Source of the DNA: Azolla caroliniana
Taxonomy: Eukaryota; Plantae; Polypodiophyta
Direction: 5' to 3'
Length of the DNA: 64,000 nt
Assembly (NCBI GenBank): GCA_043228905.1
Contig: JBHGNT010000014.1
Location: forward strand, 7,750,001 to 7,814,000
Shown one piece after another: positions 1 to 64,000 of this stretch. The notes under the pieces are model-generated. The model had not been told where the DNA came from, did not search any database, and saw only the letters and a program-made list of their open reading frames with translations. The position numbers and the translations under genes were made by a program. Each line of letters opens with the position of its first letter. Position 1 is the first letter of the stretch.

Positions 1-807
1 CCAGTCGGCGTAGTTCTGTGAGTTCAACACCATCATGCCCGGAGGCCCACTACCGCCGCCTTCCATTTTCTGTGTTACCGTCGCTCTGATACCAATTTGT
101 AGCAAAACAGTGCTCGGCCACAACCGAGGAATAGGATCAACTCACAGAAAACGGGAAATACAAAGTGCACGAGAACAATAGAGAGAAAGGTACACTGGAT
201 ATTTTACGTGGAAAACCCTAAATGGGAAAAACCACGGGAGTTCTCAAACTCCAACTATCACTATGAACAGGGATATACACTGGTGAAGCTGCAAGGCAAC
301 AACCTTGAGCTCACTGTCTTCGCCACAGGCGGCGGTAATACACAGAGGCAACTACCTCTTCGTCCTCTCTCTCTCTCTCACTCTCTCTCGGCTGCTCCCT
401 CACTTCGCATAACATGAGCAACAACAACAAACTGTTTGCCCTAAGTCATATTTATACACATATGACTTTCGGGCTATTTACAAATATAGCCTCAAGGGCC
501 CTTGGCAAACATATTCACAAATATGTCCCCGCAACCGGATCTCTCTCCGGGTACATACGTCATCCGGCTCCGTAACCGGGGTCTTCAGCATCCGGCTCCG
601 TAACCGGGGTCTTCATCATCCGGCTCCATAACCGGGGTCTTCATCATCCGGCTCCATAACCGGGGTCTTCATCATCCGGATCCGTAGCCGGGTACTCTTC
701 ATCCGGCTTCATGCCGGGTACTCTTCATCACCCGGTTCCGTAACGGCCTCCGGGCTTGCCGTCATTCATCTCCGGACATCCCATCCGGAGGGACCGAAAT
801 CCCAACA
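1..807 (-). mobile_element. Cop1: 5' end of a Ty1/copia element (5' LTR 98-807, PBS 83-94, gag start at 66); continues off the left edge
   Basis: gctctgatacca at 83-94 is tggtatcagagc (tRNA-iMet PBS) on the minus strand. The minus frame from 66 reads MEGGGSGPPGMMVLNSQNYADW (gag-like N-terminus). The LTR is bounded TG..CA, and its end ccggaggga..cccaaca is shared with the LTR ends at 47964 and 61774. Confidence 0.85.
560..745. repeat. 28-bp tandem array inside the Cop1 LTR
   Basis: About 6 copies of catccggctccgtaaccggggtcttcat, degenerating to the right. Confidence 0.9.
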
Positions 808-2407
808 AACCTCCGGAGAGATACTCTCCCAGAATTTTCCTTACCGACGTCGGCGAACCGATGTCTTACGAAGAAGCATCGGCATCTGCCGATTCAGCCA
901 CAAGGCATCTGGCGATGGAGCCGGAAATGCACTTCATTCGGGCAAACAAGACTTGGGGCTTGGTTGAATTACCGAAGAATCGACGTGCTCTTCCGTGTAA
1001 GTGGGTCTATCGACTAAAAGAGACGTCCGACTCGACCACCCCAAAGTACAAGGCCAGATTAGTTGCGAAGGGATTTCGACAAGAATATGGCATCGACTTC
1101 GACGAAATCTTTTCACCAGTGGTGAAAATGAGGACCCTTCGTTTCATGCTCGGCGTCGTGGCCGCCGACAACTTGGAGTTGATTCAGCTAGAGGTAAAAA
1201 CGACATTCCTCCATGGTGACCTACAGGAGGAAATCTATATGGAGCAGCCGAAAGGCTTTGTGGTATCCGGCCAGGAACATCTAGTCTGCCGACTCAGGAA
1301 GAGTCTCTATGACCTGAAACAGGCACCCCGATAGTGGTACAAGAAGTTCGACGACTTCATCCAATCGGTTGGCTTCTCAAAGAGCGATGAGGACCACTGT
1401 CTCTTCACCAAAACAGCTCAAGACGGGTCTCCCGTCTTCCTCATCATCTACGTGGACGACATGCTACTCTCCAGTCGGCATGTCGGAGAGCTCACTGACC
1501 TCGTTCGGCAACTGCGGTTGAAGTTTGCCATGAAGGACCTTGGTCCGGCAAGACACATACTTGGTATGAAGATTAGTCGGTATCTCAATACACAACAACT
1601 TTTCTTGTCTCAAACCGACTACATCGGACGTGTCTTAGAACGCTTCAACATGAAATCAGCCAAGTCTGCTTCGACCCCGCTCCCCATCAACCTTCGGCTG
1701 TCTTAGCGAGACTGTCTGACATCTAGTCCGGAGGGGGAAGATATGAAGTCGGTACCGTATGCACCGGCAGTCGGCTCCCTCATGTACGCGATGGTCGCGA
1801 CACGGCCTGGTATTTCTCACGATGTAGGAATTGTCACCAGATTCATGCACAACCCCGACTGATCGCATTGGAACGCAGTCAAACATGTGTTCAGATATCT
1901 AGCTGGCACAAAAGAGCACGACATTCTTTTTGGCCTGAACTCAACCTCAAGTGTAGTCGGTTACACCGACTCGGACTTCGCCGATTGTGTGGACAGTTGG
2001 AAATCAACAACTGGATATTGTTTCAAATTCAGCAATGGAGCAATCTCATGGAAGTCAAAACTTAAGGAGAGAAAATCCACCTCAACGACCGAAGCGGAAT
2101 ATGTAGCTACGTCCGACGTGGCAAAAGAAGCTTTATTCGGCAGGTCGACTCCGACTCGGCTCTAGTTGTCTACAACGACAGTCAGGGTGTTGTTTCTTTG
2201 TCAAAAAAACCGGTTCACCACAATGCCTCTAAGCATATCAATGTTCAATATCACTTCGTTCGAGACTGCGTCATTTCAGGGAAAATCGGTCTCGAGAAGA
2301 TATCTACAACCGATAATGTCGTAGATGGAATGACCAAGTGTCTTTCGGCGGATCGTTTCTGGTCCCTTCGGCACCAGATGGGCGTAACGAAAAATCGGTC
2401 CGGTTAA
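808..2407 (+). pseudogene. pol: copia reverse transcriptase-RNase H, disrupted
   Basis: Copia RT/RH motifs broken by in-frame stops (e.g. TAG at 1332) and frameshifts. Confidence 0.9.
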
Positions 2408-2912
2408 AGTCGGACACACAACACAGGATGGTTTCGGACCACCGACATCGGTTCTCTGAAGATCAGCTTTAGCTCTTCCGACCCGACCTATTCGGTCTTC
2501 TGTCTTCGGATCTTGCCAACTTTGACAAAACCGATCTGTCTGATAAACCTTGTATATATACTTGTAATTCTTTAGATAACACATGTATACGCCCATTACG
2601 GGGGAGTGTCGAATACGAGTGTATAATGGCCGTATTCACACTGTCCCTTTGGACAACCCAAGTTCGGACTATTTCTGTAAATAGCATAAAGGGCAGTTGC
2701 CCTAGGATAGTCACTATATAAAGTGACTTTGTAACCTTTAGTGAAGGTTGGTTGTCATTTTGTAACAGTTGCTATTTGGAATATAACGTTTCCTTTGTGC
2801 CTCTCTCTCCCTCCCTCCCTCCCTCTTGTGTCTATCTTGCTTATGCATACATAGGTTCTTCTTCATCACGAATGTTGCTTGCACTTCCGCATTGACGGCC
2901 TTGTCCCCAACA
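808..2912 (+). mobile_element. Cop2: 3' half of a Ty1/copia element (RT-RNaseH, PPT about 2599-2606, 3' LTR 2607-2912), interrupted at its left by Cop1
   Basis: ORFs 756-1334, 1452-1706, 1887-2165 and 2198-2407 carry [18 protein letters not shown] and SKHINVQYHFVRD. cgggggag is followed by TGTC...AACA. Confidence 0.9.
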
Positions 2913-5871
2913 AAAACCTCCATTTGTAATGAATTGGCACATCCCCTTTCTTGTGGAGGATTGTAAAAGAATACGTTGCGGAAGCAATAGAAAACCGAAA
3001 ACACAGAAACACAAGTTTAATGAGAGCTTGAAAATACACAGTACGTGGGAGAGACTGAGAGAGAATGAGAGAGCAAAACATAAGACTATATTCAAAATAA
3101 CTCTAAAACTCTATAATACTCTGTACATCGTATGTGTTCAGTGAACACTTTTATACAAGTCCATACGGACTGACAAAAGTACGGTGTACTTCAATGCTCA
3201 CTCGAGCGTCTGACACTAACTACGAGACTATTAACTATCTAGTAGTCTAGGCTACTACTAGGCTTCCGGTTATTGTTTGATCCAGCTAACCGGCTCCCAA
3301 GCTCACCGGCTCACCGATCCAGCTTATCCTTCCGGATGTTGATCCGGCTTAGGCTTATTCAGCCGATCCTGATCCGGTTGAGCTTGCCGCTCAACACTCC
3401 CCCTCAAGCTCAACTTGAGGTCGGATCGTAGTGTCAGTTCCCATGGCAGCCGATCCTTCTACCCGGCTCCTTCTAGCGTCACTCCGCCTTGCTCGCGCTT
3501 GTTGTCCGGTCCAGTCCCATTTGCTGCAACCCCTCTGGTTCTGTGTGCCTCGACCTCCTCGATCGGCTTGTCTACTCAACAGGCCCAATTCAGCTCCCTC
3601 GTTGGTGTGACTTCGGCGCTTGCCGATTCGCCGATTCCTTCGTGTTGGCGTCGACTTTCGCTGCTTTCTCGTCGTCTTGGCCTTGAATTGATCCGGTTCT
3701 TCCGAATCCATCTGTTGAACCGAATCGGCTGTCTCCGATTCGTTCCAGATCTTGTCCGATTCCAGACCCTTCACCACATCGGACCATGTCTGGGTCTTGG
3801 CCTTCTTCTTCCGGTCGACTCTGTCCTTCTTGACTCTGCCGCCGCTGCCGCTTGCTCCGACTTGTTTGGATGTGTCAACTTCTTTTGTTGACTCGTCTCC
3901 TTTCTTCTTCTTGTCTCTCCCTTTGGCGGTTCTTCCCTTACCAGCACAATCGACAGTTTCTTTGCCTTTGCCCGTTCTCCCCCTCAAGTGTGGCACGTCG
4001 AGATGCTGAAGACCAAGCATATCGGTGAAGTGCGGCAACTTGTCTGATCCAAGCAGTTTGGTGAAGATGTCAGCAACTTGCCGATCCGTATGAACATATC
4101 GAAGTTCGACTTCACCGCTTAGGACACACTCACGCACGAAGTGGTAGTGCACTTCTATGCGCTTTGTGCGAGCATGGAATACGGGGTTCTTGGCGAGCTG
4201 CATGCTGCTTATGTTGTCGTAGTAGATCAGGATCGGGGTCGGCACCTCGATCCGCAGGTCTTGCAGCAGTCGCCAAAGCCAAATGGCTTCATAGGTGGCA
4301 TTGGTAGCGCCCCGGTATTCAGCCTCAATGCTCGGAAGGGCCATTGTTGGCAGCTTTTGCTGCTCCACGCAACAACCGTGCTACCAAGGGAAAACATATA
4401 GCCGGAGGTGGATCGGCGATCGGATGCATTGCCGGCCCATTCGGCATCGGTGTAGCCGACTAACTCTTCGGTTATACCATGCCGATATAACAGTCCCATT
4501 TCCTTCGTGCCGCTCACATATCGAAAAATTCGATGTGCGCACAGAAGGTGCTCCACAGTTGGCTTCTGCATATATTGGCTGATCACGCCGACCGGATAAC
4601 TGATGTCGGATTGGGTGATTGTCAAATATATAAGGCTTCTGACGATTTTTCGGAACCGTTTCTCATCGCAAGCCGATCCGGAGTTGGGACGGAGCTTCTG
4701 GTTCCGGTCCAGGGGTGTAGAGATAGGCTGACATTCTGTCATGCCGAACTTGTACAACATATTCAACACATAGTGTCTCTGTGAGAGCAATATGCCGTTG
4801 GGGGTTCGGATCACCTCGATCCCAAGGAAATAGTAAAGGTTCCCTAGATCCTTCATCTCAAATGCGTCCGATAGCTGGGACTTGACTTAGCTGATTTCAT
4901 CGAGTCCGGGTCCAGTGATGACTAGATCATCAACATACAATAAGATGCAAACTGGACCGTCTGGACCTTTCCGGATGGACAACGAAGAGTCAGACTTGGA
5001 GGCCGCAAACCCCATCTTACGCAATCGGTGTGTGATCTTCGCATTCCAAGCTTGGGGGGCTTGCTTCATGCCATAAAGTGACTTCTTCAGCCGGCATACC
5101 GCCGACTTGTTCATCTCCGTTTGGAAACCGGGAGGTTGGGTCATAAAGACCTCTTCTTCAAGATCGCCTTGAAGAAATGCATTCTTCACGTCCATCTAGT
5201 GAAGATGCCACTGCCTTGCCGCAGCAACCGCCAGCACCACACGAACTGTCGTCATCTTCGCTACTGGAGCGAAGGTCTCGTCGTAGTCAATTCCGTGGGT
5301 TTGCGCATATCCCTTCGCCACTAACTGGGCCTTGTACCGGTTAACCGAACCATCGACATTGTACTTTACCTTGTACACCCACTTGCATCCGATCGGTTTA
5401 TAGTGTTGGGGAGGGTCAACTAGGTCCCATGTGTCATTGGCATCAAGTGCCCGCATTTCTTCCTCCATAGTGGCACGCCAATTTGCGTCCTTTACCGCTT
5501 CTGCGTAGCTCTCCGGCTCACGCACTTCCACCACCTTGGTCATGTATGCATAGTGATGCGCCATGTACTCATTGTACTCGTACCGCTTCACGGGGTTCTT
5601 CTGGCGGGAAGACCGGCGTGACTTATCATTACCCGGTTTGAGGCCCTTCTTGGCCGGTGCGGTCTTTGTTGTTGAAGATCCGCCTGTCAGAACCAAGGAT
5701 AAAAGATAGAGTGATGGAAGAAGGATAGAGAAGAATGGATGTATAAGATAGAGAAAGAAAGAGAATGGATACAAGATATGTAATGAGAGCTAAAGACTAG
5801 TGTTGATTCGAATTGATTTGAGAATACATGTATGCGCTTATTTATAGGTTCCTACAGAGTAGCTTTAGAGA

Positions 5872-5937
5872 TTTCTAGAATGTTCTAGAATGTTCTAGAC
5901 CTAGAATGCTCTAGGACATTCTAGAACATTCTAGAAT
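5872..5937. promoter_or_regulatory. Heat-shock element array (alternating nGAAn/nTTCn pentamers)
   Basis: tTTCt aGAAt gTTCt aGAAt gTTCt (5872-5896) and aTTCt aGAAc aTTCt aGAAt (5918-5937), just upstream of the LTR TATA box. Confidence 0.75.
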
Positions 5938-6006
5938 AATCTAGAGTTTTTACAATAATCAATGTAATACAAGAAATAGCTTTTATTGTTTCATATAACA
6001 ATAAGC

Positions 6007-6061
6007 TATCTTAATGGTTGAGGTTTTCAAGTATGAATTACAAGGTTCGAGGTTCAAGTCC
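6007..6061 (+). promoter_or_regulatory. tRNA-like Pol III A/B-box cassette in LTR U3
   Basis: A-box-like tatcttaatgg (6007) and B-box ggttcaagtcc (6051), starts 44 nt apart as in tRNA genes. Confidence 0.6.
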
Positions 6062-9000
6062 GGGTGTAATGGTCATGTGTTCATGACACCGCCTTCATCC
6101 TTTTCGGAGTCGGATTCATCCCGATCCAACTCAACGTTGCCGGTTTCGTATTTCGGCAACTTCTTCTTCCCCTTCTCTTTGCGCGTTAACCGTCTCCTCG
6201 GTTCCTTGTGTGGGGAGAATATGGCAGAGTCTCCATTACTCGCCGGTTCCTCATCCGACTGGTCATCCCGACTCAGCCGCTCATTCGGTCCACTTAAACG
6301 AAATGAGATCGGACTCTCTTCTAGAGTGCTGAGGTCTTCATCTTCTATTTGGACCAGTTCAGGTTCACTAGTCTCATCCTCCGGTATCGAGTCGAGGTCG
6401 GAAGTTGGAGCCGGTAAGGCATACCATGATGCCGTCTCATCAAACTCAACATCCCGGCTAACTCGGACCTGCTTCGTCTAGGGGTTATAACACTTATACC
6501 CCTTTTGCTCATGCGAGTAACCGACCAGGATGCATTTCTTCGACTTTGCATCCAACTTCCTCCTCTTCTCATCCGGAACATGCACATATGCAATGCTACT
6601 GAATATCCGAAGGTGTCTCAAATTCGGCTTGTGTCCGAAATACAGCTCATGTGCGGACACCTTGTCACCGATCTGGTTTTGGATGTAGACGGCTGTCCGG
6701 ACCGCCTCCGCCCAGTAGAAATGGGGCATGCTCTTCTCCTCCAGCATTGCCCTTGCCGCATCGACGATCGACTGGTTCTTCCCTTTGGCCACACCGTTTT
6801 GCTCCGATGTGTATCTGGAGCTGAACTCTTTCCGAATTCCTTTTTGCTGCAGATAACTGTTGAATTGGCCGGAAAATATTCTTTTCCGCCATCCGACTGC
6901 ATGCACTTGATCTTCCTCTCTGTTTCCCGTTCAACCAGGTTTTGCAAGTTCCGGAAACACTCGAAGACTTCACTCTTCCACTCAATGAGGTAGATCCATG
7001 TGTGCCGGTTATAGTCGTCAATGAAGGAGACAAAATACCGACTCCCGCCAAGACTAACGTTTTGTGCTGGTCCCCATACATCCGAATGAATAAGGTCGAG
7101 CTTGTTACGACTCCGGTTTCATTCGGTGGGGAATGGAAGCCGGTATTGCTTCCCGAGTTGGCAGGCTTCACATATTTGAGCATTCTGACCACTGAACTTT
7201 GGCAAACCGAAAACAACTTGTTTCGTTTGTAGGTCTTGAAACCTTCAGTAATTGACGTGGCCGATCCGCTTGTGCCACAGGTCGATTTCCGATTCGACCT
7301 TCTGTCCTTTGGCAAACAAAGCGGTGCCTACGTCATTGGTGTCGAGGATGAACATCCTCCCGTTTCTGCGCCCTTGCGCAATAATTTGGCCCTCTTCCTC
7401 AATGAAGCACCCGAGGTGCGTAAACCGCACCTGCATCCCCTAGACGACTATTTGTCCAACCGACACCAGGTTCTTCGTGATGGTCAGAACGTGTAATACG
7501 TTCATTAGCTTCCCCCTCTGTCCGACGTGGCTCAAAGGGACTTCTCCGACATGCACGATTGGGTGAGGGCTGTCGTCTCTGGTTTCGACAACCCCCGGTT
7601 GTTCCAGTTTCTCCAAGAAGGAGAACCACTCTTTGTGGCTCGTCATGTGATTCAACGCACCGGAATCAATGTACCACACTTCCTCCGATTTGGAAGTGGT
7701 CTTCTTCATCGAGTTAGCCTCGTGTTTCACCACCAAGGCTGTGGCCCTTTACCGGCTTTTCCGGTTTTGGATCCTCCCGATTCTTCTGTGTAGTGCGAGT
7801 ATTGTCGGTTCTCTCTACCGGCCTTGCTGGATCCGGATTTATCCGAATCGGTGCGCTTCTTCCAACACTCGCTTTCTCTGTGGCCCTTTTTACCACAGTA
7901 CCAGCATTCCGTATCAGCCTTTGCTTGCCAGCCTCCACCGCCGCCTTGACTCCCCCTCCTTGTGGAGGGTCTGGAACTGCTATCGACACTTTCTCTGTGC
8001 CTTCGGTCCTGGTCTTGCCAGCCGCTACCATTGCAGGCCGTCCTGCCTCGTCCACCACGCCCACAGGGCCGGTCCGCCTCCGTGTCCAACATTCGACTAT
8101 CGGTGGGTGCACTTGTTGATGCACCGACGTGGTTCTCCTCTACAAGGAGCATCGACTGTAAGTCGAAAAATGATGGCGTATTCTCCCTTGTGCACACAAC
8201 AATTCGGAACGCTCCGAACTTTGACGCCAAACCTCCGAGGCAGATTTGCACCATATCGGCTTCTTCGATTTTCACATCGATGGAGGCCAGAGAGTCGTAA
8301 ATTTCCTTGATTTTGGAGGTGTAGTCTGCCACCAACAAGTCGCGTTGTCGTAGGTTGCTCAACTCCTGTTGGAGTTGAAGCTTCCTGGCTGTAGTGCTTG
8401 CGGCGAAAATCTTCTTCAGATTTCCCCAAGCATCTTTCGGCGTTTTTGCATCCCGAATGTAGCTTAGGAGTTGTTTGCCCACACAAGACGGGAAGCAGTA
8501 TAGTACTCTGCTCACCGACTGTTCCCACACCGGGAAATCTCTGTGTGTCGATTCGGGTGCTGTGTCGTTTGCTCTGTCGACATAGCTCCACTACTCGTGC
8601 CCAAGTAGGTACTGGTGCATCTTGTAGGACCAAGATGCGTAGTTGTTTTTGTCGAGCTTCTCGGTAGGAAGCGAGCTAGCCATGCCTCTATCCATTTTGT
8701 TTTTACCTGTTCTTCTTGGTTGGTTTTCTTTTCAAGCTATGTCGGCTGTAGAGGTTCTCAACCCTCGCGCTTTGATACCATGTAAAAGAATACATTGCGG
8801 AAGCAATGGAAAACCAAAAACACAGAAACACAAGTTTAATGGAGAGCTCTAATATACACAGTACGCGGGAGAGACAGAGAGAGAGTGAGAGAGCAGAACA
8901 TAAGACTATATTCAAAATAACTCTAAAAATCTGTAATACTCAGTACATCGTATGTGTTCATTGAACACTTTTATACAAGTCCATACGGAGTCACAGAAGT

Positions 9001-9200
9001 ACGGTGTACTTCAATGCTCACTCGAGCGTCTGACACTAACTACGAGTCTATTACCTATCTAGTAGTCTAGGCTACTACTAGGCTTCCAGTTACTGTTTGA
9101 TCCAGCTAACCGGCTCACCGATCCATCTCATCCTTCCAGATGCCGATCCGTCTCAGGCTTATTCAGCTGATCCAGATCTGGTTGAGCTTGCCGCTCAACA

Positions 9201-9945
9201 AGGATGTCATTCCACAAAATCCAACATACTTCACCAAGATGTCAACAAATGATTAACTATCATAGACCCTGCACTTTTGACATCCCTGTCAGAATTAATT
9301 ACATTCCACCAATTAGCTTCAACCTTCATGTTTCCAAGTTTAATTCCGTTCTTCTCTATAAAGAACACCACCATTTCTATCCAAGGTTGTACACCTTCAA
9401 ACATAAATTGAATGAAAGTAAATCAAAGGGCCACCATATGCTCATATAGATTCAATATTGATGCCCCACCAAGACGCTTCGGAGTACAAACATGATCCCA
9501 TGGCAACCATGACAAGGCACTTTCCCCTTTTCTTTTCCATAACAACATTCGCATTGAGCGTGACAATATTTCAAGCGCTTTCTTTGACCATGGGAGCAAA
9601 GGAAGATAATCTATTGGACCACCTTAAGTTGTACATGAAAATGCCAAAATTGAGGCCACCAATACATAAACTTATCCCCCAACCTTTCAGATACCCACTC
9701 AATAAGTTTCACATGAGAAACTTCCACCCCAATTGGATATCCAAGGTGACAACAAATCATACCACGATGTACTACCCTTCCTGACCACCCCAACCCTAAC
9801 ACGTTTTGTTCTATGCATGAAACGAGGACAGAATTATGCATATTAATAATTCTCAACCCTGAAGCATTTGAAAAAAAATCCCACACATCTATCTCTTGTC
9901 TTACTAATATTTTCCTAATTAGGTGCCAAAAACATAATATGGTCA
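9201..9945 (-). mobile_element. Old L1-clade LINE remnant (RT C-terminal part); continues at 2913-2961
   Basis: Minus translation DHIMFL..WDFFSNASGLRIIN..HLGYPIGVEV..W matches the plant LINE RT pattern SGLxIN..YLGxP. It is split by Cop3 with a TSD. Confidence 0.7.
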
Positions 9946-10473
9946 TGTAAAGAATCGGATATGATTCTCGTGCAGCGGGAGAGATGTGTGTTATGTGCAT
10001 GTGTGAGAGGAAAGAGATGAGTGAAGAGAAAACACAAGATAGATTGGATAGAATGGAAAATAGAATACTCAAGAAGAAGGTGTATATTCACAAGGAGAAT
10101 ATGAGATATAGTAGCATTACAAGGAGTCACAACCGATGTAGTATGAGGTAGGAGGAGGGTGTTTTATATATAGTCACCCTCTCTCTTCATTAACTAACTA
10201 TAGCAACCACTCTCTATTGGGGAATGTGAAGATTCATTAGTCATGGGGAATATGAAACTCATTAGTTATGTGTCATAGAATATGATTCTATGACACATAG
10301 TTAGTGTGTAGAGAGTAGTGGTGTAACTTTTGACCTTTGAGTGCTCATAGATTCTCAAAGGGTGTGTTCACACACAATGTTAGGTTGATCTTGATTCTCA
10401 ACACGCCCCCTCAAGCTCAACTCAGGCCGGTTCCTTTCGGTTGATGTTCGCTTCTTCTTTGGCTGGTATCCGG

Positions 10474-13400
10474 TGTTGAGTAACAAGCTCAACATTGGGT
10501 GCGTAATACGGCGCATAACCTAGTGCGTAGACTGGACGTGCAAGTTAGTACGCATAACTTGGTCGTATCGGTGCGTAAACCGAAAGGCCGTTAGAGAGAT
10601 ATTCCTAGTAAGTAATAATTTTGGGAGTGAGTGTCGAGGCTCATTTATGAGCAGTCAAGTACTGTCAGTACTTGTGTCAACCCGATAGTCTGGGCTTATA
10701 TAAAAGGTGCTCACTAAGCACGAAGAATGTACAGAGCGTCATTATTTTGAAATAGAACTGAGTTGTCTGCTCTGTCTCTGTCTCTGTCTCTGTCTCTCCA
10801 TCTCCATCTCCATCTCTGTATTTTCTACGTTTTACCGAATTGTCTTATTTCCGAACTGTGTACTCTGTGCTTACGCACACATATTCTTTTACATGGTATC
10901 AGAGCGTGAGGGTTGAAGTCCTCTGCAGCCGACAAGAAAAGCTTGCGACAAAACAAAGTTGAAGTTGTTCTTCGTTTTTTTTTCGAAAAAGAAAAAGATA
11001 GCAATATGGATAGAGGTATGGGAAGCTCGCTACCGATTGAGAAGCTCGACAGGAGCAACTACGCATCTTGGTCGTACAAGATGCACCAGTACTTGCTCGG
11101 TCACGTCTACTAGAGTTATGTCGAAGGAGCTAATGATGTAGCACCTGATTCGACACAGAGAGATTTTTCGGCTTGGGAACAAGCGGCAAGCAGAGTTCTC
11201 TACTGCTTTGCATCCTGTGTGAGCGACCAACTATTGAGCTATATTCAGGATGCTAAGACGCCAAAGGACGCGTGGGTGAATCTCAAAAAGATTTTTGCCT
11301 CAAGCACAACGGCCAGGAAGCTGTAGCTTAGGCAGGAGCTCAACAATGTCTGGCAGAAAGATCTGTCTGTGGTTGATTACATGACCCGAATCAAGGAAAT
11401 CTGCGATTCTCTCGCCTCCATCAACGTGAACGTTGAGGAGGATGAAATGGTGTAGGTTTTCCTTGGTGGGATTGCATCTAGGTTCGGAGCCTTCCGAACG
11501 GCGGTCTGTACGAGGGAGAATACGCCTTCGTTCTTCGAGCTTTAGTCAATGTTGCTCGTTGAGGAAAATCACGCGAGTGCGTCGACGAGTACGCACACCG
11601 ACGACAAGATGCTTTACATGGAGGAAGATAGGCCTCATGGTCGTGGTGGACGAGGCAGATTGACGCGCAATGGAGGCAGTCGACAAGAGTAGAACAAGCC
11701 GCATAATCGAAATGCCGACAGTAGTTCCGGACCCTCCACAAGTAGGGGGAGTCTTGGCGGCGCCGAGAGCCGGCAAGAAAAGGCCGTGTCGGAATGTTGG
11801 TACTGTGGCAAGAAAGGCCACAAGGAGAGCGAGTGCTGGAAAAAGAGAGCCGATTCAGACAAAGTCGGATCGAGCCTAAGAAATGCAGAGAGGCGTCAGA
11901 GATCGCACTACGCAGAAGGCTCTGAACGAGCCGAAAACAAATTGGGTCCAGCCTTCGTAATGAAGCATAAGGCCAATTTTATGGCTGCGAACACCTCAAA
12001 ATCGAGCTAGGTGTGGTATGTTGATTCCGGAGCGTCAAATCATATGATGAGTCACGAGGAATGGTTGTCGTACTTGGAGAAACTGGAATCGCAAGGAGTG
12101 GTCGAAACGGGAGACGACACTCCGCATACCATCAAACATGTCGGCGAAGTTCCCCTCAGCCACGTCGGGCCGAAAGGGAAGCTCATGAACGTGTTGTAGG
12201 TCCTGACAATAACGAAGAACTTGGTGTCGGTCGGTCAGATCGTCGACCAGGGAATGCAGGTTCAATTCACGCATCTCGGCTGCTTCATAGAAGAGGAAGG
12301 CAAAGTAATCGCGCAAGGGCGCTGTGAAGGGAGGATGTTTATCCTCGAAACTAACAATGTGGGCACTGCTATGTTTGCGAAAGGGCAGAAGGTCGTGTCG
12401 AACATCGACCTATGGCATAAGCAGTTTGGCCACGTAAATTTCTCACAGCTTCGTGAGATGTAGACGAAGAATATTGTTTTCGGCTTGCCGAAATTCCAGG
12501 GCCGTAATGGCCAAGTCTGTGAAGCCTATCAGATGGGAAAACAACACCGACTTCCATTCCCCAATGAGTGTAATCGTAGTTGAAGTCCGCTGGATTTAAT
12601 CCATTAAGATGTGTGGGGACCGGCACAGAACGTGAGTCTCGGTGGGAGCCCTTACTTTGTAACCTTCATCGACGACTTCACTCGACACACATGGGTATGC
12701 ACGATCGCGAAGAAGAGCGAAGTTTTCGCATGTTTCCTGAAGGTGAAGAGCCTTGCGGAAAGAGAAACAGGGTGTAAGATCAAATGCCTACAGTCCAATG
12801 GCGGGAAGGAGTACTTCTCTGACCAGTTCACACGTTATCTAGAAAAGGAGGGAATTCGACGCGAATTCTCATGTAGATACACGCCGCAGCAGAACGGCGT
12901 GGCCGAGCAGAAGAATCGGACAATTGAAGAAGCGGCCAGGGCAATGCTCGAAGAGAAGCATATGCCGAAATTCTATTGGGCTGAAGCCGTGAGGACGGTT
13001 GCCTACCTATAGAATTAGACTTCTGCTAATGGAGGAGCGTCGCCACATGAGCTGTATTTCGGGAAGAAGTCGAACTTGGCACACTTGAGGATTTTCGGTA
13101 GTATTGCATATGTGCATGTGCCGAAGGAAAAGTGGAGGAAGCTGGATGCCAAAGCTGAAAAGTGCATCTTACTCGGCTATCTAGACAAGCAAAAGGGATA
13201 TAAATGTTATAACCCTCGAACAAAGGAAGTACGCATAAGTCGAGATGTCGTGTTCGACGAATCTGCTTCGTGGTACCTGCCTTCACCTTCAATACCTCAC
13301 GATTCCATTTTGAATTCTGAGGAAGAAGTCAACGAGGCTGGGATGCCTTTGCATGATGAGGAAATCGGAGCTCTGAGAGAGAGTCTGATCTCATTTCGGC

Positions 13401-16256
13401 TAAGTGGGCCGAATGAAGGGTTGAGCCGAAATGATCAACCTATTGAACAGACGACGAGTAGTGGAGACTCGGCGGTGATGTCCCCGCGTAAAGAACCGAG
13501 GAGACGGTTTACGCATAAAGAGAAGGGCAAGAAGAAAATGCCAGAATACGACTTTGGCAGTGCCAAGTCAGATCGGAGCGAGTTTGAGTATGGGCAAACT
13601 GAAAAGGAACCTCCACGAAAGAGGTCGACAGTAGCCGCAAAGGTCGTGAATTCGGGTAATCATGAATTACGCCGATCTACGTGGCTCAAGAACCCCGTAA
13701 AGAGATACGGGTATAATGAGTACATGGCACACCATTACGCATACATGACGCGAGTGGCGGAAATGCGTGAGCCGAAGAGCCACGCAAAAGCAGTGAAGGA
13801 CGCAAATTGCTGTGCCGCAATGGAGGAAGAGATGCGCGCATTGGCAAAGAATGAAACCTGAGACCTACTTGACGCACCGAAGGGTGTGAAGCTGATCAGA
13901 TGTAGGTGGGTGTACAAGGTCAAGTATACCACCGACGGCTCGGTCAACCGATACAAGGCTCGGTTAGTAGCGAAAGGCTACCCGCAACAACACGACATCG
14001 ACTACGATGAGACGTTTGCCCCGGTCGCAAAGATGACGACCGTCCATGTTTTGCTTGCGGTAGCTGCGGCGAAGGGGTGTCATTTACATCAGATGGATGT
14101 CAAGAATGTGTTCCTGCAAGGTGAGCTTGAGGAACAAGTGTACATGGTACAACCCCCTAGATTTCTATCCGAACAAAACACCTCGGCAATTTGCCGACTG
14201 AAGAAGTCACTACAGACTTAAGCAAGCCCCGCGAGCCTGGAACGGGAAGATTACGAACAGTTGCATAGGATGGGGTTTACGACGTCGAAATCGGACTCTT
14301 CACTATTTGTTCAGCAAGATCCATATGGACCAGTAAGTCTTATACTTTATGTTGATGATTAAGTCATCGCCGGTGCCAACCTGGATGAAATCCACCACAT
14401 AAAGTCTCAACTTGTGGCATCATTCGACATGAAGGATCTTGGAGACCTTCATTACTTCCTCGGGATTGAAGTGATCTGTATCCTCGAAGGCATATTGATA
14501 AGACAACGTCATTACACATTGAATATGCTCTTCAAGTTCGGCATGGCAACCTATAAGCCCATCTCAACCCCTCTTGACAGAAATGTAAAGCTTCGCCGAG
14601 ATTCAAGAAAGGTGTGCAACCCGACACGGTTTCGAAAAATTGTCGGAAGCCTCATCTATTTGACGATTACTCGGCCAGATCTCAGCTACCCGGTTGGCTT
14701 AATCAGTCAATTTATGTCGCAACCTATGGCCGAACACTTTCAGTGTGTGCAAAGGATATTGCGATATGTTAGCGGCACGAAAGACATGGCATTGCTGTAT
14801 CAGGCAAGCGTAGCTGAACAATTGGTTGGCTACACGTATGCCAATTGGGCCAGAAACGCCAATGATCATAGATCCACATTCGGATATGCCTTCTCCTTAG
14901 GAAGTGCAGCGATCGCGTCGAGCAGCAAAAAGCAGTCGACAGTGGCATTGTTGAGCACGGAGGCTGAATATCAAGGGGCGATTATCGCTATGTGTGAAGT
15001 CGTTTGGCTGAAACAACTATTACGGGATTTGCATGTAGAGGTGTCTAATTCGACGACGATCTATTGCGACAATCTCAATAGTATCCACCTTGCGAAAAAC
15101 CCCATGTTCCACACCCGGACCAAGCACATTGAGGTGCATTACCATTTTTTCCACAAGCGGGTCCTTTTAGGTGAAGTCGAACTAGTGTATGTTACAACAG
15201 ATCGGCAGGTTGACGACATCTTCATTAAGCCTCTTGGTCTTGACAAGTTACGGCATTTCTTAAGTGAGCTAGGACTGCGTCACCTCGACACGCCGAACTT
15301 GAGGAGGAGAAAGGAAGAACAGGAACAAGAGCATGAAAGGAGTAGAGGTGCTCATCACGGCGGAAGTAACCGTGACGCGGAATCGGATGAAGAATTCGAT
15401 TTCGGGCTAGCTGAAGAAGCTGAAGAAAAGAACAAGGGCCATAACCGTAGGGAAGAACCGAGGATAGCCAAATCATGGGGAGATACAACCAAGAAGGGCA
15501 TAAAGGCCAAGACTAAGATGTGGTCTGATGTAGTCAAAGGCCTAAAGAGAGGAGACGAATTGGAGACAACCAATTCGGATGAGCGCGGATTTGAATAAGA
15601 AGTGTTCGATTCGGATACGCCAAATCAATTGAAGGCCAAACAGAGAAAAGGGTAGGGAAGGACGCACCAACACCGTGACAACAAGGGAGCTGAGAAGGGC
15701 CGAAAAAGCAGACAAGCCGACCGGAAGGGTCGAAGCACGCGGAATCGAACGGGTCGAGGAGCTCGAGCAAGGCGTGAACCAGAAGGAACCAGAGCGTAGA
15801 TCTGGAAGAGCGGATGGAACCTCAAGTTAAGCTTGAGGGGGAGTGTTGAGTAACAAGCTCAACATTGGGTGCGTAATACGGCGCGTAACCTAGTGCGTAG
15901 ACTGGACGCGCAAGTTAGTACGCATAACTTGGCCGTATCAGGCATAAACCGAAAGGCCATTAGAGAGATATTCCTCGTAAGGAATAATTTTGTGAGTGAG
16001 TGTTGAGGCTCATTTATGAGCAATCAAGTACTGTCAGTACTTGTGTCAGCTCGATAGTTAGGGCTTGTATAAAAGGTGCTCACTAAGCACGAAGAATGTA
16101 CAGAGCGTCATTATTTTGAAATAGAACTGAGTTGTTTGCTCTGTCTCTCCATCTCCATCTCCATCTCTGTGTTTTCTACGTTTTACCGAACTGTCTTATT
16201 TCTGAACTGTGTACTCTGTGTTTACGCACACGCTTCCGCACACATATTCTTTTACA
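10474..16256 (+). mobile_element. Cop5: full-length Ty1/copia element (5' LTR 10474-10893, PBS 10894-10905, PPT 15835-15843, 3' LTR 15844-16256)
   Basis: LTR pair with TG..CA. TSD tccgg at 10469-10473 and 16257-16261. Perfect tggtatcagagc PBS. Confidence 0.97.
11006..15851 (+). pseudogene. gag-pol: Cop5 gag-pol, fragmented
   Basis: EKLDRSNYASWSYKM gag, CCHC knuckle, WYVDSGAS protease, integrase 12611-13861, RT 13886-14400, RH 14414-15598. Many stops. Confidence 0.93.
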
Positions 16257-16885
16257 TCCGGTTCAGACGATCTCCGATGTCTACTTCGGTTGGTACCCGG
16301 TTTGGGCGGTATACGGTTCTCTCTTGTACTCCCCCTCAAGCTTGGCAATTCAGGGATCATCAATCCAAGCTTTGACATGAATTGCCGAAGCTTGTCGGAT
16401 CCTAGGGCCTTGGTGAAGATGTCAGTTGTCTGAAGATTCGTGTTGATGTGTTGAAGGCCAACATCTTCGGCCTGTATGCACTCTTGAATGAAGTGATAGT
16501 GTACTTAGATATGCTTTGTGCGTGCGTGGAACACCGCGTTCCAAGGCAGATAAATATTGCTCATGTTGTCACAGTAAAGGGGAGTCAGATACTTAATGGG
16601 AATGCCCAAATCCTTCAACATCCTCTTGAGCCATACAACTTCACATGCAGCCATGCTTGTGCCCCTGTATTCAGCCTCTGTGCTCGAAAGAGCAACAATT
16701 GGTTGCTTCTTGCTACTCTGCTGCCGAGGGAGAAAATGAATCCGGAGGTCGATCGTCAATCGGCTCTGTAGCCGGCTCAGTCGGCATCTGTGTACCCTTT
16801 GAGTCGAATTGGTGTGGTCGATTCGTAGAGAATACCACAAATTGTTGTGCCGCTCACATATCGTAATACTCGCTTAGCTCAATCC

Positions 16886-19800
16886 TGTGAAATGTTACGT
16901 GCGGAAGCTATATGAAACATAGAATACCAACATGGAAAAAAAGGTTTAATAGGGAGCTTAAGACACGATGTACACAAGAGAGACAGAGAGAGAATTAACA
17001 CATAGAAAAACTAAATTCAAATAATGTGTAAACTCTGTACATAGGATGTGCTCAGAGAGCACTTTTATACAAGTCCATACGGATTGATAAAGTACTGACA
17101 CGTAGTTCAATGCTCATAACTGAGCTCCTACACTAACTCCCAAATATATTCCCTCGCGGAATATCTGTTCAACGGCTTCCTGGTTTCCGCACTGATCCGG
17201 TTCTCGGCTTGCATAGCCGATTCGGCCAATGTTGAGCTTGTATGTCAACAATCCCCCTCAAGCTCAACTTGAGACTCTTCCGGTCCTTCGCTCCGGTTTC
17301 TCTTGACTTCACGCCTCGCTCACGCTCCTCGACCCATTTGATTCTGCGTGCCTCGACCCTTACGGTCGGGCTTGTCTACTAGTGTGGCCTTTTCCAGCTC
17401 CCTTGCTGTCACGGTCTTGGCGCCTCTTCTGCTGCCCTTTCTTCCGCTTGTCCTTCAGTTGATTCGGCATCTCCGAATCAAACATTCAAGCCGAATCGGC
17501 TGCCTTTGATTTGTCTCCGCTTTTGTCCAAATTAGCTGTCTCCAATTTGTCCTCAATGTTGGCCTTCTCGCCCTTGTTGGCTTCATCTCCCCCATGATTG
17601 GCTGGCAACTTGTCTAGACCAAGGGGCTTGGTGAAGATGTCGGCGTTCTGCCGATCCGTCGGAACATATTGAAGTTTGACTTCACCAGAGAGGACACGCT
17701 CGCGGACAAAGTGGTGGTGCACCTCAATGTGCTTAGTCCAGGCATGGAAGATGGGGTTCTTCGCAAGCTGTATGCTGCTGATGTTGTCGTAGTAGATCTT
17801 CATCAAACCGGACACCTCCACTTGCGGATCCTTAAGTAGCCGCTTCAGCCATATGCCTTTGCATGTTGTGACAACCGCTCCTCGATACTCGACCTCGGTG
17901 CTCAACAGTGCAATTATCGGCTGCTTCTTGCTACTCCACGCGATCGCGGCGCTCCCAAAGGAGAACGCGAATCCGGATGTGGATCGGCGACCACCAGTGT
18001 TTTCGGCCTAGTCGACATCTGTATAACTGACTAGCTGCGCGGCAGCACCGGTCCAATATAGTAGCCCCCGGTCCTTAGTGCCACTGACGTACCTGAGTAC
18101 GCGTTGCGCGCACTGAAGGTGCTCCTCGGTTGGCCGCGCCATTTACTGACTAATCAAGCCGACTGGGTAATTGAGGTCCGGCTAGGTGATAGTCAAGTAT
18201 ATGAGGCTTCCGACAATTTGTCGGAACCTTTTCGAGTTGCAGAACTTTCCGGAGTCGGGGCGAAGCTTCATGGTTCTGTCCAGAGGAGTTGAGGTGGACT
18301 TACAATCTGCCATCCCGAACTTGAAGAGCATACTCAGCAGTAATGCCGTTGGCTGATGAGTATGCGTTCGGGGGTTCGGATCACTTTGATCCCGAGAAAG
18401 TAATGAAGGTCCCCCAAGTCCTTCATATCAAATGATGCCGCAAGCTGGAGCTTTACGCGGTCAATTTCATCTAAGTCGACGCCGGCGATGACCAAGTCAT
18501 CAACATAAAGTAAAATACTAACCAACCCAAGTCGACCTTGCCGGACGAACAATGAAGAGTCCGATTTAGACGTCTCAAATCCCATCCGACGCAGTCCATG
18601 CGGGATCTTCGCGTTCCAGGCACGCGGGGCTTGTTTTAGTCCGTAAAGCGACTTCTTCAACCGGCACACCGCCGAAGTGTTCATTTCGGAGTGAAATCTG
18701 GGGGGTTGTACCATGTACACTTGTTCCTCAAGCTCGCCTTGCAGGAACGCATTCTTTACATCCATCTGATGTAAGTGCCACCCCTTCGTCGCAGCTACCG
18801 CAAGAAAAACACGGATTGTCGTCATCTTCGCGACCGGTGCAAACGTCTCATCATAATCAATGATGTGTTGCTGCGTGTAGCCTTTTGCTACTAACCGAGC
18901 CTTGTATCGGTTGACCGAGCCGTCGGTGTTGTACTTGACCTTGTACACCCACCTGCATCCAATCGGCTTTACACCCTTGGGGGCGTCAACTAGGTCCCAG
19001 GTTTCATTCTCCGCAAGTACGTTCATCTCTTCCTCCATGGCGGCATGCCAATTTGCATCCTTTGCTGCTTCTGTGTAGCTCTCCGGCTCACACACTTCCG
19101 CTACACGTGTCATGTACGCATAGTGATGCGCCATGTACTCGTTGTATCTGAACTGCATAATAGGGTTCTTCTAGTAGGTAGATGGGCGTAATTGCTCATT
19201 TGCCAATATTGAGGCCGTTTTGGCCGATGCAGGCTTCGTTCTTGAAGGCCCTTCATCGTTCTTCTCAGAGTCGGATTCGCGTCGATCCAACTCGTCCGTA
19301 TTTGTGTCGTACTCCGGCATCTTCTTCTTTCCCTTTTCTTTGAGCGTAAGCTGTCTCTTCGGCTTCCTGCGCGGGGAATGCACGACCGAGTCTCCACTAC
19401 TCGCCGGCTCTTGATCTGACTAGTCAACCCGACTCGGTCTCTCATTCGATCCACTTAGCCGAAATGAGATCGGACTCTCTTCAAGAGTTTCGACTTTGCG
19501 CTCATCAGGGGGCATCTCAGCCTCGTGGACCTCATCTTCAAAAGTCGGATTGGAGTTGAGGTTCAGAGTCAGAGGCAAATACCAAGATGCGGACTCATCG
19601 AACACAACATCACGACTTACGCAAGCTTGTTTGGTTCGAGGGTTATAACACTTATAACCCTTCTGTTCGTCCGAGTAGCCGACCAAGATACACTTCTCGG
19701 CTTTTGCATCTAACTTCCTCCGCTTCTCCTTCAACACATGCACATACGCGATGCTACCAAAAACCCTCAAGTGTCGTAGATTCAACTTCCTTCCGGAATA

Positions 19801-20216
19801 CAGCTCATGTGCCGACACTTTTTCTCCGATCTGATTCTGGAAGTAGACCGCGGTTCGGACCGTAGTTCGGCCCAATAAAACTTGGGCATGCTCTTTTCTT
19901 CCAGCATTGCCCGCAGCGCTTCCACAACTGACCAATTCTTCCTTTCGGCTACGTTGTTTTGCTCCGACGTATACTTGCAACTGAATTCGCGGCGAATTCC
20001 CATTTGTTACAGATAACTGTTGAGTTGGCCGGAAAAATACTCTTTTTCGCCATCTGACCGCAGCCACTTGATCTTCCTCCCTGTTTCCCTTTCGACAAGA
20101 TTTTTGAGGTTCCCGAAACAGTCGAAGACTTCACTCTTTTTTTCGATGAGGTAGATCCATGTGTGTCGGGTGTAGTCGTCGATGAAGGATTCGAAATATC
20201 GACTCCCGCCAAAACT
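16886..20216 (-). mobile_element. Cop6: 5'-truncated copia element of the Cop3/Cop5 lineage (3' LTR 16886-17250, PPT 17251-17259, RH-RT-INT)
   Basis: LTR with TG..CA, then atccccctc. ORFs 17486-17905, 18334-19158 and 19420-20067. Ends in the integrase, fused to Cop4 RT. Confidence 0.9.
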
Positions 20217-21035
20217 CATGTCCGTCATTTCGAATTTGCTATAGAGGAGGGACTGGACCTTGTTGATGTCGATGAGACTTTCACCTCCAATTACCATATC
20301 AACCATATATAGGATGATGACAATTGGGCTTTCAGAGTCGTTTCATACGTAGATGGAGTTGTCAGATTTCGACATTCAAAAGCCGATTCGATGAAGATAT
20401 TGTGTTAGATATAATCAATGATCAGCCCCAAGTTGTAAATGTTACCCGTTCCTTTGGGTGACACCTTCGATAGACCTGAGGTTATCGGTAGCAAAGGATG
20501 TGTTACGTGAAGGCTCGTAAACAGAGGCGTCGTGAGGTAGAAAATAATTCGAGATGGAACACTAGTGAGATCTTGATAGGCGTGGACGGCACTTAATTCA
20601 GAAACACGAGAGAAAACACAGACTCATGGAGCAAGATGGGCACAATAAAAGATATGTATTAATGCGACAGCAAAAGGGTTACAGAGCGCGGCCTACGACC
20701 GGTGACCTTACAATAGTATCTAATTACGATGGAATTTGCTAGTGCTTCCGCCTATACTTTTTCTACTCCCTCTCTGAGGTACTCGACTTTGTTTAAATAA
20801 CGTTTCCCCTAATACACAGCCGAGCCGTCGGTGGCCCGTGATACTCGGACTCAGCGCTCGTTGGCGTTCTTTCCTACTCGGTTACACTACCGCCGTTTGC
20901 TAATTTCCTAATTTACATTTCTGTCCTCTTGACAACACCTGCCACGCCCGTGGGACAAGACCTTGTCCGTCGGACCCACGACTTACAAAATACTAACAAC
21001 ATTACAAAAATTGCCTTTTAGGCATGATCCTCGTT

Positions 21036-24000
21036 TCATTCCTCTTCTAAGATGTCGAGGATGTTTTCGAGGTCTGGGGTGGTGGCAGGGTGGTTTGGTT
21101 GGACTGTCGGTGCGGGGGGTTGAGTTTGGTCCTGGGGTGTCATATCCTCTCGGGCATCCGCCTCAGGTGCGGCTGATTCGTCTGGTGGTGGTGTGGGTTC
21201 GAGGGGGCTGACCTCTACTTCGATTGGATCTGGTACCATGTGGGCGTCCTCGGGAGGTCTGTTGGCCGGGGCGAGCTCCTTCTGTGCCGTGTCCGTGATC
21301 TCCTCGCTGGGAGGTTCTTCCTTCTACTCTGTGGCCATTGGAGGGCTGGTTGGGATGGCTGTGAGTCGTTCTCGTTCGAGGGCTTCTGCTTCCAGGCGAA
21401 ACAACATCTGATCGTCATTGAAGTCCTCCAGCATTTGCTCGATTGCCGCGGTGTGAGATTTCGCCAAGGACTGGTAATCCTCGGTTAAATCTGCACGGAG
21501 GTTTTGTATGTTGGCTTCGTCCATTTTGTAAAAGCCGCGGCCCTCCTTCCGTCGGTTCTCGGCATCGGCGCGTAAAATATGCAATTCGGCAGCTTGGGCT
21601 GCCCATTCTTCTCTTGCGCGACTTAATGTTTCCTCGACCTTTTTGGTGAGGTGCTGGCGCTATTTCTCGATCAGTATTCTAATGCGTGGCTCATCCATGC
21701 TGGGCTGTGCTCGGATGGCTGCCAATTCCTCCTTTAAGCCGTTGACCTCGGCCTGAAGCTTCTTTGCGAGTAGTTCATAGGTAGCTTGAGTGTTCTTTGC
21801 ATCTGTGATTACGAGCTGGATAGACTGCTCATAATGCTTGGTGAGCTCTTCGGTAGTTTTCTCCCATTCTTTTTGACACGCGGCCCGGACTTGTTCCCGT
21901 TCGACGATTCTCTCTTCTTGTAGGGCGAGGTAGGAATCAAATAATTCGTCTTTTTGCTCCAAAAGTAGCTTGTATTTGATGAAAAACTCGTCAGCCATTT
22001 CTTTAAGGGTCGTACGCTGACTCTCAGCTCGGCATTCTCCGCGATCATTCTCTCCTCCCGTTGGCGATTTCTTTCCTCCTGCCGGTGGTTCCAATCTTTC
22101 GCATTGTCGAGCGCGGACTGTAGGTCTAGGACCTCCTTCTCTTTCTCTGCCACTGTGGCCGTGTATTCCTCCAACTTGCTTTTGAGTTCTGCTTCTTTGC
22201 CCGCGGCTTGCGCTTGTACCCGACCTAGTGCTTCATTCTGCTCGTGTATCCTTTGGTCGACCTGGGCTCTAATCTCGGCCATCCGTTTGGAAGCTTCTTC
22301 TTTTAAGCGAGCCATGGCCTCTTGATGCCGTGGTTCGTGTCTCTTGGTCCGCCGTTGTTCTTCTTTAAGCTCCACTCGGTAATCTCGGAGTGGGGGTTCT
22401 GTCTGGGTTGCCACCTCCTTTGGTGGACGAGGGGGTGGCGTCTCGGTCTTCTCCATGGGCATGGCCGCCTCGGTTGTTGTGCAGGCATCGACCATTTGTA
22501 ACGAGTCCATTAGTGTGTTGGCCTAGATCGTCAGGATTGAATCCGTGACGGTGCTTTCATCTATCATTGTTATGCGTGGAAGGGCTGGGAGGGCCTCGGT
22601 GGTCGTGGCCGGAAGGCTCAAGAGTTGTTGTTCTGGCCGGTTTTGCTCCTAGGCTGCCAGTTTCCGTTTCGCAGCGTGCCATAACTCCGAGCCACCTTAG
22701 CCTGTTTTTGGGTTGTTTTTATCTTTCAGGCCATGTCTTTGGCTGCCCGCGTAGTGCGATCCAGGTCCCTATATGCCTCGATGAGGGCCGTGTTCAACTC
22801 GGGGACCTCCATGAGGAGAGCGGCCTGTTTTGCCTGCTTCCTCCTGCCTATTTTTTGTAAAGCCCTGTCGTCGTTGGGCTCAATTTCACCTAATAGCGCG
22901 CATTGAATCATTTCTGTTTCGGCGTGCTCTTCCGCCATTCGAGCGGCTGCCGCGACTTGGGCTCTGGCGAGGAAGTCGACCAGCTCAAATGTCGTACCGA
23001 GGCGTAGGAGCGCACTAAATTCGCATGCCTCTACGGGGAGGTCTTTATAACCGAGGACTTCATCCTCCGAGATCTGCGTTGTCTACCCATGCTTGATCTT
23101 TCCCTGGTTCAATGATGCCTCCACAGGGATGATGGTCAGGTTGTTCTGGCTGACAACTAAGGCTTGCTCCTGTTGTGGCTCTTTCTGTTCTGCCAAGGAC
23201 TCGCGGTTGAGTCGTCTTTTCTTGCTCGGCTGGGTTTGGGGTTCCGGGGCCGGTGGTGTCGTTTCCTCCGCCTTCTTCCTTTTCTGGGGTCGTGGTGGTG
23301 CTGCCTGCTGTGTGTTGGGCCGTGGGCTAGGCTCTGGGGGAGTTACCGAGGGACGCGGCATTGGCTGTCGAATGGTGACATCGTCTCCTTCTCCCAATCT
23401 TGGCAGGTCTCGGGAACTGCCCTGTTTTGTTGGGGTTGGGTGGGTGGTGGTGCCGATGTGGGGTTTTGGTCGGCGGCAGGAGGTGAAGGCGGTGTGGGCT
23501 CTTCCCATACTTCGTGGCTGATGGCAACCAATTTCTCTCTCTGCCTTCGTGGTGGTGGTGGGGACGTGAGTGTCCGAGGGGAAGGAAGAGAAGAGGGCGG
23601 GTATAGAACCGTCAAAAAGTGGGTAAGAACAGACAACATCTTCTTACCTAACTGGAATGAGGCTGGAATGAGGCTAAGGCGGCGTGGAGTCCTTCGGTTG
23701 TGATGATTCCCCAGTCGACTCTGTTTCCTTCATACGCGTTGATGATGATGGCTGCCTTTTTCTGCGGCATGCTCGTCAGGTTCGTATGCACGAACGCATA
23801 CTCCATCAATATACGAGCAATCTCCCCAAAAGCTCTGTTGGGACCGCCATACGTGCGATATGCCTTCCCTGAGGCTGAGTACTCACCGAAGTACTCTTTC
23901 AGCTTCGATGCCGGGGGTATGTCGACCTCATGGTCCCCTCCCCGTTGCAGGTCCAAAGCAACCCGAAGCACGTTGTTGGTGATGGCTTCGGGACAAATAC

Positions 24001-24115
24001 GTCTAGCCACTCCTTGGGCATTCGGGTGTGCGGGGGCATCGATGATCTTCAGGTAACCGCCCATTCCTCGTTCCTGGAGCCAGGTGCGGGTTTCTGTTGA
24101 AGCGGTAAGAGGCAT
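21036..24115 (-). pseudogene. Gyp1 additional ORF (~1000 codons, fragmented): globular N-terminal domain, Pro-rich linker, long coiled coil
   Basis: Collinear ORFs 23648-24115, 23343-23639, 23083-23508, 22726-22938, 21809-22510, 21660-22094, 21324-21584 and 21036-21239. ATG in ccaccATG context. Confidence 0.75.
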
Positions 24116-24632
24116 GGTGGAGATGGAGACGGGGTTTGACTATGTGGAAGAGTGAGGAAGAGTGATGAGGCGAGGGCGAGATAGAGGAGGAACAACAGGA
24201 AGGGGAAGCTTGGCAGAGGGGCTATGAGAGTGAAAGAGGGCTTGAGAGCAAGAGCGTTTAGAGTGATGAGAGCGAGAAGGGGCTTCTGAGCTTGAGAGCG
24301 ATGGAGGTTGGGAGCGATAATGAACTTCTGTGTATGTGCTGCGTTTTGGAAACGGTTTTAGTAACTTACTCCTAGGGTTTTGTGCCCGAAGCGAATCCTG
24401 AAGATTCTGAGTCGTGGGTGCCATAATAAGTGACTAGGGCCACGTGTCCTGAAGGTGAGTGGGGTGCTTCGAGTGCTTTGCATGTGCTTAAATAGGTACT
24501 AAATGAGAGGTGGCTAGGGGTGCTCCTAAATTGTGGGTGCCTAGGTGGGTGGTGTAGGTGTAGCTAATCGGCGGCTAAACTATGGTTAATCCTACCTACT
24601 TTATTAATTTCAAAAAGGTGGGTGAGTCCTTA

Positions 24633-27600
24633 TTAAGGGGGACACATGGCCTCCTCCGTGGTGGTCTCCCGAATCTTGTTTGTGACGTGTGGCTCGGTAA
24701 ACGGGTTGGGTGCTGTAGTGCCTCGATATGGTCGAAGTCGGAAACCATTGGCCCAACTTTTGATAGTGTCGCCGGCGAGTGTGCCGAGCTGGAACGTCCC
24801 GTTGAACTCGTCGATAATCCAGAATGGACCGGTCCACCGAAATCGTAATTTTCCCGGCATTGACCCGAGTCGTGTTTGAAAAAGAAGAACCGGTTTGCCG
24901 GTGGTGAGCTCCTTCTCCAGCCCGTTTCAATGTCGATCCACGAAAGCCTTGCGTTGTCATTGGCGTTGTTCGAGCTGGGCCATACTCTCTATCCTGTCTT
25001 CGCCGAGTTCGAGGAGTTGTTCCAGCTGGTATTGCTCGGATTGGGCCTCGGGGAGCCATGCTTTGACTTGAACTCGGAGGCTCGGGACTTGGAACTCGAC
25101 GGGCATTACGGCTTCTAACCCGAACGCCATTCGAAAGGGGGTTGATTGGATGCTTGTTTTGAAAGTCGTACGATACACCCACAATGTGCTCTGGAGTTTG
25201 TCATCCCAATCGGTCCTGTTTTCATTGACGATCTTCTTCAGTATGGTTTGGAGGATTTTATTGGTCGATTCCGCCAAGCCGTTCGCCTGCGGGTAGTATG
25301 GTGTGCTTTTCTTGTGCACCACCGCGTAGTGGTGTGTAAGCTCACGTATTATATGATTGATGAAGTGCCCACCTTGGTCACTAACGAGCTTGATTGGGCA
25401 TCTGTAATGGCACCAAAGATGCTCGTACACGAATTTAGCCGTGGATGCTGCCGTGTTGTCTCGGAGTGCCTTAGCCTCGACCCATTTGGTATAGTAGTCC
25501 GTGGCCACGATAATGTACCTATTCCCTGTACGGGCCGCGGGTGGCTTGAAAGGGCCTACAAAATCCAAACCCCATTTTTGAAATGGGTCAAATGGAAGAA
25601 TCAGCTGGTGTGGCATGCGTGACTGTTCCATTGGTTGCCCCAATCGTTGGCACAAATCGCACTGCCGGCAAAACTCGTGAGCGTCTCTCTTCGTTATCGG
25701 CCACCACAATCCGCTTTGCCAAACCTTCCTTGCCATGGAATCCCCGACGTAGTGCCCCCCGGCTACTCCCTGGTGGGCCTCTTGAAGAATGACGTTCTTC
25801 TCGAATTGCTGAATCGCTCGGCGCCATATGCTGTCCGAGCCTTTGTGGTAGAGAATGTCCGAGACGAGGCAAATATTCCGGCTACGCACTGCTAGGCGTT
25901 TCCCCTTGTCAAAGGGCATGTGCTCGGGAGGTAAACCGGTAGTGAGAAAATGGGTCATCTCCGTGATCCATTCATCTTCGTTATCGTCTGGCATCGTGGT
26001 CAGGTTAAATAGGCTGGCGTCCGGTAGCTCGTCGTACGTTGTTTCCGCCGGTTCCCCTGACTCAAGACGGCTCAAGTAGTCGGCGACGGCGTGTTGTACC
26101 CCGGGTCGATGCTGAATCTGGAAATCAAATTCTTGGAGTAGGAGCATCCACCGAGCCAACCGTCCGGTGAGGGCTTGTTTATTGACCAAATAAAGAAGGG
26201 CCGAGTGATCCACGTGAAAGGTAAACTTCCGGCCCAAGAGGTAATGCCGGAATTTATTGATGCTATAAATCATACCGAGGGCCTCCCGCTCGGTGGTGGA
26301 GTAATTCTTTTCCATAGTTGAGAGCCGTCGGCTGGCGTAGTACATGGGCCTATACCAATTCGGGGGTGTGCATTGCATCAGGGCACTTCCGATGGCGATG
26401 TCCGAAGCATCTACGAAGACATGAAACGGTTCAGACCAAACTGGAGGCTGGACCACCGGGGCATGTGAGAGCATTAGTTTCAGGGTCTGATAGGCCGTGT
26501 CCTTGATTGACGTCCATTGGAAGGGAAGGCGATGGACTGCCGCGTGTAAAGGTGTCGTGAAATCCGCTAGATGCCATATCATTCGGCTGTGCCACCGGAT
26601 TTGTTCCAAAAATCGGCTTAGTGCCTTTGCGTTCGAGGGTGCGGGGGCGGTGAGGATGGCCTTTACTTTATCCGGGTCCATAGCGATGCCTTCTTGGTTG
26701 ACAATGTGGTCGAGAAGGTTGCCGCTGGTGACTAAGAACGCGCATTTCGCAGGGTTTAAGCTCAATCGAGCTTGGCGACATCGGTCCAGGCAGAGTCGTA
26801 ACTGGGTCATGTGTTCCCGTCGATGGCCATACACAGCGAAATCGTCGAGAAAGACTTGCATGAACGCCGGGATGTAGTCATGAAAGATTTCGGTGATGAT
26901 GCGTTGGAACGTAGCCAACACCGTTTTTAGACCGAACATCATTACTTCTGCCACAAAAACACCCCATTCCGTGACGAAAGCGGTTTTCTCCCGATCCTCC
27001 GGGTGCATTCTTATCTGGTTATAGCCACTGAACCTGTCAAGGCCGGCTACCGTGTCGAGGACGCTGTCCGTGAATGGGAGAGGGAAACCGTCGGTGACTG
27101 TTGCCGTGTTAAGCTTCTGATAGTCGATGTAGACGCGGATTTTTCCGTTCTTCTTTGGGACTACTACGATCGGGCTTAACCACGTGGCCCATTTAACAGG
27201 GCGAATGAAGCCCACTCGGAGTAGTTTGTCGATTTCCTCTTTGACTTTAGCGGCGTAGTTGGGGTTCATCCTGTAGCGCCTCTGCTGAACCGGCCGAGTG
27301 TCGGGTAAGAGGTGGATTTGATGTTGGTAGTAGTGAGGATCCAACCCCTTCATATCGGTGTAAGACCAAGCGAAAACATCCTGGTAGTCCGTGACCAACC
27401 GTACGAGGGATGCCCGTTCTCCAGGTTGGTAGATTATTGGCAATTTGTAACATACGGGGATTCTCGTCCGAGCCGAGGTTTATTGTTTCCAGGGTTGATG
27501 CTTTGACTCGTTGTGAAATGGCGAGTTCACGTTCGAAAGCATCCCGAGCATGGCGTAGCTCGACAACTATGGTTGGATCTGGTTCATCTTGAGGTGGTGA

Positions 27601-30291
27601 TTCCTCCGTGACTTCTTCGTCTTTAGGTGGCTCGATGGTTGGTATGGCATTGATTTCGAAGAGAGGGATGATCGTGGGATGATCATCTAGGAAGTCATCG
27701 ACCTCCTCATCGGCCAAACCGTTAAGCATATGGACCCCTTCCGCGTATAATGGCGAAGTGTTGAGGGCCACGGGCACTCGTTCTTCAGTGATGATTCGGA
27801 CTTTTGTCTTGCCTCTTCAGAACGAGATCATGTTGCATTGCCAATGCTGCTTGATATTCGCTGTACGCAACCATGGTCGACCTAGTAACATTGGGTAGGC
27901 GCCTTGTGTCTCTAGTCTTAGTACGACGGCCGAGATCGTGAACATGTGGCCTCTGAGTGTGAAGTCGAGATGGAGGATTAAACCAATGGGGCTAACAGAG
28001 CGGGTGTCGGCCATCCAAAGCCAAAAGGGGCATGGTTCCCATTGATTTAGGCCGAGGTTGTGACACGTTGACTCGCTAATAACGTTTACGCCGGATCCGC
28101 CGTCGATGATGCATCCGTGCAGGTCTTGTCCCTTAATGATGATTCGCACGGCTGGGTTCTGAGAATCCATGAGTGGTGGACCTGTGCCTACTTCGGTGAG
28201 GTGTACTGGTGGCGTCAAGGGCTTAGTATTGGCCTGGAGTACCGCTAGGGTGTCCCGAAATCTCGGCATGAGTGGTAACAGTTTATGTAGGGGCAGTGAG
28301 ATGCGGGAGTTGGTAAGAACATCCCATAGTTGGTCGTCCTCCGACGACGTGGATGGTACCGAGGTTTGTGGTGCTTCGATGGGCACGTCTCTCATGTCAG
28401 TTTGCATGCGCACGACATTCTTTTTATTGGCCATGTCGATCCATTCTTTTGCTGCCTAATGGACTTCATCCTGGCTTTGCCACTGTGTAGTCTGCGCTTT
28501 ACTCCGGGTAGTGACGGTTTGAACATCGGCCATGATACTGTTCACCGCAGGTGCTTTGCCACGGTCGGTTGTTGGGCATTGCGTGGCATAGTGGCCGAGT
28601 TGGTTACATTTAAAACACGTAACGTTGGCCAAGTTGCTGGTGTCAGCCCGGTCTGTGTGTGGGAGCTGTTGCAGTTGATTCCTTGTCTCGTTTGGTGGTG
28701 GGTTGGTCCGAGGTGCATTGGTGTTCCGCTGGTCGTTTGGAGGAGCCTCTTGTTGGCGGTTGTCGTTGTTCCTTCTATTGTTGCGGTTTCCGTTTCGCCG
28801 ATCGTTACGTGAGTTCCTCCGATCATACCTGTCATCCCGATCATCGTCGTAATGATCATAATCGTCGTTTCGGTCGTCGCGATAGCGATCCCAGCGGTCA
28901 TCTTGACGGTAATCGTCGTCCCGGCGTCGTCTATCCGGTGATCGTGGGCGATCGTTATCGTTGTCTCGGTAGGAATTACGCTCATCCTGTCGAGAGTACG
29001 TGTTCCTGGGCTCGATCTGGCGAACTGGTGTGGTCGTAGTGCGATTGAGCATGTTGTACTCGCATTGTTCGACGGTGTGAGATCGTGATTGGCAAATTGG
29101 ACACTGTGGGCAATGAGGACATTCAAGAGCCAGGTGACCCAAGCCTGAACAGATCGTGCATTGGAGGTCTTGGCGAAAGCGGTTGTCCTCCTATGGAAGG
29201 GCATTCTGTAGGGAGGTCATAGAGAAGGCCGCACCGTGTTGGGATCGATCGAGGGCGAGGACTCACGTTATGACTTCCTCGATAGTTTGGTTGCCAAAAT
29301 TTGTAAGTGCGAGAGTCGTTCGGAGAGGCTCTCGTAAACTGGACAGGAAAGTGTCTGGTATATGTTGTGCCGAGACATCGTCGGCCACTTGTCTGTAGAG
29401 ATCCTGGAACCGGATCGTGAACTACGCGACCGTTTCGTGCGGTTCTTGGCATATCGAGAAGAATTGCCGGAGCAGTTCCCGTTTGGGCACCTCGCGATGA
29501 AAGAGTTCAGGGTGAAAGCATGCGAATGGAAACACTATTATAGCTATTTAGCTGCTAAAATGACCACAGCTAAATAGTTTTTTTATAGCTAATTTTTAGT
29601 AGGAAGATCTTAAAGATATGTATCATTTATTATGGAGATGGAAATATTACCATTTATGGTCCACCGTTTAGCTAGTCTTTTTCTGAGATCAAATTCTAAT
29701 CATCCCTAAATTTGCCAAAATATACAAATTACATGTAGCTTTTTAGATAGTTAATTAGCTATGTCAAGGAGATAGCTAATTGTTCCCATTCCCATGCTTT
29801 CACCCTTCAAGGAACTTTGTGTGCACGATTTGGAAGGTGGTTCCCTCTCCTAGTTCAAGGCGAGAGTACCATCGTGCGGCCGGTCCATCGAGGGAGAGTG
29901 TGAACTCGGCAATCTTTGAGGCATCGATTTCGGCCGGCGTGAGGCGGTGCGTTGAGTGGTTGGCCTGCCACATAGATATGAAGGCACAAATGTGTCACTC
30001 CGCATCTGGTCCGTCGGTGTAACGTGGGTATGGGTACGGCATGATGTACTCTGGGTCTTCTGGTAGCACCGGGAAAGGGTTTAGTTCCGGTTGAGTGACC
30101 TCCGAAGGGCTTGGCGGGGGTTGTGGTGGGGAATCAATTCCTGATTGAGTGTCCGGTGGCGAGGATTGCACTGGGGGAGCCTCCGATTGCTCGGGAAAGG
30201 ATTGGTCAGTGACCGCCGAGTCGGAAGTTCCTTCGACTGGCTCAGGGCGTCGGGTAGATGGCCGAGACCTCGTGGTGCGAGAGGGTGCCAT
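24633..30291 (-). pseudogene. gag-pol: Gyp1 gag-pol
   Basis: gag from 30291, CCHC knuckles, protease IIDGGSGVN (27817-28434). The 828-aa ORF 24957-27443 has RT (FLDD), RH (DAS..NYSTTERE) and INT (HHCC, WGLDF). GPF motif at 24633-24860. Confidence 0.95.
29510..29805. mobile_element. 296-bp non-autonomous TIR element (MITE) with 4-bp TSD TTCA
   Basis: 25-bp TIRs gggtgaaagcatg(c/g)gaatgg(a/g)aaca with 2 mismatches. ttca at 29506-29509 and 29806-29809. Removing it restores the gag frame (HTKFLELFHREVP). Confidence 0.93.
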
Positions 30292-33200
30292 AACAGCAGC
30301 TGGTGGTTACCTTCAACGAAGTTCGCTATGCACTCACATCTGTAACTGGGCATGCCAAATTGTGTTACCTGTTCCTTTGGGTGACACCTTCGATAGACCT
30401 GAGGTTATCGGTAGCAAAGGATGTGTTACGTGAAGGCTCGTAAACAGAGGCATCGTGAGGTAGAAAATAATACGAGATGGAATACTAGTGAGATCTTGAT
30501 AGGCGTGGATGGCACTTAATTCAGAAACACGGGAGAAAACAGACTCATGGAGCAAGATGGGCACAATAACAGATATGTATTAATGCGACAACAAAAGGGT
30601 TACAGAGCGCGGCCTACGGCCGGTGACCTTACAATAGTATCTAATTACGATGGAATTTGCTAGTGCTTCCACCTATACTTTTTCTACTCCCTCTCTGAGG
30701 TACTCGACCTTGTTTAAATAACGTTTCCCCTAATACACAACCGAGCCGTCGGTGGCCCGTGATACTTGGACTCGGCGCTCGCTAGCGTTCTTTCCTACTC
30801 GGTTACACTACCGCCGTTTGCTAATTTCCTAATTTACATTTCTGTCCTTTGGACAACAGTAAATCTATCCCCATATATGCTCTTAGAGTGCACATTTTGT
30901 GCTAGCGTCGCAAATGAGGACCGGCTAGTGTGCAACTTGACTACATGGGTAGAACACAATGAATTTAGGAAAGAGTGAAATAGGTAATAGGATTGGCTAA
31001 TCAAGTAAACTAGAATATTTTGTGGGCAAGTTACAATGTACTTAGTCTTGAAGTATGTGCCATTGACTTCAAGATAAGTACTATCTAGCACTAGCCTATA
31101 TCTAGGGAGTTGGGTCATATTAAATGACAAGTCAGTTGACAAAAAATGAATATCTCCACTACTATCAACTTACAGCACATTTAATGTTACACTCAGACCA
31201 AACAGAGAATATAATCCACTCTCTTACACAATGGTGTATTGATCATCAGTCCCCACTAATTTTGTAGTGAGTTGGTCCAGATCCCATCTAAGCTCTAAAG
31301 TGTGAGCGCATGGGTGAACTACCATTGTGAGCTACTCTCATATGTAATAGAAGTTTTGTTTTCATATATCCATCTTTGTGGTTGTAACTCTATATACCTA
31401 TCTAATCGATTCTCAATATTTGTAACACGTGGTGCTTGCTTGAGACCATAGAGTGGCTTCTTCAGTCGGCAGACTGCTTTCGGATGGATGCTTGATTCGA
31501 AACCAGGTGATTGCACCATGTACCCCCTGTTGTAATTCGCCTTGAAGAAAGGTATTCTTTACATCCATTTGATAGAGGTGCCACCCTTTCGCTGATGCGA
31601 GTGCAATCAAGGTCCGCACAGTCATCATCTTTGCCACCGGGGCAAAGGTCTCTTCATAGTTGACTCCATGTGTTTGTGCGTATCCTTTCGCTACGAGTCG
31701 AGCTTTGTGGCGGTTGATAGAGCCGTCGACATTATACTTCACCTTGTAAATCCATCTGTAACCGATTGCCTTCTTGTGCGGTGAGTAGGGAACGAGATCC
31801 CATGTCTCATTCTTGCATAGTGCCTGCACCTCCTCGTTCATTGCTTTGACTCATCGTGGATCCTTGGTTGCTTCCGAAAAACATTCCGGTTCTCGAACTC
31901 TCGCCACCTTCATCATAAAGTCATAGTGGTATGCCATATAAACATTGTGGCTGAATCGGGTAACCGGATTCTTCTCACGGGTGGAGCGACGAAGATTTTC
32001 GTTTTCCGTGGCAATGGCTTTCTTTATGCCAGGTGTCCTCATGATAGGTACATCGAAGCCACCAAATTCACTGTCAAGGGAGTGAGTTGTTTCGTTGCCG
32101 TCTAATTGATCGTCTTCATATTCTGGCATTTTCTCCTTACCTTTGTCCATCTTCGGACTAGGCCGAGATGTGCTTTGGTCGCTCGGGGGCTCTTGTGGGC
32201 CCACTAAGCCTTGTCGTAATCGGGCTTTCTTCGAACATATGTTCGAGTTAAACTCCATCTTCTATCTCTTGTTCAGCGGATTCCGGGTTGGCTAGACATG
32301 ATTCGGGAGGACTCAAGAGTCGGCTTGGGTTTGTACCATGATGCCGATTCGTCGGGGATGTGTACATATGCAATGGAGTCGAATATTTGAACATATGATA
32401 GATCTAACCTCTTTCCGAAAAACTTATTGTGGAGGGTAACCTCATGCACGCTCAATGTTGTACACCGGTTCATTAGGTAGATGGTTGTGTTAGAGGCTTT
32501 TGCCAAGTACGACTTTGGCATGTGCGATCTTGTTAAGCATGGCCTGTGCTACTTCGAGGATGTGCCAATTCTTTTGTTCGACTACTCCGTTCTGTTGTGG
32601 TGTAGGTCAACATGAAAACTCTCGCCAAATTCCTTCTTTTTGGAGAAAACCCGAAAATTCGTTGGAGAAGTAATATTTTCCTCCATCCAACCAAAGACAT
32701 CGTACATGACGGTTGTTTGTCTTTTCGACTTCGCTTTTGAATTTCTGAAAGTGTCTGAACACTTCGCTCTTTTGCCGCATGGGGTAGATCTAGGTGTGCC
32801 TGGAGAAATCGTCGATAAAGGCCATGTAGTATCGGCATCCGCCGAATGTAGCCATTTGAGCTGATCCCCATGCATCGGAATGAATTACGTTGACTACGCC
32901 TTTGATTACGTTCCTCTCCTTTGGAAACGGGTGTCGATGTTGCTTGCCGAATTGGCAGGCTGCACATACTCCTTCAATCTCTTTCTCTTTGAAGATCCGG
33001 AGTCCGATGAAGACTCCTTTCGATTGCATGGCCTTGAGCTTTTGGAGGTTTATGTGGCCAATCCGGTTGTGCCACAACTCTATATCGGTGTCGGTTTTGA
33101 TGCCTTTTGCAAACATTGACGATTTCATCTCGTGCGAGTCGAGAATGAACATTTGTCACTCTCTTCATCCACGAGCGATGAGTCGACCCTCTTTCTTGAT

Positions 33201-33443
33201 GAAGCAACCGCCTTGATTAAATCAAACTTGCATCCCTTACTCAAAATTTGGCCGACGGAGACTAAATTCTTCGTAATGGTTGGTACATGTAAGACATTCT
33301 TAATGTGAGTTTGGTTACCTTCTTTTCCAAATGGAACATTGCGGATGTGTCAAAACGGATGAGTAGTGTCGTCTCCGGTCTTGACATAGCCCGGTCCATC
33401 CGACTCTTGAAGTTCTCGGAACCATTCTTGGTGAGACGTCATA

Positions 33444-33952
33444 TGTTTTAGATAAATGTACAAGCTCAAATTGACATGAGCTATGATTTTTTATGTTTAT
33501 AAAGTTGTATGGTGAATATTTATCTAAAGACTATAGTGAATAGCATATAATGGGTAAATATATGTGGTAGGTGAGAATTAGACACAAAATCAGTGGCTAC
33601 AAAAGTGGCGTCTAATAGGTGAGTCAAGTTGTAAGTAGCTAGCATAAACATAAGGTATAAATAGGTATAAAATGAGTTCTATACACATAGAAAAAAGGAG
33701 AACAAGAGGAATACCTAAAGTTTCATATGTAAGTGAGAAGTTCTATAGATTGTCTTTGATATACATTGTTAGTCTCTCTCTCACGGTCTCTTTTGTATCA
33801 GCTATTTTGTAAGATTCATATCTTAATGAATATATAGCCAATTCTTATGTTTAAATACTCTTTGGAAAGCTTGTTCTGTGTAGTTTCATCATATTATTGG
33901 AGTTATCAATCTGAGAGTGAAAGGTGTCTGTCCATGTATTAAACCTACAACA
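33444..33952. mobile_element. Orphan LTR-like segment joining Cop4 and Cop7
   Basis: tgtt...caaca ends, AT-rich, with tataaata. The two flanks belong to different elements and there is no TSD. Confidence 0.55.
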
Positions 33953-34731
33953 GTTCACTATACGCTTCTTACTGTGAATAGGAGGACAAATTCTTCACAT
34001 CATATGCATCCCTAATATCTGTCTCCCTGGACCTAGATCTTTCATTGAGAAGGTCCGGCTGTTGCATGTAGATCTCTTCTTCAAGGTCACCATGTTGGAA
34101 CGTCGTCTTGACATCTAGTTGCTCTACCTCGAGGTCCATGCTTTCCAGTACGCTCAACACCGTTCAGATGGATGTCATCTTCACTACCGGCGCAAAGATC
34201 TCATCGAAATCCACTCCTTTCTTTAGCTGGAATCCCTTCACCACAATGCACGCTTTGTACCTTGTTGGATTTCGGCGTCTCCCGGTTTCAGGTTTGTACA
34301 CCCACTTGTTCCGGAGTTCTCTCTTTCCTTTCGGTAGCTCCGTCAATTCATATGTGTGGTTCTCATGCAGGGAATCCATCTCATTCTGCATGACACTTAA
34401 CCACTTGCGGCTGTGGGTGTCTTTCTTTGCTTCTTCAAAGCTTTCCAGCTCCCCCTTGTCGGTCAACAGCACATGCTCTACAACCAGAAATCTCTGGGGG
34501 GTCCTTCTCTCTCTTAGAGGGTATCTTCTTCCTTGGTTTACATCCATCGGTTTCCCTGTCTGTTCCTCATCCGAATCTGATTCGGGGTCTTATCCGGTTC
34601 CGGTCTTATCACATACGTTGTCGTAGTGTATTTCGTACACTACATGAAAAAGTAAAAATAATATAACCGATTTAATTACATATAAATAAATAAAATAAGA
34701 ATATCAAAATATTTATCACGTGCATAGGGCA

Positions 34732-34785
34732 AGATTCAAACCCTATACCTCCACGTAGCCAAACCTCAACCTTACCATTATGCTA
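34732..34785 (-). promoter_or_regulatory. tRNA-like A/B-box cassette in the Gyp2 LTR
   Basis: A-box tagcataatgg fits TRGCNNARYGG. B-box ggtttgaatct. Starts 43 nt apart. Confidence 0.6.
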
Positions 34786-36713
34786 CCTTATCTTTAGTGT
34801 TTTACAAATTGATTTAATAACTATAAGTGCTTTATTTGTGCCTACCTTTATTAAAAGGTAAATCATGCGTTTTTAGAGTGCGTGAATATTTTATAGAAAA
34901 ACGCAAGCAACTAAAAAGTGACTCATGCACATCTAGCGTGCATGAGCACTATATTTAACAAATAAAAGCAAGGATTAGAAAACCATCACATGCACATTTA
35001 GTGTGCATGAACATATTAGAAAAACGCATGTAGCTATGCTTAGTCTCTCTCATCACTACATAAGGATGGGGAGCACAATGTAATAGGTGTGTGAAATATT
35101 TGGAAATTGGATATATTTCCGAAAACACCAACCAATTAATATAATTGTGGGATTCACGAAAATAATATAATCTATACTTGTGGGATTCACAAGTTTCTTA
35201 TATCTTTCTTTCAATCTAAATACATATTCTTATCTAAATATTGATTAATCGAATACAATACACTCGTGGGATTCACGAAATTTCTATCTCTCTTTCTAAT
35301 AATCTATTCATTACTAGCCTCATCTCATATTCTTCTTTCTCCTAGTCCAAAACCTCAGTGGTTCCCACCCGACTCACGCAACGATCCGGCGCCGAAAGGC
35401 ATAAAACAGTTGGTGAACCCGACGTGAAGGCGGGTGGCAAGGAGATGGAGAATCAACAAGAGGCGATGAGCATGATGATGATGATGGTTGAGCGGATGCA
35501 ACAAGAACAACGCACGATGACAGAGATGAAGGCGGCAGTAGAGCGGCTTGTGCGACGAAATGGGGAATTCAATGGAAATGATGTGTCACGCTATCTACGT
35601 GACTACAAAGGGGAGATGATGCGATGTGGGATACCGGAAGGATTGCAAGTGATATCCTTCAGTCGGGTAGCCACGGATGAGTTACAAGAAAGAATCTACA
35701 AGATACGGCAACAAAACCCAACATGGGGGTCCTTTGAAGGAGCTTTACGAGAGGCATATGATTACGATAGACCGAAGGGACGAGATTGGCGAGAGTTCGA
35801 TGAATGGGTGGCATCGGAGAAGACCCACCAAAGTGCAACACAAGCATTCCTAGAGTTCGAGCATTGTTTTGCTCAAATCTCAGAGCGGGAACAATGATTG
35901 TTGGGGGAGGATAAAGTCCTAATGTTCGTAAAATCGATCGATCGAAAAGAATGGATGGACATCGGGATCGAACTCGAAGACGATGAAGGTACGAATGGTC
36001 TTACTGAAGATTGGGCCGAAGTCCAAAGGGTATGCCGGAGACATGATGAGAGGAAGATGAGAATCTTGTCAACGACATGGCCGATGAAGGATGGTCGATT
36101 GAAGACAAACGATGGAGCCAATATGAAGGCTGAAATACAACATGATGGTGCGACGGAAGAGGGTGTAAAACAAGCTACCCTCTTGTCTTGCGAAAGAACA
36201 ACGACGAAGGATAAGGCCGATAACCCAAGTGTAGAAGAAGATTTCAGAATACAAGTGTCCGAAACATCGGGTGAAAAAGGGGTAAGCATAATTGATGTAG
36301 TGAAAGAGAGCAAGGAGGACTTGATTGAGGAGGTCACCACGAAAGATGACATCGAATCGAAGGTGGCTATGGACGAATCAACGACGGATGGCCATATCGA
36401 GACTTCCCCACCACTGATTCCAGAGACTCCGGCGGTTGCGTTCGAAAGGCAACGTGAGACCGAAGCAACGGAAGGTGGCGGAGAGAAAACAAAGGTCGAA
36501 GCCGATGCGTATGACGGAGAGATAGCCGAGAATATGGCTATGGGTGAAATAACGGAGGATGATAATACCGAGGATTCCTACCCACTAATTCTAGAGACTT
36601 CGGCGGTTGTGTCCGAGAACAAACGTGAGACCGGAGAGACGGGAGGTGGCAGCAAGAAAGGTAAAGTCGGAAGCCGGTTCGGATGGAAGGTGATTCAGAC
36701 GGGATTCCGATTC

Positions 36714-36875
36714 GAAAGAAAGCCGAACCGGGTAAAAGAGGATTCGACCGAAAGTCGACCCGAAAGAAAGCCGAACCGAAAGGAAGATAATTCAGCCGAA
36801 AGACGACACAAACGAAAGCCGAACCGGGCGAATGAGGATTCGGCTGAAAGACGACCCGAAAGAAAGCCGACCCGA
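36714..36875 (+). repeat. 48-bp in-frame tandem repeat (~3.4 units)
   Basis: Units start at 36714, 36762, 36810 and 36858 and encode ERKPNRxxEDSxExRP. Confidence 0.85.
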
Positions 36876-38197
36876 AAAGGGGTCGACTCGGGCAACGATG
36901 AAGCTCCCTTTGCAAAACTTCATGAATCCGTTCTGGATCGTACCTATGTAGCCTTCATCATCCAGCCGACCAACTGATATCAAGTTCAATTGAACCTCCG
37001 GAACGTGGCAGACATCCGTCAACAACAACTTGCACCTGGTTGACGTCGTCAACCACATGTCTCCATTGTCAATAATTCGGCATGCAACTTCATTTCCCAT
37101 CGGCACAGAACCATGATCTTCGGCTCTATACAATGAGAAGCATTTCCGGTCAAGGGTCAGTTGGAACGACGCTCCAGAGTCGACCACCCATGTTCTCTCG
37201 TCGCTGACAAGATGCAGCTCACTCTCCTTGGTGATTAGCAACAATTCTTCCTCACTTGTCACAATCGTCAGCGTTTCTCTCCTTTCCGAAATCTTCTTCG
37301 GTTCCGGAATGTTGGTTCCCCCCTTGGTTTTCCGGGATCGTCGGCAGTTCTTCTGGAAGTGCCCCGACTTTCTACAATAAAAGTCCCCCTTGACTTCGAC
37401 CTTGTCCCCGATTTCTCCCGGTTTTGAGGACTCTGAATATAGCCCTTTCCCCGGTTATGGTCATCTTCCATGACCAAGGCTTTTGGATCGGTTCCAGACT
37501 CCCGGTCCTTCCGGCAAGCTTCTTCATCCAACAAGCTTGATTTTACCCTTGCCAGGGACAAGTGTTTTCTTTCTGGACCGGCATTGCCCAAGGTGACAAC
37601 TAGCGTCTCCCAACTATTAGGGAGGGAACTGAGCAAGAGCAACGCAAGTACCTCGTCAACTAGAGGTACTTCCAGCGAGGTTTTTTTATTTATGAGCCCC
37701 TGAAATGCATTCATGTGTTTCGCCATGCTGGATCTGCCTTGGTACTAGAGTCTCACTAACTTCCGAAATACCAAAACCCTATTTACGACGTTTTTACTCT
37801 CCATCATGGCGACGATTTTCTCCCAGAGCACATGAGCCTTTCTCTCTTCATTGAAGTTGTTGTACAAGCTCATGTCGATGAAGCACCGGATGTATGCCAT
37901 TGTCTTTATATGCATCACCTCCCACGTCGTGGCATCGATCTTGTTCGGTTTTTGGTCCTGGAACTGTACCGACAGCTAGAGATATTTTACCATGAGCATG
38001 TCCCTCATCTTCGACTTCCACACTAGGTAGTTGGAGCCGGTGAGCTTGAACATGCTTCTGAATGACTCTTCCATTTTTCTTTCTTAGTTTGAAGTTTACA
38101 ACTTCGCTCTAATACCAGTTTGAGCGGAATAATGTTTGGCCAATAGAAGAAAGCAACAAATAGAAATGAGATTATTGCACTTACATAGTATGAGATG

Positions 38198-41100
38198 CGT
38201 TGAGAGTCAAGCTCAACATAGTGCAACGTGTCAACACACCTTTTGAGAATCCATGATTACTCAAAGGTCAAGAGTCACATCACTACTCTCTACACATTAA
38301 CTATGTGTCATAGAATCATATTCTATGACCCATAACTAATGAGTTACGTATTCCCCATGACAATGAGTCTTCACATTCCCCAAGAGAGAGAGTCGTTGTA
38401 AGTTAATGAAGAGAGAGGGTGACTCTATATAAAGCACCCTCCTCATACTTCCTACTAAGTCGGTTGTGACTCCTTATTATGCTACATTTTGTAATTCTTA
38501 TTCTACTTGTGAAAACACCTTCTTCTTGAGTATTCCTTTTTCTATCTATCTTGTGTTCTCTCATCTCTCCTCTAATTCCTCTCACACATACACATAACAC
38601 ACATCTCTTCCTCTACACAAGAATCATACCTGATTCTTTACATGGTATCAGAGCGATTTGGTAGCTCGATCTAGCCCACTCGCCTCTTCGTGATCGTGTG
38701 TTGTGCTCTATGCCGACGTTCAAGAAGAACTGGCTCATCGCTATCGTAGTACCACTACATAGCTCGTGTTCGAGAGAGAAGGAAAAGAAGAAAGGAAGCT
38801 TAATCGACAATGAATACTCAAATGGGGAGCGTTGTCCCTAGCGAGAAGTTGGACCGAAACAACTTCGCATGTTGGGAGTACAAGATGCACCAATACCTTG
38901 TCGGCTAAGGCTATTGGGGTTACATCAAGGGAGCACAAGAAAACTGACCCGACTCGAAAGACGCCGACTATGCAACGTGGGAGCAAACGGCAAGCCGAGG
39001 GAGACATGTGTTCACAACCACATGCTTGGGTACATTCGAGACGCTGAGACGCCGAAGGAAGCGTGGGAGAATCTACGAAAGATTTTCAGCACCAACACAA
39101 CCCCGAGAAAGCTTTAACTCCACCAAGAGTTGAACAACATCCAACAAAGGGATATGTCCATCACAACCTACACCTTGAAGATCAAGGAGCTCTATGACTC
39201 ACTCGGCTCGATAAGCGTCAATGTGGATGATGATGAGATGGTGCAAATATGCCTGAACGGCCTTGCACCACAGTTCGGCGCGATGAGGACCGTCGTACTA
39301 GAATGAGAGAATACACCCTCCTTCTTTGACCTTCAATCCATGTTGTTGGTCGAAGAAAACCATGTTCAAACAAGGAGAAACACCTCGAAAGGCCACATGC
39401 TCTACACGCATTCGGATGGAGGAAGAGGACGCGGTCGTGCAAGAAGAGGCCAATTTGGCCAAGGAATAGGTGGACAAGGCCCGACTTACGAAAACAACTC
39501 ACAATTTTGGCATTATGACGGAAGCCATCGAGGAACCTTCGGAAGAAGAAGGAGCTTCCATTCCGGTCCGAGCCGACAAAACTTGGTCGAATATGGATAT
39601 TGCGGAAAAATCAGTCACCACGAAGAAGAATGTTGTAAGAAGATACGCGAGTTGACTTCCACTAGCCGACAACTCACCAACTATGCCACCAACTCCGAGT
39701 ACGACGATTACGGTGGATTATTCGTAATGAGGACATAAAGCGAATTCTATGTTAGCCTCTACTTCTACTAGTGCCTCCGGTCCAGAAGACGTATGGTTCA
39801 TCGATTCTGGTGCCTCGAACCATATGACGTCGTATCAAGAATGGTTCCGAGAACTTTGAGAGCCGGACCAACCCGGCTATGTCGAAACCGGACACAACAC
39901 TACGCATCCGATTCGGCACATCGGCAATGTTCCGATTGGAAAAGAAGGTAAAAAAACTTACCTTCAAAATAGCTTACATGTACCAACTATCACGAAGAAT
40001 TTGGTCTCCGTCGGCCAAATTGTAGAGCAAGGAATGCAAGTTCGATTTAATCAAGGTGGTTGCTTCATCGAAAAAGAAGGCCGACTCATCGCACATGGAT
40101 AGAGAGATGGACAAATGTTCATTCTCGACTCATAGGAGATGAAATCGGCCATGTTAGCAAAAGGCACGAAAGCCGAGTCCGACATAGAGTTATGGCACAA
40201 GCGGATTGGCCATATCAACCTTCAAAAGCTCAAGGTGATACAATTGAAAGGAGTCGTCATCAGACTCCCGACCTTCAAAGAGAGAGAGATTGAAGGCATA
40301 TGTGCGGCTTGCCAATTCGGCAAGCAACATTGGCATCCATTTCCGAAGGAGAGGAATGTAAGCAAAGGCGTACTTGACGTAATTCATTCCGATGTATGGG
40401 GACCGGCTTAAACGATGACATTCGGCGGATGCCGATACTACGTGACCTTTATTGACGACTTCTCTAGGCACACTTGGATCTACCCGATGTGGCAAAAGAG
40501 TGAAGTGTTTGGACACTTCTAAAAATTCAAGAGTGGAGTTGAAAAAGCTACGAGTTGACACGTACGATGCCTTCGATCGGATGGAGGCAAGGAATATTTC
40601 TCGGATGAGTTTACGATGTATCTAGGGAAAGAAGGAATTCGGCGAGAGTTTTCGTGTCGACATACGCCACACAACAAAACGGAGTGGCTGAACAAAAGAA
40701 TCGACACATCCTCGAAATAGCACAGGCCATGATGAACGAAAAGCACCTGCCGAAGTCATACTGGGCAGAAGCGGCTAACATGGCCGTATACCTCATGAAT
40801 TGGTGTACGACATCGGGTGTGCACAAACTTACTCCGCACGAGAAGTTTTTCAGAAAGAAACCGGACCTATCGCATGTTCAGATATTCGGCTCCATTGCGT
40901 ACGTGCACATCCCCGACGAAAAACAACAAAAGCTCGACCCGAAGTCGGAGAAATGTATGCTTATAGGATACTCATTGGAGCAAATGGGGTACAAGTGCTA
41001 TAACCCCTCAACTCGGAAAGTTTGCGTAAGTCGAGACGTCGTGTTTGACGAGTCCTCATCCTGGTACATACTAGAGACAATTTTGACTCTGCTCGACCCA

Positions 41101-43365
41101 AAATCCGCCGAACAAGTGATAGAAGATGAAGATCACCTTACGCGCATGTTCGAAGAAAATCCGATCACGACCCGACTGAGTGGACCACGAGAGCCTCCAA
41201 GCGATCAAACCACATCTCAACCGAGTCCGAAGCTAGACAAAGGGAAGGCCAAAATGCCCGAGTATGAAGACGATCATTTCGACGGCATCGAATCGACTCA
41301 CTCCTTTGATAATGAGTTTAAAGGCCTTGACATCCGGACAAATGGAGTGAAGAAAGCCTTAGAATCCACAAATGAGAAGCTTCTCCGATCCACCCATGAA
41401 AAGAATCTCGTAAGCCGATTCGGCTACGATGAGTACATGGCGTACCATTACGCATTTATGATGAAGATGGCAACAGTACGGGAGCTGGAAACCTCTTCCG
41501 AAGCCGCGAAGGACCCGCGATGGATCGAAGCAATGAACGAGGAGATGCGTGCATTGCACAAGAACGAGACATGGGATCTCGTTCCCCACTCACCGCACAA
41601 GAAGGAAATTGGCTGCAGATGGGTCTACAACATGAAGTATAATGGCCACGGCTCCGTCAACTGCTACAAAGCTCAACTCGTAGCAAAAGGATATGCACAA
41701 AAACATGGAGTCGACTATGAAGAGACCTTTGCCCCGGTGGCAAAGATGACGACGGTGCGGATCGTAATTGCACTCGCAGCGGCGAAAGGGTGACACCTCC
41801 ACCAGATGGACATCAAGAACACTTTCCTCCAAGAAGAATTAGAAGAGGAGGTGTACATGGTACAACCTCCCGGCTTCAAATCGCGCATTCATCCGAAAAC
41901 CGTGTGCCGACTCAAGAAGTCACTCTACGGCCACAAGCAAGCACCGTGTGCTTGGCATTCGAAGATTACGCAATATCTTCATCAAATCGGCTTTCGAATG
42001 TTGAAATCTGACAACTCCCTCTAAGTACGACACGACTCTAGAAGCTTAATTGTCATGATCCTATACGTGGATGATCTGGTCATTGGAGGTGAAAGTCTAG
42101 TAGACATCAACAAGGTCAAGTCCCTCCTCTTCGGAAAATTCGAGATGACGGACATGAAGGAGCTCCATTACTTCCTTGGCATCGAAGTAATTTGGATTCC
42201 AACCGACATTATGATCTCTCAATGGCACTACATCCTCAACTTGTTATACAAGTTCGGGATGACTGAGTGCAAATTGATCGATACACCTCTCGATCGAAAC
42301 CTCGAACTAGATGCTAATTCCGGCACAGTCGAGTGCGAGCCGACCCAATATCGTCAACTGATCAGGAGCCTCATCTATCTCACAATCACTCAACCCAACC
42401 TTAGCTATCCAGTCGGACTCCTTAGCCAATTCATGCAAACTCCGCGAGATATCCATTTCGATTGTGCTAAGCGAGTATTATGATATGTGAGCGGCACAAT
42501 GGATTATGACGTTCTCTACACATCGGCCACACCAATACGACTCGAAGGGTACACAGATCGACGATCGACAATCGACCTCCAGATTTGTCTTCTCGCTCGA
42601 TAGCAGAGCAATATCTTGGAGTAGTAAGAAGAAGCCTACCATCGCACTTTTGAGTATGGAGGCTGAATACAGGGGCGCAACCATAGCTGCATGTGAAGCT
42701 GTATGGCTCAAGAGGATTTTGAAGGATCTGGGCGTTCCCATCAAGGATCTGACTCCCATTTACTGCGACAACATGAGTAGTATATATCTAGCTCGGAACC
42801 CGGTGTTCCACACACGCACAAAGCATATCAAAGTGCACTACCACTTCATTCGAGAGCGTGTTCGGGCCGGAGATGTCAATCTTCTACACATCAACATGAA
42901 TCTTCAGATAGCCGACATTTCACCAAGGCCCTAGGAGCCGACAAGCTTCAACAATTCATGTCAGACCTCGGATTGACAATCCCTAACTTGCCAAGCTTGA
43001 GGGGGAGTACAAGCAAGAACCATATACCGTCCGAACCGGGTACGAGCCGAAGCGAACAACGGAGATCGTCCGAACCGGATACCAGCCGAAGCAGACATCA
43101 ATCAAAAGGAACCGACCCGAGTTGAGCTTGAGGGGGCGTGTTGAGAATCAAGCTCAACATAGTGCAACATGTCAATGCACCTTTTGAGAATCCATGATTA
43201 CTCAAAAGTCAAGAGTAGAACCACTACTCTCTACACATTAACTATGTGTCATAGAATCATATTCTATGACACATAACTATTGATACATATTCCCCATGAC
43301 TATGAGTCTTCACATTCCCCAAGAGAGAGAGAGAGTGGTTGTTGTAAGTTAATGAAGAGAGAGTG
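38198..43365 (+). mobile_element. Cop8: near full-length copia element (5' LTR 38198-38642, PBS 38643-38654, 3' LTR from 43139, cut by a LINE)
   Basis: Perfect iMet PBS. gag-PR-INT-RT-RH fragments 38810-43000. PPT gagggggcg. The 3' LTR matches the first ~220 bp of the 5' LTR. Confidence 0.93.
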
Positions 43366-43545
43366 GTGGTTGTTCGAGGAATGGGTGAGGATCCTATCTA
43401 TCTCGATGAAGACCTCACCAAGATGCAAATTGAGCATCGCAAGAGTTGTATGCCAAAGGTTATGCAAGCTCCTAAAGAAGGGCATCGCGCCTTTTATCGA
43501 GATGGGCGAGTGATCATAAATGATCACACTACTAATTGACGGCGT

Positions 43546-46500
43546 GTGGCCCATGTGACAGAAAACACACTTAGGATGACCTTATGGAATTGTAACGGCG
43601 CACTCTGGGCACACCCCGGCCGCCTAGAGGGGATATTAAAGGAATCAAATATAGTTTGCCTAGTAGAAACACACCAAAGCCCAAATAGGGGACTCCCACG
43701 AGTCGAAGGATTTCGTTGGGAGTTGGCTTTTAGACAAACATCACGTCGATGAACTACCAGGGGATCTGGAGGTGTTGCAATATTGGTTTGGAGGGAGCTA
43801 CATAATAGGATAGAAATACTAAGCACAGACCCAAAAGCTCGTTTTATGTGGGTAAAAGTCTCCACAAGCAAGGACAAGGCAGTATTTTTCGTCATTTGTT
43901 ACTTCCCCCCGAAAGGCTCTCGTTATAATCTGGCTGGCGAGGCGAGATTAGTTGATGAAGGAGTGCCACATGGGCCTTCCCCATATGAACCTCTATCAGA
44001 TGACATAATCCGATATTCTTCCCAAGGAGAAGTATTCCTTGTAGGAGACTTTAATGCGAGAACCCAATCCCGACAATGCACAATATTTCAAATGAATAGA
44101 AACCTAGAAATGGTAAATGTCAATCCTATAGACATAGACACCACACGTAGATCAAAGGATCAAGGTGCGGATGCCACGAGCTTTGGCCATCATTTGCTCG
44201 AACTTGGCAGTCGGCACCAGATGGTCATATATAATGGTTTAGCCAAGTGGCCAGGTTCGGAAGAGCTCACATGTTTCCCACATGGAGGAGGAGAAAGCAC
44301 AATTGATTATCTAATAGGACGCCCTGAAGCTACCCACATGATTAACTCCTTCCGAGTGGCCCCATGTCCTATTGGCGCGGACCATAGTTTCTTATACTTC
44401 GAGCTAAAATGCGATATCTCTAACGTAACCAACTCTAGTCAACCACGCCATGACATCACAATACATTCCACACATGAGCTCTCTAACATATATGCTCAAC
44501 ATGTTCAAGCACATCTCTCCTCCCTTGATCCCTCCCTACCTTTAGAGAGCCTTAGTACGAAACTCACACACATCCTTCACTCTACAACAGTTAGTAGTTT
44601 ACCATTCATTAAACACTCCAATCAAGGTAAAGTAGGATCTATGCCACAAAATAGATGGTATGATGAGGATTGTAGGTGGTTACATAGACAACTTACAATA
44701 TCGCAACTCAGTGGTAGTATTACCTCAGTACAAGCTCGTAAAGAAATGCGCAAGATGACACGTCGTAAGAGACGAGCATGGGAGGCATCCCAATATTGGG
44801 AACTATACCATATGCTCATGAGTAGCGATTGTGCCACTGCATGGAAGAGATTACGGGAACCAAGACCACAAACACCCATCGAAGATCCTGAAACTTGGCA
44901 CACTTATACAGAGAGACTTTACCAAATCCCAAACCAACCACCCATTCCAATGCCTTCTACACCCCAACCTATTGTGGGAACACTCTTCACGACCTCTAGG
45001 GTCATGAAGGTCATAAAGAAATTACAACATAGGAAGTCCACGGACCACATAGGATTGTGAGCAGAACACATCATATATGCGAGAGAGTGCCTAGCTCCCT
45101 TGCTAACTCTAATCTTCAATCGTGCCCTCGCAGAGGGTTTTCCACCACAATGGACCATGAACACAGTGGCCCCCATACATAAGGGGGGGGACCCCATGGA
45201 CCCAAATACTTATAGGACCATTATGATAGGTCATACCCTTGCTAAATTATATGGTGCAGTAATGGAGGCAGAGCTTAGCGATTATATGGAGACCTTAAAT
45301 CTTCGTGCACCTGAACAGGCTGGCATTAGACGAGCCTTCTCCACTATTGATCATATCTTCACATTTAGATGCTTAATTGACCAGACTAAGGCTCGCAAGA
45401 AGAAACTATATTGTTGTTTTGTGGACTTCCGCAAAGCCTTGGACATGGTCCCTAGAGAGCGGTTGTTTGATAGGCTTAAGAGCTTGAGGATACCAGATGA
45501 CATGGTTTGGGCCATCTACGCACTATATGAACAAGTGTCTGTGTGTGTTCGATGCCCAGGTGGCATATCCGATAGTTTCACTAGCACTATTGGTGTAAAA
45601 CAAGGTTGCCCCTTGTCTCTGACTCTTTTTGGGATCTACATTGATGAGATCACAGATTTTATTGCTCGTAAGGGAGGTAATGGAGTAGTCCTTGGGGATA
45701 CGCATGTGCGTATCTTGCTCTATGCCGATGACATAGTTTTGCTCTCTGAATCCGAACACGACCTACAAAGGCACCTTAATGCCTTAGATGACTTTTGCAC
45801 ACAATGAGGATTGGTAGTGAATCTAGGGAAAACTAAAGTCCTTATCTTCCACACGTCGGCCCAAGTTAGAGCTAAGTGTCACATAACTATCTCCCATAGC
45901 CCAGTTGAGGTGGTTGGATCATATGTCTATCTCGGAGTCACTTTCAGTGCCCGCTTAGGTAAATTTTCGATGACACAAGTAGCGAAGGATAGACTTACAA
46001 GAGGACATACATCCCTCTCACTCCTCAAGAGACAATGCCACCAAGCATACTTCCAAGAGCCACAAACTAAAGGGTGGCTCTTTGACTCATAAGTGACTCC
46101 CTCTCTTATGTATGCATTAGCGGTTTGGGCTCCAGGACTACCGTCTTTCATGTGGACGCAATTAGAGAGACCATTGGTGATGATCTTATCACGCCAACTC
46201 TGAAGCAAATCGTCGCTCCCACATGACATTATTAGGGCTGAGTTCACTCTACCTCCTATGTTAGTAGAAGCACTTTTTCAACTTGTAGTCTTTATCCATA
46301 GGATACATAACCAACCGCAAATCGTCGGTCCCACATGACATTATTAGGGTTGAGTTCACTCTACCCCCTATGTCAGTAGAAGCACTTTTTCAACTTGTAG
46401 TCTTTATCCACAGGATACATAACCAACCGCAAATTTGTCGGTCCCACATGACATTATTAGGGCTGAGTTCACTCTACCCCCTATGTTAGTAGAAGCACTT

Positions 46501-47514
46501 TTTCAACTTGTAGTCTTTATCCTAAGGATACATAACCAACCACTTGATAGAATATACCATCAAGCCTTTAAGGCTTCTCGAGCACTATATGAGTCCGGCT
46601 ATACTAGCTCATGGTATGGCATGATGGTGAGTTGGCTTCTTGCCAACGGTCTAGACATTAATAAGCTCCTCCCCCTTAAGTATGACCACACGACTGATAA
46701 TACTTTAATCTCTCATGAGGACCGTAATAAAGTAATACGCCAAGAAATATGGCAAATTTATACTCGGTATAAATGGATCACCCCACTAGAGCCACTCCTA
46801 TCTAAAATGTCGTACTATAAGGAACACTTTATGCACTTCTCTAAGTTAGGTTTTTTCACGCGACCAAGATATCTAAATGTAATCTTACCACATGCACTAA
46901 GGGTTGCCATTGGTCAACTTAGAATTTCATCTCACCAACTTGAGATTGAGAATGGATGTACTAATGGAGTCCCTAGGGAGGAAAGGATATGTAGGTTATG
47001 CCACATAGAGATAGAGGATGAGTACCATTTTACATGCAAATGCCCCACCTATGCCGAGATAAGGGCAAAATACCAAGACATACTTGGTTCCTCTCCCACC
47101 CTCCCTAAACTATTAGATACGCTAGATATAAAGAAATTAGGTAGATACATCTTAGAATTGAAACAACACAGAGAGAATAAGTTACAAAAAGTTGATAATA
47201 ATGTTGCTAATGTTTACCAACATGTAACAAATGAAGTTTTTCAGGAACAGGGGGAGACAATGAATGTCGACACACTTGCATCACTCGGGCTTTTCCTTGA
47301 TGAAGCAGAAAATCAAAGAAGAACCAAACGCCCTTGGATGTCGGGTTTAAAAGCAACTCAACGAGATGTCGAAGCAATAAAGAAAATAAGGGAACGTGAA
47401 CTACACCGTCTAGAAGCCATGGCTAGGGCACTCTATGCATCGGGACCATGGGTCACACCCACACCAAAAACTTTTGATCTTCCACTTCTTTCTGAGAGAC
47501 TTGGGTGGAAATGA
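43546..47514 (+). pseudogene. LINE ORF2 (endonuclease-RT-Cys/His domain), disrupted
   Basis: ORFs 43546-43752, 43783-45060, 45100-45807, 45811-46092 and 46435-47514, separated by single stops and a triplication. Confidence 0.9.
46205..46541 (+). repeat. 112-bp tandem triplication inside LINE ORF2
   Basis: Near-identical units start at 46205, 46317 and 46429. Confidence 0.95.
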
Positions 47515-47660
47515 GATTAGGCTTAGTGCAAAGTTTTGTGCACTACTAGAACTCTCTTAGCTTAAGCTATTTTCTTTTATTTTAGTTTTGATGATTGGAT
47601 AAACACTAATTTTTGTTGTAACCCAATTGTCTCATGGGCCAAATTTGGCCTTAGAAGATG

Positions 47661-47964
47661 TTAATATATCTTTCTTTCTTTCTCTCTCTCTTTGCAATAG
47701 TAATAATAATAATAACTCTAAAGACAACATACAGTGATTGCCTCAAGTCATATTTATACTTATATGACTTTAGGACTATTTACAAATATGGCCATGACAA
47801 GCACTCTCGAAACATATTTACAGATATGTCCCTGGATCCGATTCACACCGAATTCATCCAGATACCTTCCGGATTGGTCCGGTCCGGTTCTTTACTTCGG
47901 CTCGTCCGATCTAGCTTGTCCGGTTCTCATTCGGATCCCATCCGGAGGGATCGAATTCCCAACA
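47661..47964 (-). mobile_element. U3 part of a Tork-like copia LTR, probably the rest of the Cop7 5' LTR
   Basis: aagtcatatttatac..tatgactt..ctatttacaaatat and the terminal ccggaggga..cccaaca match the Cop1 and Cop11 LTRs. Confidence 0.8.
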
Positions 47965-48333
47965 CATGTACGCTATTGGTTTGTCTTCTAAAAGCCTATA
48001 CACATAATCGTAATCATCTAGTCTTGCATAAAAAATACCTTCGATGTAGAATGTTCAGGCATATACAAAATTTCCCCAAGCATCTACGAGTTTGTGCGTT
48101 CCACACTATTTACAAACTGTGCACTTCAATATATCGAAATCAACACCCTCTAAATTTCCTTCTTTTGCATTTACAACGAAATTATCCCCAAGTTTTAAGA
48201 CATCACTCAATGTATATCCACGTCCCTGATATGTGAAGTCAACATTCTTTTTTGTTTCTCCATCAATTGCTTCCTTATCATTCAATGTAAGGCACTCCCA
48301 ATTCTGAATATATGCGTTGTTTAAACAATACTG
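47965..48333 (-). pseudogene. Decayed coding fragment of non-retroelement type (possibly a DNA-transposon C-terminal domain)
   Basis: Manual translation YCLNNAYIQNWECLTL..DVLKLGDNFVVNAKEGNLEGVDFDILKC..DAWG../IEGIFYARL..YRLLEDKPIAYM, with one stop and one frameshift. Confidence 0.45.
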
Positions 48334-48960
48334 ATGAAGAGATAGAGAAAAATGATAGAGAAGAGAGGAGGAGGAAAAAAGAATGTTTCAATATACTAAT
48401 AAGAAAAGAATACAATACTCTTATACTCTAAGGGTAACAAAAACCAAATAACTACTTAAATATAATATTAGACAAAAAAGTCTTTCCTTCTTCACCCTTT
48501 CTTCTACTAAGCTTCTTATAACCCTCTTATTCTTTCTCCCTTCTTCTTGTAGATAATCTATCCTCCCCTTTTGCTAAGGATACCCTCATATTTATAGGTT
48601 TCTAGTTGCAATATTCTTGCTTTTTTCTTTTCTTTTCTTTTACATATCGTCGAGTTTGTGTGGTGTTTTTTTCATATCATTATTTTTGTTTTGTCATCAA
48701 AATTGGTCATACAAGAAAGCTCTCTTTGTCAGCTTTCTTATGAATCTTTTCTTTTGAAATTTGGATAAGAGATGAAGTTATGAGCTTTTTTCTCTACCTT
48801 GCTTTTTCTACTTAATTTCCTACGTTTTTCTTCAAGTTTTTCTATTTTTGAAAAACACCTCTAACTTTATTTCTCTTCAATTTCATTTATCTTTTAACTC
48901 TTGGACCTTTCACATTGTGCTTTATTCTTCTATACCTTCGCATCCAATGTATTTGTCACG
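48332..48960 (-). other. AT-rich LTR-like segment, boundaries uncertain
   Basis: GA-rich end starting tgatg. cctataaata on the minus strand near 48590. No ORF. Confidence 0.3.
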
Positions 48961-48969
48961 GTCTTTTCC

Positions 48970-51900
48970 TATGAGCAAAAATCGACTTCACAATAAGCAT
49001 CTAGGGCAATCATTATATGTGTATCATTATTGTGAGATAGTTAGAACGGGGAGTGGTCTCCGTAACTATGAGAACATGTGAGAGAGGGAGAATATGAGTA
49101 AGTGCAACTCTATAGCCGTTTGTTGACGAAGAAGAACTCGAGGTCGTTTTCTCTGAGTTTCTTGTTGTACCCCCCTCATCATCATAGTGATTTTTTTCGG
49201 AGCAAGTGGAGTCCACGTGGTTTTCCCAGTTCGGGTTTCCACGATAAAATCTGTGTGTTCTTTGTTTTTAACAATTCTGTTCTTCGGTTTTCTATCTGAG
49301 CATTTTTTGTTGCACACGAATATACAAACTGTAACCGGTTGTGGCCGATCACGAGCACAACAAGTAGTATCAAAGCGAACAAGAAAATGGACGAGTTATT
49401 CGAAAGCATGTTCAAGCTCACCGGTTTCAACTACCCAGTGTGGAAGTTGAAGATGAGGGATATGCTCATGGTCAAAGTCCTCTGGCTGCCGGTACAGTTC
49501 GGGGACAAAAAACCAGACAAGATCGATGCCACGACATGGGAGGTGATGCATATGAAGACGACAACATACATACGGTGCTTCATCGACATGAGCCTGTACA
49601 ACAACTTCAATGAAGAAAGTAAGGCTCATGTGCTATGGGAGAAAATCGGCACCATGCTGGAGAGCAAAAACGGCATAAATGGGGTTTTGGTATTTCGGAA
49701 GTTACTCTGATACTAGGACGGATCCAACATGGCGGAGCACATGAACGCATTTCAGGGGCTCATAAATCAAACAACTTCGCTTGAAGTACCTCTAGCCGAC
49801 GAGGTACTTGCATTACTCCTGCTCGGTTCCCTCCCGGATAGTTGGGAGATGCTGGTTGTCACTTTGGGCAACGTCGGGCCAGAAGGAAAGCAATGGTTCC
49901 TAGCAAGGGTAAAATCAAGCATGCTAGATGAAGAATCTCACTGGAAGGACCGGGAATCTGGAACCGACCTGAAGGCCTTGGTTACGGAAGATGACCGTAA
50001 CCGGGGAAGAGGCTGAAATCGGAGTCCCCAAAATCGGGAAAAATCGGGGACAATGTCAAAGTCAAGGTGGGGAGGGGCTACTTGCTTCTACTGTGGGAAG
50101 CTGGGGGGAAGCTGGGGCACTTTCAGAAGAACTATCGGCATTTCCGGAAAGAGAAAGTGGCCGACACCACCGATTCGAAGAAGAGTTCTGACCGAAATGG
50201 TTCGGACCATAGAGGTCCGGATCGGAAAGGAACGTCGGCGATCGCGACAACTGAAGAGGGACTGTTGCTCATCATCGAGGAGAATGAGTTAAACCTTGTC
50301 GGCGACAAGACAACGTGGGTTGTTGATTCTGGAGCATCATCCCACCTCACATCGGACCAGAAATGCTTCTCGTCCTATAGTGTCGGAGATCACGACTGTG
50401 TCCAGATGGGGAATGAAGGGTCATGCCGAATTGTCGGCATAGGAGATGTGTGGTTGCTGACATCAATTGGGTGCAAATTGTTGTTGAAGGATGTCCAACA
50501 TGTTCCGAAGGTTCGGTTGAACCTAATATCAGCCGGTTGGCTAAATGATGAAGGCTATGTACATGGGTAGCATCCGAAACAGAGTCATGAAATTCAGCAA
50601 AGGAAGATTGATTGTGGCTCGAGCCCAGAAGATCAACATGTTGTACTTGATAAAGGCTACACGGTCTCACTGTTGAAGACAAAGGATCAGGTGTTGTCCG
50701 TCTTCAAGGAGCTCCACATGAGAGTGGAAAGGGAAAGCGGCTAGAAGATAAAGGCGGTTCGAGCAGATAATGAAGGTGAATATTGGGGGCAGTTCGAGGA
50801 GTACTACCAGTCAAAGGGAATCCGGCTCGAATTCACCATGTTGAAGATGCCGGAATTGAACGGGTGACGAATGAACGAATGAACCAGACCATAATGGAGA
50901 GAGTCTGAAGCATGCTAGCACATGCAAAGTTATCCTAGACGTTTTGGGTTGAGGCACTGATGACGGCGACGTACGAGATTAACTGATTACCCTCACCACC
51001 CTTCAAAGGAGACACACCACAGAGAGTATGGACCGGTAAAGACGTGTCTTACCGGCATCTGAAGGTATTCCGTTGTCTCGCTTATGTGCATGTTGCAAAG
51101 GATATGAGAGGAAAGTTGGATCCAAAGTCCCAGCCATGCATATTCCTGGGATACAGCGATGATGAGTTCGGCTACCGAGTGTGGGACTTGGTCGACAAGA
51201 AGGTGTTCTGGAGTCGAGACATAGTCTTCATGGAAGACAAGAGTATTGTCGACTGGGAGTCGAAGAAGAAGATAGCAGACTTCGGATCAACTGACGGGAC
51301 CCATCCGGCCGGAAGCCAAATAACACTTGAAGAACCGGCCGGAGTCGGACAAGAGACCAAACCGATCGAAGAAGAAGATCAGGACACTAGAACCGGACAA
51401 GACCCCAAATCAGATTCGGATGAAGAACAAACGGAGGAACCGGCAGCTGAGAACCAAGGAAGAAGATATATTCTCAGAGAGAGAAGAGCCCCCCGGAGAT
51501 TTCCGGATGCAGAGCATGTGTTACTGACGGATGAGGGGGAGTTGGAAAGTTTCAAAGAAGCCAAGAAAGACACACACGTCCGCAATTGGTTGAGTGTCAT
51601 GTAGGACGCGATGGATTCCCTGCATGAGAACCACACATATGAACTGACGGAGTTGCTGAAAGGAAAGAGGGCACTCCGAAACAAGTGGGTGTACAAGCTG
51701 AAATGGGGAGACTCCAGAAATCCACCAAGGTATAAGGTCCGCATTATGGTGAAGGGATTCTAGTAGAAGAAAGGAGTGGATTTCGATGAGATCTCTGCCC
51801 TGGTAGTGAAGATGACATCCATCCAGACGGTGTTGAGCATTTCGGCAAGCATGGACCTCGAGGTAGAGCAACTAGACGTCAAGACAACGTTCCTACATGG

Positions 51901-52073
51901 CGACCTCGACGAAGAGATCTACATGCAACAGCCAGAAGGATTCGTCAGAAAAGGGAAGGCGCACCTAGTATGCCGGTTGAAGAAGAGCTTATACGGACTG
52001 AAGCAAGCTCCCCGGCAATGGTAACGGATGTTCGACTCCTTCATGACCGATCAAGGATACCACAAGACGTAGG
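48970..52073 (+). mobile_element. Cop9: Tork-like copia remnant (partial 5' LTR to 49362, PBS 49365-49376, gag from 49387, RT broken at 52073)
   Basis: Collinear with Cop11. Degenerate PBS tagtatcaaagc. Internal deletion near 50655. Confidence 0.88.
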
Positions 52074-52099
52074 TTTAGGGTTTAGGGTTTAGGGTTTAG
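52074..52099 (+). repeat. Interstitial plant telomere repeat (TTTAGGG)3 TTTAG
   Basis: Read directly at 52074-52099. Confidence 0.95.
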
Positions 52100-52120
52100 A
52101 CTCATGTAACCCCATAGTGG

Positions 52121-54362
52121 AAGATGCACCAATACCAGCTTGGGCATGGTTATTGGAGCTATGTCAACGGAGCTAACGACACAACACTTGATGCGGCCCA
52201 CAAGGACTTCCCGGTGTGGGAACAAGCGGCAAGCAGAGTGATGTACTACTTTGCGTCCAATGTTGGAGACCAGCTGCTAAGCCATGTCCGAGATGCCAAG
52301 ACGCCAAAAGAAGCTTGGGGAAACCTGAAGAAGGTTTTAATGGCAAGCACTATGGCCCGGAAGCTGCAACTCTGACAGGAGTTGAGCAATGTCTGACAGA
52401 AGGACATGTCGGTAGCCGATTACACAGCCGGAATCAAAGAGATCTGTGACTCACTTGCCTCTATCAACGTCACTGTAGAGGAAGATGAGATGGTGCACAT
52501 CTATCTTGGGGTCCTAGCGTCTAAGTTCAGAGCGTTCCGAATGGCGGTATGTACAAGGGAGAATACGCCGTCATTTTTCGACTTACAGTCAATGCTCCTT
52601 GTAGAGAAGAACCACACCAATGCGTCAACAAGTGCACCCACCGACAGCGGATCGGCCCCGTGCGCGTGGTGGACGAGGCTGGTCGGCTCATAATGGTAGC
52701 GGCTAGCAAGAGCAAGACCGAAGGCATAGAGAACGTGCCAACAACAGTTTTGGACCCTCCACAACAAGGGGGAGTCAAGGCGGCGCCGGAGGCGAACAAG
52801 CAAAGGCCGACACAGAATGCTAGTATTGTGGTAAAAAGGGCCATAGAGAAAGCGAGTGTTGGAAGAAGCACACCAATTCGGACAGATCCGGATCCGGCAA
52901 GGACAACAGAGAGAACCGGCAATACTCGCACTACGCAGAAGGATTGGGAGGATCCAAAACCAGGAAAGTTGGTAAAGGGCCAGCCTTGGTGATGAAACAA
53001 GAGGCTAACTCGATGAAGAAGACCACTTCCAAATCAGAGGAAGTGTGGTATGTTGATTCCGGTGTGTCGAATCACATGAAGAGCCACAAAGAGTGGTTCT
53101 CTTTCTTGGAGAAACCGGAACAACTGGGAGTCGTCGAAACCGGAGACGACACTACTCACCCAATCATGCATGTCGGAGAAGTCCCTTTGAACCACATCGG
53201 ACAGAGGGGGAAGCTTATGAACGAATTACACGTTCCGACTATCACGAAGAACCTGGTGGCAATCGGTCAGATCGTTGACCAAGGGATGCAAGTGTAGTTT
53301 ACGCACCTTGGGTGCTTCATCGAGGAAGAGGGCCAGATTATTGCGCAAGGCCAGATTATTGCGCAATGACGTCGACACCGCTTTGTCCGCCAAAGGACAG
53401 AAGATTGAATCGGATATTGATCTCTGCCACGTCAATTACCGGATGCTTCAAGACCTGCAAACGAAACAAGTTGTTTTCAGTTTGCCGAAATTCAGTGGCC
53501 GGAAGGCCCAAATATGTGAAGCCTGCCAACTCGGGAAGCAATACTGGCTTCCTTTCCCCACCGAACAAAACCATAGCCGTAACAAGCTCAACCTTATTCA
53601 TTCAGATGTATGGGGACCGGCACAGAACATTAGTCTTGGCGGGAGACGATACTTCGTCTCCTTCATTGACGACTACAACCGGCACACATGGATCTACCTC
53701 ATTGAGCAGAAGAGTGAAGTCTTTGAGTGTTTCCGGAACTTGCAAAGCCTGGTTGAACGGGAAACGGAGAGGAAGATCAAGTGCCTGCGGTCGGATGGCG
53801 GAAAAGAATATTTTTCCGGCCAATTCAACAGTTATCTACAACAAAAAGGAATTCGGAGAGAGTACAATTGTAGATACACACCGGAGCAAAACGGTGTGGC
53901 CGAGAGGAAGAACGGCTCGATTATTGACGCGGCAAGGGCGATGCTGGAGGAGAAGAGCATGCCCAAATTCTACTGGGCTGAGGCGGTCCGGACGACCGTC
54001 TATATCCAAAGCCGGATCGGTGACAAGGTGTCCGCGCATGAGCTGTATTTCGGGCACAAGCCAAATTTGAGACACCTTCGGATATTTGGTAGTATTGCAT
54101 ATGTGCATGTGCCGGATGACAAGCGGAGGAAGTTGGATGCAAAGTCGGAGAAATGCATCCTGATCGGTTACTCACATGAGCAAAAGGGGTATAAGTGTTA
54201 TAACCCCCAGACGAAGCAGGTCCGAGTTAGCCAGGATGTTGAGTTTGATGGGACGACATCATGGTATGCCTTACCGGCTCCGACTTTTGACCCCGACCTG
54301 ATACAGGAGGTTGAGGCTAGTGAGCCTGAACTGGTTCAGTTAGAAGACGAAGAGTTCGAGAC
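52121..54362 (+). mobile_element. Cop10: internal gag-PR-INT fragment of the Cop3 family, no LTRs
   Basis: Close similarity to the reverse complement of 6320-8630. ORFs 52124-52375, 52406-52693, 52944-53297 and 53275-54360. Confidence 0.92.
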
Positions 54363-55358
54363 ATTGATGAATTGGAAGAAATGGTTACCAAGTTTGCAAA
54401 GGAAGAATGTGTTGAAGAAATTTACATTGGGAATGGTGTGATTATGATTTTTCTATATGCAGATGATGTAGTGCTTTTTGCAAATACTTTAGGAAATGCA
54501 CAAAAGCTTAGGAAGGCATTGGAAAAAATTTGCATGCATACTAAATTAAGTGTCAATAGCTCTAAAACAAAGATTATGCTTGTGAAGAGACAAAAAAGAG
54601 ATAAACCATGCATTATGTACAACAATGAGCCACTTGAATGTGTGGACAGCTTCATGTATCTTGGCTTTGAAGTTCCTTCAAATCATAGATGGAATGAATG
54701 TGCTACACGCAGTTTAGAGGCGGGTAAGCAAGCAGACTATGCATTTGAGAACACATGCAATCTTGGAGATATTAAGTGTTGGGTCCTCAAGAAATATCTT
54801 TTCGACACTTTGGTGGCACCAGTTCTTCTCTATGGGGTGGAAGTATGGGGCGGTAGCATCCCTAAATCTATGTGGAAAGAGTTTGAAAATGTCCAAAAAC
54901 ATTTTCTTACAAAGTTTCTACAAGTTAAGAAACAAACACCCTACACCCTCCTCCTCCTTGAGACAGGATCGCTTCCTAAGGTTCAAAAAAGTCCCTCACA
55001 TCAACTTCCTAGAATTGCATGGGAAACTAGCAAAAGATCCAAAAGAGGCATAAAATCAAAATTTTGTGTTCCGGTTGGATGCAAGATATAGAAAAATGGT
55101 TTGGTAGATGGGATGCGAGACACTTGCTTCATGATGCATCACTAGATTCCTCTGTAAATGAGGCCTTTTTGCAACGCCAATGTATCATGACATGGCACAA
55201 ATGTGGAGGCTCATGCTTCACACATTATACTACACATGTTGCACCCAATTACAAAACCATATTCTTTGCAGAACGAGAAAACCATATACATAGATACATG
55301 TTAGAGCCCATACCATTATCTGCCATTCGAACCATTGCTTCCATGCGACTTAGATCAC
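54363..55358 (+). mobile_element. Second RTE-X/CR1-like LINE fragment (RT C-terminal region)
   Basis: FLYADDVVL..LSVNSSKTKIM..FMYLG..LFDTLVAPVLLYGVEVWG. Confidence 0.85.
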
Positions 55359-57748
55359 TTTCATGAATACATAAGCATCATGGCGTCACTTGGGCTTGAA
55401 CCCAAGTCCTTGTAATACATAATCAAGAACCTAACCACTAGGATAGCATATGATTATATAAAATAATAAAAGCTACTTCTTGTAATAGATTGATTATTGT
55501 AAATGTTTTGGAACATTCTAGAACATTCTAGAATATCATAGAACATCTTAGAATATTCTAGGTCTAGAACATTATAGAAATCACTAGGCTATTCTATAGG
55601 AACCTATAAATATGGACATACAATTCTTCTCAAACCAATTCGAATCAAACTGTTAGAACCAAGAGAAAAGATAGAGTGGTAGAAGAAAGATGTAAAGAGA
55701 TAACGAGAAGAGAGGAATGAAGTGATAAGAGAAGAATGAATGTATTAGTAAGATAGAATGAATATTGATACAAGAAAGGTGACGAAAGCCCAATGGATAA
55801 GGCTTGCTTTGGAGATACAAATGGGGCAAGGATGGCAATCAACAAGATTTGTAGACTACGTCAAGGTGATCAACCAGCCTCAACATATGCAACTAATTTT
55901 CGTCTCATCGCAAGCAATATTCCTTGGGATGAACAAGCCCTAATGGAGCAATTTCGTTCCGCTATTCGTAGTGATGTGAAGGTCTTACTCTTTACCTTCC
56001 TCGAGGATCCAAAATCCCTTATAGAAGCTATTAGTCGAGCAATACAGTGTGATAATCATCTTTTTTAGTGTCGATGTGAGTGACAACAACAAATAACAAG
56101 ATCAAGATACACACCAACTTATGCATTAGTAACGGCACAATCGTCTCCAAGGTAAACATATAACTCTACTCCAACCCCAAGGCAAACACGTAGCGTAGCC
56201 CCAATGGATAGGCCAACACCCATGGAGATCGATATGACCCAACGTCGAGGACCATTGTCAGATGAAGAGAAGCAGCAACACTGAGCAAACCGTCTATGCT
56301 TATATTGCGGAGGTCCAGGACATATAGCCATTCATTGCTCCCGTAGGCCGAGACGTCAGGTAAATCAAATTCACTATGACAATAAAAATGAGTCCAACAT
56401 TTTAGAAGCACTTAGTGATTCTAATATTATGAATAATCCACTTTTGTCCAATAAGTTTGAAGTCCTAAGCCAATTAGAAGAGGAGTCAAACGAATAAGTC
56501 CGGCCAAAATAGGAGCCATTTGGTTGGACAACCCTAGCTCTGTATAACCTAGTGTAGGTTCCATTTCATCCAAGCATGTTAGTAGAGTCTTCTTAGCCCA
56601 AGTACAATTTAGGACACCAAGTTGCCAACCTCACGTCCAAGCCCTCTTAGATACCAGAGCCAATTCTTGTTTCATGGATAGAGATTTTGCCCAAAAACAT
56701 CAAATATCCTTGCACACACTTCCTTGCCCAGATTCCGTAGTAGTGATTGATGGACGTCCCATAGCTTCCGGGAAGATATTCGAAGAGTCAGACCCAATAC
56801 ACATACGCTTAGGTGATTTAGGATGTGTAGTTTCCTTTAATATAATCCGTAGCCCCAAGCATCCAATTGTCCTTGGTTTGCCATGGTTCAAGCTACATAA
56901 CCCACGAATAGATTGGAGGCGAGAAATTTGGTGCCCTTCTACAGAAAACATCATTACTAAGGATTGAACCCAAGAGTATTCCCTTAAAGAATATAGTTCT
57001 ACTAGTGCACCATCTCCTTTTCACCAAATCTGAACCATCACATTGCAACATTTGTTCCAAGTGGGAGGAAAGGAGGAACTTTTCTTATTTGAAACATCAA
57101 CAAAGTCAAAGCTAGTGTACTTCCAAAGCATCAGCCATACGATTGTCCCATTGACCTCCAACCAGGAAAAGAGCCACCGTGGGGTCCAATCTACAATCTA
57201 TCGCCAGCTGAGCTTGAGGTTCTTTGAGAATACATTGAGAAGAATCTTGCACATGAGTTTATTCGACATTCAAAATCTCCAGCCGGTGCTCCTATATTTT
57301 TTGTGAAGAAAAAGGATGGATCGCTTCGTTTGGTCATGGACGGGGATTAAATAAAGTCACCATAAGAAATAGGTATGCTCTTCCTTTAATCTCCAGTCTT
57401 TTAGAGCGCATTGGTGGGGCAAAACATTTTACAAAGATTGATTTAAGGGGTGCATATAATCTTGTTCGCATTTGACCGGGAAATGAGTGGAAAAGGGCAT
57501 TTCGCACTCGGTATGGTCATTTCGGGTATACAATCATGCCTTTCGAGCTCATAAATGCACCCGCAATTTTCCAACATATGGCAAATGACATTTTCCAGGA
57601 TTTTCTAGATATCTTTCTCATAATCTATTTAGACGATCTGTTGATTTACTCTTAAACACAGGAGGAGCATGATATACATGTCCGGAAAGTACTTGAACAC
57701 TTAAGAAAGTATGGTTTGTATGCCAAACTTGAGAAGTGCAGTTTTAAC
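55359..57748 (+). mobile_element. Gyp3: rearranged chromovirus-like gypsy remnant (LTR part 55359-55650, inverted LTR end 55651-55775, gag-PR-RT)
   Basis: LRQG..ASTYATNFR gag, CLYCGGPGHIAIHC, protease LLDT, RT motifs [35 protein letters not shown]. Confidence 0.88.
55510..55575. promoter_or_regulatory. Heat-shock element array in the Gyp3 LTR
   Basis: gGAAc aTTCt aGAAc aTTCt aGAAt (55510-55534) plus further in-phase aGAAn units. TATA box at 55603-55612. Confidence 0.72.
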
Positions 57749-60700
57749 CCCAGCATCTGTCTTGCCGGACCCAAGTCTTTCATTGAGAAGGTCCGGTTGA
57801 GAGCCTTCTTCAGCATCCGTATTTTGACTTGGTCCCGTCCGACGATCAATATGTCATCCACGTACACAAGGAGTATCAGGTAGTCTCCTCCTTCGAACTT
57901 CTTCACAAACACGCAGTGATCGGCCTGCGTCTTGTGGTACCCTTGATCGGTCATGAAGGAGTCGAACTTCCAGTACCATTGTGGGGGAGCCTGCTTCAGT
58001 TCGTACAGGCTCTTCTTCAACCGGCATACGAGGTGCTCCTTCCCTTTCCCCACGAAACCTTCCGGTTGCTGCATGTAGATCTCCTCTTCGAGGTCGCCGT
58101 GAAGGAATGTCGTCTTCACGTCCAGTTGCTCTACCTCGAGGTCCATGCTTGCTGCTATACTCAGCACCGTCCGGATGGAGGTCATCTTTACCACCGGGGC
58201 AAATATCTTGTCGAAGTCCACGCCCTTCTTCTGCTAGAACCCCTTCACCACGATCCTGGCTTTGTATCTCGGGGGGTTGCCAGCATCTCCCGGTTTCACC
58301 TTGTACACCCACTTGTTTCGGAGTGCCCGCTTTCCTTTCGGCAACTCCACCAATTCGTACGTATGGTTCTCATGCAGGGAATCCATCTCATCCTACATGG
58401 CACTTAACCATTTTCGGCTGTGGGTGTCTTCCTTCGCTTCTTCGAAGCTTTCCGGCTCCCCCTCATCGGTCAGCAGAACATGCTCTGCATCCGGAAATCT
58501 CCGGAGCGCCCTTCTCTCTCTGAGAGGATATCTACGTCTTCGGGCTTCGGTAACCGGCTCCTCCATTTGCTCTTCATCCGAATCCGATTCGGGGTCTTGG
58601 TCGGTTCCGGTCTCAGCTTCCTCTACTTCTTCTTCTGCCGGTTCGGTATCCTCACCGTAACCGGCTGGTTCCTCGAGTGCTAACCGGTCTCTTGCCGTTG
58701 GGTCTGCTCATCGTAGGGTCGATCCTTACCAGTCGACTCGGAGTTCATTATCTTCTTCTCCGACTCCCAGTCGGCGAGCGTCTTGTCCTCCATGAAGATA
58801 ATATCTCGACTCCGGAATACCTTCTTGTCGACCGGGTCCCACACTCGGTAGCCGAACTCATCGTCACCGTAACCGAGGAATATGCATGGCCGGGTCTTTG
58901 GATCCAGCTTTCCTCTCCGGTCCTTAGCTACATGCACGTACGCGAGACACCCGAACACCTTCAGATGCCGGTAGGATACTTCCTTACCGGTCCACACACT
59001 CTGTGGCATGTCTCCGTCCAAGGGTACTGAGGGTGATCTATTTATCACGTATGTCGCTGTCGACAGTGCCTCAGCCCAAAACTTCTTGGGTAGTTTTGCA
59101 TGCGCTAGCATACTCCGGACCCTCTCCATTATGGTCCGGTTCATCCTCTCGGCCAGTCCGTTTAGTTCCGGCGTCTTCGGCACGGTAAATTCGAGCCGGA
59201 TTCCCTTCGAGCGGCAGTACTTCTCGAACTGCCCCCGGTACTCTCCTCCGTTATCTGCTCGAACCGCCTTCAGCTTCTGGCCGGTTTCTCTTTTCACTCT
59301 CGCGTGGAGCTCTGTGAAGACGGATAACACCTGATCCTTTGTCTTCAACGGTGTGGCCCACAGCTTCCGGCTGTTATCATCTATGAACGTCACAAAGTAC
59401 TGCGCTCCGGCATGTGACTTCGTGTCTACTTGACACACATCCGTATGCACCAACTCCAGTGGTGCATTACGTCTCATCGGTGGCCTTGGTCGAAAGGAGG
59501 TCCGGTTCTACTTACCGGCCAGACAATCAGTGCACTTCTCTAAGTGCACGTTCTTCACTGGAATGAGGTTGTCGTCTGCAAGCCTCTTCATCCCCTTCTC
59601 GCTCATATGACACAGCCTCTTGTGGCACAGCTCACCTTCAGTGTCGGATGCCACGTTCACTTCTTCCAGACATAACCGGGCATTCATCAGGTACATTGTG
59701 TTTACCTTCCGAGCCCGAGCCACAATCAGGCTCCCTTTGCTGAACTTCATGACCCCATTCCGGATGCTACCCGTGTAGCCTTCATCATCTAGCCGACCGG
59801 CTGATATCAGGTTCAGACGAACCTCCGGAACGTGTCGGACATCCTTCAGCAGCAACTTGCATCCGGTTGGTGTTGACAGCCACACGTCTCCTATGCCGAT
59901 AATTCGGCATGTACCTTCATTCCCCATCCGGACACAGCCGTGATCACCGGCTGAGTAGGATGAGAAGCATTTCCGGTCCGGGGTAAGGTGGAACGATGCT
60001 CCGGAGTCTACCACCCAGGTCGTCTCGTCGCCGGCAAGGTTTATCTCACACTCCTCGGTGATGAGCATCAACTCTTCTTCGCTTGCCGCGATTGCCGTTG
60101 TTCCCTTCTGGTCCGGCCCCCTCCGGTCTTTACTGTTCCGGTCCGGGGTTTGCTTCGAATCGGTACTGTCGGTTTCCTTGTCTTTACGGAAATGCCGACA
60201 ATTCTTTTGGAAATGTCCAGGCTTGCCGCAATAGAAGCAAGTAGGCCTCCCCCTTGACTTTGACCGTGTCCCCAACTTCTCCCGGTTCTGGGGACTACGG
60301 TTTCTATGTCTTCCGCGTTCCGATTCGGTAAGAAGCGCTTTGGAGTCGGAGCTCATATCTTTGTCTTTCCGACGCGCCTCCTTATCTAGCAAGCTCAACT
60401 TTACTCTTGCTAGGGATAACCGTTTTCCTTCCGGCCCGGCGTTGCCCAAAGTGACAACCAACGTCTCCCAGCTATCCGGGAGGGAACCGTGCAGGAGTAG
60501 CGCTAATACTTCATCGGCAAGAGGTACTTCCAATGATGTTGCCTGATGTATCAGCCCCTGGAAGGCATTCATATGCTCCGCCATGCTGGAGCCATCTTGG
60601 TACCGGAGTCTTACTAGCTTCCGGAATACCGACACCTGATTGACAACATTTTTGTTTTGAAACATTATGTCGATCTTCTCCCAGAGCTCATGAGCCTTGC

Positions 60701-60932
60701 TCTCTTCATTGAAGTTGTTGTACAGGCTCATGTCAATGAAGCACCGTATATACGCCGTTGTCTTCATGTGCATCACCTCCCATATCGCGGCGTCGATTTT
60801 GTCCGGTCTCTTGTCCTCGAACTGAACCGGCAGCCAAAGGTCTTTAACCACGAGCATGTCCCTCATCTTCAACTTCCACACTGAATAGTTGGAGCCGGTG
60901 AGCTTGAACATGCCGCCAAACGATTCGTCCAT
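57749..60932 (-). pseudogene. gag-pol: Cop11 gag-pol, few lesions, truncated in RT
   Basis: CFYCGKPGHFQKNC, WVVDSGAS, LELVHTDV, NGLAERMNRT, YVDD. Isolated TAG stops. Confidence 0.93.
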
Positions 60933-61435
60933 TTTCTGTGTCGAACCTCGCTCTGATACCACTTGACGGGAACTCAAACGCTCCTTATGCACTAAGCTCG
61001 GCCACAACCGAGATTCTTTTCATACACAGAAAAAACAGGAAACGAAAAACACGACACAAAGAGGAGAAAGATACATAGGAGGTTTACGTGGAAAACCCCA
61101 AACTGGGGGGAAAAACCACGGCAGCCCGCGCAAACTGTCACTATGTAAGAATGTACAAAACAATGAGTTCACGGAGGCAACGACCTCGTGCTCACGATCT
61201 TCGCCACAGGCGGCGGTTACAACAGAGGCAATGACCTCTTTCTCTCTCTCTCTCTCTCTCTCTCTTTGTACAGTTACGCACACTCTCTATTCTTGCACCA
61301 ACAAGAATGACAACAACAACTAAAAGTTTGCCCTAAGTCATATTTATACTAATATGACTTTTCGGCTATTTACAAATATAGCCTCGATGGGCTCTCAGAA
61401 ACATATTTACGAATATGTCTCTTCCTCCGATTCTC

Positions 61436-61690
61436 ACCGGGTCTGCGTCATCCGGCTCTCCGTAGCCGGGTACTCCTCATCCGGTTCATACCAGGCCTGT
61501 ATCATCCGGCTCTCCGTAGTCGGGTACTCCTCATCCGGTTCATACCGGGCCTGTATCATCTGGCTCTCCGTAGCCGGGTACTCCTCATCCGGTTCATACC
61601 GGGTCTGCACCATCCGGTTCTCCGTAACCGGGTACTCCTCATCCGGTTCTCACCGGGCCTGTATCATCCGGCTCTCCATAGCCGGGTCCA
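61436..61690. repeat. 54-bp tandem array (dimer of 29+25-bp subunits) in the Cop11 LTR
   Basis: About 4.5 copies of catccggctctccgtagccgggtactcct-catccggttcataccgggcctgtat. Confidence 0.92.
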
Positions 61691-61774
61691 CCTCATACGG
61701 ATTCGGCCTCGGCCGAGTTTGTTTGTCGGCACTGTTCTTCTCCCTTCCCATCCGGAGGGACCTGTCTCCCAACA

Positions 61775-62010
61775 TGAAAGAAGGAAGAAGAAATAGAAAA
61801 CGGAGATGAAGGAAAGAAAGAGAGAAGGGAACAAGAAATAGAAAACACGGAGAAAGAGACGTTGAAGAAGAAGAAAACAAGAAGAAGAAGAAGGAAGGAA
61901 TCGGAGGAGACAGACAGATAGAAAGGAGGGAAAAGACAGAAGCAAGAGAAAAAGAAGGAGAAAAAGAAGGAAAGAAGAAAAGGAAAAAGAGGAGAAAAGA
62001 GAATGATAAG
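61775..62010. repeat. GA-rich low-complexity tract
   Basis: Almost pure purine run of gaa/gaaa/gga units. Confidence 0.85.
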
Positions 62011-63400
62011 GGGCATTCGAGGAGTTTTGAAAACCTAAGGGCATCCGAAGAATTTCGAAAAACATGATGGCGTTGTCAAAATTTTAAAAAATCAAAGGGC
62101 ACCTACGAAATGTCGAAAACTCATGAACCTAAAAGAAACAGACGTGATTGACACACAACTCACAAAATCAACAAAAGGAACACACATACATACAACGTTT
62201 TTTTGACGACCCAAATGATGTTACCGAATTTCGTGAACTGACAGAACGGGAATGTTCGTGTCGCAGAAGATTTGCTGACCGACAGAGATGTTCGAGTCAA
62301 GCGCTCCGATCGAGGGAGTCGATCGTTGAGAGGACTGATGGAAATTCCGGTCGAAGAAAAATTATGATCAAGGCATGTGGGATCGACGTGCAAGGCACTC
62401 TCCCACAGGCGTGCCATATTGTGTTACCGTACGAGACGTACGTGTGATTCATAAGTGTGATAAGTGAGATTGAACGATGTAATGCGTTGATATGTATGTG
62501 AGTGTGAATGTAAGTGTGAGTGTGGTGGATACAAAGAGGTGTGAGTAAGTGACTAGGTGTGAATGCCCAAGGGGCTTGCACCCTTGTGGATCTACCCCTT
62601 TGTACCTATTTAACCCCTTATGGGGAATGAATGAAAAGAAATAACCATTTCTCTCTCAATCTCTCTCTCTCTTGTCATCTCTTTCTCCCTCTCTCTCTCT
62701 CCCCTTTAACGTTGAACCCCTTGGGAGGGGGGTGGAGCCATTCTAGGCACCACCCCCCACCCCGCAATGCTTCTCTACATGATCTCTCTCACCATCATAC
62801 TCTCCATCACCATGTTTATCTTCATTAATCTACCATGATTGTTAACCCTATTCCTATCTTTATCATTATCACCATTAACCCTAACCCTAAAACATACAAC
62901 AGTACTGATCCTCCTCTACCTCTAGTACTAATTCCCTCTCCATCTTTAGTACTATTCCTGGCAGTTTGAACCGAATTTCTCTATCTTTTTACTCCTCCCT
63001 TCCTTCATACTAATCCTCTTATCCTTCCTTTCTCCAATACTATGGCAACTGTTAGCGCTCAAGAATATCAATCTATTTTCTCGTAGTTGCAATGCTTGAA
63101 AAAAATGTTTCTCGCATTGGAACAAGAAAATCAATGGTTGTTGGGGGATCTTCAACAAATCTCTTTAGAAAAGCAGCAAACGCAACAGCAACATGGGGAG
63201 CTAGCATTACGCGTTGTTGTGAAGTACGAAAGTTTCACATTAAAAGTCTACAATAAGATGAATACGTAACTAAAATAAAATTTGATAATGTTTTATATAT
63301 AAAGATAATATTAACAACACATATGATAATATTATATATATGTAAAGAAAAATCATATATATATATATAGATAAATATATTATATTACACGAACAAGAGA

Positions 63401-63932
63401 GGACTTGAACCAATAACCCCACCCTATGACTTTCAAATCTTACCATTTACTCTATACTAATAATATATATAAGATAAAGGATTTGCTTCATGATATAAAA
63501 AAAACGTTACATGTTGTATTCAATAATATTTGAGAGACTCGAACCCACAACCTCATATACCAAAGTCAACACACCTACCATTAAGCTAGGTCCTACGTTT
63601 TTTTTAACTATATTTTCATGTTCATTCTTATCCCCATATATTTTTTCATACATGAAAGCTCAAATGAGCGAGATGCCTATCATGCATCACATGCATTTCA
63701 TGCACTACATGCATGACTTGTACCCTCCAATGCATCATATGCATGGGGGCATCTATTTAAATGGGGAAAGAGAAGATCAAAGGGGGAGGGGTATGAGATA
63801 TCAATCAAATATATATTACATAAGAGATACCATAAAATAGAAAAAGAAAGGAAGAAGTTCAACATAAAGGTGGAGCTCTAGCTTGGTGATCGTGATGGTC
63901 AACTTGCAACAAGAGGTAGGCGGTTCGAGTCT
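63401..63932. other. Cluster of three degenerate tRNA-like A/B-box cassettes (63401-63455 minus, 63535-63588 minus, 63879-63932 plus)
   Basis: B-boxes ggttcaagtcc, ggttcgagtct and ggttcgagtct, each ~43 nt from an A-box-like motif (tagcttaatgg is a perfect match). Stems are poorly paired. Confidence 0.55.
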
Positions 63933-64000
63933 TATCTTCATCAAAATATTGAAGTGAAGATTGTTGTGGCCTACTATCAAGAAAGCGAAGAGCGATTATC

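Follow-up and report, generated by a model that had tools for sequence, protein, structure and literature searches.

PMC5371799 and PMC10886601, as far as these were available, present the polypurine tract (PPT) as the primer from which LTR retrotransposons and retroviruses universally start their plus strand. For PPT priming the former describes as established that the 3' end of the plus-strand primer sets the left edge of the LTR. Among the plant Ty3/gypsy lineages other than chromoviruses, Phygy and Selgy have target-site duplications (TSD) of 4 bp, primer-binding sites (PBS) for tRNA-Trp or tRNA-Ala and an internal region of short length, and the usual PBS of Athila is directed to tRNA-Asp, tRNA-Asn or tRNA-Ala, which is typical rather than strict (PMC6317226 with Additional file 5, in the available part). 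The lineages of that paper are described there by PBS type, without mention of a tRNA-like 3' site in the same available part. A term search of the accessible text on Troyka (PMC12440569) gave no mention of tRNA, PBS or PPT, and our literature search, with subscription journals and large supplements mostly outside it, found no description of a tRNA-like site that replaces the PPT.

The element analysed here is a Ty3/gypsy copy of 10.4 kb on the minus strand of the window, by which we mean the whole stretch of 64,000 nucleotides under analysis. It is bounded by LTRs of the TG...CA type at 30363..30858 (5' LTR) and 20440..20937 (3' LTR), both on the minus strand and 96% identical, and by a TSD, GTAAA, at 20435..20439 on the left and 30859..30863 on the right. 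The PBS at 30345..30357 (minus strand) is directed to tRNA-Arg(UCU) and lies 5 nt from the 5' LTR; it comprises 13 nt in intact copies, two bases being decayed here. According to Pfam the pol frame at 24957..27479 (minus strand) encodes reverse transcriptase (RT), RNase H and integrase in the gypsy order; a second RNase H was not detected. Its translation shows what we take to be the four acidic residues of RNase H. A stop-interrupted region at 27817..29190 (minus strand) holds the C-terminal zinc knuckle of gag and the protease, the latter without a Pfam match and presumed from its motif. On the 3' side of pol (21035..24140, minus strand) follow extra sense-strand frames with stops and frameshifts and without Pfam match; homologous pieces of this region of ca. 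3 kb occur in related families. Since gag, protease and the extra region are broken by stops and frameshifts, the window copy is a decayed one. The surrounding parts, 1-20400 and 31400-61700, are densely nested with fragments, mostly of copia, that lie in both orientations, and the window further holds a LINE-like endonuclease/RT region (43753-45807) and tandem repeats (46205-46541 and 61419-61754).

The order of RT, RNase H and integrase, the TG...CA LTRs, the TSD and the PBS for a host tRNA are Ty3/gypsy (Metaviridae) traits, and the same domain order was found by Pfam in the related proteins P0001 and P0005. A chromovirus is ruled out by the absence of a chromodomain after the integrase, Pfam having found none in the full-length relatives P0001, P0005, P0008 and P0014. 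Only gypsy RNase H models match, by which OTA|Tat (TatI-III, Ogre, Retand) is ruled out, and Phygy and Selgy are excluded by the 5-bp TSD, the Arg PBS and the extra 3' region of 3 kb. Homologs from named sources (liverworts, a fern and a conifer gene set) are 41-51% identical, the closer ones, with 57-78% identity, being metagenome proteins; a non-seed land plant is the probable host. A FastTree phylogeny of 59 rows was built by choosing among 120 listed homologs and adding the window and an outgroup; its references are unlabelled or named by species. The window groups there with P0001-P0010 in a well-supported clade, to which P0005 also links L129, a relative discussed below that is 93% identical to it; the tree places the window in no named lineage.

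Canonical PPT-primed replication does not apply to this element, as no polypurine tract directly precedes the 3' LTR. The position is occupied by a 40-nt cassette, a sense copy of positions 49-76 of tRNA-Arg(UCU) including the CCA end, which stops 2 nt before the 3' LTR. In the direction of the element it consists of a copy of tRNA positions 49-58 (5' strand of the T-stem and T-loop; 20970..20979, with C for U55 in the window's family), a 13-nt insert between positions 58 and 59 that forms a hairpin and shows compensatory changes (20957..20969), and a copy of positions 59-76 from which one acceptor base is absent (20940..20956, with 20942 decayed in the window copy); the 2-nt spacer from the CCA end to the TG of the LTR occupies 20938..20939 (all on the minus strand). 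The LTR-proximal part has the classic primer-binding length of 18 nt minus one base, and on the plus strand of the window, which corresponds to the minus-strand cDNA, 20940..20956 reads as a second, inward-facing primer-binding site. The initial annotation had placed PBS-like sites facing inward at both ends, the 3' one 2 nt from the LTR, and letters and coordinates agree with this; it had also likened the site to a tRNA-Arg T-arm plus acceptor strand with an insert of about 13 nt. ARAGORN names the tRNA as Arg(TCT), and the insert measures exactly 13 nt.

The tRNA was identified as tRNA-Arg(TCT) by ARAGORN from plant gene copies, with 70 such calls in the retrieved loci; the reference tRNA is the gene copy L101, which shares its assembly series with the cassette loci and agrees with the captured copies described below. 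Aligned to the 3' half of tRNA-Arg, the 48-nt site scored better than all 20000 shuffles, and the match to host tRNA is thus above chance level, although an unrelated tRNA-like tile near 63520-63570 reached an equal score. The decayed tRNA-like stretch at 63515-63600 (minus strand), called by neither ARAGORN nor Rfam, is possibly a tRNA-derived SINE or a pseudogene. The 10-mer that pairs with the PBS is by itself not above chance: it has four one-mismatch matches in the 64-kb window where 2.38 are expected, and 23 of 100 shuffles gave equally many. ARAGORN called no tRNA over the 64-kb window, and an Rfam search gave no match for the cassette. Folding of the whole site is no better than that of shuffled sequences (z -0.29, and -0.8 in a second test), so the structural case for the cassette rests on covariation and not on energy.

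Conservation was assessed with a pattern scan of metagenome contigs, which covered 123 of about 270 matching stretches, and a fuzzy search that yielded 37 cassettes, two of them in the window. The scan pattern fixed letters of the T-stem and acceptor, which accounts for part of their constancy in the loci; the CCA complement and the CA of the LTR lay outside it. Among the matches of 37-38 nt listed, the CCA complement is present in 33 of 34, the LTR CA follows 2 nt past it in 32 of 34, and all 34 carry the one-base acceptor deletion. The cassette loci all stem from one assembly series and are taken together as a single source in addition to the three runs described below. Over genome contigs the pattern had 0 matches; the viral contigs contained no close relative and gave four pattern matches, with one phage-contig tRNA-Arg and zero cassettes. 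The LTRs beside the cassettes, compared in the 26 copies with sufficient sequence, form three main groups, between which no similarity was detected, and two small ones, and the spacer over the 37 cassettes is GG in 20, TG in 14 and another dinucleotide in 3. In 16 of 33 loci, upstream frame matches in sense direction show that the element carries the cassette at its 3' end, and none of the 33 has it at the 5' end; in two, frame matches beyond the LTR were assigned to neighbouring elements, the remainder being uninformative. None of the 37 cassettes lies behind the right end of an LTR.

In 36 aligned copies (23 distinct) the hairpin pairs in 96.8% of cells, as compared to 34-56% in slid controls, and three of its pairs are altered on both sides, counts that are inflated by relatedness among the aligned sequences. 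This alignment (A1) leaves out L082, which has a 41-nt cassette, and L062 was scored as a chance match. U55-to-C is the one common T-loop change (13 of 36 rows). The six-pair inner hairpin of the initial annotation hinges on base 20958, which is specific to the window copy; the family hairpin has a 4-bp stem, a 3-nt loop and two outer pairs.

A purine tract before the 3' LTR is found in none of the 37 cassettes: the purine share of the last 15 nt is 0.53-0.67 and the longest purine run is 3 in 35 of the 37, in agreement with the claim that no such tract adjoins the LTR. The other copies thus have no ordinary PPT, and they keep the whole 40 nt rather than a G-rich 12-mer alone. Among the controls, PPTs were present in two copia LTR pairs of the window and in seven of the eight gypsy loci that, out of 20 examined, had a resolvable LTR pair; the eighth is the closest relative, L129, with a tRNA tail instead of a PPT. 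The cassette is also retained in short non-coding derivatives (L005, L053, L030, L040 and L051). L030, L040, L051 and L088/L089 are non-coding units of ca. 2.2-2.3 kb with a 10-nt PBS and a full cassette; they lie in tandem and share their LTRs. The second, decayed cassette of the window (62377..62416, plus strand) precedes an LTR of the L030/L040 family, in a region (62377-62760, plus strand) where it stands 5 nt, not 2, ahead of the LTR TG and where the right end of the LTR looks truncated. Near that right end, at 62721-62765, lies a G/C-rich hairpin, to which Rfam gives weak miRNA matches far under the gathering score.

DNA runs of three species allowed the family state to be separated from decay of the window copy. 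G at 20942 accounts for 64402 of 64749, 55429 of 55719 and 131047 of 131645 of the depth and is also present in 5 of 5 RNA reads; with over 99% of depth, the CCA is intact in the family and the window copy is decayed there. The PBS bases 30347 and 30352 deviate from the window copy in 87-99.7% of depth. With the changes at 20942, 30347 and 30352 being decay of this copy, the family's PBS and cassette form a perfect match of 11 nt, and the pairing of 9 out of 10 with the PBS at 30348-30357 noted initially (8 Watson-Crick pairs, one G-U and one mismatch) holds for the letters, its G-U and mismatch being copy decay. The natural copies L020 and L078 have a PBS and 3' site that agree over 11 nt, and their PBS tracks the tRNA over 13 nt, departing from the cassette at bases 12-13. 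Depth, here summed contig depth and not copy number, has its maximum on the cassette, above both flanks, in all three DNA runs, without use of a pattern; the cassette therefore outlasts its flanks. In run X5 it reaches about 270000 on the cassette, and bins over 15 nt distant have no more than about 22500. Loose ends cluster at 20979-20981. RNA reads (38 and 12 at the two sites, 5 and 4 of them spanning, strandedness unknown) show no pile-up of read ends at cassette or PBS, which among 38 + 12 reads says nothing for or against cutting.

The relative L129 was found by a protein scan, independently of the cassette pattern, and is 59% identical in pol. It is a single copy with both LTRs (93% alike) and an imperfect TSD. 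Its PBS of 18 nt is directed to a different tRNA, presumably Arg(ACG), and matches Arg(UCU) at 11 of 18 positions. Before its 3' LTR stand a hairpin, a tRNA tail, CCA, 2 nt and the TG, with no PPT, and the tRNA position at which the hairpin closes is the one found in the window's family. Over its last 16 bases the tail agrees with the reference Arg(UCU) at 13 (p ca. 4e-6 at a fixed place), a match that suggests an Arg(UCU)-like tRNA for the 3' site; a search of the L129 contig revealed no plant tRNA gene. L129 keeps the 3' 16-18 nt and the junction hairpin but no T-stem in cis, its last 12 nt are not G-rich, and its PBS agrees with its 3' site at 10 of 18 positions, without a long helix. Pairing with the element's own PBS is therefore not required, as this one copy combines a mismatched PBS with tRNA tail, hairpin, CCA, 2 nt and TG. 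The element (4706-18466 of contig G001:C10) is a plant-type gypsy with an open frame of 2444 codons and extra frames at both ends. Its contig had been placed in the bin of a bacterial genome, and G002:C103 together with three contigs of G003 are likely similar contaminants. L130, L131 and the short G003 contigs stop before the 3' LTR, and no PBS was placed in them. Whichever primer acts, we are confident that the PPT has been replaced by a structured tRNA tail.

The minus-strand primer can be read from captured tRNA sequences. At five junctions (L005, L053, L107 and two in L108) the right end of the LTR or the spacer is followed by antisense tRNA-Arg, long or complete, and the copies captured at the PBSs carry CCA and no insert; they are best read as plus-strand read-through of the primer tRNA. 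Since these copies are of the real tRNA, it is the host tRNA, not the cassette, that would occupy the PBS. In L005 (1-1070, minus strand) the PBS is extended to a whole antisense tRNA-Arg (76 nt) and in L053 (minus strand) to half of one (ca. 37 nt), followed in both by ca. 430 nt of family 3' end, the cassette and the LTR; the two may be TRIM-like derivatives born of tRNA read-through. L107 and L108, on one contig, consist of tandem units of ca. 540 nt that run from an LTR through a 5-nt spacer, a complete antisense tRNA-Arg and 4 nt into an LTR, in which read-through plus-strand DNA likely switched template onto the cassette, with tandem amplification afterwards. Capture of a tRNA piece by read-through is likely the origin of the cassette as well. 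The spacing between PBS and LTR (30358-30362 in the window) is 5 nt in the window's family and 2 nt in other families, and trimming may therefore have to differ between the two ends of the cDNA.

The CCA end sits, with a 2-nt spacer that is free to vary, at the left edge of the LTR, from which we infer that the cassette defines the plus-strand start; taking the two leading models together, this is very probable on the sequence evidence. Of the three mechanisms initially proposed, tRNA priming of both strands would fit best. We lean, with some reserve, towards a second host tRNA that primes the plus strand on minus-strand DNA at an inverted site replacing the PPT. tRNA-Arg would prime the minus strand at the ordinary PBS, and after strand transfer RNase H would clear the RNA and leave the site single-stranded. 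A second tRNA would then pair with the site through two helices, one with tRNA positions 76-60 and one with 57-47; at the junction between them, where methylated A58 cannot pair, the DNA hairpin would stand. RT would extend the tRNA 3' end via the 2-nt spacer into U3, which would fix the left edge of the LTR, after which RNase H would remove the tRNA and integrase would trim the 2 nt. The fuller proposal, of a land-plant gypsy lineage without PPT in which host tRNAs start both cDNA strands through two inward-facing sites, possibly naming different tRNAs (cf. L129), with the 58/59 hairpin as a purpose-built junction for loading tRNA onto DNA, we consider evenly poised between right and wrong.

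The predicted pairing gain of the tRNA with the minus-DNA site is -27.5 kcal/mol (RNA parameters in place of hybrid ones), and the predicted complex is a three-way junction that keeps the hairpin at A58 in three families; with RNA parameters, the gains for the tRNA with the PBS and with the sense mimic are -15.7 and -7.3 kcal/mol, respectively. U55-to-C keeps a wobble pair with the tRNA and breaks the T-loop consensus. This gain, the wobble and the loss of the cis T-stem in L129 favour pairing of a tRNA on DNA. Against it stand the mismatches at tRNA position 59 (11 of 36 rows), the 13/16 match of L129, the competing pair of family PBS and sense mimic, which at a predicted -16.9 kcal/mol wins the three-strand fold, and the absence of exact captures before the left edge of the LTR, a context in which none of 14 TGG-preceded exact tRNA matches was found. 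The missing acceptor base also counts against it, as it costs a bulge with the tRNA and, by letting the pairing with the tRNA 5' end grow from 6 to 9 bases, suits a bridging model. Moreover, a tRNA-DNA hybrid is itself a substrate of RNase H.

The plus-strand primer may alternatively be the element's own tRNA-like RNA piece: RNase H would cut after the encoded CCA and the remnant would prime the plus strand in the manner of a PPT, with the hairpin slowing RT or shielding the piece. Geometry and final cDNA would be identical to those expected with a second tRNA, and an exact match to the host tRNA would be unneeded, which suits the missing base and the 13/16 match of L129. The covarying hairpin forms equally on RNA. 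Its non-standard pairs comprise 7 G-U (on RNA) and 4 G-T (on minus DNA) over 36 rows, or 7 of RNA type and 2 of DNA type over the 23 distinct rows; they lean towards RNA, not significantly, and do not favour the DNA strand. However, a mixed-base 11-17-mer is unlike known RNase H-resistant primers, the PPTs of Ty3 and HIV being all-purine in the available part of PMC5371799. With such a piece it would also go unexplained that the unpaired T-loop letters ahead of the hairpin keep tRNA identity (in part set by the pattern), as would the large predicted gain of the tRNA on the DNA strand. We regard this explanation as rather unlikely.

An improbable alternative is that the cassette acts in the genomic RNA, pairing either with the element's own PBS, by which the genome would be circularised or the site shielded, or with the freed 5' end of the tRNA in a Ty3-like bridge, and that an unrecognised short G-rich end primes the plus strand. 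The perfect 11-nt match of PBS and cassette in the family, with its predicted -16.9 kcal/mol, and the nine straight pairs with the tRNA 5' end that the missing base yields are in line with such a role, and the L108 junction suggests that the copied tRNA 5' end and the cassette share enough sequence for a template switch. It is contradicted by L129, in which the geometry is kept though PBS and 3' site form no long helix; the fixed 2-nt distance from CCA to LTR would be unexplained, and the gain of the tRNA with the sense mimic is small. Circularisation via the PBS, as suggested at the outset, is thus predicted to be energetically possible in the family but is not general, as the PBS of L129 does not match its 3' site.

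That the cassette is a frozen accident of reverse transcription, a captured tRNA piece whose last G-rich 12 nt serve as an odd PPT, is very improbable. Read-through and capture of tRNA do happen in the lineage, but three hairpin pairs changed on both sides with pairing in nearly all cells (inflated by relatedness), 40 nt kept while LTRs and flanks are unalignable, and the last 12 nt of L129 largely refute it. Least probable is the self-encoded minus-strand primer of the initial annotation, an RNA cut after CCA whose new end anneals to the PBS as in Tf1: the cassette is complementary to the PBS in the family, but the PBS follows the tRNA and not the cassette past base 11, the five read-through copies are of real tRNA without insert, no cassette lies behind an LTR right end, L129 does not fit, and a cut at CCA would remove the 3' R region.

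A high-copy, successful lineage with a tRNA end in place of the PPT shows that the plus-strand start can be rewired, and under either leading mechanism it provides a natural system for the choice of plus-strand primer by RT and RNase H. Annotation tools that need a PPT, or orient elements by the PBS, will miss or flip such copies. A U3 motif related to tRNA-Lys3 at the 3' end of the HIV-1 genome aids minus-strand transfer beside an intact PPT. The plus-strand primer of hepadnaviruses is not a PPT either; it is a piece of the genome 5' end, moved by translocation, and not a tRNA.

With the plant non-chromovirus lineages Athila, Tat/Ogre/Retand, Phygy and Selgy, as covered in the available part of Neumann et al. 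2019 (PMC6317226), the element has in common the lack of a chromodomain, a size of ca. 10.4 kb, the 5-bp TSD and extra frames 3' of pol. According to the same part of that source, its Arg PBS departs from the Athila norm and is shared with Ogre, TatIII and some Retand elements. The Helenus TRIMs, as far as described in the accessible text of Kojima 2024 (PMC10886601), also contain a tRNA-derived piece inside an LTR element, but there it is a Pol III promoter within the LTR, not complementary to the PBS, and the PPT is kept. Self-priming in Tf1, Tcn1 and TAR, as summarised in the available parts of PMC6317226 and PMC5371799, likewise involves a non-textbook primer; in those elements the minus-strand primer is replaced by one from the 5' end of the transcript, whereas here the minus-strand tRNA is kept and the PPT is replaced. 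The whole and partial tRNA copies captured at PBSs speak against self-priming of the Tf1 type. The available account of Ty3 of Saccharomyces cerevisiae (PMC5371799) is similar in domain order, in the short tRNA PBS, in a plus primer just upstream of U3 and in having tRNA-related sequence near the 3' end. In the split PBS described there, the 3' segment of the RNA is complementary to the tRNA, whereas in the present element the RNA has the sense of the tRNA and the complement is on minus-strand DNA; a Ty3-type split PBS is rejected on account of this wrong sense, only a match of 9-10 nt to the tRNA 5' end being possible. Ty3 has, in the same account, a 12-nt all-purine PPT, and the window element has no purine tract. 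A conserved, structured tRNA tail stands for the PPT in a multi-family plant gypsy lineage, dual tRNA priming being the likeliest mechanism, and the window element would work like Ty3 in all but its plus-strand primer.
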